A stretch of DNA of 64,000 nucleotides from Guillardia theta CCMP2712 (GCF_000315625.1 NW_005434589.1:199330-263329), one strand, 5' to 3'; positions 1 through 64,000 are shown, counted from the first letter of the stretch. Numbers and translations are program-made. The notes: generated by a model not told the origin, from the letters alone.

Positions 1-1
1 G

Positions 2-73
2 GACGCTCCCAAGGAAGATGCCGCTGCCGCTGCTGCTGCTGCTGCTCCCGCCAAGGGCAAGAAGAAAAAGTAA
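2..73 (+). CDS. 3' end of a gene entering the window (…DAPKEDAAAAAAAAAPAKGKKKK*)
   Basis: Open frame from position 2 to TAA at 71-73 with GC3-rich codons, followed by AATAAA at ~113. The Ala/Lys-rich tail is typical of ribosomal or other basic proteins but cannot be identified. Confidence 0.55.
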   Translation, partial: DAPKEDAAAAAAAAAPAKGKKKK

Positions 74-223
74 ACGGCTCCGCTGTGAATGTTGTCGGCT
101 TGTATTGATTTCAATAAAGTTTGATCTGGTCCATTCGTTGTGTGGTTAAATGTCTTCATTCAGTTTGTACATCATTTCGAGAAAATTTTGGAACACATGG
201 AAGTATAGATGTGACCATGAGAA

Positions 224-1640
224 CTACCACTCAGCAGCAAAGATGTCTACAATGGCTTCTGTCTCTTCTTCGGCGGGCAACTTCTTCACCACCTGCGGCA
301 CCTTTGTTTCCACATTCGCAGGAAGTATATCTGCCTTCGTTCCAGTAGGGAAGGAGGGTACACCATTCCGCTTGCTCGCAAGCTCTCTTACCAGCCGTTC
401 GATCTCGCCCACATCAGATGTCAGAGCAATCTTCTGCCGCATTTCGGGATTCTCGTTCAGCCCTCCCTCTACTGTAGAGAGAAGTTTGAACACATGAGCC
501 TTAACAAACCCGGCTGGAGCTGGGAACTCCCGCTCCAGCTCGAAGTACTCGAGAGCCATCCGGAAGGCGCAGACCTTCTCTCCATTGTTGAATAGTGCTG
601 GGTTGCGCCTGAGCCATTCCGCCGACATGACAGCAGCGCAGCCAGTCTCGTCCAGGCAGTCTACCACGTCCTCGAAGGTGACTATGTTGCCGTTGGAGAC
701 GACGGGGATAGAAACGTGCTCCCTGATCTTCTTGATCAGGCTCCAATCAGCAGGCACAGCGTCCGGTCCCTTGTTCTCCCTTGTTCTCCCGTGAACAGTC
801 AAAATCTGAGCTCCTGCATCTTGCAGACACTTGGCGTACTGCAATGTCTTGTCGTGGTCATCGAAGACTCTGATCTTTGCAGTGACCGGAATGTCAAGGC
901 CTCTGTGCAACTCATTCACCAGGGAGAAGACAAGATCGAAGTCTTCCATCAGGAAGGACCCGTAATTCCCTTTCTTCGCTATACCTTGAGGGCAGCCCAG
1001 GTTGAGATCTACGGCATCGCATCGATGCTGCACTAGTCGTGCTGCTGCCAAGAAGGTTTCCGGATGATTCGCACAGAACTGGACGAACAAGGGCCGGTCC
1101 TCTGGTTTCCCATCATCCTCACCAAACTGATCATTCCTGTATTGCACGTTTTCCAGGAAGAGCCTTGCATGGAACATAGGAGTGTAACTGCAGGTCACGT
1201 CAGGAACGATCTTGGAGCATGACATCTCTTTACCACAAGGTTGTTCCGTATCTCCTGCAAAGATGACGGAATGCAAGCTCTGACTGCTCCACCATGGGTG
1301 CACAAACATACTTGGGAGCTCCTATCGAGTTCCAAAAATACCAACCTTGCAGCTTGGCGATTGGGCGAGGAATGCTGGGGTTTGCAGCTGTATCCACGAC
1401 AGCATATTTCGCGTCCCTTCCTCCAACTCTGCCGGAAATCAAAGCAACACCCACAGGTGGACCGAGAGGGTCCTTGGGTTGCAGCTCCTCTCCTTCACCC
1501 TGGCAGGCTCGGTCACCGATTCCGAGCTCAAGCAAGCGAGGGGTCATACCTTCTTCGAGGAGCTTCTCTTCTTCCTGTATGGCATCGCACGTCACGGATT
1601 ATTCGTCTGCTGTCTCATCCTCTAATTCGCTCTCCACCAT
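224..1640 (-). CDS. DUS1: tRNA-dihydrouridine synthase, Dus1-like
   Basis: Motifs APMVEQSELAFR, YTPMFHA, DRPLFVQF, DLNLGCPQ, TVHGRT and SNGNI. An intron at ~1188-1233 joins TTLC|YTPM. The start is uncertain (ATG at 1640 assumes a short first intron). Confidence 0.92.
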
Positions 1641-1996
1641 CGCCGACGTCGCTCTAATGATACTAGTTCACTGCTGGACTGCACGTGTACTGCATGCAAG
1701 GCAAGCAAACTATTGCGAATAGAATGGCTGTACAACATATATTTTAAATATATATACATTTTATATATGCATTTAAAGTGCAATACAAAATTTCTAAATA
1801 TATATACAATATTGAGGGCACCAGCCGTACCCAGTACATAAACTTCAAAAATGTATTATAAAAACATTATTTTGTACCAATTGAATCGGTTATTTTAGCT
1901 TTATATTAGTATTTATATCAAGCCTGGTAAGGGGCAAAAAGGAAACCATATGGAGAGGCGAGGAAGAGGATGAGGAAGACGAAGAGAGAGATAGAC

Positions 1997-2559
1997 ATGC
2001 TGCTACACATATCGCCCGAGCTTCAGCTAGACGATGTAACGCGGTCGAATCTTACTCCGTATAGCATGATTCCAGTTACCTTCATTCAGTTGTGATTTTG
2101 TCCGAGTAGCTTCCTTTACTCAAAGTAGCCTATATGATGAAAAATTTGCGTAGCTTTTGTATGTTTCGTCAAACAAGAATGTAGTGAAAATTGAAGAATG
2201 ATATACAATATCATCTTTTCACCTGTCATTTTCATCTGTGCTGATGATGTTATTGTGCTCAGTTCACACGTCTCACGGACCGTTCTAGCCATGTCGGTAA
2301 GACACTAAATCCGGGAACCTCCAAGACGCTTATACCCACACAGGCTTCAGCTACAAGGATGCATCTGCCACCAACACCTTCGAGCCGTCTGACGACATGA
2401 AGTGGGGGCATTCTCACGCCATGGTCAGCTGTCTGTACTTGCCTCAGAGTGCTAATCGTGGTGTGGCAGGGAAGCCAGGGAACCAACATCGCCACCAAGT
2501 GGCTGCCAGGAGGATCCGAGAGCTTGAACCAGGACTTCCAGTGGAACGGAGAGCCGTGA
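1997..2559 (+). CDS. Small hypothetical protein, about 4 exons
   Basis: GT-AG introns (~2036-2262, 2297-2344, 2424-2469) splice to a continuous frame …FTRLTDRSSHVGFSYKDASATNTFEPSDDMKWGHSHAMGSQGTNIATKWLPGGSESLNQDFQWNGEP*. Confidence 0.55.
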
Positions 2560-2607
2560 AGGGGCACAGCCAACGACACGAGACAAGCAAGACAAGCCTC
2601 GACATGC

Positions 2608-5600
2608 TTAATTTACATCTAGAGTGTATGAATTTCCCCCCTCCTGGGGCTTATGGAATCGTCCGCTGCCCTTCTCTCTCTCGAACTCGTCAGCGTGCAA
2701 TCGATTGTTGACGTCGCAAGTACCTGGACTGCAGAGGAGCTCCAGAGACTCTCGTTCACCCTCCTTGTCTTCCTCCTCCCCCGAGCATATGCTGTTGACA
2801 ACAGACATCGCTCGCCCTCCCTCCCTCCCTCCTCTTGCATGCCATTCGATTGCATGCTGGAGAATTTCTGGGGTGAGGACTGGCAATCCCTTGATCTGAC
2901 CTTCTTCTCTGAGGACTCCCCATCGCACAACAGCCTGGAATGATGTTATAACGATTAGATCACACCTCTTCTCCGATCACAGAGCACTTAGACTCCAATC
3001 ATTCGAAACCAGAGCAGCTTCTCAGTCCTCGCATCAACCAAGAGCTCTACAACCCACTGCACCTCTGGCCCTCCGCAATGTGTCACCTGCTTTGAATCAT
3101 GAATGGACGCGGCGCATATGATACTCCTATCCAGCACAGCCAACATCTCTCGCGGAGTGCTGTAGGACGAGGTCAATTGGCAACAGTAAAGCGTAAATGT
3201 GGAACAACCGAATCTGGTTCAGAAGGTGAAGGATCGCCTGTCTTCGAACGTCGTGACCCTGCTCATCGTAGGCCAGCACAAGGGCATCCGAATCGCTGTT
3301 TTCTGAGAACGATTCTTGGTCTCGGTCTCGCTCTCTGCCAACTCTCCCTGATGCCCCAAACATGTAATGCTGAAATCGCCGTAGGGCAGTTTCTTGCGAT
3401 TCCGTCTCGGAGGAGGAGAGCTTCTCTCTAGCAACGTGATTCACTATGGGGCTGAACCCGAGCGAAGGCGACAATTTGTTAGGATGCCTGAAGCGGTGTG
3501 ACGCCTAGCAAGACCAGCAACAAGCTTGTTTTCGACCTGCTCATCTTCTTGCTCGCATGAGACCATCGTCGCTCCGCCATGGCAATCAATTCGGCCAAAG
3601 ACCAGCTCAAGTCGATGACCTTGATCAAAGATTTCAGAGGCTTCAAGGCACAAGGATGAAAGCAGCACCTGAAACAGATCGAGCCGAGCGACTCCTTGGA
3701 GGAATTGGTCATCAAGACCAAGCTCATACCTTGAAGTTCGTTACGACCTTGGAAAATAATTCTTCAAACCAACGTACCGAGTTCCTGGAAAGAAGCTACG
3801 AACCCTGTGGTAAAACATCCACGAATCAGATGCGAGAGATGAAAAAGGGGTTTGCATGCCTGCATGCAGACAAGATCTCTCTGTGCATGATCGACTTGCA
3901 GAAATGATTCAAGGGGCCTGCAATCATCGATCTGTTTTGCAAAGCACCATCCTGTGGGCCATTCCTTGAGCTTGATGGCGAATCAGAATCTTCGAGAGAC
4001 GAGATGCAGTCTATTCCATCAATCCAGACACTAATTCCTCTTCCCCATCTGTGAAAGAATACGTAAGAATGTACAGCTACGAAATAGATTCCAGTTCACC
4101 CCATATTACGGACACAGCGGTCGAGAACAGACAATTTTTCCCCTTTCAAAGGAATTCACGCGAATTCAACTTTAGAGGCAAGATCACCAGGTGAAGCTGA
4201 CATCCAATCATCGAGCATTCTCCTGGCAAGCTTATGGTCTCCAAAATAGACACTTACTTTCTTGAGCGCAAGGATCAAAACATCTGTTCTAGATCTATCG
4301 GTCTTGCTTTTAAATTTTGTCGCAAATTTGAATTCTTCATGCAAGGTCTGGGGCAGCACACGAATGCTTCCAACAATCCTTTCGGCAACTCCATGGAACC
4401 TGGCTTCAGTCAGAGAAAACCTCGTAGAAAACGTCTGCAAGGCTTTGTATAGGATCAACAGCTGTACTAGAACGAAGGGGGCCATCTGCATCTGTGAATC
4501 AGGAAAGGTCGGAGCTATCTGGGAATTTTCGACGGACAGGGATTGCATCCTTTGCAGAACCTTTCGATGAATATCAGTCTAAAGACGAATGAAAGATCAA
4601 ATCATACCTTTCTCCTCAACCATGGATGAAGCTTCAAATTGGTCGACATCACGAACAGTATGACTCGGCTGACAATAACTTCCCAGAGAAATTTGATATA
4701 ATCTCGTCCCCGTTGAGAGGCCGATAAAAAGGTTTGGAACTGTGTCATGCATTCTAGAGAAAGAACACTCGTCTTTTTTAAGATACTTGATGCAATCACT
4801 TGAATCGACTGGTATCTCAATCCAGTGATCGTTGCCTGAACTATGAAGCGAACCAGGTGGAAAACTAGCAGGCTGCATGCAAATTTGAAGATTGTTAAGA
4901 ACGATCGTTTGTACACCAACAGAATATTTGGAGATGACTTTCAGTAAAGTGTGAGTTGAATGAATTTGACAGAGAATGAATTATTACCTGTTTTAAGCTC
5001 AAAATTCTTGATTCGAGTGCATGAAGGCTTCTGGTAGAGAGTGAAGGACTGTAGATTGCACAGAGCAGAAACAGCTGGAGGAAGAAAAATTCAGGAAAGC
5101 GCATGATGTATGATGAACCATAGAAGCAATTTGTCATAGCCAATGCAATAACAGACCTTTGCACGGAGGAGTTCTTCTTTAGGAGATTGGCAGGAAGAAC
5201 TCCGTTGTGACCTGCTCTCCTTGTCTTCCTGCTTGGAGCTCTTAGATCAATCAAGAACAGGACAGACGTTTTCACTTCTCTTGTGACAATCTTCGAAATG
5301 GAATGGCCTTGCGATGATAATAAGCCGTCGATGATACTCTGATCGAAGTCTTTCAACGGACGTGGAAACACAACTTCGATACGACGGACCGATATCGAGA
5401 CTGACATGATACAGTCCACGAGATCTTGTTGGCTCCAATGTTTCCTAGAAAACGTCAATCTCTACAGGATTCAAATGTTTTTTGACCTAAAATGATCTTC
5501 CAAGCTCCTTTTCCTCGACCATGGAAATAAAAATCGAGAGACCCAAGTACTGCAAGTTGAATTTTACATAGTTGTAGCAACTATTCTTAATACAAGTTAC

Positions 5601-6271
5601 AGACGAGGTCTCCATACCGGGATGCGTCGTTGAATCCAGTTCGGGTCACAAATTCTTTAATCATGCGATCCCAGCAGGCTGCATCGCAAAGATCCACCTG
5701 GACAATGGTCTCTTTTAAATTTTTCTACTGCTATGCAACGCTATCTTGGCTAGACGTACCTGCAACGTTTGGGAAGCAAGCGGAGAGTTGCTAGCAGACG
5801 CACGTGACTGAAAGTGTTTTCTCAGAGCCTATTGAGCCTCTTGTCAATGTTCCTTCTCTGGACAGATGAATACTTACAGTCTTTCCTGATCCCCGCGAGC
5901 CGAATACAAGCGAACTCTTGCTACCGTCAAGGACGGCAGATTGACCTGCTCGAGTTATGACGTTACAGGGCAAATATCCGAGTAGCAATGCATCGTATTC
6001 ACGTTGGATAAAGAGGTTGTCGGCACTCAGATCTTCCCTGTCTGCAGAGCGAGCTGTTCGCATTCGTATCGTCGTGAATACAGCGTGAATGTGACCCAAC
6101 ATGACATCATGCCTGTGAAGGGGTTCTGCTTCAACCCGTAGAAGTCGAGGAATTCGGGGGAAACTCCCTCAAACTGCAGGATCCACAAGACCTGAAAAAG
6201 CAGAAGATTCACCAACATAGACTGCTGCACGGACATTGGCACACCGCTAACAGAGGCGTTTTGAAGTGCAT
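2608..6271 (-). CDS. Multi-exon P-loop NTPase, Sll1717-like/AAA+ type
   Basis: Spliced N-terminus GLKQNPFT-ARSADREDL, Walker A VFGSRGSGKT (~5880-5910), Walker B-like SVWIDGID (~4010-4035), IDLSWSLAELIAMAERR (~3570-3620) and TPREML (~3145). Confidence 0.7.
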
Positions 6272-6604
6272 GACCGATGGAAGCTATCACATTCTCGCTT
6301 TTCCTTGAGCTTCGGGCAGAGAAACTTGTCGTCTTCCTGCGGCCATCTCCCGGATTTCAGATATTGCGGGGATGGGGTCGAGGTGTGAAATGAAAATCGG
6401 CATTCCCTCATTTGTTTTTTGCCCCAAGGCTCTCCTTCTAATTCCGAAAGCGGCATATGCCCTCCCCTGCTCACTCCTATCCATCTCCTCCCTTCATCAA
6501 CCTTCTCCTGCCTGCCTCTGCCTCCTTCCCTCACTTCATTGCTTGCGATCCCGTTTCCCGCCATCGACTAAAATCACATTTTCGTGCGGCAGGCTCTCCT
6601 CACT

Positions 6605-7140
6605 CATACTGGTCACCGCTGAGTCAGAGTCGGCCGCTGAGTTCCGCCGGGGCCGGGCCGCGGGTCGGGCCCGGCGGCCCGGCGATCATCGCTCGGACCC
6701 GGTACCGTACCGTAACGGCGGCCCGGCCCCCGACGGGCCGGGCCGCACTGTGCCGCGGCCGGGGGCGAGCATCACATGATGGCACTGCATGGCGGCACTG
6801 CACAGGCCAACTTGGCGTAGCCTACTCTGAGTCAGCAGGGTTGATTGCCGCAGGTTCTCCGAGGCTCTGTCTTTTCTCTTCCGCATGGCCGGGCCTGCGG
6901 GCAGTGCCACGGTCCTCGAACGGTGGTTGGGTAAGTGAGAACTTCGGAAGCCTCCCGGCGGGCCGGCCGCAGCCCGGCCGCGGCGGCCGGGCGGGACCGG
7001 CCCCCCGGACCGTACGGTCCGACGGCCGCAGCCTCCGGGAGTCCGATCCGACTCCGCTCAACCGGCGTTCGGAAAGCGCGGCTCGGAACGGTTACTCAGT
7101 CATAACGGGCCTGCGGCCACTCGGACTCTTTCAGGCTCAT
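6605..7140. other. GC-rich intergenic island (CCGG/GAGTC vocabulary)
   Basis: Dense CCGG, CGGCCG, GGTACC, CGTACG, TGAGTC and GACTC motifs with no credible coding frame. Lies between divergent gene starts. Confidence 0.75.
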
Positions 7141-7523
7141 AGGACCGTCGCATCCGAAGTTGGCAGCAAGTACCGCATATTGTTACAAAGTTTTAAAAGG
7201 AACTCTAAATTATTTTAGAACATCCCCAAAAGTATTTTTAAGGGGTCGTATCTCTGCGAGTCCTGGTACATGTAATTACATACAGTACAAATGTCATTGA
7301 GAGGACCCCTTCTTTTGATAATGATGAAGGAGGCTAGGGTGGATTTCTCATTTTTAAAATTTACATTTCTTTGTAAAGAGGCAACAGGGGGCCGTCTCTA
7401 TCACGGTGGGGTGGGGTACCCCTCAGTGAAGAGACAGTCAATATGTGGGGTAAAACGAGGGGTGATTCCATACCTGGGGGTTCACAAAAGGGGTGGGTTC
7501 TCGACGGGCCGCAAAGATTCAAG

Positions 7524-8209
7524 ATGGCGAAGGCAACAACGATGGTCATGTTGATGCTTGTCATGGCACTCCCCGTGGTGAGCATGGCGGCATTGAAGGT
7601 AAATTGATTGAATTGATGAAAAGTCACCATGAATTGGAAACTTTTGCGTTCTTCTTGATCATACACGCTCCAACAACAAACTGTTGCTTACTTTTTTGCT
7701 GTCAGATGAAAATTTCATCCCTCAAGTGCACCACTGTGACAAGAGGGTGGGGAGATGACGACCATACCGACCCCGACGGCTGTACTCCACATACTCGCTT
7801 GACCATGCGAGGATGGGGAGATGACGACCATACCGACCCCGACGGCTGTACTCCACATACTTGCTTGACCATGCGAGGATGGGGAGATGACGATCATACC
7901 GACCCCGACGGCTGTACTCCACATACTCGCTTGACCATGCGAGGGTGGGGAGACGACGATCATACCGACCCCGACGGCTGTACTCCACATACTCGCTTGA
8001 CCATGCGAGGGTGGGGCGACGACGATCATACCGACCCCGACGGCTGTACTCCACATACTCGCTTGACCATGCGAGGGTGGGGAGATGACGACCATACCGA
8101 CCCCGACGGCTGTACTCCACATACTCGCTTGACCATGCGAGGGTGGGGAGACGACGATCATACCGACCCCGACGGCTGTACTCCACATTTCAGATCCAGA
8201 TTCGTTTAG
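7524..8209 (+). CDS. Secreted tandem-repeat protein (signal peptide plus ~7 x 22-aa repeats)
   Basis: Exon 1 (7524-7598) encodes MAKATTMVMLMLVMALPVVSMAALK. A phase-0 GT-AG intron spans 7599-7705. Exon 2 encodes MKISSLKCTTVT-(RGWGDDDHTDPDGCTPHTRLTM)x~7-FRSRFV*. Confidence 0.7.
7742..8188 (+). repeat. 66-bp tandem repeat, about 6.8 copies
   Basis: Unit cgaggrtggggmgaygacgaycataccgaccccgacggctgtactccacatactygcttgaccatg, head-to-tail with no spacers. Confidence 0.97.
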
Positions 8210-8840
8210 ATTCCTGGATGTGCAACTTTCGATATTGCGATGACACGAACTGAAGCTTGATGTGTTTGAAAACGTGCTACATGTAACTCTTTCCGGTGTT
8301 TGTTTTAGTTCCTTGACACGCGCAAAATGCTCAAAGTGTTTGCTCTGTAGCAATATTTTGAAGCTAGCTGTGAATATGTATTTGATGAATCAACCAAACT
8401 GTGAAGACTTTGCGAGTCTAAACTTTTGATCGCCGGATCCCCTTTGTTGGTCGATGAATGTCTCAGAACTTCATTCTCATCTTCAAAACGCTCTTGACGC
8501 GTCGATCCGTGAAGTATCAACTCTCTCCTTGAGATGAGTTCCGCCGAGTCGCAGTTCTCACAGTTGGTTGGCAAAATGCTGCCCCTTTCATCTTCTATCT
8601 TCAATGATGGGGCGAGCCTGTAATTTGTTTTGACTAAAGACTGCTTAGCTGAGAATACTCCTACCCCCGCTACCCCTCCCCTGCCGCACCTTCCTCCCCC
8701 TCCTCTGCCCCTCCTCCTCCTCCTCGTCTTCATCTTCTTCCTCTTCCATCATCATCAGCACCATCGCATTGCCTCAATCTTACACTCTTGATCATCGACA
8801 CCTCATAGGCTCTCAGTCTTCGACCTCTCCCGTGCGCGGC

Positions 8841-10640
8841 ATGGGGAATTCTCAGAGCAATTGCTTGACGTTGCCATGTGGAGGCGAATATGAGGGAGAG
8901 CAATGGCAACTCACTCCTCACGGTTCTGGAACGTGCCACTGGACAAAGGAAGGACGGATGTACCAGGGCGAGTGGAAGAGAGGGAAGATGGACGGACGTG
9001 GGAGGGAGACGTTCGATCATGGAATGCAATATGACGGAGAGTGGAAAGATGGCCTCCGGCATGGCCATGGTGAGGAGACATGTCCGATAGGAGGGTCCTA
9101 CAAGGGCGGGTGGAGCGAGGGAATGAGGCATGGGGCAGGGAGACAGACTTGTCCTCTCGGAGGTTGCTACGAAGGAGAATGGAAGAAAGGAATGAGAGAC
9201 GGCAAGGGAAAGGAACGCTTCTCCCATGGTGGGTCCTACGATGGACAGTGGAAAGAAGGGCTGAGGCATGGTAAAGGAATAGAAGAATTATCGTCTGGGA
9301 GGATTTATGAAGGAGAGTGGGCTGATGGAAAACGCAATGGTCAAGGAATAGAAATCAGACCGTCAGGCCGCCGGTACGAGGGGGAATGGAGAGAGGACCA
9401 CAAGGATGGACACGGAATCGAGATACTTGCAGATCTGACTCGCTTCGATGGAGATTGGCAGCATGGGAAGAAACACGGCAAAGGCAAAATTACTTACCCT
9501 GACGGTAAAATGATTGATGGAGAATGGAAACACAATGACTTGGTAAAGAAACGATTTATTCACGTAAGAGAGCAATCTATCGAAGATAACGTACGTCGTG
9601 AGGCCTGGTCAAAATTCAACATACATCGGGAATCATCATCTGATAACAACAAGGTTGTGCATGAAGCAACATGGACTAATTCGATCAACGGATCCATTGC
9701 CGTATACGTCGTGCAGATCAAAGGCAGTCGATTTAGCGGTCCAGACAGTGAAGATATACGGAATCAGGTGAAAATCTTCAAGCACATCGGTCATCACAAC
9801 CAGATCATTTCTTTGCTGGCAACTACCCTCGAACCTTTTTGCGGCGATGGTTGTCTTGTATTGGAACATGCACCGCTGGGATCTCTTGACAAGGTCTTGA
9901 GGAACACGCCAGAGCCGGAGGGCAGCGAAAGTATACTTTTTAAACTTGAAGCAGCAATGCAGATCACCGATGGTATGAACCATCTCTCTTTGAACGGTGT
10001 GGTGCACCGAAATCTGACCTGTGCCAGCATTCTTGTCTTCAACCTGGATATCGTTGAAAGCAAGAATCTACACATCAAAATCTGCGAGCTCGATCAGGCT
10101 GTCTGTTCTGGCGGGAAGCTGCATGGGAACACTGCCCCACTGAACACCAAGTTGAAAGTCCGTCCTCTGAGATGGATGGCACCCGAGAGTCTCCAGTATG
10201 AACAATTCTCCGAGAAAAGTGACGTCTGGGCGTTCGGGGTGACCATGTGGGAGATTCTTAGCTGGGCAAGTGCTCCATTCAGCCACATCGTAGACGACGC
10301 TGAGGTTGAAAGGAGAGTGCTGGCTGGCGAGCGACTGCTGATGCCTTCGAGTTCACATCCTGGTACCTTCGAGATCGCGCAGGAATGCTGGAAGGATGCG
10401 AAAGCAGAGAGGCCCTCGTTTCGAGAGATCAGCCGAAAGCTTCGCGGGCAGCATGAAGAAATTCTCTCCAAGGCCTCTGACAAGATGTGTGTGATCTGCT
10501 TGGAGTATCCAGCCGACTGGGCTTTGATTCCCTGTGGGCATAAATGCTTGTGTGAAACGTGCAGCAAGGAGCTTTTCAAGTCAGAGCAGCCATGCCCGCT
10601 GTGCCGTGAGAAAGCGACTAGAACCATTAAAATCTTCTGA
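8841..10640 (+). CDS. MORN-repeat / tyrosine-kinase-like pseudokinase / C3HC4 RING protein, intronless
   Basis: MGNSQS N-terminus; ~10 YxGxWxxGxxHGxG MORN repeats; kinase C-lobe PLRWMAPESL…SEKSDVWAFGVTMWEIL; RING CVICLE…PCGHKCLCETC…CPLCR. Confidence 0.9.
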   Translation: MGNSQSNCLTLPCGGEYEGEQWQLTPHGSGTCHWTKEGRMYQGEWKRGKMDGRGRETFDHGMQYDGEWKDGLRHGHGEETCPIGGSYKGGWSEGMRHGAGRQTCPLGGCYEGEWKKGMRDGKGKERFSHGGSYDGQWKEGLRHGKGIEELSSGRIYEGEWADGKRNGQGIEIRPSGRRYEGEWREDHKDGHGIEILADLTRFDGDWQHGKKHGKGKITYPDGKMIDGEWKHNDLVKKRFIHVREQSIEDNVRREAWSKFNIHRESSSDNNKVVHEATWTNSINGSIAVYVVQIKGSRFSGPDSEDIRNQVKIFKHIGHHNQIISLLATTLEPFCGDGCLVLEHAPLGSLDKVLRNTPEPEGSESILFKLEAAMQITDGMNHLSLNGVVHRNLTCASILVFNLDIVESKNLHIKICELDQAVCSGGKLHGNTAPLNTKLKVRPLRWMAPESLQYEQFSEKSDVWAFGVTMWEILSWASAPFSHIVDDAEVERRVLAGERLLMPSSSHPGTFEIAQECWKDAKAERPSFREISRKLRGQHEEILSKASDKMCVICLEYPADWALIPCGHKCLCETCSKELFKSEQPCPLCREKATRTIKIF

Positions 10641-10694
10641 ACTTCCAACCATGAGGCTCTGAGCCGCAGTTGATGGCTGTGACGATGACTAGCA

Positions 10695-10930
10695 TGTGAG
10701 TTCCGAGCTAGGCTCAAACACGGGCCGCGATCTGACCGGTAGACGGTGGCCCCGCGGCACTGCAGGCCGGCCCGGCCGCCGTGCAGTGCCGCGGGGCCAC
10801 CGTGGCCGTGGCCGGCCCTCAGGGCCCCCGTCCCTCACTGCCGCTCTGTCCGACGGTCACCGTCACCGGGTCAAGCCTGTCCGAGTTCAACGGTTCCCTC
10901 AGGGCTCAGTGACTTTGGATTGAGACCGGA
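10695..10930. other. GC-rich intergenic island (CCGG/GAGTC vocabulary)
   Basis: Same motif vocabulary (gccggcccggccgcc, cggtcaccgtcaccgg, ctcagtgac), directly after the kinase-RING stop codon. Confidence 0.7.
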
Positions 10931-11029
10931 GCCTGTATGGGGGAAAGGCCTTGTCAAAACTACAGAGGGGAATGAAGGGGAGTAGTAGATGCGACGACCG
11001 TTACAGCGATGTGAAGCAGGCGGCGATGA

Positions 11030-12667
11030 GAGTCAGGCGTCCAAGGGCGATGATAGAGAGACTGAGATAGGGCATCAGCCTGAAGGAGGTGCTGTGAGAA
11101 GATCGAGGGAGAGAGGGGAGGAGCGCAAGCCCCATTTCTGAATGACTGGACCCTGTCGTGCAGACTTTCCATGCTGAAGAGCAAAAAGACCCATGAGGTC
11201 GACATGCAGGAAAAGCTCGAAAGCCTTGAGAGGTGGGAGCTACTGATAGGAGCTGTGGAGACGCTTGACGGCGATCATCTGCAGGAAGGTGGATGACATT
11301 GCAAGCAAGCATCTGCTGATGATGGATATGATGCAAGAGGTGCAGTCTTGTTGTTCAAACTGACACAATACATGATGCAATGATTCTCAGATGATGAAGG
11401 TGATAGAAAGAATAGATAGAGACACGAAGAGCATGATGAAGCAGGTGGGTTTTGTTGCATCGGCCTCCCTGGGCCTGCAGCTCTTACATCTTGGCATCAT
11501 CTCAGTCCGCGGAGGCCTCGGAATTGAAGTCAGAAAGAGACTCCTTGCTGCATCGAGTGTCAGAGCTCGACGGTAAGAGTGTTGCGGTTTGACACGCTCG
11601 TCAAGTGCCAAGCAGAGGAGCTGCAGCTGGTCAAAGACATGCGAGAGCTAAAAAGAAGGGACGAGGTCTTGGCTACGGTGATAAATCGGCTCAGGGGAAG
11701 GTCGGAGGGTCAGACTGACGTTGGCGCAGGTCGACGAAGACCCTGCCAAGTCTCCTGCCGACACCAAGGATGCGGAGATAAGCATGCGAGATATGAGAGC
11801 GACATTGCTGCAGGCACATGCCTCGTGGACTTGAGCTGCGATGTTAAGCATGTGTAGGTCAAGCGAGAGAACGTCGCTAAGACGACTCAAGTGAAAGCTC
11901 TCGAGATGCTGCTGGCGGTGACGGAGCCTTGTTGACAAGCTCAGCGTGCTTGCTGATATGACGAGCAGGCAAAGTTGAGGGACGAGATCGTTGCTGCTGA
12001 CCGGTCGGAGGCGACTGCTTTTGCTCTGTCCCCTTCCATTCCATTCGCCTTTTTGAGCTTGAACGACTCGCACGAAAGGGGGAAAGAGAATTTATCCGCT
12101 GCTTCCTCTTCCGAGAACTTCGCATGGAAGATGTAAAGGACTTGTCTGTCTGGGAGGATAGGAACCTTACGACACAATGCAGCCCAGCAAATCCCTTCCC
12201 TTCACACCAGGCCAACGCCATGCTACAGGACGGGCTGAGTCATATGCGACAGTCAGCTTCTAGCCTCTTCTCCACCATCCCGCTGCTCAACACTGCAGGC
12301 GAGTCGTAAAGTCACCAGCCCACCCGCTCACTGGTTGCATTTAGGAGCAGAGCATGCAGAAAAGACCCAGGTGCAACAAGCTGCCCAGCAGGCAGAGGAG
12401 CAAGACGACCAGTCTCCGTCCAAGAAGACGATGCGTGAGATTCGATGAATTTTCTTCTCGGTGTAAGACTTAAAGGCAAATCTACAGAGGATAGGAAAGT
12501 TCGGTTTGAAAGCAGCGCCCAAGAACAAGGTCTGATCTGCCGCCTTCGTATTTGTCTCCTGAAGCAACGAGCAAGCAACAGGTTCAAATTCAGCGGAGGA
12601 GGAGAGCGCTAAGGCTGTGGAGGAGGCGCTTGCGCCTAAGGCGTCGCTTCCTTCTGTGGAAGTTTGA
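11030..12667 (+). CDS. Hypothetical coiled-coil protein, many short exons
   Basis: Charged exons such as MMKVIERIDRDTKSMMKQ, ELQLVKDMRELKRRDE and AKAVEEALAPKASLPSVEV*, bounded by GT/AG. The start was not resolved. Confidence 0.45.
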
Positions 12668-12727
12668 CATGACAGCCCATTTCAAGCCGACCAGGAGGCA
12701 AGCGAGCGGGGGAACAAGCGGGCTGCG

Positions 12728-15408
12728 CTAGTAAGGATTGTAGGCTGATGCATACTTCCTGCTGCCCTCGGCAGTATCGTAAAGTCCAGGAGGCGCCTGC
12801 ATGTGCTACAGAAACTCTAAGCAACGAGACTGAACGATGGGGGAGGGAGGAATGGGTTCACCAGAGGAGAGGGGAGAAGCAAGTGAACTCACCCCCTCGC
12901 CCGGGTATGGCTGACGAGCATCAAAGCTCCCGCCAGGAAGAGGCTGTGCATATCCCCCGTAAGGATCGGGGGGACTGAAACCTCTGCCGGGTATATTGTC
13001 GTCTACTCGCGGTTTACGAGGAGGCGATCGGTACTTGCCGTTAAGAATCGCAAGATCCCGCAGCTGGAGGGCAAACAGTGAGAAGAGGCTGAGCAAGAGG
13101 AGAGCCAAGAGGCGATCACGAGGACGCACCTGCTGCTGCTTGATCTTGTCGCTTCCTTCCGATGACGGAGGGATCATAACCTGCCCTACATCAGCCTCGG
13201 AAGAGGAGCACAAACGCTGTTTACCTCCTTCAAGATGTTCTCCGCATGGCGCAGAGTTCGATCTTTCGCCCACGACGGCCCCTTGACAGGCGGCCGTCAG
13301 CTCAAATGGAGAGGTTGAAACCATACACACCTCGTACTCGACAACAACATGCTGGGTAACCGAGTACAGACGAAGACAAGGTGTCAAGTCCTTCTCCACA
13401 TGATGTTCCATGGCTCACCAGGGGCTCACTGAGATGCTGGTAGTTCGCCTGTCGCATCAGCGAAGCTTCTGTCTGCCCGGGCTGCCCGCTGGTCATTCTC
13501 CGCCTCCAGCTCCTCCTGAGCTTCACCTTCAGCTTGATAGAGCCGCGCCCTCGGATGGTCATCTTGCACCCGCTGCTCGCCTGTTCCTCCAGTCAGACAG
13601 TTGTGCTCTTCTCCTCGTCCAACCCTCGTCCATCCCCAGCCCCTCCGGCCACCTCCTCTCCACCTTAATCACTCTGACCTGTAACTCTACAAAAGTGCTT
13701 CCACGCGGTCCCAGCAGACGGCCAACAAAGTTGAATCCTGAAGGAGGCTGAGTGACCCTCTCCCCTCGCCCTCATTCAAGACCAGGATATCGATCGACGG
13801 GAACAAAGATCTTTATCATGGTCTGCATGCACGCAACAGTCATCTTCGGAGGAGCCCAGGAAAAATCGCAACCTTGCAGTTTCCGTCTGACTTCTCTAGG
13901 TGATCGACGAGGACCGTATCAATCCCGTCAGACGACGAAGGCTTCCAGTCTGCCACCATCAACAAGTCAACACCACTCCCTCGCTGACGATGAGAAGTCC
14001 TAAGTAGAGAGGGGGAATGAAGACGAGGATTCCTTACCACTTGAGCGCTGATCTTTGCCTTGCATGCCGGTGTATCTGGTGAAAGGTTCACAATCAAGTC
14101 CGTCTCCTTCACACACTTCACATATTTTGGTAGGACTGCTCTGGGGTCATTCCCCGGTTACTCCTGCAGTATAGCTCCAAGTCAACAATGACACTCAAAC
14201 CATCCATCCGAGCTTCAAAGCACGAGGATCGAGAGGACCGTACAGCACCTGGTCTCTTCCAGCATAAAAGGCTGGGGAAAAGAAGAGATTATTGAGCATT
14301 CAACACGGTGACATTTCACAGACCCCTCTTGAAGGTCGCATGGCCCCTGGATCCTCCCTCATAACCTTCAGTGCCTGTGTCAGTCACCGGGCCCGGAAAG
14401 GGAACACCCGGCAGATCACCGGCGGTGCCATCTCCTGGTTCCGAAGGAACTCGATCTCTCGCTGCCAGCACTCTAGGATCAGGGAACGAGATGCATCGCT
14501 CGCAGGAGAGCGGTGCTGACCTGTAACAGGAAGGCACAGTTTGGAAGCATCGACTGCAAGGGTACCATCTTCATCTGCTCGCATGAGTGACCTGCAGGGC
14601 TCTCCCCTCCATCTCTAACCTGCTCGTCCAGCAGGTCCTTCAGGTTGCCCGTATAAACGAACCCTTGTCGTCGGTTATCGAACATTGCCGCAGGCTCAGG
14701 GTACTGGCAGAGGCAGGAGGTCAACCAAGAACCTGTCGGCGGCAAACGGCTTACAGGATCCACCCTTCTTCGCTTCCCAAAGTTCCCATAGCCCTGCGGC
14801 GAAAGCTTCATCCCACAGAGACGGTCGGTGCCCGACGTACCCGGAAGCCGTCGTCGGCAAACTGATACTCATTCATGTCATCAAAATAACCCTGCCAGCT
14901 CATATCAATCCATCGCTGCGGAGGACTGCGCCGAGAGCGCTCTGAACCTGGTGGTAGTTGTTCAACGGATGCCCATCGGACATCAAGATGGAGGAAGGTT
15001 TATCGACAGGCACTGTGCAGAAGATGTCAACACGACTACCTGAACCTCATCTGGTCCGTGAATCCCAACAGAGCGAGGCGATACATCCCATCTCCCCAGG
15101 TACGGGAGCGGCTAAGATCAGGGATGATCCGCAGGTGCTAGAGCACAGCAACAGCCGTTTCTCTACCAGCCTAAATACGACAAGCTTCTTCCTTGCAACT
15201 CGTAAGAGGTTTCAAGCCACCAGTATCATGGCAACTCCACACAAGAGGAACACTCTGAGACGTCAGCTACATTGGTAGAGAACCAGGAGATGACACAGAT
15301 CAAACAGTACTTCCACACAGAATACAGATCAAACAGCACATACGCACAGAAAACAACATCTTGACCATTCTCTTCCCCCTCGTCTCTCGTCTCCTCGTTC
15401 GTCGCCAT
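12728..15408 (-). CDS. Hypothetical multi-exon protein
   Basis: ATG at 15408 (MATNEETRDEGEENGQDVVFC), internal exons (MFDNRRQGFVYTGNLKDLLDEQ, WQREIEFLRNQE), last exon APPGLYDTAEGSRKYASAYNPY*. No family recognised. Confidence 0.5.
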
Positions 15409-16564
15409 GACGACCTCCCCTCGTCCTCGCTCAAAACCCCATCCACCATCGCTCGTCTTGAGGGGGTTATCACTCTACAGGTTCCTAGGACCCTGATACA
15501 ATACTTGAAGTGTTGGGGGATGAGGGGGGATACGTCTGTGGTCACTAGTGGTGATGAGGGCTTCAATCCCCGGCTAGTCCAGTCCCGAACGCGACGGGCC
15601 CAACTGCCGGGCAAGAGGGGGGTATAATTAAATTAGTTAAGTTACCACCCTTGTGGTACAATCTACCCCCACCCCCCAATATTTCCTAATTTAATAGTTT
15701 ACTCTATATTTTATTTACCAACAATTATTTACCTCAGTACCATTGCAATTACCCACCCCACCCCCCTGATTGTTTACTCAATTTTTTTTTTACCCGCGTG
15801 CAGGCGCCCCACGAGCCACCCCCGCAATGTCGGATCCCCACTGACTTCCGCATGCGATGCGCTGTGTATGCTGCAAGCTTGGAAGCATTCTACCTGCTTC
15901 TCGATGAGATATTCCTGTCCCTTGACTCTTTGTAGCTTCTTTGGGTCTCTTTCTGTGTGCTGCAGTGCAAGTTTGCCTTGGAATCAGCTTCAGGCACTAC
16001 GCAGATGATTTCTCAGCAAGGACAAGTTTTCGCGCTCACATGCATCGAAACACTATCACAAGAGATCTTTTCAGATGTTTCCTGATGATATAGTTTTCTC
16101 TGTGTGATGAAAAGTATCGTTTTTGTATGTCTCGTTTTGCCACATGTGAAATCTGACGCCTCTCGTACAATCCACATGCCTCGTCATTTCCTTATGCCTC
16201 ATATGAAATTTTCTATGAGCGCACAGCTTGATGAGCTATCAGGAGGACGAAAGCTCTGTTTGTAAAGAGTCAAGTAGCGTATCTCATGTACAATGTAACA
16301 TGCTGAATGTAACATGTTGGAATGTTCTCTTTCGAAGCGTCAAAATCGCAAACAGGGCACAATGATCCTGTCACAATTTCATATTGAGGAAAAGGGAACT
16401 CAATAGATTTCTATTCATGTTTGCGTGTGTCTTTAGGTCAATGTTTCATCCCTGGAATCTAACCATCATTATGTCTGTTCGAGTGCTTTGTGCTTTTCGC
16501 TTACCGAACCACCGTTTCAATCTGACTTTTCATGGTTGGTTGACTGACTGTTGGCTTCTTCAGA

Positions 16565-17352
16565 ATGTTCACAGCGAGAAAGAAAATTGTCAAAGAGGGC
16601 GATGCGCAGCCTGACTCCTTCGAGGAGCAGGTTGCGCAGGCAATTTTCGACCTTCAGGTCCAGACCGACATGAAGAGCGACTTGCAGGACCTCTTCATCA
16701 CCTCCGCCAAGGAGGTCGAGGTCTCTAACGGACGCAAGGCCATCATCATCCATGGTACTTTTGGATATCCTTGCTGTCTGTGGGAACTTGACGCTGCCGT
16801 TCAGTGCCCTTCCGTCTCTTGAAGAGCTTCCACAGGATCCAGCAGCGTCTCATCCGCGAGCTCGAGAAGAAGTTCTCTGGCAAGCATGTGACCGTTATTG
16901 CCCAACGCCGTATTCTTCCTCGTGAGGTGATGAGATGAAGGATTCCTAATTGTCCTTGTCCACTGATTGCTATCCCGCAGGGCCGCAAGAACCGCACCCA
17001 GAAGCAGAAGCGCCCCTTCAGCCGCACCCTCACCTCTGTGCATGAGGTATTTCCTCACTTTCCTGGACGTGGTTTCTGATACGAGTCGCCTTTCAGTGCA
17101 CCCTTGAGGATCTTGTTTACCCTACTGAGATTGTAGGAAAGCGCACCCGTGTTCGCATGGACGGATCTAAGCTTCTCAAGGTTTGTAAATGCCACTGGTT
17201 TGGTCATGTTCGCTAATGGTCTTTTTCAGGTGTACTTGGACCCTAAGGATAAGAACAATGTCGAGCACAAACTAGAGACTTTCGAGAAGGTTTACAAGAA
17301 GCTCACTGGAAGAGATGCTGTATTCGAGTTTCCTGTGAATTCTTCAGAGTAA
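16565..17352 (+). CDS. RPS7: 40S ribosomal protein S7 (eS7), 5 exons
   Basis: [10 protein letters not shown]…GRKAIIIH|[39 protein letters not shown]…RTLTSVHE…[16 protein letters not shown]…[21 protein letters not shown]. Confidence 0.98.
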
Positions 17353-17494
17353 GCATGCAATATAATTAAAGTTTTCAAGTCGGGGGAAAAAAGGACAAAA
17401 AATCGGAGCTATTGTGATATTGTTTGTTCGTTTTGGCTTGTTCTGAAATACATCATTGCTTGTCAACGTGTTATTCTTTTCTGAAACTAGAAAC

Positions 17495-17840
17495 CCGGCG
17501 TCTACAACAGCCACGTTTCCTGAAGCCTAGGCTGTGACTCCGGCGTGGCCGAGTCATCGGACTCTCGATGATGATGCCACGACGGTGAGATGACGCCCGC
17601 CGGGCAGTGGTCCGATCCGACCGGGTATACTTTGCCTAGTACTGCGGCGGCCTCTCGGACGCCGGGCCGCGGCTTGACTCTGTGACGGCGGCCCGGGCCA
17701 CGGTATACTACGGCGGACCTCATACCGGGTTACTGGTACCGTACTGAGTGCGGGCCGGGCCGCGCCGCGGCCCGGCTCAACTTGACTTGAGGCTCCGAAG
17801 GCTCAGCTGTCAGTGACTGAGTCGGGACGGTCCGATCAGT
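17495..17840. other. GC-rich intergenic island (CCGG/GAGTC vocabulary)
   Basis: gactccggcg, ccgagtc, tccgatccgaccgg, ggtaccgtactgagt and gtgactgagtc, between the RPS7 3' end and the PP2A-A upstream region. Confidence 0.75.
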
Positions 17841-18029
17841 TATATATTATATGTGTGTGTGTGTATGACTGATAGTTGTATTTTATATACGAGGATTCAG
17901 ATATATTTTAGATTTTAAAGTTTGTACCAAGCCTGTCTACAGCCCTCCTCAATCCTGGCCCTCAGATTCAAAAGTTGAAAATGAAGTCTTTAAGTTGAAC
18001 AGAAATCATGATATTTGAAATTATAAGCA

Positions 18030-18825
18030 GGAAAACAACCAACCCTGATCAACTGCACCCCACCCTGCATGAGAGAGGGGCAACCCTGAGCAGGATTCCC
18101 TGCCACTGCAGATAAAGATATCCCCTATTCAAGGTGCTCATTTTTATAATTGAAGTGAAGGTTCTGATCGTTATCCCCCATGAGTTGCATGCCAACCCCC
18201 TCCACCTCCTCCCTGTACTTGCCTGCCATACCCTTCAAACAAAGGTTTGTTTCCCGAAGTACCCTACTATCCAGTACCCTCTCTCAGTCGAGTACCCTAC
18301 CCACTCATGTTCACTTCGTTCAAGGCTGGGCCCCCCACCGCTTACTACTCACTTGTTTCAATAAGTGATTCTCAATAGAAAACACTCTATGACAATACTG
18401 ACAGAGTTTGAAAAGCACCCTACCCTTCTGTATAGATGCATACCAACCCCCCAAATTGAAAACTACCCCACCCATCTAAATTCAAAATCAACACCGCATT
18501 TCAAAGGACCCACCCTGGTATCCTCGAGGAAATAACTAGGCACAACCGGTGCTTCAACACCCCTCCACCCCTCCACCCCCTCAGGACTTCCTCTTTCATC
18601 AATATAACCCCTCCCTTCAATTACCCCTCCAGTCACGGCACCGCAATCCAATACCCACTGTTGACGAACTCCACCGGGTCATCTCTGTACCCTACCATAG
18701 GTGCTGTGGTATTTGACCCGGTCTGATTCCACACTTCTTATCGGTGTAGACCCACCGGTTATCACCCCCACCTCTACATTTTGTACCCCTACCTCGGTAA
18801 TTAGGTACCCACCCCCCTTTACTGC
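18030..18825. other. ACCC/TACCCC-rich intergenic tract
   Basis: Non-periodic but very dense taccc, caccc and acccc motifs on the + strand, with no credible ORF. Confidence 0.6.
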
Positions 18826-19595
18826 GCAGCCTGCCGCTCTCGCCGCGCCATGCGCTCTTTCCCGTTCAACCGCGTCTCCTCGCTGAGTTGCCTCATTTGA
18901 GCATGCATTTATCTGCATGCTTCGTTCTTAGCCTATCCTCAAATTTCTCAGAAGTTAGCGGACTAAACGCATGCCATCTCTCCCTGCATCTGCTCGAAAA
19001 CATTGGCTTATGGTTATCACAGACAGGAAATTTAGCGTTCTCTTGGATGTACGTGTAGATCAGAATGGTCTCGGTTGTTCTGTATCGTTTTGGTCTTATT
19101 TGAGATATTCTTGGTGGACATTCTGTGACATCGTCTGTTTCTGTGTGTTCATGGAATTGAACCCCGGGGTGTTACAGAAACAGTTCTTGCCCGTACCAAT
19201 GCCTGTCATCTCCTTCCTGAATTTTGTGTTTGTAGACGTGACCCCGAACATGATATGTGATGATGTGTATTTCAATGCCTTTTCATTCTGTTCTTTTGGT
19301 GTCTACAACCATTACCGTCACAGATCTTTTTGTCTTTCAGTCTTGAGTGGCAAGATCTCTTGTTGCTGCGACCTAGACCACAATTTCTGTTGTAGCTTAG
19401 GAATACTGACTAGGTTTGATCCGAGCATTCGATTGAATGCTTATTTTCCCTGATCATGCATGAAAGATAATTGAACTGGCTGTTACAGGGTACCTTCGGG
19501 CTCTATCTACAAGTCTCAGACGGTATGTGAAGTAGTTTAAGTCGTCTAGTCTCTAATCCAGCACGCAGAGTCACTGCATATAACCTTCCGGCAGC

Positions 19596-21963
19596 ATGGC
19601 GGGAGGGGTGGATGCTTTTGCGCTGCTGGTTGAGGAACTCAAGAGCGAAGATGTCATTGATCAAGTCAACGCTGCGAAAAGAGTCAACACTATTGCTCTG
19701 GCCATGGGACCGGATCGTGCAAGAAGCCAGTTGTTACCATTCCTCAGGCAGTGTGTTGATGATTACACCGACGAGATTCTGCTTGCTATTGCGGAATCTG
19801 CTGGAACTTTGGTGGCTGCTCTCGGAGGAAACGAGTATGCCCACACGCTGATACCTTTGCTGGAATCACTTGCAGAGAAGGAAGAGACGATTGTTCGTCA
19901 AAAGGCGGTTGAGTCTCTGGTGTTGATTGGCAAATCTATGCCAGCACAGAATATTCAGAACGAATTCAAGGAATTGATGAAGCGCCTGTCATCTGGTGAC
20001 TTCTTTCCCTCGAGAATTTCTTCCACTGGCTTGTTTGCAACTTTGTATCCTTCGACTCCTGCAGCTATGCGACCTGCCCTCAGGAAGCAGTATGAAGCAT
20101 TGGCCAAGGATGAGATGCCAATGGTTCGAAGCGCAGCATTCCAGCACATGCCGAAATTTGTTGCTGTCCTTGAGAAAGATGTCATTATTTCAGAATAGCT
20201 CCCTTGTTCAACGAACTGTCAAATGACATGCAAGAATCTGTCCGAGAAATTGCTATGGAAAACATGGTTGAAATAGTGAAATTTCTTTCTCCAGAAGAGG
20301 CTTCCCGGCTCTTTGGACAATTCTTCGACAATGTCCAAAATGAGAAGTGTAGCCTCATGAGGGTAAACAAAGCGAAACACTTTGTACAGCTTGTGTCAGC
20401 TATGCATCCAAACAGGCCTATCCGTGATCAAGTTCCTGCTTTCATTCATCTTCTTGCATCAGATCCAGAGTTTGAAGTAAGGAACGCAGCAGCAAGCAAC
20501 ATTGGAACATTTTGTGAAAAATTGGACAGTGCAACTGTTCTGAACCAAATTTTGCCCGTTTTGAAAGACTTGTCACAGCCCGATGATCAGCCTGTTGTAC
20601 AAGGCTCTACTTCACCTACTCAGCAGGTTTGCATGACGCAGTATTCTAGCTGCTTGCTCGCATTGAACAGTGTTTTTCAGGTTCGGGAGCACATTGCAGA
20701 GAACGCCTGCTCGATTTCGTCTGTGATTGGACGGGATCCAACAATATCGACTTTGTTGCCTTTGTTGAAATTGTTTCTGGGAGACGAACAAATTGAGATC
20801 AAAAGAAAGGTATGCAGGACTTGCTGTGAATCATTTTGATGTCTCTGATATGCATCTTCATTCAGGTGCTCCGCACTGTCGCACCACTTGTTGAAACGCT
20901 AGGAGCTGATGCTTGTGACCAACACTTTATTCCTGAAGTTCTTAAGATGGCTCAGGACGTTCAGTGGCGCGTTCGCCTTGCAGGTGCAGTAATGTAATGC
21001 AGCTGATTCAGAGCTAATCATGAGACATCCAGTCGTTGAAACATTACCTGTCTACGCAAAGCATCTTGGCATGGAACTATTCAACACACGGTTCAAGGAT
21101 ATTCAGGTGAACTTGTACCGGCAGTTGATCTTCAGTATCTGAGTTCAGAGACAGACACGCGCACTGTCCGACTCATTTGCATACGTTCGCGAGAGGGCTA
21201 TCAAGAATTTAGGTGTTATCAATCTATGACTCAGATGGCCTTATGTTGACCTTCGGTGTAGAGGACCTTTGCTCATGTTTCGGAGACTCCTGGATACAGG
21301 AGGAGGTATAAGTTTTTATATTTTATAATGATTGGATTTTGAGCATGATTCTATCAAAAGATGCTTCCTTCAATCGAAGAAGCCTCAAAGGGATCAGGAC
21401 CAGCTTCGTATATTGGAAGGATCACGGTATGCCTCAAATTATTCTTGCGGTCCTCGAACTAATCTGCAAGCAGTCCCTGCACGCCGTTGGTCAGCTAGCT
21501 GGGGTGATTCCAAGCTCTACACTTACAGATAGACTTATTCAGCAGGTATCAAGCACGGGGAAGCGGATGACGGTTGCTGAACTTTCTTTAGATCGCGATC
21601 CCGCTCGCCAGAGATAAGGTCACCAATGTAAGAATTGCTGCGGCTGATGCACTCAAGAAAGTAAGTAATATCGCTCGCGGTGATTTCTGAGGGTTGGAAT
21701 GATTTTATTCTTTTGCTGTCCTGGTGATTTCTTATATTCATCACTAATTTCATTTTTTTTCTATGTTTCGCTTTGTGACTTGATGTTCAGTGTGCGGAGA
21801 AGTTGACCGGGGAAAATCCAGCTTTCGTTCGAGACAGCATTCGACCGGTGCGGATTCGTATTTCTTTAAAGAAGCACAACTAAATGTTTGACAGGTGCTG
21901 GTTGATCTTTCGCAGGATTCCGACGTCGATGTTAAATATTTGGCGCAATCAGCCTTGGCGTGA
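19596..21963 (+). CDS. PPP2R1A: Protein phosphatase 2A scaffold (A/PR65) subunit, with an apparent 1-nt frameshift at ~20195
   Basis: HEAT repeats LLVEELKSED, IALAMGPDRARSQLLPFL, EETIVRQKAVESL, MPMVRSAA, DVQWRVRLA, DKVTNVRI and DSDVDVKY. Several introns in the 3' half. Confidence 0.93.
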
Positions 21964-22074
21964 GCTGATCTTCTCGACCATTTTTTTCAAAACTGGGATA
22001 ATGAAAGTTTCTTTCTAATGAAAGAAAGTCTAGTTTCATCTGCTACTCTTTTATCTTGTCACTTTCTCCTATCG

Positions 22075-22180
22075 CACTCCCAGTCACTCGGTCGGAACTT
22101 CAACCGAACTCACTCAGTGAGCGGCCCGGCACTGGCACCGGGTAGCGGGCCCGGGCCCAAGGACTCAGCCGTGGTGATGC
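22075..22180. other. Short GC-rich intergenic island
   Basis: cagtcactcggtcgg, actcagtgagcggcccggc, cgggcccgggccc and gactcagccg. Confidence 0.6.
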
Positions 22181-22426
22181 CTCATTTCGTTACAGAACCG
22201 TTACCTGTTTGTCAAAGTTTCATGGCTGTTCGACAAAGAGCGGTGAAGTCATAGCGAGATGGCGAGCAAGGCTGTGAGGAAGAAGGGAGGAGACGAGAAC
22301 ACAAGGGGGAGAGATGAAGAGAGCGAGGAGCAGGAGAGAAGGAGACGGCGAGAGATGGAGCTACGACAAGACGTCGAGTGATACTTCTGCCTGTTCCGAA
22401 CTCTATCTGGATAATCTGAGCATGCC

Positions 22427-25400
22427 ATGATGGACAGACAGACGGGGAGAATGAAGCGATCTCACCCCTGCATCCCCTTGCTTCTTGGACTCATCTATCT
22501 TTCCCCTCTAGTAACAACACAGGAACTCTCCTCAACTCCCTCCACTTTCTTTGCCACCATCCACTCAAGTTCCAGCTCCACGGCGGTCAACGAAATGACG
22601 AGTACACCAGCACCAAGTGTTGAATCGACCATGCATTCCAGCTCTAGCTCTACTCCCATCAGCGTCCTCGGGTCAACCCCGTCTCCTCTGCATACAAGCA
22701 CCTCGATGATGGGTTCCAGCTCCAGCTCCACTCCGCTGTTGGAGTTCACAACCACAGCAGAGATCCAGTCAAGCTCTTCAAGCGCTACAGTCCCTCTGAC
22801 AACTCCTGTCGTCTTTCCCTCAGTGCCGTGCAACGTCACCTTCGAAAGCATCTGCGCATGCAAGTGGCTCTATGTGCGAGTGGGGTCTCAGTGCGTGCAG
22901 GGAGATGGGCTGTATGTGAGAGTGTCTGACAGCTTCATTGACGACCCACTCGACCAGAGGATGAGCTGGGTGCTCAAGACCGGGAACTTCAAGATATCAC
23001 ACGACCGCTTCTTCTGGAAAATCAGAAATGGCGACCAAGGAAGGTGCCTGGTCTCGTTCGACAAGTCCGAAAATCCTCCGAGCATCAATGATGAATCGTG
23101 GTATTGCTCTAATGACTGCAACCCGACAAGCGAGGCTGTGTTTCAGGGAGCCAGCCCGTTGAAAGGCGTCAAGATTGAATGCCTCGCTACACCCCAGGAA
23201 TACAACTTCACCACAGGAGTGCAAGACATCTGGTCAGTCGGCTTCAACTTCTACGGAGAGCTCGCGAGGCTTGAAGGGAAGGGAGGGGTTGATGGAGTAG
23301 AGACTCTCGGCGTCATACAGGTACAGCCCTCCAACTCTCGAGCGCTTGAAAGTGTGACTGACGTGCGTTTCCAGGCTCTCAATCAAGAAAAGGTCGAGCA
23401 GCTTTCTCTGGGTTGCAACCATGGCGCCGCAAGAACGTCGTCCGGGAAGCTTTGGACGTGGGGTTCCAATGCTCAGGGGCAGCTGGGCTATTCTTCAGCT
23501 GCGGGGTTTGCGGTAGCAAATGCCATACCTCAGGTTGTGAGTCAGGCAGAGAGAGTGTCGGAGGTAAGAGCAGGAGGCTCTTTCACCCTTTTCTTCATGG
23601 GAGATAAGGGCTCCCGGGGGTTGTTCGGCATGGGGTCGAACAGATATGGCCAGCTCGCAAGGGAGGAAGGGTTCGCAACCGACTCAATCTTAGAGACCCC
23701 GCAGCAGGTTCCGGTCGATGCTAGCAACGTCACCGCCATTGCTGCGGGCAGGCATCACGTCCTGCTTCTCAACAGCTCTGGCCTGTTCTCGTGGGGACAC
23801 AACGAGTACGGGCAGCTGGGTCGATCGGAGGGGATCGGCACGACAGAAGCAGGAGACTACCGCATCGTCAAGGTCAGTGCCTCTCAGTTCGAGGGGAAGC
23901 GAATCGCCTCAATCGCGGCTGGGAGGTATCACTCTCTCGCTCTCACCGAGGACGGCGACGTCTACTGCTTCGGGTCAAACTTTCGCGGCCAGTGCGGGCC
24001 CGCAAGTCCGGATGGCAGCAGCCAGCCGATCTTGAATGACGCCAACCCGACCCCGAAGAAAATCCCCAGGAGTCTCCTCGGTAACGAGGCAGCTAGCTGG
24101 GTTGCAGCTGGGCAGTACGCCACCTTCGTAGTGATGCAGAGTGGAAAGCTCTGGGGATTCGGGCGAAATTTCCATGGGCTGTTGACAGGGGCGGCGGGGC
24201 AGGTGGGGACAGGGGTACCAGTGTCAGTACCGTTCCTGCTGTCCGACCAGCTCGAGACGAGTCTGGGAGGCTCTGGGAAGGTGCTGAAGCTTGTGAGCGG
24301 CAAAGATCATGCGATCCTCATGGTCGAGCGAGACAACCAGACCGACCCCGAGCTGCTCGTGGTCGGGTCGAACGGCTACGGGCAGCTGGACGGTGTGGTG
24401 GGGAAGGGAGATGACAGCCTCGTCTTCAGGAAGCTGGGAGGGGTTCTGACAACCTGCGCAGGGCAGGGGCCCCTGTCAAGGAATGGCACGTGCAAGAGCG
24501 GGAGGATGAAGATCATGGACGTGGGCGTGGGATGTGACCAGACCATGATAGTCACTGAAAGGCCCGAATGTCCTCCCGGGACTTACTCACCTACCAACAA
24601 GCAGCCCTGCTTCCTCTGCCCTCCCGGCAAGTACCAGGATGGACTTCTGTCCTCCACATCCTCCTGCACCCTCTGCTCTCAGGGCAAGTTCTCGCCAGAA
24701 GGGTCGACGACGTGCACAGTGTGTCCAGCAGGGACGAACACATCAGGCGAGGGCTCAGCTGAGGACGGATGCCTTCAGCTCTGTCCCGCGGGAACCTACG
24801 GGGTCCAACAGGCGATCGGACGAATCGGACTTGCTCCCTGCCGAGCATGCGACGTCAGCCACTACAACGAGCAAGTCGGAGCGACGGCTTGCAAGCTCTG
24901 CCCTGCTCTCACCGACTGCCTCGTGCAGGGAGCGACAAGCGTGTCGTCGTGCCGACCCTTTTGCAACGAAGGATCCTTCAGTCCCGATGGGTTGACCCCA
25001 GCTGGAGGAGCTTGTCAACCTTGCTCAGCTGGGTCCTTCCAGCCGGCGAAGCGCCAGACCACCTGCCTTCTCTGCTCGCCAGGTTTCAAGTCTCAGGGGG
25101 TGGGTGCGACTGTCTGCTCCAGCTGCGCAGCAGGAAGTTACCAGAACGGAGCTGGAAAAACATATTGTGAGAGTTGTGCCCTTGGCTTGTACCAGGAGCT
25201 CCTGAACTCGACGGCTTGCCAGCGCTGCCCGCTGGGGAGCAGCACGACAGCCATCGGGGCGTCGAGAGCGGAGCAATGCGTCCTGAGCTCGTCTCAGTGG
25301 TGGAGCTTCGGGGTAAACAAGTTTAACAACACTGACCCGGGTGTATACACGAAGGAGGTACAGGAGATCGTCTTTCCTCCTGCCCTGGTCGCCAACGATG

Positions 25401-28400
25401 TTTCAAACCTGGGGAGCAAGTTCGGGAACAGGAGGGTAACAGAAGTGGCAGCTGGTAGCTCGCATACTCTCTTCCTCACCGACGACGATCGACTCTACGG
25501 CATTGGCGACAACTTCTACGGTCAGCTCGGGTCGAGCAGCGGGATGCAGCCCAGCTGCTACGAGCCTGGCCCGCTGCTGCCAGCGTGCGATCCCATGATA
25601 GCGAGGAAGCAAGAGATCGTGGAGCTGGAGAGATCGCTGTTCGGGCCCGACCCGATCAGCAAGATCTTTGCGGGCAGGTGAGGAGGAGGAGGAGGAGGAG
25701 GAGAGAGGGGAGGGAGAGGCGAAGTGGGAGGGGCAAGGGAGGAGGAAGTGAGAGTAGTAGCTGGGGGCAGGGAGGGGGTAGGGTAGGCGGTTTGTGACCC
25801 CTCTGACCTCCTGCCTGTTAGGAGCGTGTCAGCTGTTCTCAGCTCTACGGGTCTTCTTTTCACTTTCGGTTACAACCGTTATGGACAGCTCGGGCATCAG
25901 GGTAACGTGGGGACGGATAGGCCCAACCATCTCCCACGAGCCCTCCAGCTGCCAGCCGGGGGGGTTGATGACGTAGCGATCGGGGAGAACCACATGCTAG
26001 TCAGGACCAACACCTCTAGAGTCTTCTCCTTCGGCCTGAACCGCTTCGGTCAGCTGGGCTTCTGCTCAAGTGCTGGAAGCTGGGGACCCAACGGGGCTCC
26101 TGTGGAGCTATTGCTGAACTTCAAGGTAAGCGGCATGGCGGCGGGAAGGAAGCACTCGCTGCTGCTGGCAGAGGACGGAGGCGTCTGGAGCTTCGGAAGC
26201 AACGATCGCGGTCAGCTGGGGATCTTGGAACAGCAGCTCGTGTACGGAGGATTCGTCTGCTTGCCCGCTCACGTCCCTGACGTCCCAGCTGGGAGGCAGG
26301 TGGCCGCAGGACGATCTCACAGCGTGCTAGTGAGCAAGGAGGGTCAAGTGTGGGGCTTCGGGAACAACGAGTACGGGCAGCTGACCGGCTCGCCGTCCTC
26401 TCCCGTGCTGAGCGCCGTGAGGATGTTCGAGCAGGAGACGGCCAACCTCTCCATCGTGTCGGTGGGGTCGCGAGAGATGCTCAGTTTCTCGGTGCTGTCG
26501 AGCCCCAGCACCGACGAGAGCCAAGTGGTGCTGCAAGGGAGAAACAACGCGGGCCAGTTGGACCTGCTCCCCTCCTCCTCTGCCGCCAAGAACGTCCTAA
26601 GCATCTGCCCCTTCCTCCCCTGGCAATCCTGCGATGAGTTTGCTTTCGCTACCTTGCAGTCGGGAGGCGAGAACGTCTTCCTCGAGGTATTTGAGAGCTC
26701 TTCGAGCCCCCTGCTGTCCTTACGTCCTCTTCAATCGTCGATCCACCGCTTCTCCTCCTCTCTACATCTCTTGCACTCTCTGATCTCATCACTTCATCCT
26801 CCTCTCTCACACCAATCGCGTTGCTCCCATCGCTCCCTTGCATTGACGTCTTCTCGACGTAGGTCATCTCCAAACGATGTCGCCCTGGCACTAAGACCGC
26901 CGTTACCCCCAACGTCACGGGCCACGTGCTCCTTTGTGACGCGTGCGAGGCGGGTAAGTCCCATCCTCCTCCTCTCACGACCTCAGCTCTCCCGCCAGGC
27001 AAGTTTTCTACCCAGCTAGGAGTGACCGCTTGCTCCATCTGCCCCGAGGGCACCTACTCAGCAACGGGAGCAACCTCGTGCGAAGCTTGTCAGGTCCTCC
27101 AGTATGCAGGAACCGGCGCCTCTGCCTGCCTCGAGTGCCCGATCAATCCCTCCTCCTCCAGCGATCCGGCCCTCTCCTCCCCCAGCCAGGTTGCTCTCCT
27201 CGTCATCCTCATCCTTTGACTTTCCTCGCAGCTCGCTCGCTGCTGCCGTCCAGGTCGCTACCTCAAGGACGGTGGCCTCTCCTGCGCCCCCTGCCCCAAC
27301 GGCAACATCTCCACCTCAATCGGGTCCACCGCCTGCTCCTACTGTGAGCTGGGAAAGTACGCTAATGGCCCCGACAATACCGCCTGCCTCGACTGCCCCC
27401 CGGACACCTGGACCCTTCCTGGAGGAGCTGGGGGCGTTCAGGACTGCAAGGCATACTGCCAGCCAGGGACAGCAAGTCTGAACCAACAGGGTATAGAGCC
27501 TTGCATCGACTGCCCCCAGGGAAAATTCACCAACTCTACGAGGCAGACCACGTGCCTTACCTGCCCTTCTGGCTTCTACACCCCCGGCAACGCCTCCACC
27601 TTCTGCTCCAGCGCCTGCCCAGCTGGTTACTACAGCAGCACTGGTCTACATCCTTGCACGCCTTGCCCGGCCGGATCCTTCACCTTCCAGCCGGCAAGCA
27701 GGAGCTGTCAACCCTGCCCTCCCGGCAACTTCTCCAGCTTGCAGGCGTCGAGCACGTGCCGTGCTTGTGCCCTCGGCTACTTCCAGAGCCTCTCGGACAG
27801 CACAAGCTGCTCCCCGTGCTCTCCAGGCACCTTCGGGAACCAGCTCGGGCAGTCAGCCTGCCTCGCTTGTCCCGGGGGGAAGTACCAGGACGAGCATGCG
27901 GCCAAGAGCTGTAAGACATGCGATCCGGGCCAGGCCCCCTCCTCCCCGACTGAGAGCACCAGCTGCTTCTCCTGCCCTGCTGGCTCTGAGTCTCCGGTCG
28001 GAGTCAATTGCTCCACCTGTCCTCCAGGATCGTATGCGCTCTCTTCGTCGTCGAGCTGTCAGCTGTGCGTCAGAGGACAGTACAACCCGTACTTCGGCTC
28101 CTCCTCCTGCACTTCCTGCTTGTCGGGGACAACCGTGTCCGAAGGGTCTGTATCGCCCGAGCAGTGCGTCGGGTTCATCTCGAAGAAGCTCTTGGTCGAC
28201 GACCCCAGAGCCGGTCAAGTTTCCTCTCTCCTCATCTCGTTCTCCCTTCACTTCCATTTGCAACGCGGGTCGGAGATCCGCGTCGGCCTCCCCAACTTCA
28301 TCTATGCCGGACAGAACGTCCAGCTGACAGCCAGCACGCCGGAGCTCCAGAACGTCTCCCTAGCCGGCAGCTGGAGACAAGCCGATGCTACGATCCCCTA

Positions 28401-29494
28401 CAACCTGCTGATCCTGACCCTCACATCCGATCGTGAGATCCCAAGAAATACTAGCATTCAGGTGAGACTGAGCTAGACTCTCTTCTGAACTGACTCGACT
28501 GTGCAGGTTTATGTGCCATCCTCTACTGGTGTCAAACTTCCCCTGTTGGGCCTGCAAGCTTGCCCTACGTTCTCGGTGAGCTGTGCGATGCTGGTGCTGG
28601 GCTCATAGTTGGGCAGGCCTCTCAGTGCCTATCCATCCAGCTGAAGGAGGCAACCGGCCTCCTGGTTGGTCCAGCTGCCTTTCAGGTTGTGAGTGCGTAC
28701 TTGCTCTGATCTCAGCTGACACTCCTCAGCCTGAGGAGTATCCCCTCATCGGATCCTTCGCTAACTCTCCCACCATGATGTGGAGCGTGAGCACCGCCCA
28801 GTTCATCCTGTCGGGCACGTTTGTCATGCCCCTCGAGATCGGGGAGAGCCTTCAGTTTCACCTTCCCTGCTTCGTGGCCAACTGTTCCGTCCTCCAGGTC
28901 AAGGTAAGGACATGAGCTTCCGCTGCGACCCCCACCTGAGATTCTGCTCAGTCCTCCCCCTGCAACCTCTTCGGAGACCGGGGGAGCTGGAGCCAAGGAC
29001 TCTCCCTCTTCAACGTTTCCTTCCAAGGTGAAGGAGTGGGAGGGATGGCGGTCCGAGTTACTCGTGAGCAGGGGGAGGCAGACTGTCGGACCCTGGCGGA
29101 TGCGCCACCGAAGGTCCGTTCCTCGACGGCAATCAAAAGTTCTCGCTCGTCGTCAGCGGCCTCACGTTTCAGAGGACTGCTTGCCAATTGCAGGTGAAGA
29201 TGACTTCCCTTCCCAGCTATTCTGTTCACCCGCAAAGTTGCAGCAAACCATCATGATCTCGACTTCTGCTGTGGCTGGCCCGATACTTCCTATCAATATT
29301 TCCAAGATCTGCCGGTAAGTCGGAAGTTCCATGATCACAAGTCCCCAGCTGAGTCCGATCCCTGCAGCCTCTGCAACGGACAGTCAACCGTTTGCTGTCG
29401 ATCAGCAGGGCTGGAGTGTCTAGCAGGCTACGAGAAGACTGCGGCGAGTGATTGCGGCTCGAGCAGTAGCCCTCAGCAAGTGTGTCTTGTCTGA
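22427..29494 (+). CDS. Large secreted protein: signal peptide, Ser/Thr-rich stalk, two RCC1-repeat blocks alternating with Cys-rich (ephrin-receptor/GCC2_GCC3-like) repeats
   Basis: Hydrophobic N-terminus PCIPLLLGLIYLSPLVTT; repeated WG.N.YGQLG and AAGRxHS motifs; repeated CxxCPxGxY/F; a 3.2-kb first exon followed by short introns. Confidence 0.85.
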
Positions 29495-29514
29495 ATGAAC
29501 ATATGTAATGTATC

Positions 29515-29810
29515 TTCCCCGAGTCAGTCCGGACTCCAGTGGGCGAGCGTCGCTCTACCGTCTACTACTATGATTATCGGAGGCTGACCGGGCCGCAGTG
29601 CCAGAACTAGTACGACTCTGTGTAACTGTATGAGGGGCTCCCATGGGTCAGTCACCCGGCTGTGATAACGGCTAGCTACTTTTTCAGGCGACTGAAGGAC
29701 CCCCCTTATCCTACCTCCTCACGACTCGCCTACACCGGTCATAGGACCACTCCGTAGGGGCGTTCCTCTGACTCAGGAGGTAACCCGGGCCGAGTGAGCA
29801 GTGCCGTACG
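29515..29810. other. GC-rich intergenic island, weaker
   Basis: ccgagtcagtccggactc, tgaccgggccgc, gtcagtcacccgg, tgactcag and cccgggccgagtgag. Confidence 0.55.
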
Positions 29811-29967
29811 AATGACCACCCGACTAAACCCCCGGCCCCATACTAGTGACCACCCCATTGCGAATGACCACCCCACATCAATGACCACCCCAACCGATAC
29901 TATTGACCACCCCAACCATTATGAATGACCACCCCAATACGAATGACCACCCCAATACGAATGACCA
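29810..29967 (+). repeat. Cluster of ~8 (GAA)TGACCACCCC motifs upstream of the PiT transporter
   Basis: Includes a perfect tandem of gaatgaccaccccaatac (18 nt) at ~29923-29967 plus degenerate copies. Confidence 0.8.
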
Positions 29968-30527
29968 GTTTAGGTCAATACCTGCTCCCCTCTTCCTCCG
30001 GCGGCCCTGCGGCTCTAATTCAACCGAACCCCCACCCCCTCATCTCCCTGCCCGCCCTCATCAAAAAAGGGTCATGCACTCTGAGCGAAGAGGCGTAGCA
30101 GTAGTGACCAATTTTTTTTATATCGAATTTACCGAAAACTTTCCTTTTCACGATAGACCGGACCTACTGCGCCTGTAACGGAGGGGACCAGTGGTACAAT
30201 TTCTTTGAGTAGAAGGGGTGGTGCCGAATCCTCCTTTGGTCGTAGGGACTAGACGTAGTTGCCACCCCCACCCACTTGTCCATCCTCGGCCACCCTACCT
30301 ACTCAATGTAGGGAAACCCACCCCTACCCCAACAATTTAGTCCTATTCACCCTACCATTCCTATCTCAAAGACATACCCTACCCTCCTCTTGGGTGCCTG
30401 CCTGGCCCATTCCTCGCTCCCTTCACTGTCCCTCCAGTCACTCCCTGCTACGATATCAAGACATCTCGGTATTCGGCGGATCTTTCGAGCACTACGAGCT
30501 TCGCGCGTCTGCTTCTCTGCTCGAAGT

Positions 30528-32346
30528 ATGACCACCATATCCACGAGGTTGATTTCCTTTATACAGTATTCTATCGAGCTGACCCTCCTTTGCTAGGTCC
30601 CTCACCACCGCACGTGGTTTCCTGCCTTACCTGGTGCTGTTTCTTTCCGTATCAGCATGTGCTGCCACCATGGTCGACAGTCCCGAGATCGGCATCCCCT
30701 ACCTGTACAAGGGTCTCATCACCTGGGCCTTCTTCTGGGCTTTCCTTGACGCCTTCACCATCGGGGCCAACGATATTGCCAACGCCTTCGCTAACGCTGT
30801 TGGAGCCAAGACCATCTCCTTCAGGACAGCTGTCCTAATCGCGTGCGTCTGCGAGCTTGTTGGTGTGATTGCTCTGGGCAGCACTGTGACCGATGCTGTG
30901 CGCAACAAGATGGTCAAGGTAGACTGGTTCAAGCATGATCCTTACATCCTTTCCCTGGGCATGAGCTGCGTCAACCTTGGCTCTGGTGGATGGGTGTTTG
31001 TCGCCACCACGCTGTCTATGCCTGTCTCCACTACTCACTCGGTTGTTGGCGCCATCCTTGGTATCGGTGTTGCAAGCTGGGGTGCTTCTGGAGTGAACTG
31101 GGGCTATGACGGAGGGTTTGGTGGAATTGTTGCATCCTGGTTCATCTCACCCGTCCTCTCTGGAGTGTTGTCTGCGATCTTCTACCTCAGCACCAAGTTC
31201 CTCGTGCTCAAGCATCCCGACGATGTCGCCGTCAAGCGCGGCATTGCGCTCCTTCCCGTCTACTTCTTCTTCGCCTTTGGCGTCGTGGCCGGCTTCATGG
31301 TCATGAAGGGAATCCCTGCATTGAAGAATACACCTTACGAAATTACTGTGCCCGTCACGTTTGGAATTGCTATCTTCTTTGGCATCGTCGGTTACATTTT
31401 TTGCGTGCCATGGACTCGTCGTGCTATTGTGGACAACGAGAACCTGCCATGGTACACGCTTTTCTACATCTTCGCTATTCCAGTTGGCTCCAGAGGTTAC
31501 AACGAGGAGAATAACGTGCAAGATCAGAACAAAGTCGATCTCGTTGAGACTGGAAACTTTAATCAGAACATGCCACAGCCTTCCATGTACTTCAACCAGG
31601 CTCCAATGATGCCTGGTCAAGCCCCCATGATGGTTCAGGGTTCTTACTTTGGAAAGGATGAAATCGAGGACAAGCCACAGAGCGACGGCATCACCACCAC
31701 TGTTCTCAAGACTCTCTTCCCTGGATTCTACATGGACGTCGGAGGCCTCAAGGAGGAGGATGCTGCCATGCACGCCAAGGCCTTCCAGGCTTACTCCAAG
31801 ACAGAGGAGATGTTCAAGATCCTCCAGCTCACCACCTGCTGCTTCTTCTCCATCGCCCACGGCGCCAACGATGTGGCCAACGCCATCGCTCCCTTCGCTA
31901 CTGTCTGGATGGTCTACAGCACCGGCACGGTTTCAAGCAAGGCGGAGGTTCCCATCTGGCTTCTGGTCTACGGAGGTCTCGCGATCGATCTCGGTTTGTT
32001 GAGCATGGGCTACTACATCATGGACGCTCTTGGCAACCGCCTGACCCTTCAGTCTCCTTCCCGCGGCTTCTGTATCGAGCTGGGAGCTATGTTCACTGTG
32101 ATGACCTTCTCTCGTCTCGGAGTTCCTGTCTCCACCACTCACTGCATCTCCGGTGCCACCACTGCTGTCGGACTTTGCAACGGAGACGTCGGAGCTGTCA
32201 ACTGGAAGCTCATCGGCATCATCTTCGGCGGATGGATCCTCACTTGCCCATGTGCCGGCATTGTGACTGGTCTGCTCTACTGGGCTGTCGCCGCTGCTCC
32301 ATCGCCCGTGGCAGGCAACGGATTCTTCACTGGTTATCACGGTTAA
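30528..32346 (+). CDS. PiT/PHO4-family (SLC20/Pho89-like) phosphate symporter, copy 1
   Basis: Two signature motifs (GANDIANAF, GANDVANA) and two PVSTTH motifs. Exon 1 (30528-30547) plus a 49-nt intron adds the signal-peptide-like MTTISTRSLTTARGFLPYLVLFLSVSACAA. Confidence 0.95.
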
Positions 32347-32384
32347 GAAGACCAGCGTCTATTTCTGCTGGTGCCGTTTCAAAC

Positions 32385-32490
32385 CTTGGAAACTGTTTTT
32401 TGAAAATTTTTGTTTTTTGAAAATTTTTGTTTTGTGATGTTTTTTTGAAAACTTTTGTTTTTTTCCAGAGTTTTTGTTTTTTGTTTTTTC
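32385..32490 (+). repeat. T-rich degenerate direct repeats in the 3' flank
   Basis: gaaaatttttgtttttt-like unit repeated about 4-5 times. Confidence 0.6.
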
Positions 32491-33128
32491 AATACATGTC
32501 GTAAATTCCAACTTCAAGCGTGTTTTGAATGATTAAGACATTTGTCTGAGGAAGTTCTATGCCGAACTGATCCCTTGGCGTATTAGACAGGTAGATACGG
32601 GAGACAATCTCACAATATGTAGTTTATCTATCTGAAGCTCTGTTGACTAGCACACATCGCGTCAGTGCGTGTTCTACCCGAAAAAGAATTACTCATAATG
32701 TGCGACAGTGTCAGGGTCAAGCCTCCTCGACTCTCCTGATTGTCCTCGTACTGGTCTTTAACTCATAACGCATGTGTAAAGGACCCTGAAAGTTCATAAT
32801 AGTTGTCAGGAGAATCACGAGGTAGCCAACATCTTGATTTCGCACAGGCTTCAACCTCATGGTCTTCTTTTCTCTTTCGAACTGCGATGCCTTCTCGAAC
32901 CAACGAACATGGTTAGACTCGACGACCATGTTTGAAATGCTTTGACTCAACGTTGGGAGTCTCAAGTCAAGACGAGAGAGACTAGTGATCTCCGACGAGA
33001 AAAACATTCATCGAAGATCCAAAGGGCAATGGGATGCCGAGAGTCTCGGCATTGGCCTAAATCCAGGATGAAGATGGGATGTCGGAGGTCAAACTAATTT
33101 TACGTATGGTGATTTCAAACTCGCACTC

Positions 33129-36100
33129 TCATGAGCCTTTCGAGCTCTTCAGCCCAACGATCTGATGGTAGGTCTCATTGCCCCGTCTCCCATCTCTTAT
33201 GAAGTAACCCTCGCGCACGAACTGCATGGGACCCTCAATCTTGTCAGTCCCTCTCTCCACCATGGCCCGGGGAAACTGAAAGTTTCTCAGCTGTAAAACA
33301 AGACCCTCGCTCATCTCACCTCCACGACCGATTGATCGTTGAAGGACTTGAGCCAGTCGTCCCCCCCCGCCTGCCCCTCGTCTCCCTCTGCAATCGCCAT
33401 TGTCACTCAAGCTTTAGTTCAGAGCAACGCGCAGACCTTCGAGGAGAGCGGGAGAGCCAAGGTTACTTTCGTCCTGTAGGAGGAGAGGGCCAAAGCTGCG
33501 GACCAAGACTCTCGCGGCTGCCTCCTCTCGACCATCCAGCCAGTGCAGATGGCCCTTAGGCTTCGGTTGCCCCTGCCGCAAATCGACCCGACCTGCCATA
33601 GCGGAGGTCAACCGCACTCTGACGAGGTTTGAGAGGGCACCTGACAGCCTGCAGACTTGGTTGGTGTCGTCCTTGACAACCTGCAAGAGGCTTTAAAAGC
33701 TTAACATCCAGCCGCCTAGTCTCACCTCCTCACACGTGAAGATGAACGGCGAGCCGATGAGGCCGACAGACCGCCCGACCGTCAACCCAAAGAAATCCGC
33801 AGCTGGCTGGAAAGAAATCTGGTGGGAAGGAGGAGAGAGGCGTAGAGTAGAGACCTCCTCTTGGAAATCGTTGCTATCGATGAAGATGCAGTCAGACATA
33901 CTGATCTCTCGCCCTCCCAGAGAAGCATTCTGCGAACGACTGGGCTCAGCAGATGAAGGGAGAGAATGAAGTCCAGGCTGACCTTAGGGAACCACTGGTG
34001 AAAGTAGTAGCAGGAGGAGCCTTCCAGGCGGCAGGAAGCCTCTTCTACTGTGCGAGCTGTCTCCATGAAGTTCTTGATGAAGACTTGGAGAGGCCGGAGC
34101 ACCGCAAACACTCTACAGGTGAAACAGTGACTTCCCTGCCCAGCCGGACCTCAGTCAGGATTCACTGGATCACCTTGGAGCAACGAGGTCGAAGTGCTCT
34201 CGCGCGATCGCCTGCTCCTCGGTCAATGCGCCGGAAAGCCTTCCAGTCCCACCTCAAGCATGTGTGGCTGCGTGACGACATTCTGGGAGACGGAGACACC
34301 GAGCTGGAGGGGAGTGTGAGATCTCAGTTGTCAGCTCTCGACCTGCTGACTTTCCTGTTCGCAGAAACGATTCACCACCTCAGGAGGATAGCCTGTGCAG
34401 GTGATGAGTCAGCCATCCGCTCAGCTGATCTCTCCAGCTCGTATCAACCTCTTCTTCGCAGACCACTGAGAGTGAGCAGCCGGGGGTCGTCCCATCCGTC
34501 CACTAAGCCGCTACTTCACAGGGCTTCACGCAGGGCAGAATGGAAGTTCAAGGTTTGCTCACTGAACAAGTCTCTGCAACTTTCTCTTCGAGAGCACGTT
34601 GTTGGCCATGGAGCAGCGCTGCAGCCGTTGAATGAGGTGGGGATGCGCTTCTGAACAAGGAGGGAACCGAATATTCGAACGTGACGGGCTTGTACATCCC
34701 AAGGACGTGCAACAGCCAGTAGTAAGGTCCATCAGCTGCCTGCAGGACGAAGGCGAGGATAGTGAGACGAAACTTGCTCTGAAGCTGCAAGGCAGAACCT
34801 GACGCGAGGAGAATTCCGTCGTGCAACACGAATGAGTGATCCCCTCGATCGAGTCCACTGCCACATGGCGACCCTCAGTACGATGGCCGTTGATCCTCTG
34901 CCTTCTTGGGCACTTACCGATGCAGTGTGACATATCATATGATGGGTAGATACACCACTGCAAACCTCATCAGTCCCCAAAGACATCCAGCTCGGGCGTC
35001 TCTCACGTCAGATCCAGTCCTGGGATGAGGGGGGTCGAACTTGATTCTGTAAAGGACCGGATCCCACATCGCAGGGTTGTCACAGCTTCATCATGGTTGT
35101 CAGCTGGACTCATGGGCAGCAAGAAAACAGTCTCACTCAAAGTTTCCCTTCATCCGCAAGACGGCTTCTCCCTCCCTGAAGCAGCAAAGAATGAACCCAT
35201 CGGGAGGGCTCAGTCCAGGAACCTACTTGTAGTCTCCTGCTCGCATCTTCTCGAACTTCTCCAGGTTGATCTTGACTTCCGTGTCTCGCCATGGTGACAA
35301 TGCCTGGACCCGACAATCAGCAACAAACTCAGAAAGGTCTCTCTATGACCTCGGCCGGGACTGTCAAGTTCTTCAATCTGCATGTTCCAAGTCATGAATG
35401 ATCGTGGACTGCAGTTTGTAGATACCTCGCTTCCCTGTTCGCACTGCGACATTTCCTCATTTCTTCGAAATTCTTGAAAGCATCTTCAGCACAGCAAACA
35501 TCAGTACTTGTTTCAACCTGATGGCAAACGTATGCATTTCCATCTTGAATCAGTTTTACTGCACAATCATAAAGCTTCTTGGGTGTCAAACTCGGCTTTA
35601 CAAGTGCAGTACGACCTGCTGAAAATAGTCGCTGGTATAAGTGACCTTGACAGGGACATGTCCCAACCACTTGACTGATGGGCGAGTTCAGTGAGGAGAT
35701 GAAGAAAGGAGCATCATGCAGCTACCCGAATCGAAGATACCATCGATGTACTCTTGCTCTTCCGCTTTGCAACAAAACATTCAGCCAATGCAATGAGAAA
35801 AAGTCAGAAAAAAAGCAAATCATCCTGTTCACCAGCAGGGTTCGTGTCATCAAATCGAAGTATGGTCTCTGCCTGGTTGCCTTGGCTGCGTGCGATGGCT
35901 GCTTGTCCGAAGTTGAACAGCATAGCCTTGGCATGACCGATATGGAGGTACCCGTTAGGCTCTGGTGGAAATCGTGTCCTGTAGCCGGACCCGAAGGTGT
36001 CAAGAAAATCCTTCAGTTGATCCTCCGAATTCCTTGCAAAGTTTCGGGTCTGATTCACTCCTGCTCGCAGCGGCTTCGCTTGCAAGTTCACGCTAGGGTC

Positions 36101-36295
36101 TCTTAGGATCAGCCTCCTTGCTGCCCCTCCTTGCACCTGATTGTCCAAGGGGCCTGTGCCCCTGCTCCCCCGCCCCTTCATCTTCACCTTAGGCTCACCG
36201 GCTCCGTGCACTACGGTTGTAGTTGAACAGAAGAGCAAGGCCGAGACAGTGTACAGCATCATACTTTTGATCACACGACCTCTGAGGTTCATCAT
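33129..36295 (-). CDS. QARS: Glutaminyl-tRNA synthetase with an N-terminal targeting extension, highly intron-rich
   Basis: [18 protein letters not shown] (HIGH), [36 protein letters not shown] (KMSKS equivalent), GWDDPRL.TL.GLRRRG and QFVREGYF. Confidence 0.92.
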
Positions 36296-36454
36296 GGTCG
36301 AAGAGAGTGTTATACCACAAGGCAAGTCCTGCTAGACTCCCTCGTTTCCTTCAACAAAACCTTCCTCAGTCTTGAGCTGTCGATCTACAGGGCGCACTCC
36401 CAACTTCCCCACAGGTAACCCGCATGTGCCTTCCCTGCCATTGTATCCTTTGAT

Positions 36455-36605
36455 CCTCTCCTCTCCTCTCCTCTCCTCTCTCCTCTCTCCTCTCTCCTCT
36501 CTCCTCTCTCCTCTCTCCTCTCTCCTCTCTCCTCTCTCCTCTCTCCTCTCTCCTCTCTCCTCTCTCCTCTCTCCTCTCTCCTCTCTCCTCTCTCTTCTCT
36601 CCTCT
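36455..36605. repeat. (CTCTCCT)n microsatellite
   Basis: Perfect heptamer run read directly from the sequence. Confidence 0.95.
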
Positions 36606-36946
36606 CATCTACGTCATCTATCCTTCTCTCTCTCCTCTGTCCTCTCCTCCATTCCCCGCTCTCTGTGCATGGCAATGCGTCTACACACCCTTGTGTGAGC
36701 CCTCATATAAAAATCATCACCCTCATACTCATCATACAAAACAGTCCTAAATGGGGTAGGGGTGAAGAATCTTCCCTGAAGGGGTGGGGTATATGAGTAT
36801 ACCCCTTGTTTGAAAGGAAATCTTTGGACAAAGGATGTGGTAGGGTACTTTTCGAAAGGCGAGCAATGGGGGGGTGGGGAAGGAAGGGGATGGCGTCTTG
36901 CGATGTCAGAGAGATGTTGGGGAGGAAGTGCCGAGCAGGAGCAGAA

Positions 36947-37106
36947 GGAGAGGAGAGGAGAGGAGAGGAGAGGAGAGGAGAGGAGAGGAGAGGAGAGGAG
37001 AGGAGAGGAGAGGAGAGGAGAGGAGAGGAGAGGAGAGGAGAGGAGAGGAGAGGAGAGGAGAGGAGAGGAGAGGAGAGGAGAGGAGAGGAGAGGAGAGGAG
37101 AGGAGA
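36947..37106. repeat. (GAGGA)n microsatellite
   Basis: Perfect pentamer run of about 32 units. Confidence 0.97.
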
Positions 37107-37681
37107 GAAAAGGAGATGAAAGGTGAGCGAGATGACAGATTGGATACGATGGTATTGAAATGTCGGGGGGGAGGAGAGGAGAGGAGAGGAGAGGAAGTAC
37201 AGTAGAACGAGCGAGTGGGGTGGAGAAGGAACGGATACGCGACACGAGGGACGAAACGAAACGAGGCGAGAGGAGTTGAAAGGTGATCTTGGTAAGGAGG
37301 CACTAGGGGATATCATAGCAGTTATGACACTCAGGAGAAGGGAAGGAACAAGATCCGGCGAATTCCAGACACGCAATAAGATGAAAAATAGAACGAGAAA
37401 TGCAGGAAAGCTTCAAGCCAGCAGGTAGTGTTGAAGCTGGGGAATGCATCGGAGCAGACCGGATTGGGGAGGGAAGGAGGAGTTTGATCATCGTGAATGG
37501 AAATGAGGAGGAAATGAAGGGGGGAAACATGATAGGAGAAGGAAGATGAACGTTGGGTATTTGATTGCGAGATCAGGACAAGGAGGAACGAAGACTGAGT
37601 GACGTCTCCCCGTCCAGATGTCAACGATCTTTGGCTCGGCTCTTTGAAGTTCGAACGTACCGCAGCCTTGAAACCATCTCA

Positions 37682-38714
37682 ATGAAAATGATCCATCCGA
37701 TTGCTTTGCTTTTGCTCTTGCTCGCCTCCGTGCAGCTCTGGTGGGTGGCGAATTTTTCGTCATCAGCCTCAGTTTGTTCTCTGACTAACTTGTTGGCAGC
37801 TGTGGAGGGTCCTTCGACCACTCACCTAGCAAGACTGTCCAACGGATGTGAGATTCAATCTGATCGATCCCCGCATCTTTCAACCGTGACCTTGCTGTTT
37901 GCTAGGATGATGTTGAGGAACTCTGTGGGAAGAGACGTGTCGTCCGTGCAGCAGAAGACCATTCTTGGTCAAAGTCCCATCGCCTCCAGCTCGGCAGTTT
38001 TAGCGAACTTCGATACTTCGAAGGTTCGATCCCCATGAGCATGCGGATGACCAAGCTGAGACGTTTCGAGCAGGCGGCTGCTCTCAAGCGCATCGCAGCC
38101 AAGCATGGTGTCGTAAGCGAAAAGAGGCTCGCGGTCGCAAGCCCAGAAGGGCCCTCGGACGATGACGCGTCAGGTTCGCCTGTGCTTTGACGTTACAGGA
38201 AATGAGAAGCCTGCTTACCGTTGCGATCAGGTGCGATGCCGCCGAAGCCCCTGGACGCACAAATTCACAAGTCATCGCACTGGCTAGCTCAAGTGATTGG
38301 CGGCTTCCACCTCATGTGATCACGTGACCCATTAAACAGGCTGTAATGGTCCTCGCTATCCTCGCGGGCTCGACTATCCTGGGAGGAATCATCGGCGTGA
38401 TCTACTGCTGGAACAATCGGGTGCCGGGCGATTCTGCGGATAAGGTGCAAACTTCAAGTCACGATACCCTTACCGCTATTTCTCGACGCGAGATTTCCTT
38501 TCTTTTGCTCAACTGCTCTTCTCTTACCCCACCTTTCCATCGGTCGATTCTGTTTTCACATGTTTTAACCTCCCAGGGGAAACTGCCCACTAAAGAGGAG
38601 CGACTCAACGGGAAGAACTATGGCCGAGCGACACCTCAGTATGGCTCTTACGGTACAGCAGCGCCTGCTGGTTCATGCCATTGACAGACTGCAGGTGTCA
38701 AGGGACGCCGATGA
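37682..38714 (+). CDS. Hypothetical small type I membrane protein
   Basis: Signal-peptide-like MKMIHPIALLLLLLASVQL, a TM exon VLAILAGSTILGGIIGVIYCW and a short tail ending …PQYGSY. Exon joins are approximate. Confidence 0.5.
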
Positions 38715-39061
38715 TAGGGGGAAGCGAAGCAGAGTGTGGAGCGAGGGAGAAGAGGGGTTATTCAAGACTCTTGAGGTCTAACTTTTGGGCTCATGAAGAG
38801 CGTTGGACATGAAGGATTCAATTGGATGTCAAGGAATGGTATAGGCCTGCAGTATGATGAGAGAACTGTCAACAATGCAAGAGAACAAGGCAATGGAAGA
38901 GCTCTGATGGCTGATTCCTATTTCCTGCTCGACGTATGGTTTCATGAATTTAATGCCACATCATCTTGGCAAGAGCATCAATTCGACCATCTTCTCCCTT
39001 ACAACTCCCGCCAGGGTGTGCAGATTCCCATCTCTACATCCTGAGTTCCCCTACTGCCGCG

Positions 39062-41600
39062 CTAGGTTGTGCCATTCCTGCGCACAGGAACACATAGCTT
39101 GGATGCCACTACCGCATGATCTGAAGGGAAGTCGAGTGTTGGAAACACCATCTCCTGCAGGCAAGTAAGGGAATAGTCTTAAAAGCTGCAGCAAACTCAC
39201 CTCCACATACTTCCCACACCCCGTGTTGTCCTTCGTAGCTGGTTCTGCCTTTAGTTGAGATTGGTAGAACACGATCCAATCCTGCGGAATCGATAAGCGA
39301 AGAAGCGTGAACAACACGGGTGGCAACCTTAAGATTCTTGTCTGCCTTGGCAATTTTGTCCTTCTTCACATTCGTGTTAGTGGCTTGCTAGATCAGGATG
39401 AAATTGTTCATACTTGACCGATCGCCTTGTTCAGTTGGGGCTGCAGGTAAGTTCTGGCGTTGCACCTGCGTGCCTGTCAATTGAGACCCATACAAAACAA
39501 GCAGGTAGCTCACGTTGTGGGGTTCACAGGATTTGGAGGGGTTCCCCAGCAAGAAGCCATACCCATTGAAGCGATCACGTCGTAAAAATGCGAGACACCC
39601 TGGAGAGCAGTTAGCTCCTTCATATCCATCTCAAAGGCTATCATCACCTGATACGTAGCACTATGCTCACGATACCTGCATATGTAGTCAGATCCGAAAG
39701 AATCCTTTCAATCATTCACGTGTTAGCATCTAGCCCAAACACGAGTGCATGATCAGAGTATGTGCTGCTTGCAACAGCGTGCACTGCTCGGACGACCTGA
39801 TATTACACAACGTGAGAAGCAAACGCCTTAGGCAAACCAGAATTCACCGGTAAAGTTGCAAGTCCGTTTGTATCGCCATGGAACGAAACAAGCAGGTATC
39901 TAGTGTGATTGTCAACAGGGAAAAATAATTTTTCTTAACTCACTTGCAGAGGTCTTTGCTCTGTATTGTATACGCCACAAGGTCGCCATCAGAGCACTGT
40001 TTGCGATATTAGTCGAACAGAAAGCAACTGCATCGAATGGCACGACAAATCAACCTGCCAGTCTTCCACAGCTGCTAAAATTTCGTTTGTGACCTGGATT
40101 GAGGATTAGACTTTCGAAAAAAAATATTTAGACATACATCCCGCGCTGAAGTGAGATCGAAGAGATCCTTTTTTACCATAATTATACTGTTCTGATCTCT
40201 TTTCCCATCCATCTGGAATTAACCACACATTGGTCATAACTCGATTTTTGCGCAAGCCTCGGTTTCACATACCTTGGCTGGCTTAAACACAATGAAATCA
40301 TCGCACAGCGAACCAGCTTCGACCTTCTTGACAAAGGAAGCAGCAACCTGCGATAGGACCAACAGAATTTAGAGAATAAAGGGCCAGCGAATAACGAAAG
40401 GAAACCTCTTGCAAGAATACGAATGCTGCATCTTTGTACGTCCTTGATAGAATCTCAATAATCTGCCTATCCTTCCCTTTATACAACGCATCGGAGAGAG
40501 ATTTTCTGAAGAAAGTGCAAGAACATACAGATTCAGCAATCAAACGCGTTGTACGATTGACTCAAAAGTACCTCAACGTTTGCCACTTCTGAGGAGCTAC
40601 ACAGTCCAACATATGAATAATGATGGCATCGAAAATGGCAAGGCAAAGAGTTTGAAGAGGAATACAGATCAGTTCCTCCTCCTCTGTAATGGCTGGATAT
40701 TTGCACTTCAGGATTGGTTCCAACATTTGAAAAACTAGACATGGGTATCCTTCCGGACGCTTTTTTGCATTGTGGACCAAGATTTGAGTATCAAAAATAA
40801 ATTTCTGCCACAAGCCCCACCAAGCAGACTTGTTTTCAAAGTTCCCATCATAACAATTGATTGCTGTTGGTCTGTAGAATACCGTACCATCAGCTGCATG
40901 AATCGTGTTGGTTACTCGATCGGGCATGGAAATCAACCTCTTGCTTCCGATCGATCTTTCTTTCAAGAAACCACTGATAATCTTTCGGCTTCTGTACTCC
41001 GACACCCATGTATCTCTGAGCTTGTCAAGTCCACTGCACTTCATTCTATCCAGGTGCTGAACAAGCTCATCAAACATCTCGTCTGTCAAAACCTCATGTA
41101 TGGGACAATCCCTACTGCCTGGCTCATCAATGAAGTCTTGCACATCAACCATCATCTTATTGTATGCCGGATCATTGTGGGTAACCCAATACTCAAATGG
41201 GTTGTTGTTGACTGCAGCAATATTCCACGTAGCTGCAAGCCAAGTCTTCGTTTCGCATTCTTGGTGTCTGTGAGAGGGGCTCATGTCTACCACAGCAACC
41301 TCACTCGTAGCATGTGAGGTCATCAAAGCTCCATTGAAGCCATTCTCAAGATGAGGCAGCGATGTCCGAGGATGAAACAAGGAAGACTTTTCGAAGGCAG
41401 GAGTGACGCACTGGATTCCACCTGCTGCATTCAGTTACTTTCGGATTCAGCTCACGCAGCGTCACGCTGTCCTTGCATCTCAAAGAACTATCGCTCAGAA
41501 CGCTACCGACATCGTATCTTGAACTCGTACCTACAACTTCTGCATGCAATGCAATTTTCCTTCTCGATCTAAATCCCCATGCCAGCACGCACATGCAGCT
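39062..41600 (-). CDS. Endonuclease/exonuclease/phosphatase (EEP) fold protein
   Basis: ATWNIAAVNNNPFEYW, FVFLQE, SFHGDTNG, FGLDAN, DWIVF and FPSDH in canonical EEP order. The start was not resolved. Confidence 0.8.
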
Positions 41601-41779
41601 GACATGACCCCTTCTAGTCAGTCCTAGCTTCCAAATTCTGGTCGACTAGCTCCTCCTCGTACCAGATTTGCTTTCTGCACATCAGCAACTTTCTCCTCCC
41701 TGCTCTCCTCCCTTCCAATGCGTTCTCCCGCTTTGCATGGAGCGCCGCTTCTACCGCCTCCTCCACCGTTTGGCTGCAT

Positions 41780-42900
41780 GAAGCCCTACGCCGCGGCTGC
41801 TCCCAGTTGCCACTACCCACCCCCCTTTCACCTTCACCCCCGAGACCACACACACACCCTACCCCAGGGTCGCCAAACCCCACGAAAGGCAAACCACACC
41901 CCAAATCTGAAAGCCGTGACCCCTGTTTTCCACCAACATTACCCCACCTCACTCCGAACTTACCACACTCGAACAGAAACCCCCATTTGTACCGCTACCC
42001 CTACCCCTTCATTCCTATATTGTACCCCTTTCTGAACCCTTTTTACCACCTACCCTTCAGCAGTATGGTCTGCCTACCCAAGGTTTAAAATCCTCACGGA
42101 CCCTAGAGCAAGTGTATCACCCACCCCTGCAGTGACGGAAGACCCCACCTGCCTTCAAAATGGACCAGTACCCACCCACTTCCTGTTATTGGACCGCAAA
42201 GGAAGGAATTCAGGGGTGGTCAACTTTATTTGTGGGAAACGGCCAGAGACAGCACCGGTAGGGGTACCAGTATCCAGGGGTACGGGTCCCAATGGGGTGC
42301 TCCGGTACCCCATGTTTCATATTCTAAATGCCTGCAGGTCTGGTGCTTAGCAAGGGTACCAATATACCCCCACCCCCTTGCTGCATACCCCCACCTATAA
42401 ATCTGGACCACCAGGGTTTTTATCACCCTTGGGTGCTGGGTGTTAGTCTCATACATATATATAATTACAAAACGATTTAAAGAATTTTTTTGCTGTGTGG
42501 TACTGGTGGTAAACTACACTTCGGTGGTAAAGTCGTTATATCACCCTACCCTGTACTTTAGGAGAGTCACAAGGGGGAATGCACCGGTAATCTGTCAAGT
42601 TGCCATGACTGATCGTTCGCCTTGTACCCCCACCGACTGGTATCGTACCCCCACCCTTGGATTAGTACCCCCACCTCAGCATACATCCCCGCCATGAAAC
42701 TGATAAGGAATCACCCAACTTGGGTAATTGACCCCTACCCTGTGTATCCATCTCAAGACCAGGGAGCCCCAACTTAATACTGAGCTATCCCCAGAACCCC
42801 ACCCCTTGAATCGAATGAATCTTCTTTGCCACGCATACACCCCTCCAAAATATCTTTCACAGTTCACACCCTATATACAACCTACCCCACCCCGAACTCG
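41780..42900. other. ACCC/TACCCC-rich intergenic tract (~1.1 kb)
   Basis: Dense taccc, acccc and ggggta motifs, non-periodic and non-coding. Confidence 0.6.
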
Positions 42901-43615
42901 AAATCTTATCGACGTTAAGACGGTTACACTCTGGTCAAAGTGTGTGTGGTAAAGCTCTCGATCAAACCAATGCACGAAGTTTGAAGAAGTGTGACCGTTA
43001 CAATCCGTTACTTTGCCGCAATGCGGCGATTCATTGAACGCTGAGGTGTCAACTGTGGATGTGAGTCGTGCACTAGAGTTACTCGTTTGTGTTGTCACTT
43101 AAAAAAGGATCACCGATACTTCAATTTTACGTAGTGTTCGTTTGGAGAATCAAAATCAAATGAGTGTTTGCGTTTCTTGAGCTGCTCCACTTGAGACGTT
43201 CCGGCAGACACATCTTCAAAACCCACTCCACTCATCACCTTGCTGATCAGCTCCAGCCCCTGCTCTCTCCAGGCAAAGCACACGTGCTTCAATATTATGC
43301 ACGTACAAATTCTCTTTCTGCCCACTTTCTCCATTACTTCTCATGCTTTCGCTGTACTTTGAAAATACTAATCCACTGTTTCCTACACTGAACCTTTAGT
43401 AAAAAGAGTTCACTTCGTCAGGTACATGCTAGCCGGAGTTCAATCTCTGAAGCCATCCCAAACCTTAACACATGCACAGATCTCCCCTTTCTCCTTCAAG
43501 AAATAATTTTGCAACATCTCTTGCTTTGCTCCCCAGACTTTTTTCCGCCCTTTCGACTCCCGCTTCACCTCATCCCTCATCCCTGGACCATCAGTCTCTC
43601 CTATTGTCCCGTGTC

Positions 43616-43821
43616 CTGCCCTGCCCTGCCCTGCCCTGCCCTGCCCTGCCCTGCCCTGCCCTGCCCTGCCCTGCCCTGCCCTGCCCTGCCCTGCCCTGCC
43701 CTGCCCTGCCCTGCCCTGCCCTGCCCTGCCCTGCCCTGCCCTGCCCTGCCCTGCCCTGCCCTGCCCTGCCCTGCCCTGCCCTGCCCTGCCCTGCCCTGCC
43801 CTGCCCTGCCCTGCCCTGCCC
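43616..43821. repeat. (CCCTG)n microsatellite
   Basis: Perfect pentamer run of about 41 units. Confidence 0.98.
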
Positions 43822-44198
43822 TCTTCATTGATCCTTCATCTTACGGCTCATCAGTCCATTTTTCTATGTCCTTCACCACCCCACCTAGCTACATTATTTC
43901 TTGCCCCATACACTACCCTACCCCATTAATTTCGTCTCCCTGATACCCACCCTTAATGCTTATAACCCTACCCCTGGGTAGGGTGAACCAAACAATCCTA
44001 CCACCCCCTAACTTACGCTAAGAATCTATAAACATAACCCTCCCCATGTGCGTCATGAAGACCAGTACCCCCACCTTCATTCACTTGTTCCGAACTTTGT
44101 AACCACGGGTAGTATGTAGCAACTCGACGTACCCCACCACATCGGTTGCCCGACAGTACCCCCCATGGCTATCTACCATCCGACTGCGCTACAGTACT

Positions 44199-46727
44199 AT
44201 GGCGCTCAAACATGCCGTGCGAGGCCTCGCGTGGGTGGCTGGAGGCGCCGTGGTGGTCTCGACGTCCTCGCATCCTGCGATAGGTGAGAAGTAGAAAGAT
44301 GAGACGGGGAGACGGGGGAAGGGGGAAGGGAGTGAGAGAGGATTGACCTACCGTGATGCAAATCTGAGGAGAGGAAGATAGATTTAGGATGAGCTGAGGG
44401 CGGGAATGGGGGGAGATGAGGACCAAGATGATCATGATCACGATCAAAATACATGAAAAGGGACTCAGGATGATAGACACACGAGGATGCGAAAGTTTTG
44501 CGAAAGACTGAGGCAGCCTTGTGGGCGTTGCGGCTGTTGCAACTTCACCTATTGATCCTTTGATATCAAAAACGTCTGCCGTTGGTTTCTTGCGCTGACG
44601 AGATCTCGCTATGAATGTTTCTTGCCGTGGAGAGATCTTGTGGGTATAGATCGTGTTGAGTACTTAGAATGTTCATTATCAAGGATTCAAAGTACCTGTC
44701 ATGTTCGTGTTTGTGACTTTTCAAACCCGGTGAAGCCATGATCGTATCTCATATTCTAACATATTTGCTTTTGAAGGAGAGGTGAAATGCAGGTTTGGAA
44801 CGGAAATGTACAAGAAATTCATGTGCAGGAGTTTGTCCCTCGTGCCATATCACTGATTCTGTTGGTCCAGGTGGCCCATCCTGGCTCTACAGGATCCAGA
44901 GAGCTCCCACGAGCTCTCGGTGTGGATGGCAAAGAACGGCCTCACACCCATCGATCGAGTGGCTGAGAATCCTGCACTCAAGGTCAACGTGTTCGGAAAG
45001 GAGTTCAGTGAGATCTTGGGGGAGGAGCAACGAAGTTCAGTCACCAACATCGCAGGAAATCCCCTCGGACTCGCTGCTGGATGCGACAAGCATGGCGAGG
45101 CGGTGATAAAGTTTGAGAGGAGTTGCGGTCTGGTGATCATTCGAACCAGGTGAAAGGGTTCATGAACATGGGCTTCGGTTTCGTTGAGGTTGGAAGTGTC
45201 ACCCCCCAGCCACAGGTCAGGCTCGTCCTTCTCCACCCCTTCGCCTGCGTTCGTGACGCGGATGTCTCAGCCTGGGAACGACAAGCCGCGCATGTTCCGT
45301 CTCACTGAGGTGCTGAAGCTGAACTGCTCCCCTGCTCGCTCATGGATGTTGTCAGGACCAAGGAGTGATCAATCGATACGGATTTAACAGCCACGGAGCA
45401 GAGGAAGTTTTTGAGAGGCTCAAGGTAAGAAAATCGGCGAGGAAGGTCGAAGATGATCTCGCTGAATGGCCCTCAGGCAATCAGAGAGTCAGGGCAGGAA
45501 CTTCGTGGTAACCTTGCCATCAACCTCGGCAAGAACAAAACTGCGGTTGGGGATGGTGAAGCACACGCGAGCGAATGCTAAGCAAATGGCAGGATGCTAT
45601 TCCCGACTACGTCTACGGAGTGAAAAAGGTGTCACACACTTTCTATAGAACACCCTTCTTCTTACTTGTATCTCTCAGTTCGGCGAGCTTGCTGACTTCC
45701 TCGTTGTCAACATCTCTTCTCCCAATACACCTGGTCTCCGACGTAAGTCAGACCAGCGGCGTGGCGAGGAAGAGCTGGCTGACGTTGCTGCTGCGGCATG
45801 CAGAGCTGCAATCCCGCAAGGAACTGGAAGGGTTGATCAGCGCAGTCATGAAAGTACGGAATGAGAGCTGCCCCAAGGTGTTGACAGATGCCTCTGTCAC
45901 TCCATGTCGAATCGACCCTGACACCTCTCCGTCTTAGGTCCCCTTGCTGGTAAAGATCGCTCCTGACCTCACCGATACCGAGCTCAAGGAGATTTGCCAA
46001 GTGAGTCAGAGGTGTTGTTGCCTCCTGGCAAGCCAACTGTTGAGCAGGTGGCGACCAAGATGAAGGTGGATGGGATGGTTGTTACCAACACCACCATCTC
46101 GCGCCCAGAATCTTTGACCGGAGCCGCTAAGGAGGGTGAGAAGAGAAGCGCGGGTTGCTGCAGTCGTGACTGACCTCCCTGCTATGTGTGCGGCAGAGAC
46201 GGGGGGGCTGAGCGGGCTTCCCCTCAAGGACATGTCGACTGAAGGTCAGCCGCTCTCCTGCCTCTTCTGGTCTCACACGCTCCCAGTGATCAGGAAGGTC
46301 TACAAGCTGACCGGCGGGAAGCTCCCTCTCGTAGCTCTGATGCCTTCACCCCTCCTCGTCTTCCTGACCTCCTGCTCGCAGATTGGAGTTGGTGGAGTGG
46401 GAACTGGGCAGGTCGTCGGTCTGCACGCGGTCGGGGAGGACATGACATGACTTGGCAGGATGTATACGACAAGATCAGAGCTGGCGCCTCCCTCGTTGAG
46501 ATGTACTCGCGCCTAGGTGACGAGGGCGCCCGTTGGTTTCCTCGCTAATGAGCAACTTGGCAGCATACGAGGGACCATGGTCACCGCCCAAGATCAAGTT
46601 GGAGCTCAGCAGACTGCTCAAGGTACTGGAGTTCAGTAGGAGTCTTGCTGGATGTATCTAACGGTATGGAAAGGCGGATGGATTTGAGAACGTCGCCGAT
46701 GCTATCGGGGCAGATGCAAAGAAGTGA
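44199..46727 (+). CDS. DHODH: Dihydroorotate dehydrogenase (quinone), class 2, very many short exons
   Basis: DPERAH, NPLGLAAGCDK, GFGFVEVGSVTP, GNDKPRMFRL, INRYGFNS, VNISSPNTPGLR, PLLVKIAPDL, TNTT, ETGGLSG, IGVGG and KIRAGASLV. Confidence 0.95.
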
Positions 46728-46819
46728 AGGAGAGAAGGAGAGAGGAAGAAGGGGACGAAGAGGTTTGCTGTTGGGCTGACTTTCTTCCTCCGCTTATTAT
46801 CAAAGAATATATCCAACAT

Positions 46820-49700
46820 TTATCTCATCAGGCCTCTCTTTCTCCTTAATCCTCCCACTCCCTCTTCCTGTCGTCTTGATCTGCTCAGTGCTTTCTTCAC
46901 TTGCGGTTTCCCTTCCCTGATGGTATTGGAGTCCCGCCTGCACTTCCAACGAGATTCGAGGCAGCAGCCTAGCGGGGTAGTGTGAGCAGCACTAGCACTG
47001 CTGAACAAGAACAAGCATGCAGAGGAAGGGGAGGAGCGGAGAGCGAGGAGTGGGAGACGAAGTCGTAAGCAGGAGCGAGCAAACGCAACCTGGCCGTCTT
47101 GGAGTCTCTGGGAAGGAGCAGTCTTGCGCTTCTTGAGGGGGCGCAGAAGATCCTAAAGAAGGATGAGCGAGCGATGCGGAGGAGACGGAGGGGCAGTAGG
47201 GGGACCTGCTTCTTGTCGAACAAACTTTCTCGATCCTTCTTCTTCTTGCTGACCTTTTTCTGAAAAAACGTGAGGGGGGACGAGGAGGAGTGGATGGAAG
47301 GGGAGGCGGGGGGGGGGTAGCAAGGAGACCTGCCAGTCCATCAAAGTGATGACATCGTTGCAGAGCTGGACGAAAGCCTGTGGGCGAGGATTAGGATCTC
47401 CTGCGCAATGTAGAGGAAAAAGAAGGCACGTCTGGATGAGGTATGGCACTTGTTGAATGAGGCAGCAGCGGGAGCAAGAACAGGANNNNNNNNNNNNNNN
47501 NNNNNNNNNNNNNNNNNNNNNNNNNNNNNNNNNNNNNNNNNNNNNNNNNNNNNNNNNNNNNNNNNNNNNNNNNNNNNNNNNNNNNAGGAGGAGGAGGAGA
47601 AAGAGGCAGCCAAGGTGATGGTGGTGGTGATAAAGGAGGAGGAGAAAGAGGTGGAGCATGAGCAGCAGAAGGAGGTGGTGGTGGAGGAGGAGCAGCAGCA
47701 GCAAGAGGGGGAGGAGAAATTCACATATCTATAACTTACCGCTTGTGTGTGCTGGGATGACAGATGGATATAGATTCCTGCTCCTGGAAGGAGCAACAGT
47801 CAAGCTTGAGTGTTGCCGCAAAAACAAAAGGGAAACAACATAGTGCAATTGGTGACTAGGTAGGATTCGATGGGAGTTGAAGGAAGCAGGAAGAACATGG
47901 TGGAGCGAGAGGCAGGTGAATTCGGGGGTAGAGGAGGAGGAGAAGAGAGGAGGACGACGAGGAAAGGCTGTAGTAATAGGGAGGATTTACCCGCTAGCCA
48001 CTTGAGTGCGCTTTGCCGTTCCGCAGACTTTGTCACCTGCTGACCGGTGAGGGAGCTGGAGGAGGAGTAGAATGCGAAGTGCTCGACACTCACGATCGTG
48101 CTCCGGAGAGCGACAGAGCCAGGGGGGCACGCAGCAGCTTCCTCCTCCACCTCCCCTTTCTTCTTCTTTATGTCTGGCTGTGACTGAAAAAGATCGTGAG
48201 CACCACAGGATGGGAGGAGAAGGAGAAATTCCCCACCTTCTTCTTTCTGTTCGTGTCGATCTTGCGAGCCTGCTCCAAGATCTGCAGGAAGCAATGTGGT
48301 TCACAGCACGCTGGCGGGAAGCAAAGAATGCTTACGACTAGCTCGCTCTTCATCTCTGCCTTCGGTCGGGTGAACAACTTCTCCATCCCCATCTTTCTCT
48401 GTCACACACGGTAAATGAGCAGGGAGTATGGCCCCGATCCCTCGCCTGCGTCTCCCACTCCAAGTTGTAAGGGTGCGTCATCAAAACTCCATCATCGCCA
48501 TCTCCGCAAAGGTTTCGGAGCTGAGTGAGCACAAGGAAACATGTCAGTAAATCATCAGCGGATTTGTCGACCCTGGTCACCTCTGCCAGCTTTCTCTGAC
48601 AGAAGTAGAACCTGGCAACAATTGAATGATCGCTACAACATGGATTCAGAAGCCTCCACCTGTCTTTGAGTGCATCTATGCTCCGTGGAGTAGAGAGATT
48701 CCATCGGTCTGTTGGCAATTTCTTGATGAGCCAGAGAACTTCAAAGTGAGTTTCCATCAACCATTCACGACGATGAAGTTGAGATCGAATCTCTCCACCA
48801 GCTTGAAGAGCTGTCAAGACCAACCGATCAGCCCACCATCACCATCTCTCAGCAGGAGAACACCTCGTCAGTTTCTTGTTTCGTCCAGTCCGAAACCGTC
48901 AGATGTCGCGCGTATTCCTCCTCGTTGTACTTCAGAACCGCCGCCTGTTGTTTCTTTGGTTCACTCTCGGATCAGGAGCGATGCGGTTGAAACTTTCCTT
49001 CTTGTTGAACTTGGCGAACGGATACTCCTCTAGATTTATTCCCTTCCTCTGCAGCATACACATCACAAAACCCCAACACACCTGCTCCCCCTCCTTGTCC
49101 GACCTGCCAGTGACGGAGCTCTAAACCATCCGATCGTGCCGGGTTAGCAAAAGTCTTCCATTCCCATCCTTGTTGCTGCTTCACAGTCACCACACAAGAC
49201 CTCCCTTCCTGCTTCGACCTGGATATTCGGCTGCTGCAGAATCACTGGTGGTACGACGCCTCCTGGCAGCGGCGGCTGTGACTGAGCTGCTTTCTGCTGC
49301 TCCTTCTCCTGTTGCATGCTCAGCCTTCCCGGTAGACATGTCCGGCAACAAGCTCGAGCCACCTTCTTCCTTTCGCGCCAAAGAGACGGAGGCGGAGTAG
49401 GGATGAGGCAGATCGGTGAGTCTCCGAGGTCCATGCCTCTCATGTAGCTGATCGCAGCGTCAGCGCTCAATCACCATGCCACGCATAGAGCAACCTGCTC
49501 AGACTACCCGAGGGCATCGTGACTGAAGAGCGCCGGTCCCACAAGCAAGAGGAATCAAGTAACCTGTATCAAGATATCAACCTCTGGTCGCATAAGCGGG
49601 GATGCTTGTCAAAGATGATCTCAGCTGTGCAATTGTTCTGTCCTTCCCTCCTCTATCGCTTATTAATGTCGGCTACGCTCTTGACCTGCCACATGGACTT
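46820..49700 (-). CDS. DMAP1: DMAP1/SWC4-like SANT protein (NuA4/SWR1 subunit)
   Basis: WEWKTFANPARSDGLELRHW, YPFAKFNK and the SANT segment DRW…RSIDALKDR. Spans an assembly gap; both ends are approximate. Confidence 0.75.
47486..47585. other. Assembly gap (100 N)
   Basis: Run of N flanked by GAG-rich low-complexity sequence. Confidence 0.99.
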
Positions 49701-50049
49701 CATCGTAACCGCTAACTTGTCTGTCCCTTCTCCATATCATTCACATGCACTTTTATTTGGATTGCTATCTCCACGTCCTTCTCATTCCCACAACCTCGGC
49801 CCCTCCCCTTGCACTGCATAGCTACCGTTCTACTGGTTCCATCTCACCCCTTTCACCTCTCCTCTTGTCTCTGTCCTCCTCATACTGCTTCCCCTCCTGC
49901 TGCTCATCCCCTCCTCCCTTTCCATCCCTCTCCTAGTAGATGCTCTCTCCCCGTCCCTCCCTTCCCCATCCTCCCTCCCCTTCCGCCCTCGCTCATCTCT
50001 GCCGCCACCCAGCCTCCATTAACTAAAATTGTGATACTTTTGAAGGGTG

Positions 50050-50335
50050 CGAGTCGAGAGTGCCACCGGGCCGGGGGGCTCAGTGACCGTGCTCCGGGCG
50101 TACCGTACCGAGTCACGAGTCACTGAGTCGAACTCCCGGAAACGCCGGGCCCGGCGGACGGTCCGATCGGGCCACGCGGCCCGCCGCCGGGCGGCCCGCC
50201 GCCGTACTGTGCCTGTAACGCCGGTACGGTCACAGCCGGGCGTGGACCGGCGGACTCGGGCCCGGCGCCGCGACTCAGCGCGGCCTGCCCGGCTGGGTGC
50301 CGGGGTGGCCGTGGACTGCAGCCTGAAATGGTCAC
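50050..50335. other. GC-rich intergenic island (CCGG/GAGTC vocabulary)
   Basis: cgtaccgtaccgagtcacgagtcactgagtc, ccgggcccgg, cggtccgatcgg, ccggtacgg and gactcagcg. Confidence 0.78.
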
Positions 50336-50530
50336 ATAGTTACGGCGTACTATGTTGAATGGTTGAATTCTGCCCAGAACTGTTCCGACGACCGTATCAC
50401 GCTACGCACATAACACAGGAAAAAATGCGGAAGATCGCGCTATGATTCGGAGGCTCACTGAAAAAGTTTCTTGCACAATAATTTAAGTTACAAGCAAAAA
50501 TGTTCACGCAAAAGCTTTGATGTCTGTGAA

Positions 50531-51640
50531 TTAGGCGATGAAAGTTCCCTGATCATCCTTGACAGATCTCACAGTGGTGAAATACTTCGCAAGCGTCTTC
50601 CCAAGGGCATTTCTCAAGATCGGCGCCTGAAAGTTCAACAACCTTAGAACTCATCACATCACCCACGTCTACGTCACCTGTGAGTCAGACGCCTTCCTGT
50701 CAGACTGCGTTGTCTCCTGCTCCTGCACGGCATTGAACAGAGACAGGAACGAATGCCACCTGTTACCTGCAGCCTTGTAAGCGAGTCGAAGGTCCTATCC
50801 CTCTGCCCAAGATGCGTCAGTCGCTGAATCTGTCGAGTCTGCTCATGGAAAGGACCGATTGATGACGCGGCCTGTCTTGCCAGCTCGAGTGCATGCTCCC
50901 CCCCTGATGACGCAGGTGCATTCAGGGAGGAAAAAGCTTGCAAATTCGTCTCACATCAGCAGCAGCGATCAAGCCTTGGAGGGAACCAGGATCTAAGTCC
51001 GTCCTTGCCCGCTGAAAGATAGCCACGTTATGCCACAGCCACACTCACGCAGTAAGATGCACAACCTTGAGGGAGAATTGTACAACCTTCTCCTTCTGTT
51101 TTTCAGACTTGAGATTATGTTGGTGAGTTCTAAAACTGACTTACCGGGCTGAAAACGCCCAATGAATCCAAGACAGTCGAGTTACGACCAGACCCAAATG
51201 ATAACACCAATGCTACATTTGATATATCAACCATTCTCTTAGAAAAAAATTACCATCTTACCAAGAGCACCGCACATAGCAAACGCAAGGGCAGCCAAAG
51301 CATATCTTGAATATCTGGGGATTCCATGCATGAGAACATCTTACATACTTCTGCAACAACTTGACACCTATTCTCAGGCATGGTGCTGCCCTTTGCGTCT
51401 TCCGCACCTGGAGCAACAAAGACGGTGTCACACGCACAGGAAACTATGCTTCTCACAAGGGAACAGTTGAGCTTTCAACAGGGTAAGGATGAGAGGAAGA
51501 GAGAGGCAAAACTATGAGGAGGATACAGGAGACAAAGAAGATGCCAGTATGAAGGCAGCAGAGCTGACTCTGTGCCTTATGCTCATCTCAAGCGGCCAGG
51601 TGAGCGTGCCGTACCTTGAAAGGTGCCGAATGATGCCATG
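50531..51640 (-). CDS. Hypothetical multi-exon protein
   Basis: Several open exons bounded by GT/AG (e.g. AFSSLNAPASSGGEHALELARQAASSIG…). No motif recognised. Confidence 0.35.
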
Positions 51641-51824
51641 GGCTTGTGATGGGTGTGGGTTGACATGGGATGGTATCATTCTTTTGAGGGTAGGGGTTAC
51701 ATATAATCTCCCAAGAGCCCCTATTTTGAACAATAAATAGTGGGGTACGATAAATTTATGGGGGGTACTTTCCTTTAACATGGGGGTCATTCAAATGGGG
51801 GTCCAACAAATTCCTGAAGTGGCG

Positions 51825-52115
51825 CGCAGGGTCGGAGGCTGATAACCTACGAAACTTGTGACTCCCGGCCCGTACTAGGCTTCGGAATCCCGGCGCCGCG
51901 GCGCCGGCCGGCCCGGGACCGTACCGTACGGTGATCGGACTCCGAGCGCGGCCGCGGGCTGTGTTGCGGATGCCAGGCTCCGGCTCCGGCTCGGCCCGGG
52001 CCTATCAGTCCGCCGGACCATGTGAGCCTACCGGCATTGCTTTGGTGTTCAACCAATCTGACTCCAGTGAGTTACTAGCCTAGTAGCCTGAACTCCGACC
52101 GCCGGCAGCAGCAAG
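51825..52115. other. GC-rich intergenic island (CCGG/GAGTC vocabulary)
   Basis: gtgactcccggcccgtac, gccggccggcccgggaccgtaccgtacgg and tgactccagtgagt. Preceded by a GGGGTA-rich tract at ~51640-51810. Confidence 0.78.
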
Positions 52116-52192
52116 GCTTCAAATGCCTCCGAGTACCCTCCGACTCATCAAAGATTCAGGCTGAGTGAGATGCTGCGTCCATGTGCAAGGCC

Positions 52193-53150
52193 AGAAGCTC
52201 ACATCCAGCAGTCTGCACTGAGCCGTTGCGCGGGGGAGTCTTCGAATCTTCCGCCGCTGTCGTTCCAACGTTGCCGCACTCCGTTGAACTTCGAACAAAC
52301 CGAGCAGACTCGTGACAGGCTCAACAAGCTGAACGGTGGTCGAGTTAACGGTCAACCGGATAGATTGTATATGTTATGAATCATTCATTTTCTTTGTATC
52401 TGTATGAATTTTCCTTCATCACCTTTGATTGACACTATAGCTACGAATTTCTTTGTGAACAGATGTGATTATTTCATCTTTGGTGAAATTTTGCTCCATG
52501 CGCAAAGCTTGCCTCTACCAGCGGGGACAATCAATTCCATCTGACCATCTGGAAGCTCAGCAAGATGAAAGACCTGAAAGTGGTGCGCAGGACGTTGATG
52601 CAAATTTCCAACACCCTGGTCTACAATCAGTGGGCTAATCGGGGCTTTGGAGAAGAGAAACTCGCAGCGATTCACTTGTGCGCCATGTCAGGAGGAGGGA
52701 GGACTGGGCAGGGACGTCTATACAAAGTAGAGAGCTTCATTAAGCTCGCTGCTTCCTCCTCTTGCCTACCTTCAGTCGTCTCCTGGAATTGCAATTACTC
52801 AAGAGACTACCAGAAGGCCTCGGAAGACGAAGCAAGATACCAGCTTTCGGTAAGCTCTCAGCGTGGTAAACTTAGCTGGACCTCCATGCCTTCAGTCGTC
52901 TCCTGGTTTCCTCAGACTAGAAAGGGCAAACGGCCTCCTCCTCCTTCCAACTCTAGCAAGCAGAAGATCGAGCGGAGGTATGGCGCCTGGAGCAGCATGC
53001 CGTCTGTGGTCTCGTGGTTCTCTACGGGAGGGAGCAAGAGTCCAGCTAAGAAACGATGAGTTTACCCAAGTCTGCTGGAGATTGCAGCAACCGGAGAAGC
53101 GGAGGGAATGAGAAGAAGTGGAGACAGCCAAAGGGTCAAGCAAACGGCTG
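52193..53150 (+). pseudogene. Truncated, internally deleted duplicate of the LOTUS-SAM-2H gene
   Basis: 52193-52504 aligns to 61758-62056 and 52505-53147 aligns to 63358-64000. About 1.3 kb is missing at the gcgca|aagctt junction. The intron is retained, so this is a DNA-level copy. Confidence 0.92.
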
Positions 53151-53431
53151 AGAGGTCAACGAGGACACGTGCTGGAGGTTCAGTTCCTGCACGCTACTGA
53201 ACGAGTCTCTGTAATATCTGAACCCAAGCCTCTACAGCTGGCGCTTGCTGTACTGGCTTAACTTTATGTATTCACCACCTATCGCGGAGCTTCGCGTGTT
53301 TATCCTTGAAAAATCTACTTACAAGTTGCTTGCGCGGCTGTTCAATGCGATCATCACGGCATGTGCAATCACATTCGCACCCATCAGCATCGAACAACTG
53401 TCCTTCTCCATCCCTTTGCTCGCCTTCCTCC

Positions 53432-54439
53432 TCACGATACAAAGTTGAACCATCCCGTCACTATCCGCTTCTCCTGGGACGGGGACGGGACCCCACGGTG
53501 TGTGAAGGTCCAGTCCGCTGGCCACACGAGCGTGAGCCCCTTCTTGGGCTGCACGGTGACCTTCTGGTGGTAGAACTCCGTCCCTCCTGCATCGTCCACC
53601 TCATTCAGGTACGTCATGAACACCAAATGGCGCGAGCCTTCTGGCTGCCCCCCGCCGGTCCGCTCTGTATGAAAGGTCTTGTACCCTCCTCCAGGAGGAT
53701 AATACTGAAAGTTGGAGCGGGAGACTTGGGTGTTTCTACCGCTCAGTTATAGTGGAATGCGGGTTGGTCTGTAGGGACCGCCAGGGAGAGGTAGGTGACG
53801 ACCACCCCTCCCTCCTCTACCCACTGCTGGAAGGACGCGGGCCACTCGTAAGCCACGGGCACGGCGAAATGGCTCTGCTCCGAGGTGATCCTCCCCACGC
53901 AGGCCCTGGACGCCGCCCAGAGGCTCGTGGAGGGCTGCACCTTGGCGATGTCCTGCAGCCATGACCGCATCCCCTTCTCGCAGAGCGCGTCGTCGTCGGC
54001 CAGGCGAAGGACGTCCACAAGGCCCACGGTGGTAGTCCTCGTGATGCAGTTCATGGGGTTGTTGGCGAAGCAGATGGTCTGGAACGCCCTGCTCAGGATG
54101 AGATGGCGCGTGCCTTGGTAGTCGAACATGCGGTTGTCCTGAACGAGGTTGTCTATGAGGCCGGCCAGCGCGTTGCCGATGACGTGTTCCCTTCATGGAG
54201 ATCATTCCTCGCAGCTGTCCTCTCGGATTGTTCTCAAAGCAGTGGATCAGGTCATCGCAGATGCTGTCGTCTAGCATCCGCCATGCCCCCATGAACATGG
54301 CGCCCTCGGGCAATGCGAACTTTTCGAGAGCAGCCGCTGTCCCTCCGACTTGCTGTTGCTGTGGGACAGCAAGTGAGTTGACTGCCTTGTCCTTCTTCTT
54401 TCCACTCGATGAGGAAGCTGAAAATCCCTTCGCCTGCAT
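53432..54439 (-). pseudogene. 2OG-Fe(II) oxygenase (cyanobacterial/cyanophage P4H-like type), interrupted by foreign coding-like DNA
   Basis: C-terminal part NFQYYPPGGGYKTFHTER…RHLVFMTYLNEVDDAGGTEF…WPADWTFTHRG…KRIVTGW; N-terminal part DDSICDDLIHCFENNP. The middle (~53745-54185) is in another frame. Confidence 0.75.
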
Positions 54440-54474
54440 AAGCCCTGTTCAGGCACTGAATGATACTCGCCAGT

Positions 54475-54985
54475 AGTCACTAGTAATGTCACGGTGCAAG
54501 TCTCCCGGGCCAGGCTGACTCCTCAGAGTCAGGCCGCGCCGGGCCGGGGGCTTGACGGGCCAGCCCGCCGGGACGGTCTGCCGTCACTGCCAGGCCCGAA
54601 GTGCCGGGTGACACGCCGACAGCCTGTGGACTGAAAACCGCGGCAGTTGGATGGTCTCTCAACAGTCTCGCCGGGCCCTCACACTCATCTTGGCCTCTCC
54701 CAGTTTCAACGCCGCCGGCGTCATACCGTACCGGCGGTTCAAGTTGTGGTATGGTCATCCCTCGGAGATATCGCTGAGGCCGCCGTGTGCGTAAGCCTTC
54801 TCGGCTCCGAAGTTGTCCTGGCCGCAGCAAGAGACAGTGGGCTATGAAGTGTGCTGATCATGAAGCTTGTCGGAGCAATGTGGCGCCGGCATGAGACTGC
54901 CATGCCTGAGACAGTCAACAGAGTCGTGAAAGCGAGCCGAGAATAAGTACGGTCACCGTGGAACGCGGCTTGGCCGCTCAGTGAG
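54475..54985. other. GC-rich intergenic island (CCGG/GAGTC vocabulary)
   Basis: tgactcctcagagtca, gccgggccgg, ccgtaccgg, tacggtcaccg and ctcagtgagtga. Confidence 0.7.
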
Positions 54986-55142
54986 TGATGGCGAACCGTC
55001 ACTTTCACAGTGTGAGTGTTGCGGCCCCTCAAGTGTCTTTTTCCAGTTTATTACAACCTTCGAATCAAAGATTGTTTGCAAACAAACCATAAATAAATTT
55101 AATGCACACAAAGCCGATGCCACGGAATCAATGAAAATAGCC

Positions 55143-56954
55143 TTAACCGTGATAACCACTGAAGAATCCGTTGCCTGCCACGGGCGATGGAGCAGCGGCG
55201 ATGGCCCAGTAGAGCAGACCAGTCACAATGCCGGCACATGGGCAAGTGAGAAGCCATCCGCCGAAGATGACACCGACGAGCTTCCAGTTGACAGCTCCGA
55301 CGTCTCCGTTGCAAAGTCCGACAGCAGTGGTGGCACCGGAGATGCAGTGAGTGGTGGAGACAGGAACTCCGAGACGAGAGAAGGTCATCACAGTGAACAT
55401 AGCTCCCAGCTCGATACAGAAGCCGCGGGAAGGAGACTGAAGGGTCAGGCGGTTGCCAAGAGCGTCCATGATGTAGTAGCCCATCGTCAACAAACCGACG
55501 TCGAGCGCGAGACCTCCGTAGACCAGAAGCCAGATGGGAACCTCCGCCTTGCTTGCAACCGTGCCGGTGCTGTAGACCATCCAGACAGTAGCGAAGGGAG
55601 CGACAGCGTTAGCCATGTCGTTGGCGCCGTGGGAGATGGAGAAGAAGCAGCAGGTGGTGAGCTGGAGCATCTTGAACATCTCCTCGGTCTTGGAGTAAGC
55701 CTGGAAGGCCTTGGCGTGCATGGCAGCATCCTCCTCCTTGAGGCCTCCGATGTCCATGTAGAATCCAGGGAAGATGCACTTAAGAACACTGGTGAGGATG
55801 CTGTCGTTCTGTGGCTTGTCCTCGATTTCATCCTTTCCAAAGTAAGCACCCTGAACCATCATGGGGGCTTGACCAGGCATCATTGGAGCCTGGTTGAAGT
55901 ACATGGAAGGCTGTGGCATGTTCTGATTAAAGTTTCCAGTCTCAACGAGATCGACTTTGTTCTGATCTTGCACGTTATTCTCCTCGTTGTATCCCATTGA
56001 ACCAACAGGAACGGAGCAGATGTAGAACATGGTGTACCATGGCAGGTTCTCGTTGTCCACAATAGCACGACGAGTCCATGGCACGCAGAACAAGTAACCG
56101 AAGATGCCAAAGAAGATGCCGATGGCAAAGGTGACGGGAACAGTAACTTCGTAAGGTGTCTTCTTCAATGCAGGGATTCCCTTCATGACCATGAAGCCGG
56201 CCACGACGCCAAAGGCGAAGAAGAAGTAGACGGGAAGGAGCGCAATGCCGCGCTTGACGGCGACATCGTCGGGATGCTTGAGCACGAGGAACTTGGTGCT
56301 GAGGTAGAAGATTGCAGCCAACACTCCAGAGAGGATGGGTGAAATGAACCAGGATGCAACAACTCCACCAAACCCTCCGTCATAGCCCCAGTTCACTCCA
56401 GAAGCACCCCAGGTTGCAATACCGATACCAAGGATGGCGCCAACAACCGAGTGAGTAGTCGAGACAGGCATAGACAGCGTGGTGGCGACGAACACCCATC
56501 CACCAGAGCCAAGGTTGACGCAGCTCATGCCCAGGGCAAGGACGTAAGGATCATGCCTGAACCAGTCCACCTTGACCATCTTCTTGCGCACAGCATCGGT
56601 CACAGTGCTGCCCAGAGCAATCACACCAACAAGCTCGCAAACGCACGCGATCGAGACAGCTGTCCTGAAGGAGATGGTCTTGGCTCCAACAGCGTTAGCG
56701 AAGGCGTTGGCAACGTCGTTGGCTCCGATGGTGAAGGCGTCAAGGAAAGCCCAGAAGAAGGCCCAGGTGATGAGACCCTTGTACAGGTAGGGGATGCCGA
56801 TCTCGGGACTGTCGACCATGGTGGCAGCACATGCTGATACGGAGAGAAACAGCACCACGTAAGGCAGGAAACCACGTGCGGTGGTGAGGGACCTAGAAAG
56901 CAGGATCAGGATCGAAGGTCTTGGGGGAGAACAATACCTCTTGGACATGGTCAT
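55143..56954 (-). CDS. PiT/PHO4-family phosphate symporter, copy 2 (inverted paralogue)
   Basis: GANDVANAF and GANDMANA motifs; highly similar to copy 1. A 45-nt intron (56893-56937) sits at the same position after MTMSK-R. Confidence 0.95.
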   Translation of the reverse strand: MTMSKRYCSPPRPSILILLSRSLTTARGFLPYVVLFLSVSACAATMVDSPEIGIPYLYKGLITWAFFWAFLDAFTIGANDVANAFANAVGAKTISFRTAVSIACVCELVGVIALGSTVTDAVRKKMVKVDWFRHDPYVLALGMSCVNLGSGGWVFVATTLSMPVSTTHSVVGAILGIGIATWGASGVNWGYDGGFGGVVASWFISPILSGVLAAIFYLSTKFLVLKHPDDVAVKRGIALLPVYFFFAFGVVAGFMVMKGIPALKKTPYEVTVPVTFAIGIFFGIFGYLFCVPWTRRAIVDNENLPWYTMFYICSVPVGSMGYNEENNVQDQNKVDLVETGNFNQNMPQPSMYFNQAPMMPGQAPMMVQGAYFGKDEIEDKPQNDSILTSVLKCIFPGFYMDIGGLKEEDAAMHAKAFQAYSKTEEMFKMLQLTTCCFFSISHGANDMANAVAPFATVWMVYSTGTVASKAEVPIWLLVYGGLALDVGLLTMGYYIMDALGNRLTLQSPSRGFCIELGAMFTVMTFSRLGVPVSTTHCISGATTAVGLCNGDVGAVNWKLVGVIFGGWLLTCPCAGIVTGLLYWAIAAAPSPVAGNGFFSGYHG

Positions 56955-57879
56955 TGCAACGAATGGAAGGCTCGAGTCTATCAGCTGCAAGAGCAGGAAG
57001 GGGATCAACGAACGCGGAAGCTCACTGAGATGAGTAGAGCACGGAGGAAGAGTCACGCGTGGGCAGGGGAGGCGAAGTGGACCAGAGGAGGTTTCACGTA
57101 ACCTTCACATCAGAGAAGCAAGGAGGCACCCCCTACCCCCTCCATACTATCACCCCCACCCTATGTTTCCTGCCACCTGCATCTGGAGTACCCACTTTGT
57201 ATACTGCAATGTTATGGAAAAGGATAGGGTACAATGGACACACTGCGGTCGGGAGTAGCGAAACGTCAGGTCAGGGGGTAGTTCTACGTCTGCATTAGGG
57301 ATCGACGAGAAGGCATCTTTTCGAAATCTACGCCTCTTGGTAGGGGTGTAGACTGCCTGAGAAGAAGGGGGTCTTCCTAGGGCTTTTGAGGGTAGGGTGG
57401 TCCTCTGTGGAGCCGTAGTACCAGGAATGACCAGAAAAAAAGGGAAAGAGGAACGCTGTCAACGTCTGTGGGGACAAATGACCAGAAAAAAAACAGAACG
57501 AACCCCCACCATAGGCAACCTATGACCCACCCACCATGCCTTGAAGAGGCACCCTACCTTCTAGGAGGTTCCCAGTAGGCATCATAGCACCAACAGATAC
57601 CACTGGTAGTCACTGCCAGGTGCCCGCTTGCGGGGGTTCAAAATAAGGTCAAAGAGCAGCAGGGTAGGGTATCGCCGTTGATAGGGTAGTGACAAGAATT
57701 ACAATATTATATATAAAACAGCTGCTCGTAGAACGGTTACATCGATTGGTCCAACGTAACGACAAAGGGATCCGTGTGCAAAAATGGCGGGAGCGCTCGG
57801 GTCGATGAAGCATTATGAGAAAAGAGCGCTGCGCGTAACCGCATGACAAGACGTGTAAACAGAATTATTCTGAGCAACT

Positions 57880-58400
57880 CGGATCGATATCCGTCAAGAT
57901 CTCAACCAGTAAGAAGATCTATGCGCTTCAACTTGAACACTGACGATGCAACTAGCAATGCGTCGTCGGGTGAATGTATGAAAAAAGAATTTGACGCACG
58001 AGATTGGTGACACAACGAGATTATTCAAAGAACCAGGGGAATGTATGTTAATGTCCACAATAAAAAACAATCCAGTAGAACGTGAATGTGAACAATGTAT
58101 TGACCAAATTGAACACAAATGACCAATATATGAAGGCCGGAAAGTTTGCACAAGATAAACGTAAAGATCGCAGAGAGTTGAGATGTGGAAATAATTTCCT
58201 CGGCAGGTGATGACTTTAAGGAGCAAGATGTAATTGTCCTGTGAAGTGGTCCGCCCAATAGCTGAGGCAAGTTCAGCGTTAGCAAGGACAAGCTCCTCAT
58301 ATCAGTCGATGAGCACTAAGATCAAGGGGACCGTATATGAAAAATGACTTGGCTAGAGACTAGAAGGTCCTTCGAACTAGGTAATCCTCGTTACGCACGA
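57880..58400 (-). mobile_element. Possible highly degenerate Copia RNase H region
   Basis: Frame-broken resemblances to the Copia RNase H motifs in the right order (FFIYGP…, SST…, HTFTRRRIAS…, LVEILT), downstream of the RT fragment. Confidence 0.3.
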
Positions 58401-58789
58401 GCCTCGGAGGCGAGGCCTGATTGCGATGCGACGGAGCTTGCCTCCAGTTTGCTAACGATGATAATGAGAGAGTAGTTGAAATGAGTGTTCCAATTGAGAG
58501 GGGTAGAGAATAGAAAGAGAAAGTGTGACAGATAGGCAAGGAGGGAAGGGAAGGAAGGACAGGGCAGGAACGTGGCAAGAGATTGGTGGCAGAAAAAGTT
58601 GACTGACGTCGTAAGCGTTTAGACGTAAGAAAGTTGCGAACATGTTAGAGATATTTCACAAACACACACACATCATTTTGATCCTTCACACTTGAATTAA
58701 CTCTTTCGTAATTTCTACCACCATTCCGGTCACCAATTAAAGCTGTGTGCTCGTAGGGTAAAACATATAACACACACAGTTCACTGCCG

Positions 58790-58955
58790 AAGTGCGGCCG
58801 GGGTGGGGTCACAGCCTGTTGGGTAGGGGTGAGTTACCCGGGTGAGTAAGGGACTGGTACGGTATTCAATACCGTCTGACGGAAGTCTGACGACCGTATA
58901 GACGGCACGGTCGGTCGGTTCCGGGATTCAGCCCCGGCCGATCATCGGATCGCAG
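58790..58955. other. GC-rich island at the Copia truncation point
   Basis: cggccgggg, cccgggtgagt, ggtacgg, cggtcggtcgg and cccggccgatcatcgg. Confidence 0.6.
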
Positions 58956-59900
58956 GCTGCCTGGAATCGGATTGAAATCAAGGTGGTTTTGAAATGATCG
59001 TTCCGCAATTTCCCTGACTGTTTGAGTCCAAAGATTGCCTGTTTGAGGCGTAAGACCTTGCCAGATGGAAGTTTGAGAATTTCAGGAGGAGCAATTGAGA
59101 CAAGTTGTTCGATTGGGCTGTACAGGTATGCAGATCTGGCCTTTCTCCGTTCGGAATTGAATGTTGATGCCAGTGAGAACGGACACGGTGATCTGTGGAG
59201 ACGTTCTGTGCAGTATTTGCCAAGATCATGTCTTGTAGTTGTACGAAAGGATCGCTGTTGAGGCAATTGGTGAGGCCCTGTACGACAGTGTTGATTATTG
59301 CTTGTTGAATGGTTTAGTGAGCACACTGCAACGGTCTTCGAGGTTTAATTGAATTGAACGCGAGGCAGCTCGTTGCGAGGATGGTCGTTGCCGCTGTCGC
59401 TCGAGATAAGAGCGCTGTGTCGGCGTTGGCGAGTTGTAGCGTCCACTCGCGGCGGTATGTGACCGTCGACGTTGGAACGTGAAGCAGTCTGAGCGTTGTG
59501 ATGCAGATGTTGTATTGTTGTGGAGGTGCGGGCACGGGGTTTCCGTCGCAGCGTCATGTCGGCTCCCGTGGGTGGAAGCGTCATGATGAACTTCGTGATC
59601 TTCATCGGCTGAATGCTCGGATGAGTCTTGATCTGCTGGCAAGTCCAGCGCAGGCAGGAGGATGTTGTGACCTATTGGTGCGACTCCTACGCCGCGCAAG
59701 CTTGCTCCTAAAGAACAGGACGCGCGTGCAGCATGAAACGTGTACTTGTGACAGGGCGTGCAACGTGAAGCGTGCCGGCTGCCGCGATGAAGCGCGCCGT
59801 GACTCCCGCCACCACAGCGGCTGCCAACCAGGACGAGCAGTCTGCACGCATACAACAGACGCCCTCGCCCTCATACGTTCATAGCACAACTTCCCGTCGG
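58950..59900 (-). mobile_element. Ty1/Copia LTR-retrotransposon remnant (reverse transcriptase fragment)
   Basis: RKAR-SAYLYSPIEQLVSIAPPEILKLPSGKVLRLKQAIFGLKQSG…F…L…F…DP matches the RVT_2 pattern (LxKALYGLKQ). It is truncated before the YVDD motif and no LTRs are seen. Confidence 0.8.
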
Positions 59901-59909
59901 CATCCATGT

Positions 59910-60115
59910 GGAACCTCAGGGTCTGGCCCCGGGCCACACTACCGGCGAGCGTCAGCCTTCGGGCGGCCGCTTAGCATCGGAGGCTCGCCGACCACGAAAC
60001 CTTCCCTGGGGGGTCAAGGCTAGTAACCGGAGTCAGGGCCTGCCGCAGTCGGAGCCCGGCTCGATCCGATGATGGCGGCCGGCCGGGCCAAAGCCTGAGG
60101 TAGCGGCTACTCTCG
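59910..60115. other. GC-rich island at the other end of the Copia fragment
   Basis: ggccccgggcc, gcggccgc, ccggagtcag and cggccggccgg. Followed by a TACCCC-rich tract at ~60160-60410. Confidence 0.65.
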
Positions 60116-60408
60116 GCTTTTTTGTTGTTTTGTTGAGATTCTGATGTGTCAGGAGATAGGACCTACGGGGTGGTACTACCCCACCCAACTTGATGTGTGA
60201 CGCAGAAAATCTTCAAATACCAGTTTTTACCCATCAATGATAGATTTCTTTAACCGGTACTTGACATACCACCCCCACAACACCACGAGTACCCAGTACC
60301 CACACCCCCTATAGTCTCATGTTGGATGAACGGATTCTGGAGAAGATAAAAAAATGTATCGTACCCCCCGAATCGATGCGATCCTTGACAATTTAAGGGG
60401 GTAGGGTT

Positions 60409-63400
60409 ATGTCGCTCTGCTGAGAGGGGACACCTGGAAATGCGCTCGGGATCAAGGTACGGCGGCGCATTAAGTGGAGACGACGGAGGGAAGGTTTCAG
60501 ATGTACAGGACACAAGATTGAAGAGAACAACTCAGATAGAATCGTGTTAGATGAAGATGTGATGGAGCTGGCAAAGTGAAACTTTGTCATGGTCAGACAT
60601 CCAGTTTGCAGAATCCTTTCCTACGGGATTATTGGGGTGTGCGATTGAAGAGCGAGGGACAATGAGGGAGAAGCAGGACAAGGAGGTCGTACAGACAAAA
60701 TGGATTTAGAGACGAAAGGACAAGAAGAAGTGAAGCATGAAGGGCGATGGGCTGATTGATTGTCATGAGCAGGGTCCGTACACGAAACAAGAATGCGAGC
60801 GAGACAGCGTCTCATGGTAGATGTAGACCTATTTGCGTGCTCTTGTTTCTCACATCGCCTCTTTTTGGTCGAACTTTGACTTGGGCTGGCTGATGTGGCT
60901 ACATCATCAGCCAGGTAATCATCAAACGATCTCTGGCAGATTGTTGTATATTTTTTGCCTCGATTTTCATCTAAGCATTGTGATGTCTTAGTGTTGAGTT
61001 TCCAACCGATCATGGGCATTTCGGAAGCACGATTGAAGAGGTGTTGCTGGAGCAGAGGCTTGCTGTGAAAGACGATTCTCATGCTTTCATGTTAGATCCG
61101 TGAGAGAACACGACAGCAGGGCATGCAGCTTGTCTCAGAGTCTGCAAGGGTGCTCTAGAATGCCTTCATTGACTGCAAGGTTGACTTGCCACAGGGGATG
61201 ACTATCAGAGAGATAGAATCTTTCTGGCCGTCCAAGTTTGGGTGAGTACAACAAGTTACACCCAATTCAGTACGTGAGTTTGATACTAATCCAGGATCAA
61301 CCTTCCGACTGAAGATTGTGGATTTCGGGTCTTCTTCATCTCTGCATGCCTTGTTGCCAAGGCAGTGACTTTCTCTTGATGCAGAGCGCATTAGATCTCT
61401 TCAGAGGTTTGCAGGTAGTATCAAATTGCGAAAGGTACCACAGGCTCTTCTTATGCTGTGGCAGGGTTTCGTTGTCAGGGTTTCGTCTTACGGGAAGGAA
61501 AACGTCGTCACCGTAGATCCAAATTATGCCTCCAAAGTACCACAGGCTAGAGTCTCTGCTGGTATCACTACTCCGCAAAGCCAAGTCGTCAATGCCCCAC
61601 TGAGCAGAGGGCTAGCCGTTGAGCAGAGGGCAGCCACGAATGCTCCGAGCATTCCTGTGAAGAAGCTGGAACAGCCGAAGAGTACTGGTCACAATGCTGT
61701 GGTGGCGAGCAAGATGCAAGTAAATTCTCAGATTCAACAAAGTCAAAGCGTCACACGAGAAGCTCACATCCAGCAGTCTGCAGCCGTTGCACGGGGGTCT
61801 TCGAATCTTCCGCATGTCGTTCCAACGTTGCCGCACTCAACTTCGAACAAACCAGCAGAACAGGCTCAACAAGCTGAACGGTGGTCGAGTCAACAGGTCA
61901 ACCGGACAGATTGTATATGTTATGAATCATTCATTTTCTTTGTATCTGTCATTGTATGAATTTTCCTTGATCACCTTTGATTGACACTATAGCTACGAAT
62001 TTCTTTGTGAACAGATGAGATTATTTCATCTTTGGTGAAATTTTGCTCCATGCGCAGGTCTTGTCGTGGCTGCGTAGCACTTTGAATAAAGCTGGAGTTC
62101 AAGAGAAGGCAATTGATCTCTATACCAAGAAGTTTCAGCTGCATGGCAAGTTGTTGAATCGATTTACACCCATGCTCATTTGATGGATACAGAGATCCAA
62201 GGAAGCCATTTAAAGCTTCTTGATAACCAGCGCCTGAGGTTTATGTCGAGAATGTAAAGGTCTATTCTAAACAAGCAACACAGAGAAGATCTTGGTATCG
62301 CCATCCTTGGTCATCGATTAGCAATTTTGGAGGTAGGACCGACTTTTGAGATTCAAATGTCCCTTGGTTAAGACAACTTATACATGTTCTGTGACAGGCG
62401 TGCCATCATCTCTTTCCACAAGTATGTCAAAGCGCCTCTGCAACTCAATTTTTCAATGCGACCACCCTCGTGTAACATGGAACCTTCCGTAGGCGAAAAT
62501 CATGCAGGCATCGTCAGTTGGCGTCACGAAGAATGATCCTAGTAATTTGAAATCAGCGAGTCGCCTCATGAAACTGATGAGTTCTCGCGTTCTTCTCCTC
62601 AGTCATAATGGAGCTCTTTAAACTTCATCAGACAAACCTAAATGCTATCTCAAAGTTGCAAACTGACCTCCAAGCAGCTGAGAGACGATTAGCAGAGATG
62701 GTGAGGCGACGAGGATAGCCATTTTTCTCGTGTTCATCTTTGATTTACTTCGTTGTCTTCCAGGCACGGGACTCGAATACCGCTTCAAAATCCTCATCGC
62801 AAAGTGTTCTTCCAGCTGGCACAACCAATACTGTGAAGAGTGCCGGAGAGAGAAAGATTATTTCCAGCAAGGCAATCGCGAAGACAGCAGGGCAAACGGA
62901 AGCAGCACCCGCTACTCAACAACATGCATCTGCGCCACAAGTTCAGTTGTCAACATTTCCACAAGATGCCAACAGAATGACGCACTTCGTCTCATTGCCG
63001 ATTGTAAATCCAAGCATCTTGCAGAATGTTGCCAGAATCCAACAGTCGCTGATGAAGTCACACCCAATCTTACGAAGTGGAATGATCGACATCACCAAAT
63101 TGCACATCTCTCTTGCTGTGTTCCGATGTGACAACGATGATGCTCTTTCTAGAGTCCGCAAGGCTCTGCAAGCAAGAGCCCAAGATATCATCGAGTGTGT
63201 GAAGAATCGAGAGGGTTCAAACGTCTCTTCTCTTAAGGTTGCAGGTCTTTCAATGTTCGGGAACCAAGTCCTCTGGTTGAAGATTTCAGATCACGAATTC
63301 TTGCAGAGGATTTCATCTATTGTTTTGGAGGCGGTGAAGAGCGCTGGTAATGGAGTGAAGCTTGCCTCTACCAGCGGGGACAATCAATTCCATCTGACCA

Positions 63401-63912
63401 TCTGGAAGCTCAGCAAGATGAAAGACCTGAAAGTGGTGCGCAGGACGTTGATGCAAATTTCCAACACCCTGGTCTACAATCAGTGGGCTAATCGGGGCTT
63501 TGGTGAAGAGAAACTCGCAGCGATTCACTTGTGCGCCATGTCAGGAGGAGGGAGGACTGGGCAGGGACGTCTATACAAAGTAGAGAGCTTCATTAAGCTC
63601 GCTGCTTCCTCCTCGTGCCTACCTTCAGTCGTCTCCTGGAATTGCAATTACTCAAGAGACTACCAGAAGGCCTCGGAAGACGAAGCAAGATACCAGCTTT
63701 CGGTAAGCTCTCAGCGTGGTAAACCTAGCTGGACCTCCATGCCTTCAGTCGTCTCCTGGTTTCCTCAGACTAGAAAGGGCAAACGGCCTCCTCCTCCTTC
63801 CAACTCTAGCAATCAGAAGATCGAGCGGAGGTATGGCGCCTGGAGCAGCATGCCGTCTGTGGTCTCGTGGTTCTCTACGGGAGGGAGCAAGAGTCCAGCT
63901 AAGAAACGATGA
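60409..63912 (+). CDS. OST-HTH/LOTUS + SAM + AKAP7-like 2H phosphoesterase protein
   Basis: Spliced GMTIREIESFWPSKFG|INLPTEDCGFR|SALDLFR|GFVVRV (LOTUS-like); WSSQQ|VLSWL…EIQGSHLKLL…EDLGIAILGHRLAIL (SAM); THFVSLPI…LHISL…FHLTI (two HxS/T motifs). The start is uncertain. Confidence 0.78.
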
Positions 63913-64000
63913 GTTTACCCAAGTCTGCTGGAGATTGCAGCAACCGGAGAAGCGGAGGGAATGAGAAGAAGAGGAGACAGCCAAAGGGTCAAGCAAACGG

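Follow-up and report, generated by a model that had tools for sequence, protein, structure and literature searches.

What process adds short runs of bases to DNA lying beside the GC-rich islands of the Guillardia theta nuclear genome, and do such additions build the islands? The question is raised by a window of 64,000 nucleotides from strain CCMP2712 (the whole stretch of DNA analysed; coordinates are counted from its first letter), in which a duplicated gene fragment carries a cluster of small gains close to an island. The original prediction, made from this DNA alone, was that a local, directional, motif-generating insertion process, or strong selection for binding sites, spreads from the islands and makes them out of ordinary DNA. 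Our analysis supports this interpretation in part.

Anatomy of the locus

Repeat finding and BLAST identified the segment 52193–57442 (copy A) as a tandem duplicate of 61758–67846 (copy B), located about 10.4 kb downstream. The gene in copy B is expressed, and comprises a long open exon (61426–61896), SAM-like exons and an AKAP7/2H-phosphoesterase domain. Copy A starts in the middle of that exon, retains the next intron, and at 52504 joins the equivalent of position 63358. The features of the locus are listed below.

51812–52119, no strand: GC-rich palindrome island (GC ≥0.68 run at 51812–52051; originally placed at 51825–52115)
52120–52192, + strand: transposon fragment of about 70 bp, consensus positions ~575–639 of a dispersed family of length >1.2 kb
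52193–52350, + strand: copy of the last ~139 nt of the source exon (61758–61896), frameshifted relative to the source protein
52351–52504, + strand: copy of the source intron (about 61897–62057), with a 6-nt loss and 3 substitutions
52505–53880, + strand: distal part of the duplicate, 99.2% identical to source 63358–64728, with 6 substitutions
54466–55010, no strand: second GC island, within copy A; the positional counterpart in copy B (64829–65400) is not alignable
61758–62057, + strand: end of the exon plus the following intron in the expressed parent gene (the source), with an open frame at 61426–61896 and an RNA contig
62057–63357, + strand: source stretch of about 1.3 kb missing from the copy, with the SAM-like exons and the opening half of the 2H domain
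63358–64000, + strand: source counterpart of the distal part, running past the window to an assembly gap at 64729–64828

From the island onwards, the locus is a patchwork of a 70-bp transposon fragment, gene sequence, a skip of 1.3 kb and gene sequence again, and its junctions are blunt or 1-nt. The mRNA contig of the source gene skips the source intron and includes 950 nt of spliced exons corresponding to 62057–63357, the stretch deleted in the copy; in the copied intron (52351–52504), the 3′ splice site is deleted at the junction. The distal part encodes the C-terminal half of the AKAP7/2H-phosphoesterase domain (PF10469, matched on relatives) together with downstream DNA, and its only gaps are five single bases that are absent from the low-quality contig end of the source, in the 50 bp before a 100-N gap. 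The copy lacks the start of the gene and the exons upstream, is frameshifted by a net +19 nt, and has the 1.3-kb internal deletion that includes the 3′ splice site. Since intron and flanking non-coding homology are retained, it represents a DNA-level segmental duplicate pseudogene, not a retrocopy.

Several other features of the surrounding DNA were recorded. The dead copy retains, intact, a 164-codon frame of the parent C-terminus (52565–53059, + strand) with two synonymous and two non-synonymous differences; this frame gave no Pfam match. Further downstream, a phosphate transporter of the PHO4 family is encoded on the other strand (55146–57056, − strand), with paralogues at 30579–32347 (+ strand) and, beyond the window, at 65404–67846; the three form a mosaic of identical and divergent blocks, suggestive of gene conversion between copies. 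The region affected by the 100-N gap just past the window end spans 64680–64828 in window numbering, the 50 bp preceding the gap being short by five single bases relative to the paralogue. In DNA and RNA contigs from public runs, 53726 is followed by 167 other letters and then by 54188, which is probably how copy B reads across the gap. Towards the end of the duplication (57300–57330 versus 67700–67750), copy B is about 20 nt longer than copy A in non-coding DNA; these extra letters contain ctgactgaggagtcc and are a further island-word-like length difference between the copies. Tandem arrays at 43549–43873 and 7677–8270 have periods of 10 nt and 66 nt, respectively, and a plain GC cut-off would call the former a GC island. 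Introns in the window are short and of GT..AG type, and one encoded protein has its closest named relative in Hanusia phi (66% identity).

Small insertions at the island edge

Alignment of 52193–52504 with the source (about 61758–62057) revealed six gains in the gene copy: +CTGA (52218–52221), +AG (52237–52238), A>CGC (52255–52257), +CGTTG (52282–52286), +G (52302) and +CTCGTG (52309–52314), 20 nt in total. All six had been predicted from the comparison of 52193–52315 with 61758–61865, as had a 1-nt loss just beyond them, which was found at the former 5′ splice site (~52349/52350); a further 6 nt are lost in the intron. The prediction of about five substitutions and no indels in 52505–53147 was likewise borne out, with 5 substitutions and 0 indels in the alignment to 63358–64000, and the match extends to 53880 with 6. 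Six of the eight indels fall in the first 125 of ~1690 bp (binomial p ~4e-6 for six or more under an even spread). These 125 bp contain six insertions versus one substitution, and no insertions occur in the 1.5 kb after the rewritten stretch. Substitution divergence is itself uneven, at 0.44% (52505–53880), ~1.7% (52193–52504) and ~5% (past 55015). Gene conversion may have erased older differences in the distal part, in which case the apparent insertion gradient along the copy would look sharper.

Homology to the source had been described as dissolving towards the island; instead, it ends abruptly at 52193, where the transposon fragment starts. The 45 bp directly 5′ of this position match more than 30 loci in the assembly (87.1 Mb, 669 contigs), and belong to a dispersed element of >1.2 kb with at least 36 genomic copies that contain the core. 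This family is represented by 52120–52192 in the window and by loci L005–L030. The fragment carries three insertions of its own, +CG (52130–52131), +CTCCGA (52138–52143) and +GCT (52160–52162), which are absent from 26 of 26 aligned copies. Because the 26-copy consensus lacks them, the polarity of three more events is certain, in DNA of different origin and nearer the island. Altogether, the two fragments contain nine insertions of 1–6 nt within the ~195 bp closest to the island. The +G and +CTCGTG gains lie 6 nt apart and together form CGAG-caga-CTCG, while no one template explains all six gains of the gene copy. The CpG count of the gene fragment rose from 10 to 16 after the insertions. The GC content of the rewritten stretch was nearly unchanged (0.55 to 0.57), a point that lends no support to the original interpretation.

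Reality and polarity of the insertions

Public sequencing runs were compared with the assembly over 51300–54300. An independent DNA run of 2021 (X2) gave a contig of 4716 nt (depth 62) with 0 differences and 0 gaps over 51300–52344, as did a 659-nt contig from 2011 (X1) covering 51686–52344. With contigs from the raw reads of two DNA data sets, ten years apart, identical on the copy, the insertions are not assembly errors, a concern raised with the original prediction. The mRNA of the source gene is represented by an RNA contig of 3242 nt (depth 320), which, compared with the copy, omits 2+2+2+2+5+1+6 = 20 nt at the insertion sites and splices to the downstream exons. Since this mRNA lacks all 20 inserted nucleotides, the gene copy is the derived state. 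The source has an open frame of 157 codons, spliced onward by the mRNA, and together with the mRNA contig and the transposon fragment polarised by 26 copies it upholds the earlier claim that the copy is derived and the source frame open.

The opposite scenario is that the source lost bases or that the assembly is wrong. The source contig does have a low-quality end elsewhere, with five single-base losses before the N gap at 64729. However, the source is confirmed by a deep RNA contig and a long open frame, and a reversed polarity would require a coding exon to have undergone six deletions totalling 20 nt. Moreover, 26 other copies polarise the transposon fragment, and the gene copy is identical in both DNA data sets. 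The probability of this scenario is close to negligible.

A genome search detected no third copy of the gene segment, which answers the earlier concern that an intact paralogue might already carry the insertions. Orthologues from Hanusia phi and MMETSP were sought for polarising the six exon insertions, and the relatives found stop short of the linker exon. RNA specific to the 5′ part of the copy was not seen in 6% of a raw RNA run, and no RNA reads were found on 51502–52107.

Insertions in other copies of the transposon

The nine insertions at the locus adjoin a rearrangement junction, and here one sloppy repair event fits equally well. All nine would then have been made together by low-fidelity template-switching break repair (of the MMBIR, TMEJ or BIR kind) at the island edge; the same event would have taken up the 70-bp transposon fragment as filler, duplicated the gene segment and left out 1.3 kb, with nothing spreading. 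Such a scar would account for a patchwork with blunt or 1-nt junctions, for insertions confined to ~195 bp from the junction with none in the next 1.5 kb, and for a ratio of six insertions to one substitution in 125 bp, far above the ratio in transposon copies. Very short fold-back insertions are known at yeast breaks (PMC11724301), as is stem-loop extension by Pol theta (PMC11292364). Several observations count against it. The same insertion signature extends over 400–970 bp of ordinary transposon copies at three loci (L008, L009 and L030; 10–24 events each), and the other internal junction, at 52505, is free of nearby insertions. Known break-repair scars show deletions and junctional microhomology, while deletions are rare here, with insertion:deletion counts of 79:17 in the transposon alignment and 6:1 in the exon copy. 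We consider a single scar rather unlikely.

The transposon copies also differ widely in insertion load. A young subfamily with 0.3–0.9% divergence carries the TTCCGGAG variant, and older copies carry the TTCAGGAG variant. At similar substitution age, some copies have next to no insertions (L006, 7.4% substitutions and 0 insertions; L013, 8.5% and 1) and others are rich in them (L009, 5.7% and 12; L008, 6.5% and 12 in 428 columns; L030, 17 insertions), such that the insertion:substitution ratio differs more than 10-fold between copies of similar age.

Palindrome signature of the insertions

Polarised insertions were pooled (n = 58); 8 come from the window, 22 occur in a single transposon copy (private insertions) and 28 are present in two copies. 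Odd palindromes, defined by a single-base centre and an arm ≥2 and including inserted bases, were counted and compared with random inserts of the same length and composition placed at the same sites (5000 shuffles). For all 58 insertions, 89 odd palindromes were observed versus 37.4±5.4 expected, a count reached in 0/5000 shuffles. The excess was detected in the window alone (16 with a C/G centre versus 4.6±2.0; 0/5000 shuffles) and among the private transposon insertions (29 versus 12.4±3.0; 0/5000 shuffles). Even (loop-0) palindromes showed no enrichment in the pool (31 versus 29.5, p = 0.41) and did not occur at all in the window set. Across loops of 0–7, enrichment was found at loop 1 alone (25 versus 10.2, arms ≥3). 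The pivot base was C or G in 22/25 cases, and was itself inserted in 19/25.

The usual geometry is flank, pivot, and reverse complement of the flank. At the island edge, every one of the nine inserts consists for the most part of its neighbouring bases reverse-complemented about such a pivot, and so creates or extends an odd palindrome. Palindromes made or lengthened in this way in the window include tcag-G-CTga, GTT-G-aac, gA-G-tc and CTC-c-GAG, with GTC-C-gac and aaaGGCC-C-ggccttt as further fold-back examples in the pool. When real inserts were exchanged among sites of equal length, the number of odd palindromes fell to 56.2±5.1, compared with the 89 observed; a large share of the excess is thus lost on swapping, which shows that each insert takes its template from its own flank. 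Within 300 nt, templating was significant in inverted (p<0.005) and direct (p = 0.01) orientation; within ±14 nt, direct templating was not significant (p = 0.13). In the rewritten stretch (230 bp), odd palindromes rose from 12 to 24, and even palindromes went from 15 to 14.

Insert lengths range over 1–12 nt with no favoured length, the spectrum being flat from 1 to 8 nt. Simple slippage was rejected as a source, as tandem duplications make up just 9/58 inserts, each of 1–3 nt. A mobile mini-element would be a conserved unit inserted whole; here, the inserts differ at each site and only short words recur.

Additions that form palindromes with the flank are also the classic mark of transposases with hairpin intermediates, and of the P nucleotides at V(D)J joints. 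The insertions might accordingly be excision footprints of cut-and-paste transposons, whose hairpin intermediates leave palindromic nucleotides that pile up at landing sites along island edges. P nucleotides predict even palindromes, however, which are not enriched here, and there is no preferred insert length. Target-site-duplication remnants are absent, the tandem flank copies among the inserts being the few of 1–3 nt noted above. The hAT dimerisation domain (PF05699) had no match in the genome, which is a weak negative because a control search was likewise empty. Taken together, these observations make excision footprints very improbable.

The inserts had originally been read as motifs of the adjacent island. 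They do create C/G-centred odd palindromes of the kind found in islands, but they are reversed copies of their flanks, not ready-made motifs. At the locus, the k-mers that they create are weakly shared with the adjacent island (6-mers, p = 0.014; 5-mers, p = 0.04; range p = 0.014–0.07). Tested against an independent island vocabulary, insertion-made k-mers of the pooled set were island-like (p = 0.0013), while those of the eight window events alone were not significantly so (p = 0.13–0.15). The creation of island motifs at the locus itself is thus not supported beyond weak sharing with the neighbouring island.

Composition and turnover of the GC islands

Islands elsewhere (8.9 kb, 42 islands) contain odd palindromes with arm ≥5 at 5.1 times the level of dinucleotide shuffles, compared with 1.9 times for even palindromes. 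Among odd palindromes with arm ≥4, 90% have a C/G centre, and 62 distinct 7-nt cores occur. This excess is lacking (0.7–1.0 times) in non-island DNA, in GC-matched DNA (0.9–1.0 times for these two) and in the GC-rich, apparently coding stretch 23500–28000. The island adjacent to the copy contains odd palindromes such as CCGTACcGTACGG and CGGAcTCCG, and the insertions and the islands therefore have this signature in common. The 12-mer GGCACTGCGGCA occurs 319 times genome-wide (160 forward, 159 reverse) versus 16 for a reversed control, nearly always within GC islands and with unconserved flanks (for example at L034–L053); in transposon copy L016, it appears as or within an insertion. An Rfam scan of 50000–55500 gave no matches.

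Over-representation of island words, with GGCACTGCGGCA recurring in variable contexts, and the island-like k-mers of the pooled insertions might be explained by selection, if islands act as regulatory platforms, depend on palindromic words with a C/G centre, as dimeric-factor sites or hairpins, and recruit adjoining mutations that supply them. Substitutions should serve such selection at least equally well, yet insertions outnumber them six to one in the rewritten exon. The palindromes are also highly diverse in their cores, the inserts are copies of their own flanks, islands at homologous positions are unconserved, and a transcript specific to the dead copy was not seen in the portion (6%) of the raw RNA run. 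Selection is therefore an improbable explanation.

The prediction that islands are built from ordinary DNA was not borne out for the adjacent island, which has no detectable homology to the continuation of either neighbour. Anchored alignment with cheap insertions gave z = 1.5 against the DNA upstream in the transposon and z = 1.7 against that upstream in the source; at a second locus, L008, the comparison of island with transposon continuation gave z = −0.2, versus 24.9 for the positive control. An origin of islands from ordinary DNA is thus a matter of inference. A genome search yielded no second copy of the island (51700–52125) or of the DNA upstream of it (51380–51830). Between copies A and B, the positionally equivalent islands (54466–55010 and 64829–65400) aligned no better than shuffles, even though their flanks are 95–99% identical, from which it follows that islands turn over fast. 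To account for these non-alignable islands, more is needed than the simple accretion of small insertions.

Distance from islands

Distance was analysed in 11 transposon copies with flanks of 0.7–1.5 kb, and GC-rich runs lying outside the element were taken as islands. The density of insertions in transposon DNA fell from 16.7 per kb at 0–150 bp from an island to 12.6 at 150–300 bp, 6.9 at 300–600 bp and 5.3 beyond 600 bp, while deletions per kb were flat over the same bands (2.0, 0.8, 2.5 and 3.0). In a within-copy permutation that kept the number of events per copy, the excess within 300 bp was significant for insertions (p = 0.026) and absent for deletions (p = 0.96). The predicted gradient of indel density towards islands is thus real for insertions but modest, and is dominated by three transposon copies. 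Counter-examples include L016, which abuts an island and has 0 insertions in its first 280 bp, and L011 (~120 bp from an island) and L012 (young and beside islands), neither of which has any insertions. An independent pairwise test on duplicates, by self-comparison of a 284-kb genome sample, yielded too few other duplicates. Of the claim that insertion spreads from the islands, what stands is that other repeats are richer in insertions near islands; at the locus itself, the pattern is indistinguishable from a single error-prone repair tract.

Proposed mechanism

The reading that best accommodates these observations has two joined parts, to which we assign together a probability of roughly 55%: that 52120–53880 forms the 5′ portion of a tandem duplicate without function, joined to a transposon fragment at the edge of a GC island, and that a fold-back or template-switch insertion process, pivoting on C or G, marks island edges. 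As a class of mechanism, short turn-around synthesis with return to the template is the best supported. In this pathway, nicks or breaks concentrated at island edges would start the events, and repair or replication synthesis would turn around, by fold-back or template switch, for a few bases. The turned-around strand would copy the adjoining flank in reverse past a single C/G pivot, after which synthesis would return to the original template, leaving an odd-palindrome insertion. Repeated events would raise the palindrome content and could extend the islands. We infer the enzymology, the role of breaks as trigger and the growth of islands by fold-back insertion. The chemistry of folding back is puzzling and counts against a literal hairpin, as a 1-nt loop is too short for one to form physically.

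A stronger version can be put forward tentatively, as a possibility of clearly lower probability: a highly localised or dedicated palindrome-writing activity that inserts C or G and reverse-copies the flank. It would be self-propagating, as palindromes would attract the lesion that triggers it, and it would make gene-adjacent islands de novo from adjoining DNA, including dead genes and transposons. If true, the sequence of regulatory regions would be generated by a mutational machine and not by selection on point mutations.

If fold-back insertion at island edges is correct, there are defined parts of a eukaryotic nuclear genome in which most sequence change bears one recognisable, insertion-only signature, and the origin of palindrome-built GC islands would be explained. 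It would provide a natural case of template-switch or fold-back synthesis generating structured, possibly regulatory DNA, and the locus, with its expressed parent, dead copy and transposon fragment, would offer a polarity-resolved assay site in the search for the enzyme. Treating such insertions as ordinary indels would mislead alignments, gene models and divergence dating in the G. theta genome.

Comparison with known systems

The local mutation process behind the insertions is apparently undescribed; a literature search turned up no account of either the islands or this class of insertion. Four known systems resemble it in part. At V(D)J joints and in the excision footprints of hAT and Transib elements, P and N nucleotides are added at opened hairpin ends. 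The likeness lies in the palindromic extension of flanks and the GC-biased extra bases. P nucleotides, however, give even palindromes without a pivot, and transposon footprints keep target-site duplications; neither was found here.

GC-rich palindromic repeats are known from organelles, as the GC clusters of yeast mitochondria (PMC4478555) and in green-algal organelles (PMC3162594, PMC4524435, PMC7043297). There, too, GC-rich palindromes build up in and inflate intergenic DNA, and error-prone repair has been proposed. The organelle repeats are discrete repeated units, whereas the present case concerns a nuclear genome, a single-copy island and inserts templated by their own flanks.

Fold-back and templated insertions associated with breaks have been described for yeast Pol delta with NHEJ (PMC11724301) and for stem-loop extension by Pol theta (PMC11292364). 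They share with our insertions a very short, inverted form (mostly <14 bp), templating beside the break, and minimal pairing for priming. In the known cases, the spacer or loop spans several to tens of nucleotides, and deletions or microhomology accompany the insertion. The insertions described here have a one-base spacer, are rarely accompanied by deletions, and would have a break as their presumed trigger.

A further analogy may be drawn with short template-switch mutations, described by a four-point model (PMC5453318, PMC7954356), including the creation of hairpins (10.1101/2021.04.15.439925). In both, the new sequence is the reverse complement of nearby DNA, inverted repeats are made or perfected, and indels cluster with few substitutions. 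In contrast to those mutations, the events described here are nearly pure insertions of 1–12 nt, copied from directly adjoining bases with one C/G base as pivot. They cluster regionally near GC islands, and occur so often that divergence is dominated by them.
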